Notes under the pieces: model-generated
Told to the model about the DNA's origin: nothing
What the model saw: the letters and a program-made list of their open reading frames with translations, nothing else
The model's database searches: none
IMG/VR virus record: IMGVR_UViG_3300045988_008077
Direction: 5' to 3' (one strand)
Length of the DNA: 5,099 nt
From: a virus
Shown: positions 1 through 5,099 of the stretch, piece after piece
How the letters are laid out: the number at the start of each line of letters is the position of its first letter
How positions within the stretch are numbered: position 1 is the stretch's first letter
Position numbers and translations under genes: made by a program

Positions 1-55
1 GTAGTATTAGCAGTAGCAAGACCGGCATTAGCAGAAGAAGCTTTAGCATCAGCAA
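1..55. repeat. Terminal redundancy of a circular genome: 1-55 is identical to 5045-5099, giving a unit length of 5,044 nt
   Basis: Direct comparison: gtagtattagcagtagcaagaccggcattagcagaagaagctttagcatcagcaa occurs at both window ends. The VP2 reading frame is continuous across the junction. Confidence 0.95.
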
Positions 56-398
56 TATTCTTCTCAATCTGACTAACAGAAAGATTCTCGGCTACTTTAG
101 CCTGTTTAGAAGCGGCAGAAACGCCACGAGCCGAGCTAAGATTGCCAGCAACATCAGGCATACCAATACTAGCAGCAGATGCACCTGCAATGCTACCACC
201 AATACCATTAGTAGCGGCAAGAATAGGATTAAGACCAGCATTGCGCATATCTTCCATAGCCCATTGATAACGATGTTTATAATTTTCAACATTCCACGCA
301 TTCTGTTGAGCTGAAGCGGCAGAATTATAATGACCCTGAACGGCAGAACCAAATATAGAACCAGCTATAGAACCAGCCGCATCAGATAACCAAGACAT
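1..398 (-). CDS. VP2: VP2 minor capsid / DNA pilot protein, N-terminal part. Full gene = join(398..1, 5044..4684) on the minus strand, about 252 aa.
   Basis: ATG at 398..396 is preceded by TAAGGAG (complement of 407-413) with 8-nt spacing; the TAA is the VP1 stop. I translated it by hand: MSWLSDAAGSIAGSIFGSAVQGHYNSAASAQQNAWNVENYKHRYQWAMEDMRNAGLNPILAATNG... There is no stop in this frame from 398 to 3. The frame matches the 4684-5019 ORF once the 5,044-nt wrap is applied. The stretch 'QNAWN...YKHRYQWAMEDMRNAGLNPILA' matches the conserved N-terminal motif of gokushovirus VP2. Confidence 0.8.
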   Translation of the reverse strand, partial: MSWLSDAAGSIAGSIFGSAVQGHYNSAASAQQNAWNVENYKHRYQWAMEDMRNAGLNPILAATNGIGGSIAGASAASIGMPDVAGNLSSARGVSAASKQAKVAENLSVSQIEKNIADAKASSANAGLATANT

Positions 399-410
399 AA
401 AATCAACTCC

Positions 411-2150
411 TTAGAAATGGTCAACAAGGCCAGGAGTACCAAACATAGGCATAGGTCGAACAGTAGTGTACTTGAATCCTATATCAATCAAAAATTGAGG
501 CTCGCTGGGAACAGCAATAATACGGCCTATAGGAATATCTTCCTGAATAAATTCAGGACTCAACTTAGGAGCAGTTTCAAAATACTGAGACAAATGCCAC
601 ACATCAAGATTGCCTTTGATGTTAGACCTAAATTTTCCACAAATCACAGAAGGTTTATACCGATACTCGGCATAACGTTCCTGATAGCCAAATACAGAAT
701 TATCCTGTTCGGTATCACCAGTAGCATAAATTTCCTTAAGAAGAACAGCCTGCTCGCCTAAATGAGCAAAAGTAGGCCAGTACCAATCATAAACAGTAGA
801 CCTAGTCCACATACGGTTAATACCTTGCTGATAAGTCAAATCAGCACGAGCGCAACAGAAGCCAAAAACATAACCATGCTCAACGAAAGATTTGGTAAAA
901 CCATGGAACTTAGCACCTGTAACGCCGTAAGCGGAAAGATTGCCTTGCGGTGTCGTATCGTTGGTACTAGAAGTCTGAGCAATAGGATTAATGTTCATCA
1001 TCTTAGTAAACGAACCTAAAAATTCAGGACGCTGCAGCCTGGCATCAGGAGAAACAACGCCAAAGAAAGAGCGTAAGACTTCTGTGTACCGACTACCGCC
1101 ACGAGCAAGACGTTCATAGAACTTCTGCATCTGGAAAGCAGTACGAAGACTGTTGATAGTAAAGATAGAAGATGCATCAAGATTAACGTAAGATTCACTT
1201 CCAAGCAAAGCATTGCCAGGAGTGGCAGTCATAGTAATAGAATCAGAAGAATTGCCTGCAAAACCACCAACATTCGACCAGTCAGAACCAGAACCTCGAT
1301 TAAAGGTTATAGAGCCACTACCAGAAGCTTTACGAGTACCACCAGAGCTAGAAGCACCGCCACCATAAGCAGATACAGCCGCAAGCTGATTAGACGTTGA
1401 CGAAAGGAAGAAGTTAGGCAAAGTACCTTGATTTACTATAGGAGCTGTACCAGCTAAACCTATAGACACACCGGGACCTTTCTGGGTCCAAGGAAGGGCA
1501 GAAGTAAAATAATCATGGCGCTTACCACGAGGTGGACAAGGAAGATAGGTTTCAGGAATTCCCTGAAGCCATTCAGGTTGTTCAGAAACACGGGAACCAT
1601 CAAAAACCTCGTTGGTATCACCTTTTTGAATCTTTACGGATTTCTGCAAATTTTCATCTCTGAACCACTCATTCCAGATAAGATAAACGCCACGAAAAGG
1701 AAGAGCATTAATACCAGATATAGTATTAGGAAGACCTGTAGGAAGACCAAAATAGTCCCAAAGGGTACCTACACCATGCAAGGTATCATCTGTCTTACCA
1801 ACCAAAGAAGTAGTAGGGCAAACGTAATCAGTGGAATCGTCAGGGTCCTCCTGTTCAAAGCAAAAGTTTTGCCAATGATTCCATACAAGACGATTAGGAA
1901 CGAAGAAGAAGAACCAGTCAAGGTAAATATTATCCATAATAGGCTTTACAGGAGTGGCAAGGCGAGAAAAATACCTAACCCTTAAACTGGAAGTGTCGCC
2001 AGGCAAGACCTCGTCAATAAACACAGGAATAAGCTTACCTGAATCAAAGGTAGTCTTATAAACGTGTGAGCGGTCGAACTTAGTGCGACGCATATACATA
2101 GCAGGAGCATCTGAAAAGCGATGACCTTTAACACGGATTCTACGTGACAT
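411..2150 (-). CDS. VP1: Major capsid protein VP1 (gokushovirus F-like jelly-roll capsid protein), 579 aa
   Basis: ATG at 2150..2148 with AAAGGAGT SD (complement of about 2158-2165) 6 nt upstream. Stop TAA at 411-413. The N-terminus 'RRTKFDRSHVYKTTFDSGKLIPVFIDEVLPGDT' is the signature gokushovirus VP1 motif (FDRS..KTTFD.G.LIP.F.DEVLPGDT). Its size is typical for the family. Confidence 0.93.
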   Translation of the reverse strand: MSRRIRVKGHRFSDAPAMYMRRTKFDRSHVYKTTFDSGKLIPVFIDEVLPGDTSSLRVRYFSRLATPVKPIMDNIYLDWFFFFVPNRLVWNHWQNFCFEQEDPDDSTDYVCPTTSLVGKTDDTLHGVGTLWDYFGLPTGLPNTISGINALPFRGVYLIWNEWFRDENLQKSVKIQKGDTNEVFDGSRVSEQPEWLQGIPETYLPCPPRGKRHDYFTSALPWTQKGPGVSIGLAGTAPIVNQGTLPNFFLSSTSNQLAAVSAYGGGASSSGGTRKASGSGSITFNRGSGSDWSNVGGFAGNSSDSITMTATPGNALLGSESYVNLDASSIFTINSLRTAFQMQKFYERLARGGSRYTEVLRSFFGVVSPDARLQRPEFLGSFTKMMNINPIAQTSSTNDTTPQGNLSAYGVTGAKFHGFTKSFVEHGYVFGFCCARADLTYQQGINRMWTRSTVYDWYWPTFAHLGEQAVLLKEIYATGDTEQDNSVFGYQERYAEYRYKPSVICGKFRSNIKGNLDVWHLSQYFETAPKLSPEFIQEDIPIGRIIAVPSEPQFLIDIGFKYTTVRPMPMFGTPGLVDHF

Positions 2151-2228
2151 TTTTTACTCCTTTCTAGAGTGTAAACCTTAAAAATAAACCTAAAGAAATA
2201 TTTATTAAGGTTTAGTTTAATTTTGCGT
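2151..2228 (-). promoter_or_regulatory. AT-rich leader/regulatory region upstream of VP1 with three copies of TAAACCT(T), two direct and one inverted
   Basis: taaacct at 2171-2177 and 2185-2191; inverted copy aaggttta at 2207-2214. The strong SD AAAGGAG lies just upstream of the VP1 ATG. No convincing -35/-10 pair could be identified. Confidence 0.3.
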
Positions 2229-2269
2229 CAGTCGTGCCAGTTACATCAAGTAGGTAACTGGCACGACTG
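2229..2269. other. Perfect 16-bp stem / 9-nt loop hairpin in the VP3-like/VP1 intergenic region; candidate DNA-level origin or primosome-assembly structure, or an mRNA-stabilising hairpin
   Basis: cagtcgtgccagttac (2229-2244), loop atcaagtag (2245-2253), gtaactggcacgactg (2254-2269): the arms are exact reverse complements. On the plus strand it is followed by ccgctg and a T-rich run. On the coding strand no U-tract follows it. Confidence 0.7.
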
Positions 2270-2278
2270 CCGCTGTTT

Positions 2279-2743
2279 TTATTTTTTTTCTTCATTTTCT
2301 CCTAAATTGTTACTTTCATTATTATTTTGTTCTTTTACAATAGAATCTTGTACTACGTCAGGAGTATAAAGACCGTATTCCTGAAGCAAAGTTAAAGTTT
2401 CAGGACGATTCAAACGTTGCACAAATTCCATAGGGTCATGGTTGAATTCCGCACGAAGTTTCGAAGGCAAAGTGTAGAATTCTTCACGAACGCCAGAAAC
2501 AAGGTCAAGAGCAGTTTCGTAATCGCCAGGAAGCGTAGCATCACCGAACTGGAGATACTGGTAAATATCAGTATTACCTAAATCAAGCGTAGAAACGCCT
2601 CTCTGACCGTCGCAATACTTATTGACGATATAATTGATGTCTGTCTCCTCTTTCTCGTCCTGTAGAGTAAGTGAGGGCAAATAGAACACCTTTCCATAAT
2701 GATCATGGGATTCAATATCATCATAGGGAGTCTTAAATTTCAA
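2279..2743 (-). CDS. 154-aa acidic protein, likely the internal scaffolding protein (VP3-like). TTG start.
   Basis: TTG at 2743..2741 is the first start codon after an in-frame TAG and lies 7 nt downstream of a perfect SD, AAAGGAGGTGA (complement of 2747-2757). Stop TAA at 2279-2281. Its size (about 150 aa), acidic C-terminus (ENEEKK) and position immediately upstream of VP1 fit a gokushovirus VP3. The assignment rests on size, composition and synteny only. Confidence 0.5.
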   Translation of the reverse strand: MKFKTPYDDIESHDHYGKVFYLPSLTLQDEKEETDINYIVNKYCDGQRGVSTLDLGNTDIYQYLQFGDATLPGDYETALDLVSGVREEFYTLPSKLRAEFNHDPMEFVQRLNRPETLTLLQEYGLYTPDVVQDSIVKEQNNNESNNLGENEEKK

Positions 2744-2792
2744 AGTTTCACCTCCTTTCGCAGGCGCCTAAACGCGGCGGGCGTAGCGATAC

Positions 2793-2823
2793 AAAAAAAG
2801 ACGCTCTCAAATGAGAACGTCTT
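2793..2823 (-). terminator. Rho-independent terminator for the minus-strand transcript downstream of the 92-aa ORF
   Basis: Stem aagacgctctc (2798-2808), loop aaat, stem gagaacgtctt (2813-2823), 10 of 11 bp paired. It is preceded on the plus strand by an A run at 2793-2799, so the coding strand reads hairpin + TTTTTTTGT. It is flanked by the inverted 6-mers agcgat and atcgct. Confidence 0.6.
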
Positions 2824-2843
2824 AGTTTGCATCGCTCTTTTTT

Positions 2844-2872
2844 ATTTTACTCCTTTTCAGAAGATTTTGCAA
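2844..2872 (-). promoter_or_regulatory. Promoter-like TTGCAA-17-TAAAAT on the coding strand, overlapping the stop of the 92-aa ORF
   Basis: Minus strand reads TTGCAA (2872-2867), a 17-nt spacer AATCTTCTGAAAAGGAG, then TAAAAT (2849-2844). It lies immediately upstream of the terminator hairpin, so its function is doubtful. Confidence 0.2.
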
Positions 2873-3125
2873 CATAATCACGAGCTTCGCCTATAAGTTT
2901 TGGCATTACGGTGTTAAGTTCGTCATCGCTAAGGAAATAGCGACCATCCATATCGCCAATATTGCCAAGATAATAGAGAGCAAAATCATCAGGGTATTTC
3001 GAAATAGGAAATTCAGGGTTATTCACGCTCCCTTCAAAACTGCGAAGAGCAATCAAATCATTATGAGCAACATACGGTGGGCTGAAAGATTCAGCTTTCT
3101 TATCATAAACAGAGTAAATTTTCAT
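2847..3125 (-). CDS. 92-aa small protein, possibly the VP5-like DNA-binding / ssDNA-synthesis protein of gokushoviruses
   Basis: Real ATG at 3125..3123 with an AAAGGAA SD about 10 nt upstream. Stop TAA at 2847-2849. Protein MKIYSVYDKKAESFSPPYVAHNDLIALRSF... Its size and its position after Rep match VP5 in gokushovirus gene order. No motif was firmly recognised. Confidence 0.5.
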   Translation of the reverse strand: MKIYSVYDKKAESFSPPYVAHNDLIALRSFEGSVNNPEFPISKYPDDFALYYLGNIGDMDGRYFLSDDELNTVMPKLIGEARDYVAKSSEKE

Positions 3126-3375
3126 CAGACAAAATTTCCTTTCGAGATCGATACAATTTTAAAACACGATTAAACATCAAAGCTTGCTCCTTGCTGAAAA
3201 TATAATACATATCATCAATACGAATCACGGAACAGCCAGAAGTTTTAATCTTATAACAAGCATATTTACTGCCTGAAAAAAAGGGATTAAAAACATAATT
3301 ATTAAAATTACACCAACGTTTTAAAAATTTAAGCTCATCTATATTATCGCCTCCTTCCGTTATAGTATGACACAA
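3103..3375 (-). CDS. Putative 90-codon ORF in an AT-rich segment, in the same frame as Rep and starting immediately after its TAA. Start codon unresolved.
   Basis: It is the only frame of the six that stays open across 3126-3375, even though the segment is about 68% AT and therefore stop-prone. A strong SD GGAAGGAGG (complement of 3350-3358) lies inside it, but the only ATG downstream of that SD is out of frame. The first in-frame start is the TTG at 3375, the codon immediately after the Rep stop. It overlaps the 92-aa ORF by 23 nt. Confidence 0.3.
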   Translation of the reverse strand: MCHTITEGGDNIDELKFLKRWCNFNNYVFNPFFSGSKYACYKIKTSGCSVIRIDDMYYIFSKEQALMFNRVLKLYRSRKEILSDENLLCL

Positions 3376-4287
3376 TTACAATTGTTTGTCAAGCTTTCTT
3401 CCAAGAAATGTTTTATACTTTCCTTCGAGACACCTGCAACGGTCAACAAGACGTTCAAACGTGTTATTTTCGAGATGAAAGAGCATTTTTTGAACACGAT
3501 TTTCTTTAACGCAGTCAATCCATTCAGGATATTTTTCGGAAAACTTCTTATCATAAAAGCGAGGAGGCCTCATCTTCCTGCCATTGATAACAACAAAATC
3601 ATTGGAATAAACATCTTGACCATACTTCTCAAGCCAAGCTGCACCAATGCCAGGCCTACGAGAAGCTACGAGAAATTCAGGGGTTCGACCTTTATAATGT
3701 TCGTTGGAATTAGAACCAGTCTGTTTTTTAACTATGTAGCGCGCGACATAAGCAGCGGCATCAAAGCTAAACTCACCGATAAGATGCATACCGTACTTCC
3801 AGACTTTACCAAAACGAGGACTAGTATAGGTATTATAGCCATCGGCACGGAATGCAAAAATTTTATCAGACAAATCAATGTTATAAAAAATGTAATGATA
3901 ATGGGGACGACCATGTAATTCACCATATTCGCCACAACCGATAAAACGAATTCCAGAACCAAACTCTCTACGAAGATTCTTCAAAAAAGTTTGATGAAAT
4001 TTCACCGACAAAGATTTATCGGCAGGCAAATGATAATTATCAAAAGTACAAGTTAAGAAATAAGCAGATTCAGACACACGAGCCTCATGCACGCATCTAA
4101 CAGCCCATTGACGTGAACGTTCTAGCCTGCAACCAAGACACTGACCGCAGGGAACACGAATAAACCTATTATCAGAAGCGAGATGAGGATTATTAGCCAA
4201 AGAACCATAGAAAGCACGATGCTGTTTACCGTTTTTAGTATACGCTCCAACAACATCAGTCATAAGCATAGGATTAAAGCAAACCAT
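3376..4287 (-). CDS. VP4: Replication initiation protein VP4 (HUH rolling-circle Rep, phiX174 gene A-like), 303 aa
   Basis: ATG at 4287..4285, stop TAA at 3376-3378. RCR motif 1 is FLTCTF. Motif 2 (HUH) is HGRPHYHYIFY. Motif 3 is AAYVARYIVKK with paired catalytic Tyr, compare phiX A 'YVAKYVNKK'. A CGQCLGCR Cys cluster is also present. Confidence 0.93.
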   Translation of the reverse strand: MVCFNPMLMTDVVGAYTKNGKQHRAFYGSLANNPHLASDNRFIRVPCGQCLGCRLERSRQWAVRCVHEARVSESAYFLTCTFDNYHLPADKSLSVKFHQTFLKNLRREFGSGIRFIGCGEYGELHGRPHYHYIFYNIDLSDKIFAFRADGYNTYTSPRFGKVWKYGMHLIGEFSFDAAAYVARYIVKKQTGSNSNEHYKGRTPEFLVASRRPGIGAAWLEKYGQDVYSNDFVVINGRKMRPPRFYDKKFSEKYPEWIDCVKENRVQKMLFHLENNTFERLVDRCRCLEGKYKTFLGRKLDKQL

Positions 4288-4302
4288 ATCATCACCGTTA
4301 CA

Positions 4303-4322
4303 GATTATAACGGATTATAACG
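4303..4322. repeat. Perfect tandem duplication of the 10-mer gattataacg; together with ccgtta at 4295-4300 it forms a CCGTTA-N7-TAACGG inverted repeat
   Basis: 4303-4312 and 4313-4322 are identical. ccgtta (4295-4300) is the reverse complement of taacgg (4308-4313, and again at 4318-4323). An inverted 8-mer copy ccgttata sits at 3357-3364, at the 3' end of Rep. Confidence 0.8.
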
Positions 4323-4332
4323 GAATTGTCAA
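4304..4332 (-). promoter_or_regulatory. Consensus sigma70 promoter for Rep/VP4: TTGACA, 17-nt spacer, TATAAT, all on the minus strand
   Basis: Minus strand reads TTGACA (4332-4327), ATTCCGTTATAATCCGT (17 nt), then TATAAT (4309-4304). The -10 lies about 17 nt upstream of the Rep ATG with a GGTGA SD in between. A second TATAAT (4319-4314) comes from the tandem repeat. Confidence 0.65.
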
Positions 4333-4438
4333 ATCCTAAATCCGCCTCGCTGTACTCTACGAAGATTTCTACGTCTGGGTCTGGATGTACGGCGGAAGAG
4401 TCGACGAGAACCTCTTCTACTAATCCGACGCCTACGCA

Positions 4439-4678
4439 TTATTTATCTCTCCAAGAACCGAAAAAACGAGAAGAACCTTTAGAAGAATCTTTTTTAGAAG
4501 AAACTGGAGTAAGAACTTCACTAACATCGGCTTGAAAGTCAGAAGCCACCTTCTTGGCAGTAACCAAGTTAGCGCTAGACTTACCTTTTAAAGCTTCAAT
4601 CAAATCTACGACTTCTTGGATAAAGGGAACGACAACAGATACGATAAAAGTAAGAATCATGGTAGTTTTGTTTGACAT
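4439..4678 (-). CDS. Small 79-aa membrane protein with one N-terminal TM helix and a basic, Ser/Lys-rich tail; candidate single-gene lysis protein
   Basis: ATG at 4678..4676 is 5 nt after the VP2 TGA stop, with a GGAAGGTG SD about 6 nt upstream. The ORF track begins at an alternative GTG at 4687. Stop TAA at 4439-4441. Sequence: MSNKTTMILTFIVSVVVPFIQEVVDLIEAL... then a hydrophilic KK/SS tail. It does not overlap the structural genes. Confidence 0.5.
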   Translation of the reverse strand: MSNKTTMILTFIVSVVVPFIQEVVDLIEALKGKSSANLVTAKKVASDFQADVSEVLTPVSSKKDSSKGSSRFFGSWRDK

Positions 4679-4683
4679 AAAAA

Positions 4684-5099
4684 TCACCTTCCAAAATAAC
4701 GTTTTCTCAAGAATCCGATGCCTTTACCAATAGCACCAGCAACACCTTTGCCAATAGCAGGACCCATGACTTTAGCATCAGCTCCAAGGTCACCAAGGGA
4801 CTTATAAAAGTCACGTTCATAGCCTGCAAGCTCCGTTTGAACATTATCAAAAGCGGCCGCAGAATTGGCACGCAAAGCAGAAGCAGTTGCATTCAAAGAA
4901 TTAGCATCATACATCTGACCGAGCTTATGAAGATTATCAATTTCAGCTTTCATGCGGTCAAATTCAAATTGTACACGCTGATCAAAAGTTTTAGTCTTAA
5001 AATCAACATCATTCTGCAAAAGCTTGTTCTGAAGGCCTGCATTAGTAGTATTAGCAGTAGCAAGACCGGCATTAGCAGAAGAAGCTTTAGCATCAGCAA
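4684..5099 (-). CDS. VP2: VP2 C-terminal part, continuous with 1..398 across the circular junction (5045-5099 duplicates 1-55)
   Basis: Open frame ...LQNDVDFKTKTF...GPAIGKGVAGAIGKGIGFLRKRYFGR* with stop TGA at 4684-4686. The 'M' given in the ORF track at 5019 is actually an internal TTG codon. The frame stays open up to the window edge. Confidence 0.8.
   Translation of the reverse strand, partial: ADAKASSANAGLATANTTNAGLQNKLLQNDVDFKTKTFDQRVQFEFDRMKAEIDNLHKLGQMYDANSLNATASALRANSAAAFDNVQTELAGYERDFYKSLGDLGADAKVMGPAIGKGVAGAIGKGIGFLRKRYFGR

Follow-up and report, generated by a model that had tools for sequence, protein, structure and literature searches.

A hairpin between genes as a candidate rolling-circle origin in gokushoviruses

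We propose that a hairpin lying directly past the scaffold gene VP3 of a gokushovirus genome is the viral-strand (double-strand) origin of rolling-circle replication, and that the phage replication protein VP4 nicks it in the loop, between G2247 and A2246. From the sequence comparisons described here, we give this reading a probability of about three in four, and the hairpin is probably one instance of an origin module common to the Gokushovirinae that we sampled. That a Rep nick site might be displayed in the hairpin loop was part of the original prediction for this DNA, and it is now the best-supported reading, owing to the identity of the loop core with the phiX174 and pC194 nick sites and to the motifs that VP4 shares with phiX174 protein A. 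What would be new is a phiX/pC194 nick core used in a rolling-circle origin, but hairpin-presented and intergenic. In the literature searched, we found neither a gokushovirus origin nor this element, and the papers found there that describe or revive gokushoviruses do not mention the origin; an early mention in the genome papers for Chp2, phiMH2K and SpV4 is possible.

The whole stretch of DNA analysed (the window; 5099 bases) repeats its positions 1-59 at 5041-5099. It is a circular gokushovirus genome with a true length of ~5040 nt, and the terminal repeat of ~59 nt is an assembly overlap. All genes of the window are carried by the - strand (Table 1), which we take to be the packaged strand, as is established for the Microviridae. 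Their order matches the VP4-VP5-VP3-VP1-VP2-VP8 order of enterogokushoviruses (PMC7062461). The intrinsic terminator located between VP5 and VP3 would split the VP4-to-VP5 block from VP3 and the structural genes. Just upstream of VP4 there is a perfect sigma-70 consensus promoter (4304-4332), which overlaps a tandem duplication of CCGTTATAAT (4296-4325) and probably drives the rep operon. We also observed a second, AT-rich hairpin at 2172-2214 (TAAACCTTAAAAA / TTATTAAGGTTTA, 13 bp with one mismatch), which is located past the main hairpin and ahead of the VP1 ribosome-binding site and is conserved in the close relatives L008-L011. This second hairpin is a candidate for a regulatory site or a complementary-strand origin.

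Table 1. Coordinates of the hairpin, its parts and the surrounding genes in the window.
Feature	Position	Strand	Remarks
Perfect 16-bp stem with 9-nt loop	2229..2269	-	arms 2229-2244 / 2254-2269, exact complements
Extended stem, 20 bp, one G.A mismatch	2225..2273	-	GCGGCAGTCGTGCCAGTTAC / GTAACTGGCACGACTGACGC
Loop CTACTTGAT	2245..2253	-	+ strand reads ATCAAGTAG
3' arm core GTAACTG	2238..2244	-	sequence kept even where its inner part is unpaired in relatives
Fixed-distance 3' box CTGACGC	2225..2231	-	consensus [CG]TGAC[AG]C in the family, 6 nt after GTAACTG
Covariance-model match to the gokushovirus element	2219..2276	-	62.5 bits, E 2.4e-14; single site in the window
VP1 major capsid gene	411..2150	-	PF02305, E 8e-161; downstream of the element in the window's lineage
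VP3 scaffold gene	2279..2743	-	stop codon 2279-2281; hairpin comes next
Canonical intrinsic terminator, 11-bp stem then TTTTTGT	2798-2823	-	between VP5 and VP3
VP5	2847-3125	-	
90-aa ORF	between VP4 and VP5 in transcription order	-	
VP4, HUH rolling-circle Rep, 303 aa	3376..4287	-	PF23343 the only Pfam match; presumed to act on the element
YVARY motif of VP4 (paired catalytic tyrosines)	3736-3750	-	
RPHYH motif of VP4	3895-3909	-	
Intergenic region with perfect TTGACA-17-TATAAT promoter	4288-4438	-	
82-aa ORF	4439-4687	-	
VP2	spans window ends	-	

The hairpin had originally been described as perfect over 16 bp with exactly complementary arms, and both its coordinates and its letters were correct on rechecking. 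The extended stem begins 5 nt past the VP3 stop codon, and the hairpin is the dominant structure when positions 2151-2300 of the - strand are folded. As DNA, this region reaches -33.4 kcal/mol, with shuffles averaging -10.5 (z = -8.9), and as RNA -48 kcal/mol for the 150 nt (z = -7.5), with none of 200 shuffles as stable in either case. The shared ACTTGAT that had drawn attention to the loop is present both there and in the phiX174 origin, which had been quoted accurately (CAACTTGATATTAATAACACTATAGACCAC at 4299-4328, with the rep_origin feature at 4306). CTTGAT is found five times in the window, with 3.9 matches expected, and its occurrence alone is therefore uninformative; the evidence for a nick site comes from its position in the loop and from its conservation.

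A blastn search with the VP3-VP1 region returned close relatives together with nine microviruses that match only at the hairpin (~50 nt, 84-91% identity), and in all nine the hairpin follows VP3. A scan with the exact pattern CAGTTACNTNCTTGATGTAACTG recovered at least 120 viral contigs of 3.3-12 kb. Among the 120 matches listed, VP1 and VP4 were both detected by tblastn in 119, at 38-91% (VP1) and 32-99% (VP4) identity to the proteins of the window. Alignment A2 was gathered partly by motif, and the invariance of the core in it is by construction. To avoid such circularity, the fair sample (alignment A1) consists of loci picked by Rep (VP4) similarity alone. A covariance model built from 76 distinct instances detected one element in 45 of these 46 Rep-selected genomes, whose VP4 proteins are 39-54% identical in amino acids to that of the window, with E-values ranging from 1e-15 to 2e-2 and mostly below 1e-7. 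The single miss, L148, is ~700 nt shorter than its close relatives and its VP3 was unmatched in tblastn; it is probably a truncated contig. No Rfam family matches the hairpin at E up to 1.

Three parts of the element keep their sequence: the loop core (Y)TACTTGAT, then GTAACTG, and then, exactly 6 nt on, the box [CG]TGAC[AG]C. The loop hexamer is CTTGAT in 36 of the 45 Rep-selected genomes with an element and CTAGAT in five, with CTCGAT, CTTGTT, CTTGGT and CTTGAC found once each. GTAA follows the core in 38/45, and the box in the form [CG]TGACA[CG] is present in 44/45. This box, a candidate Rep-binding element, is usually paired, with the outer 5' arm in the clade of the window and with a downstream GGTGTC in others. 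Of the 5' arm, only its complementarity to the 3' arm is conserved, and in many genomes just part of GTAACTG is paired with it, such that the loop widens from 9 to ~16 nt with the 3' letters unchanged. The five genomes with the CTAGAT core (L157, L159, L164, L186 and L195) form a subgroup that would offer a natural test of co-variation between origin and Rep.

Pairing in the stem is itself maintained by compensatory exchange of partners: in alignment columns 14-18 with 45-49, the pairs switch among AU, GC, CG and UA. Counted on a structure that we specified, stem covariation scores 0.251, compared with 0.121 in shuffles (0/500 reach the observed value) and 0.05-0.10 when the partners are slid. 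RNAalifold run on the MAFFT alignment gave 4 pairs only, because varying loop lengths shift the register. The conservation of loop, 3' arm and box, as opposed to a 5' arm that is only complementary, fits strand-specific recognition by a protein.

The position of the element is also conserved. Upstream, the nearest detectable gene is VP3 in 40 of the 45 genomes (median gap 100 nt); downstream, rep (VP4) comes next in 38 and VP1 in six, and in none of them does the element overlap a detected coding match. In the common order VP1-VP2-VP3-element-VP4-VP5, it lies directly upstream of rep, which is where rolling-circle origins usually sit. In the lineage of the window, the VP3-element block is found between VP5 and VP1, the element staying with VP3 despite the rearrangement. 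In two of the 45 genomes (L178 at 4111-4170 and L185 at 835-894), the element is in its usual place after VP3 and inverted relative to all genes, which would mean either that these phages package the antisense strand or that a local inversion arose in assembly. Where the order is VP3-element-VP4, the element is often directly preceded, 20-30 nt on its 5' side, by a small, short-looped GC-rich hairpin (L173, L020, L081, L172 and L189; for example GGCTCC-GGA-GGAGCC and CCCC-GAAAGA-GGGG); it is not seen in the clade of the window. In the intergenic region 4288-4438, named in the original prediction as a place where Rep might nick instead, the VP4 promoter and a short direct repeat are all that was found; it shows no match to the model and no dif-like motif.

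Cultured phages carry the same element. In Chp2, the stem CTAGCGTATAACAG encloses the loop TCTACTTGAT, followed by GGTGATAGC; the loop contains CTACTTGAT and with it the sole CTTGAT on the coding strand. phiMH2K has the stem AGTTCGGCTAC and a loop containing CTACTTGTTGTAA and CTACTTGTT, while in SpV4 the stem TGGGGCATAT and the loop ATTACTTGTTATA, which contains TTACTTGTT, are followed by TTGACGAC. The stems of the three phages are unrelated, and the loop core is the same. An E. coli chromosomal prophage has the element at 60.8 bits between a VP3-like and the capsid gene. When E. coli genomes were searched at the DNA level with the VP3 region of Intestinirhabdus, nothing matched, and a 41-nt consensus of the element matched seven genomes. 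Thus, a conserved stem and loop in relatives, the check proposed for the original prediction, is found in the Rep-selected genomes with one exception and in all three cultured genera, with a stem that covaries. Altogether the element is kept in phages of Chlamydia, Spiroplasma, Bdellovibrio, Negativicutes and Enterobacteriaceae, and conservation over such a breadth of hosts points to a partner encoded by the phage rather than by the host.

The reach of the element beyond the Gokushovirinae is partial. Of ten more distant microviruses (Rep 24-30% identical), three show (A)CTTGAT in the loop of a hairpin between genes: L231 (11-bp stem, loop GCGCCTTGATAT, then AATGACAC), L232 (loop GTATACTTGATAA) and L239 (loop CCTCACTTGATTAT, then TGACAG). 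We count a fourth, L237, as doubtful, since its intergenic hairpin presents CTCGAT on a GC-repeat stem of only 6 bp; in the remaining six, no comparable hairpin was found by these criteria.

The enzyme that would act on the loop is related to one with a known cut. VP4 contains the motifs FLTCTFD, RPHYH and YVARY, and its profile matches phiX174 protein A with 92.9% probability (E 3.7e-7), aligning RPHYH on RLHFH and YVARYIVKK on YVAKYVNKK, the catalytic tyrosine pair. Protein A of phiX cuts CAACTTG/ATA, between G and A (here and below, the slash marks the cut). Monophyly of the Rep proteins of the two subfamilies has been reported (PMC6668415), pC194-type Rep_1 origins share CTTGATA as their conserved nick site (PMC10378824), and the pC194/pUB110 and phiX174 origins, whose cleavage sites were mapped, are similar (PMC2831885). 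A homologous enzyme with the same active site, together with a conserved site, present once, that displays the same core on the strand to be cut, makes a coherent case for a nick site, and the cut at G2247/A2246 is predicted by analogy with CAACTTG/ATA of phiX174 and CTTG/ATA of pC194.

In the mechanism that we envisage, the inverted repeat would extrude as a cruciform on the supercoiled replicative form and expose C-T-A-C-T-T-G-A-T of the coding strand as single-stranded DNA. VP4, an HUH endonuclease with the YVARY tyrosine pair, would recognise the loop, the GTAACTG 3' arm and the [CG]TGACAC box, cut at the predicted position and remain linked to the 5' phosphate, leaving a 3'-OH that could prime the host polymerase. 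After one round, the hairpin would re-form on the displaced strand, the second tyrosine would cut, and the displaced strand would be sealed into a circle for packaging.

The element can be compared with several known origins. With the 30-bp origin of phiX174, G4 and alpha3 (Bullavirinae), it shares homologous initiators with HUH and Y-x-x-x-Y motifs, location on the packaged strand, and a conserved stretch of ~30 nt that runs 3' from the nick; the window reads CTACTTGATG where the phiX decamer is CAACTTGATA, an agreement of 8/10 with ACTTGAT identical. In contrast to the gokushovirus core, which is intergenic and lies in the loop of a covarying hairpin, the phiX origin is inside gene A, has no inverted repeat and needs no hairpin. 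The covariance model finds no match in phiX174 at E up to 1. A gokushovirus weight matrix ranks the phiX origin 4th of 5386 phiX positions; without the 7-mer, the origin falls at the 4.5th percentile of phiX positions (p ~0.045), and the 3' box alone gives p ~0.06. We therefore did not retain homology over the whole 30 nt: the ungapped alignment, with ACTTGAT and GAC at the same spacing, looks suggestive, but outside the 7-mer the resemblance is weak and not significant (p ~0.045).

The pC194/pUB110 (Rep_1) origins have the same nick core and resemble the element also in lying upstream of rep, as it does in most gokushovirus genomes (38/45). The gokushovirus variants L002, L006 and L070 read TTCTTGAT, which we take to be closer still to the pC194 site. 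Unlike the plasmid initiators, VP4 matches PF23343 and not Rep_1 (PF01446), and the flanking recognition sequences differ. The stem-loops of circoviruses, geminiviruses and nanoviruses and the IR-II cruciform of pT181 share with the element an inverted repeat that shows the nick site single-stranded in a loop. The nonanucleotide TAGTATT/AC of circoviruses and geminiviruses is cut between loop positions 7 and 8, and if the gokushovirus cut is at G/A, it would likewise fall between positions 7 and 8 of a 9-nt loop. Differences from these CRESS-type origins are that VP4 belongs to another Rep lineage and is without an SF3 helicase domain, that there is a single TGACAC box with no obvious iterons, and that the loop sequence is different.

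Conserved hairpins are also known in other microvirus clades. Those of the reekeekee- and roodoodoo-microviruses are intergenic and adjacent to rep, with compensatory changes in the stem and a conserved loop (PMC9865509); by this description, they resemble the element. The same study leaves their function undecided, discusses priming of the negative strand, and argues that every microvirus probably needs such a hairpin (PMC9865509). This last argument bears on the other possibility raised in the original prediction, a PriA-type complementary-strand origin at which the host priming machinery (PriA-type primosome, primase or RNA polymerase) would start the second strand, as at the phiX174 F-G hairpin (the PriA n' site) or the G4 primase site. 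A stable intergenic hairpin on the packaged strand, strand-specific in 43/45 genomes, is what such an origin would be expected to look like, and the phiX174 and G4 sites are likewise intergenic, on the packaged strand and near the capsid gene. Those sites, though, serve host factors, carry no Rep nick motif and are not known to be shared between host phyla, whereas the letters conserved here are the nick site of homologous Reps and not a known priming signal, and the same loop is found in phages of hosts from several phyla, whose priming systems differ, an observation that speaks against host-specific recognition. Conservation is centred on the loop and its 3' side, fitting a site of cleavage and binding. 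Typical single-strand origins are longer than the ~50 nt of the element, which in addition is usually directly upstream of rep. The asymmetric conservation, the place upstream of rep and the persistence across host phyla fit a phage protein better than a host factor. We regard the PriA-type alternative as unlikely.

Conservation across hosts implies a phage-encoded partner without saying which, and the element could instead be a site for VP5, VP8 or the procapsid, serving as a packaging or regulatory signal, or be an origin that doubles as one. In plasmid experiments, the 30-bp phiX174 origin was reportedly also sufficient for packaging, which would provide a precedent for such a double role. 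VP5 and VP8 have no independent support as partners, and the match to a Rep nick site would then be a coincidence, for which we estimate a chance of ~7e-4 (a 7-mer match between the 9-nt loop and the phiX decamer, 12 alignments x 4^-7). We consider this reading quite improbable.

A role at the level of RNA, as a terminator, an attenuator or a protective 3' hairpin placed between VP3 and the following gene, would suit a very stable RNA hairpin directly past a stop codon. The original prediction had already noted that no U-tract follows the stem on the mRNA strand; ACGCAAAATTAAAC is found there, and the terminator scan lists none at this place on the - strand. A U-tract is absent from the relatives as well (tail TGACACCAAA), the canonical terminator of the window is elsewhere (2823-2798), and Rfam offers no match. 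We know of no terminators that conserve their loop sequence across phyla. With the U-tract absent and the loop conserved, we rejected the terminator reading, and a function in RNA of any kind is very unlikely. Finally, a role as integration site (a dif-like XerCD target or another attP) is hardly credible and was rejected, even though element-bearing gokushovirus prophages are present in many bacterial genomes and the element lies near the right prophage end in Phascolarctobacterium faecium: the junctions there are separate dif-like sites, the right one ~75 nt beyond the hairpin, the junction is elsewhere in other prophages (between VP5 and VP3 in L229, for example), the stem cannot accommodate the 28-bp, 11-6-11 arrangement of dif, no dif-like motif was found in the window, and enterogokushoviruses integrate via a dif motif between VP8 and VP4 (PMC7062461).

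The element is also present in bacterial genomes. In P. faecium DSM 14760 (L200), a gokushovirus prophage with the order VP1...VP4-VP5-VP3-hairpin is bounded by dif-like sites, the left one at 2783-2810 (ACGTCCGATAATATATATTATGTAAAAT) and the right one at ~7325-7345, and these ends suggest XerCD-type integration in a Negativicutes host. More gokushovirus prophages were seen in Veillonella, Intestinirhabdus alba (two copies on one contig), Desulfovibrionaceae and others. At the prophage ends, no second, weaker copies of the element were found. A 49-kb contig from a Pseudomonadota MAG (L224) has two full elements (2784-2841 and 4402-4459; 66.9 and 59.3 bits) in direct orientation, separated by 1.6 kb in which no microvirus gene was detected. 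Pfam gives no match for the ORFs of 205 and 120 aa, and the pair could be an origin-flanked cassette or a satellite. Orphan half-elements that read CCTACTTGATGTAACTG......CTGACAC and are without a complementary 5' arm were found in intergenic chromosomal DNA of Bacillota and Clostridia contigs (L201 ~7689; L202 ~3174 and L214 ~2311, both reverse), with no phage genes nearby and no flanking repeats. The double copy in L224, the half-elements in Clostridia and the inverted elements in L178 and L185 raise the rather doubtful possibility that the ~30-nt module of loop, 3' arm and TGACAC box is a portable, Rep-addressable origin that also works outside phage genomes. Together, these cases would be consistent with satellites or cassettes that a gokushovirus Rep mobilises, with integration by Rep at pseudo-origins, and with antisense-strand packaging in some microviruses.

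We also encountered the element as a CRISPR spacer. Arrays in Marinomonas arctica (L211, 6600-7400; 13 repeats with 60-nt spacing) and Natronospirillum operosum (L210, 3200-3900; 66-67-nt spacing) each include one spacer that is the element itself, TACTTGATGTAACTGGTCTGAGTGACACCATC in L211, and the two spacers share their start base, right after the loop CC. Both surfaced through a motif search and support no claim of a targeting hotspot.

In viromes from the gut and the environment, gokushoviruses rank among the most abundant phages with single-stranded DNA. If our reading is correct, they would gain a defined origin candidate of ~50 nt with a predicted cut site, and because E. coli prophages related to the cultivable EC6098 system also carry the element, assays of nicking and of plasmids with two origins would be straightforward. 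The element would provide a natural zero coordinate and a strand marker for thousands of metagenomic microvirus genomes, and a function as origin would explain why CRISPR spacers can target this invariant site. It would also mean that a loop can display the nick sequence of phiX and pC194, much as the CRESS-DNA viruses of eukaryotes display theirs, linking two origin architectures used by HUH initiators.

Follow-up and report, generated by a model that had tools for sequence, protein, structure and literature searches.

The small gene between the DNA pilot protein gene VP2 and the gene for a VP8/J-like DNA-binding protein in this gokushovirus genome (ORF79; the window, i.e. the whole stretch of DNA analysed, is 5,099 nucleotides long) is a real gene. 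Judged by sequence comparison, it encodes the most tightly conserved protein of its virus lineage and defines one clade of mammalian-gut gokushoviruses. We propose ORF79 as the best stand-alone candidate for the lysis gene of this lineage, as a candidate only; that it acts as a single-gene lysis effector is a tentative reading, to which we give somewhat less than an even chance.

The preliminary description of this DNA, drawn up from the letters and their open reading frames, had placed a 79-aa ORF at 4439-4687. An intact minus-strand ORF is indeed found there, but 4687 is the GTG of a mechanically called 82-aa ORF, and the ATG of the 79-aa protein lies at 4678 (Table 1). The gene has its own Shine-Dalgarno sequence, as had been claimed (AAGGTGA, 4690-4684, 5 nt 5′ of the ATG), and the same position in relatives is occupied by GGAAGGAGATAA or GGAAGGTGA. 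It also starts directly after VP2, which ends at 4684. The further statement that ORF79 overlaps nothing is nearly right: the only overlap is a single base common to its TAA and the following gene's ATG (TAATG). That following gene is not VP4, as had been supposed; a 36-aa VP8/J-like ORF had been missed, and ORF79 lies between VP2 and VP8. The overlap with this Arg-rich gene (offset −1 or −4) is kept in nearly all loci, and both the Shine-Dalgarno sequence and the stop/start coupling of ORF79 are conserved. An example of a tryptic peptide of ORF79 is VASDFQADVAQLVEPVANK.

The genes on either side place ORF79 in a block with structural genes. A VP8-equivalent ORF ending RGG(I/F)R(L/I) is present in all eight of the other gokushovirus genomes sampled, and the VP8/J-like gene itself has a full-length, stop-free tblastn match in 85 of 86 related loci. 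VP2 (252 aa) runs from its start at 398 to position 1 and then from 5044 to 4684, across the circular junction; it is split between the two ends of the window because the genome is circular.

Table 1. Coordinates in the window of ORF79, its segments and signals, and the adjoining genes.
Feature	Position	Strand	Details
ORF79 CDS	4439..4678	-	79 aa; ATG 4678-4676, TAA 4441-4439; full-length match to phrog_23638
ORF79 Shine-Dalgarno AAGGTGA	4684..4690	-	5 nt before the ATG; contains the VP2 TGA stop (4686-4684)
N-terminal helix module, codons 1-33 (MSNKTTMILTFIVSVVVPFIQEVVDLIEALKGK)	4580..4678	-	from pN/pS, alignment A1 and AlphaFold2
Hydrophobic core T6-I20 (TMILTFIVSVVVPFI)	4619..4663	-	putative membrane-spanning segment, ~15 residues, invariant Pro18
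Variable linker, residues 34-69	4472..4579	-	mixed charge, polymorphic length, omega ~0.4
C-terminal motif SRFFGSW, residues 70-76	4451..4471	-	family consensus (S/Y/W)SRF(F/L)
TAATG stop/start overlap, ORF79 to Arg-rich gene	4437..4441	-	coupling; one shared base
VP8/J-like DNA-binding protein gene	4329..4439	-	36 aa, Arg-rich, MRRRRISRRGSRR...RGGFRI; directly 3′ of ORF79
VP2 3′ part, DNA pilot gene	4684..5044	-	phrog_8693 'pilot protein for DNA ejection', E=1.3e-61; adjoins ORF79 upstream

ORF79 belongs to a phage protein family with no assigned function, PHROG 23638, which it matches almost from end to end (E=1.8e-41; residues 1-78 on profile positions 1-77 of 79) and whose GenBank members are called 'hypothetical protein' or left unannotated. 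The family comprises at least 493 clusters at 90% identity, yet it is narrow, with just 29 matches to ORF79 among 1.84 billion cluster representatives. Intact homologues of 79-101 aa were found in all 84 loci scanned, and a tblastn control gave a stop-free, full-length match in 84 of 86 related loci. The preliminary description had named a lack of conservation in related genomes, along with the lack of a TM helix, among the results that would refute its lysis idea; an ORF at the equivalent position is present in every related genome examined, and the idea thus survives the computational tests. On a VP1 tree the carriers of ORF79 are monophyletic (bootstrap 74/100). Eight sampled gokushovirus genomes outside the clade have no equivalent, despite having the same core genes, and ORF79 lies outside the gokushovirus core set (VP1, VP2, VP3, VP4, VP5, VP8). 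The genome PQ006263 carries an unrelated, strongly hydrophobic small ORF at the equivalent VP2-VP4 position.

Beyond this family, searches of Pfam (no family at E ≤ 0.1) and NCBIfam and a PDB sequence-profile search returned nothing for ORF79, and a PADLOC scan gave only a noise match of 0.027. Foldseek searches of the ORF79 model against PDB and BFVD likewise returned nothing, and are uninformative because the model is a single helix. A literature search found no account of ORF79 or of any gokushovirus lysis gene.

The N-terminus of ORF79 is under strong constraint. In a codon-aligned analysis, codons 1-33 had pN values of 0.01-0.04 and saturated pS values of 0.62-0.78, giving an omega of about 0.02. 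In the same genome pairs, omega was 0.11-0.20 for VP1, 0.09-0.16 for VP4 and 0.23-0.46 for VP2. By this measure the 33 N-terminal codons are under the tightest constraint in the genome, and the high pS indicates that selection acts at the protein level. ORF79 is 82% identical to its counterpart in KX513872 (VP4, 76%; VP1, 74%; VP2, 56%), and its helix can still be recognised where VP1 is only about 51% and VP2 about 35% identical. Thirteen positions (M1, K4, T5, T6, L9, T10, F11, V13, V16, P18, F19, Q21 and D25) are invariant in a 30-sequence alignment (A1); among 195 family members, K4, L9, F11, P18 and D25 are conserved at 100%, and most other positions of the N-terminal module at 96% or more. 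The helix is conserved on all faces. The linker has indels of up to about 20 residues in alignment A1. At the C-terminus, R71 and F72 are invariant and S70 is present in at least 90% of the same sequences, and the nearly invariant SRF(F/L) motif is retained even by the most divergent family members. Since the helix evolves more slowly than all structural and replication proteins of the phage, at saturated synonymous sites, its partner would most likely be a slowly evolving component of the host membrane and not a fast-evolving phage protein.

Structural interfaces are typically highly conserved as well, which is one argument for seeing in ORF79 a virion or assembly component, i.e. a small protein of the particle or of its morphogenesis, produced along with VP2 and VP8. 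ORF79 could, for example, act on the membrane to assist the pilot protein in DNA delivery. Alternatively, by analogy with phiX174, in which the C-termini of B and J contact the coat protein F, it could be an adaptor that docks its C-terminal SRF(F/L) into the capsid interior. The location of ORF79 between the pilot and DNA-binding genes, with a strong Shine-Dalgarno sequence and a stop/start overlap with VP8, agrees with such a role, and there is a superficial likeness between its C-terminal aromatic-basic motif and the end of VP2 (...RYFGR). However, sister gokushoviruses share the VP1, VP2, VP3 and VP8 set but lack ORF79, which therefore does not belong to the core assembly pathway. Its helix also shows much higher conservation than VP1 or VP2, the proteins with which it would be expected to co-evolve. 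The tails of VP2 vary (GRYFGRR, GIGYLLK) whereas the tail of ORF79 is constant, which speaks against covariation, and no covariation of the ORF79 C-terminal motif with the VP2 C-terminus was seen across the compared loci. Nor is there a natural VP2-ORF79 fusion: in three GenBank 'VP2' records that we considered, ORF79, which carries no annotation, merely shares its first 8 nt with the end of VP2. Finally, the sole comparable small membrane protein with mass spectrometry data, Gp1 of phage Ebor (45 aa, predicted to be a membrane protein and encoded in the pilot-gene region), was not detected in virions (PMC11980548). Taken with these observations, a virion or assembly role seems to us rather unlikely.

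For ORF79, AlphaFold2 predicts one confident helix (residues 3-32, pLDDT 88-96), in which the hydrophobic core is followed by an acidic amphipathic stretch, and a linker with a pLDDT of 45-60 that is disordered over residues 57-68. The mean Kyte-Doolittle hydropathy of the core is 2.52 over 15 residues and 2.06 over 19 residues (usual threshold, 1.6), and the N-terminus also passes by the Eisenberg criterion, which together with the predicted helix bears out the hydrophobic N-terminal helix that had been proposed. A simple Hessa-scale sum comes to −0.22 for 15 residues and to +4.2 for 19, a value at which the core fails; with so short a core and this 19-residue value, membrane insertion is not certain. 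A cleaved signal peptide was considered and set aside, because the candidate IEA|L site is not conserved (IDM or ISM in sister clades), which makes a signal-anchor more likely. On these predictions ORF79 probably anchors in the host membrane, and the flank charges of the family (N-flank +1, C-flank −1.3) predict an N-in/C-out topology. The net charge of ORF79 is +3 as a whole and +2 over residues 21-79 (family mean, whole protein, +1.7); its tail is rich in K and S, yet acidic too, so that its charge is mixed.

ORF79 had been said to have exactly the architecture of phiX174 E, an MraY inhibitor that depends on SlyD, lyses growing cells and combines an N-terminal transmembrane helix, whose proline is essential for function, with a strongly basic cytoplasmic C-terminal domain. 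The hydrophobic N-terminus and the K/S-rich tail stand up, but the core of ORF79 is only about 15 residues long, with a Hessa sum of +4.2 vs. −3.4 for E, and the net charge is +3 vs. +11. Other likenesses are that both are small Microviridae proteins (79 aa vs. 91 aa) with a proline in the N-terminal hydrophobic helix (Pro18 in ORF79, Pro21 in E), that each is encoded just 5′ of a small basic DNA-binding gene (VP8 and J, respectively), and that neither genome encodes a muralytic enzyme. In contrast to ORF79, which is stand-alone and has a strong Shine-Dalgarno sequence, E is overprinted in the scaffolding gene D. The tail of ORF79 is not strongly basic. The topology predicted for ORF79 from its flank charges (N-in/C-out) is opposite to that of E, and while the C-terminal domain of E can reportedly be replaced, ORF79 keeps its C-terminal motif nearly invariant. 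The two proteins are not detectably homologous: alignment A1 against E (J02482) gave an hhalign probability of 0.2%, and there was no match to Pfam Microvir_lysis.

The single-gene lysis proteins of ssRNA phages, e.g. the MurJ inhibitor LysM, offer a second comparison. These are short, single-helix proteins whose helix is the inhibitor of the lipid II pathway, and they are lineage-specific and mutually unrelated in sequence (PMC12506998, PMC10229422). They are also usually overprinted and fast-evolving (PMC7693330). ORF79, with its predicted helix, is like the LysM type in being a short, single-helix and probably membrane-anchored protein that is lineage-specific; it differs in coming from another virus realm, in being stand-alone and in being extremely conserved.

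A membrane protein need not be a target-specific lysis inhibitor, and ORF79 may, though we think it unlikely, be a membrane accessory protein instead. Possible versions are a holin-like or depolarising peptide that oligomerises and sets off host autolysins, or a non-lytic modulator, such as a burst-size factor of the phiX174 K type or a superinfection-exclusion protein. The predicted single-pass, N-in/C-out arrangement is that of class III holins, which have a single TM domain in this orientation, and a helix conserved on every face is as compatible with self-oligomerisation as with target binding. If the host belongs to the Clostridia, collapse of the membrane potential alone could activate its autolysins. 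There is also a precedent in phiX174, which encodes the small membrane protein K, a non-lytic burst-size factor. Both K and Ebor Gp1 are, like ORF79, small hydrophobic microvirus proteins with no assigned lysis role, but K is overprinted where ORF79 is stand-alone, and Ebor carries a separate peptidoglycan hydrolase, which the ORF79 genome does not. Against an accessory role, the genome has no endolysin gene to serve as a partner, and ORF79 matches no holin family, no PADLOC model beyond noise and not K itself (hhalign probability 0.3%, no similarity). Moreover, purifying selection on ORF79 is unusually strong for a dispensable modulator, and its core is short for a pore-former.

The case for lysis depends in part on what else the genome encodes. 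PHROG and Pfam scans of its eight main ORFs found no peptidase, lysozyme, amidase or lysin. This agrees with the premise of the preliminary description that gokushoviruses have no identified lysis gene, which is also stated in the literature: they lack a recognisable lysis gene of the kind that inhibits peptidoglycan synthesis (PMC7062461), and other microviruses carry a peptidase instead (PMC3394797). ORF79, as a small protein in a small genome without a muralytic enzyme, fits the usual description of single-gene lysis proteins in this respect.

A lysis gene might nevertheless be hidden in an alternative frame. The hydrophobic alternative-frame ORFs, which had been put down as composition artefacts, were considered for this role and discarded, and for most of them that verdict is sound, as they are broken in relatives; the exception is a 76-aa ORF in the +1 frame of VP4 (3962..3732), which alone stays open. 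If this overprinted, hydrophobic ORF were the lysis gene, in the manner of E within D, ORF79 would have an unrelated role. The +1 ORF is open in 72 of 72 unique VP4 genes of the close clade, against 27.5 expected from synonymous-codon shuffling. Synonymous diversity of VP4 is lower over the overlapped codons (0.152 vs. 0.227, p=4e-4), and an ATG occupies the corresponding position in the sister clade (MAVVF...). However, 54-61% of the third codon positions are T, so long, open, hydrophobic +1 frames are to be expected, and the observed runs are not above those in shuffles within the window. The 72 open copies come from closely related sequences and are therefore not independent observations, and the stretch of reduced synonymous diversity falls on the conserved HUH region of Rep and is in line with a general gradient that runs through VP4 from its N-terminal to its C-terminal half. 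In all three of the divergent ORF79-bearing lineages the +1 frame is broken by stops. We regard a lysis gene in VP4 as improbable.

The helix of ORF79 would serve as a single-pass anchor in the host cytoplasmic membrane, with the invariant K4 inside and the acidic flank and tail outside. If ORF79 is the lysis protein, this helix would bind to, and thereby inhibit, some conserved step of cell-envelope synthesis at the membrane, a block comparable to that of phiX174 E on MraY or LysM on MurJ, while the C-terminal motif may form a second contact on the membrane's outer face. Growing cells would lyse and so set the progeny free. It is possible, though on the whole doubtful, that ORF79 represents a previously undescribed family of single-gene lysis proteins ('protein antibiotics'), the first identified in the Gokushovirinae, in which an invariant 30-residue helix binds and blocks a conserved membrane enzyme or flippase of cell-wall synthesis.

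The lysis reading is favoured by the selection on ORF79, its slow evolution, its predicted membrane helix and its conserved expression signals. In addition, ORF79 looks like a lineage-specific accessory, as single-gene lysis genes typically are, the genome has no other recognisable lysis gene, and other microviruses offer parallels in the small hydrophobic ORF of PQ006263, in the peptidases carried elsewhere and in Ebor Gp1. Several points count against it. ORF79 has no homology to known lysis proteins and is unusually conserved, whereas known single-gene lysis proteins are usually fast-evolving. Its strong Shine-Dalgarno sequence and coupling to structural genes predict abundant synthesis, whereas phiX174 makes little E. 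Its short core leaves insertion across the membrane uncertain. Docking to a phage or host protein would account just as well for the nearly invariant C-terminal aromatic-basic motif, and the hydrophobic +1 ORF of VP4, open in the close clade, could be the actual lysis gene.

Weak hints point to Clostridia as the host. A scan of contigs and genomes yielded a phage contig, circular and complete, that had been assigned to a Clostridiales MAG. A prophage, as another route to the host, was considered and dropped, since the scan gave only this circular contig and no integration. Separately, the 15.8-kb contig IMGVR_UViG_3300008383_000153 joins phage DNA to Clostridia-type DNA at one abrupt junction that falls inside a coding region. 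The breakpoint lacks a dif site, the closest dif-like sequence being 36 nt off with 9/28 mismatches, and the contig may reflect either integration or an assembly chimera. To our knowledge, no single-gene lysis protein of the E or LysM type has been described for Gram-positive Clostridia hosts.

Gokushoviruses are among the most abundant ssDNA phages of the human gut, and the release of their progeny is an acknowledged gap in their biology. For one abundant gut clade, ORF79 provides a concrete lysis candidate that is both short and stand-alone. Should it turn out to be a virion or accessory protein instead, it would still define its clade and be a gene missing from many GenBank annotations. A lysis function would reveal a vulnerable point of envelope synthesis not recognised before, perhaps one of Clostridia, and would offer a small peptide lead like E and LysM. 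If, in addition, the hints of a Clostridia host hold, ORF79 would be the first such protein to come from a small ssDNA phage that infects Gram-positive anaerobes of the gut.

The contig (IMG/VR UViG_3300045988_008075) carries an exact 55-nt terminal direct repeat (1-55 and 5045-5099) and is therefore a complete circular genome, circularly permuted and 5,044 nt long, with every gene on the minus strand. Gene identities come from PHROG and Pfam matches. VP3 apparently starts at a TTG codon (2741-2743, minus strand) behind a strong AAAGGAGGTGA Shine-Dalgarno site; the related IMG/VR contig L100 (IMGVR_UViG_3300008383_000153) has ATG at the equivalent site, which supports this start. For the 90-aa ORF between VP4 and VP5, family searches gave no match above noise, and its identity in KX513872 and KX513874 is only ~38%.

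Features of the genome (window coordinates)
Feature	Position	Strand	Basis or remark
VP1, capsid protein	2150..411	minus	PHROG/Pfam
VP2, DNA pilot protein, 252 aa	398 across circular junction to 4684	minus	PHROG/Pfam
ORF79, 79 aa	ATG at 4678, TAA end 4439	minus	PHROG 23638
VP8/J-like, Arg-rich, 36 aa	4439..4329	minus	MRRRRISRRGSRR...RGGFRI
VP4, Rep protein	4287..3376	minus	PHROG/Pfam
VP4 +1 ORF, hydrophobic, 76 aa	3962..3732	minus	overprinted in VP4
90-aa ORF between VP4 and VP5	3375..3103	minus	TTG start, GC content 0.29
VP5	3125..2847	minus	PHROG/Pfam
VP3	2743..2279	minus	PHROG/Pfam

The preliminary description had placed a 79-aa ORF (ORF79) at 4439-4687, with its own Shine-Dalgarno site and overlapping nothing. 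The ORF is present and intact on the minus strand, although 4687 is the GTG start of a mechanical 82-aa ORF rather than the ATG of the 79-aa version. The Shine-Dalgarno site, AAGGTGA, lies 5 nt ahead of that ATG and includes the TGA stop of VP2; relatives show GGAAGGAGATAA at this position. The absence of overlap nearly holds, except that the ORF79 stop codon shares one base with the start codon that follows it (TAATG). That start belongs to an Arg-rich gene that had been missed and that is translationally coupled to ORF79. This gene encodes a VP8/J-like DNA-binding protein. An equivalent occurs in all eight other gokushoviruses sampled and is kept in 85/86 related loci; several GenBank relatives leave it unannotated.

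Several lines of evidence show that ORF79 is a genuine gene. It matches PHROG 23638 over its full length (E=1.8e-41), and 20 deposited genomes of gut gokushoviruses, sampled from human, pig, dog, monkey and mink, contain homologous sequence, always after VP2 and mostly unannotated or labeled ‘hypothetical protein’. The family comprises at least 493 clusters at 90% identity in a large protein database, nearly all of 79-81 aa, and ~250 loci in IMG/VR. Homologues are intact (79-101 aa) in 84/84 loci scanned, and a tblastn control found a stop-free, full-length match in 84/86. In a codon-aligned comparison, codons 1-33 gave pN 0.01-0.04 against pS 0.62-0.78 (omega ~0.02), below both VP1 (0.11-0.20) and VP4 (0.09-0.16), and omega was ~0.4 beyond codon 33. 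Since synonymous sites are saturated, it is the protein that is constrained rather than a DNA or RNA element. Relative to KX513872, ORF79 is more conserved (82% identity) than VP4 (76%), VP1 (74%) or VP2 (56%).

The family consists of two nearly invariant modules joined by a linker variable in sequence and length: an N-terminal module (consensus MSNKTTxILTFxVSxVxPFIQExVDxIxx(L/F)(K/R), with K4, L9, F11, P18 and D25 100% conserved among 195 members) and a C-terminal peptide, (S/Y/W)SRF(F/L). AlphaFold2, run on a 30-sequence alignment, models residues 3-32 as one unbroken helix (pLDDT 88-96), with low confidence past residue 32 and disorder at residues 57-68. The helix is a probable but marginal membrane anchor. 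Family-mean flank charges (+1 on the N side, −1.3 over residues 21-35) predict an N-in/C-out topology. An accessory role in the membrane, whether holin-like or non-lytic, seems rather unlikely for ORF79.

The first reading likened ORF79 to the phiX174 lysis protein E. They resemble each other in four respects only: both are small, have an N-terminal hydrophobic helix containing proline, are encoded just upstream of a small basic DNA-binding gene and belong to genomes without a muralytic enzyme. The analogy is nonetheless looser than claimed. Unlike E, ORF79 is a stand-alone gene with a strong Shine-Dalgarno site, a nearly invariant C-terminal motif, a mixed-charge tail (whole-protein net charge +3 vs. 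+11), reversed predicted topology and a short hydrophobic core (T6-I20, ~15 residues vs. ~19). Its 19-residue Kyte-Doolittle mean is 2.06 (E, 2.79; threshold 1.6) and, on the simple Hessa biological scale, its 19-residue sum is +4.2 (E, −3.4). Alignment with hhalign to the deposited phiX174 genome proteins gave probabilities of 0.2% for E and 0.3% for the small membrane protein K, and family, structure and fold searches returned no match.

When 1.84 billion cluster representatives were searched exhaustively with a profile, only 29 matched, all small proteins of the ORF79 type or fragments. On a VP1 neighbor-joining tree, the genomes that carry ORF79 group as a single clade (bootstrap 74/100) whose sister, a pig-gut virus, lacks the gene, as do the eight gokushoviruses examined outside the clade, several of which run directly from VP2 to VP8 to Rep. 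Thus, ORF79 is an accessory gene, gained once then kept, outside the core machinery. One virus outside the clade, MN379640, carries a peptidase. The VP2-VP4 slot of PQ006263.1 holds a strongly hydrophobic 70-80 aa ORF annotated as hypothetical (3006-3248), and that of KM589498.1 two small, strongly hydrophobic ORFs (2543-2680 and 2820-2942); all are unrelated to ORF79 and could be positional analogues.

As the preliminary description stated, gokushoviruses have no known lysis gene (PMC7062461; PMC3394797; PMC9239249). Because ORF79 is lineage-specific, the genome has no other recognizable lysis gene and the helix is so conserved, we tentatively read ORF79 as a possible single-gene lysis effector. 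None of the phage proteins open to binding by the helix is as conserved as the helix itself, which suggests that it would contact a conserved host membrane partner. A lysis role withstands the computational checks set in the preliminary description, since a hydrophobic helix is predicted and the ORF is conserved in relatives; it is plausible but unproven. A virion or assembly adaptor is unlikely: gene position and translational coupling would fit, but ORF79 is missing from sister viruses and shows no co-variation with VP2. In microvirus Ebor, a predicted membrane protein of 45 aa went undetected in virions (PMC11980548). Our literature search returned no paper on ORF79 in the searchable library. 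The family is already catalogued, without function, as PHROG 23638.

We consider it improbable that the true lysis gene is instead the +1 ORF overprinted in VP4. The alternative-frame hydrophobic ORFs had been set aside as composition artefacts, which largely holds: T fills 54-61% of third codon positions, open +1 frames run no longer than in synonymous shuffles, and most such ORFs are broken in relatives. The VP4 +1 ORF is the exception, being open in 72/72 close-clade VP4 genes (27.5 expected from synonymous shuffles), with lower VP4 synonymous diversity over the overlapped codons (0.152 vs. 0.227). However, stops interrupt it in all three divergent ORF79-bearing lineages, and both kinship among the sequences and the conserved HUH region of Rep confound the diversity dip. 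The ORF could be a gene overprinted in the manner of phiX174 E, or could have arisen as a by-product of base composition and close kinship.

A search of one genome per species (185,579 species) found no prophage; the only match, SFFE01000042.1, is a complete, circular phage contig placed in the bin of a Clostridiales MAG. In L100 (15.8 kb), a near-complete phage genome of the ORF79 clade (4,472 nt, 99.9% identical to the circular genome L103) is joined to DNA with Clostridia-type genes (ECF sigma factor, toxin-antitoxin pair, two-component system and ABC ATPase). The adjoining histidine kinase shares 77-84% identity with Dorea, Faecalimonas and Peptococcaceae proteins. The single junction, at locus position 4472, lies inside a coding region and may reflect integration or a chimera. 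Together with strong Shine-Dalgarno sites ahead of nearly all genes, these observations hint weakly at a Clostridia host. If so, a target in the envelope, should there be one, would belong to a Gram-positive cell, and such a host would be notable for a gokushovirus.
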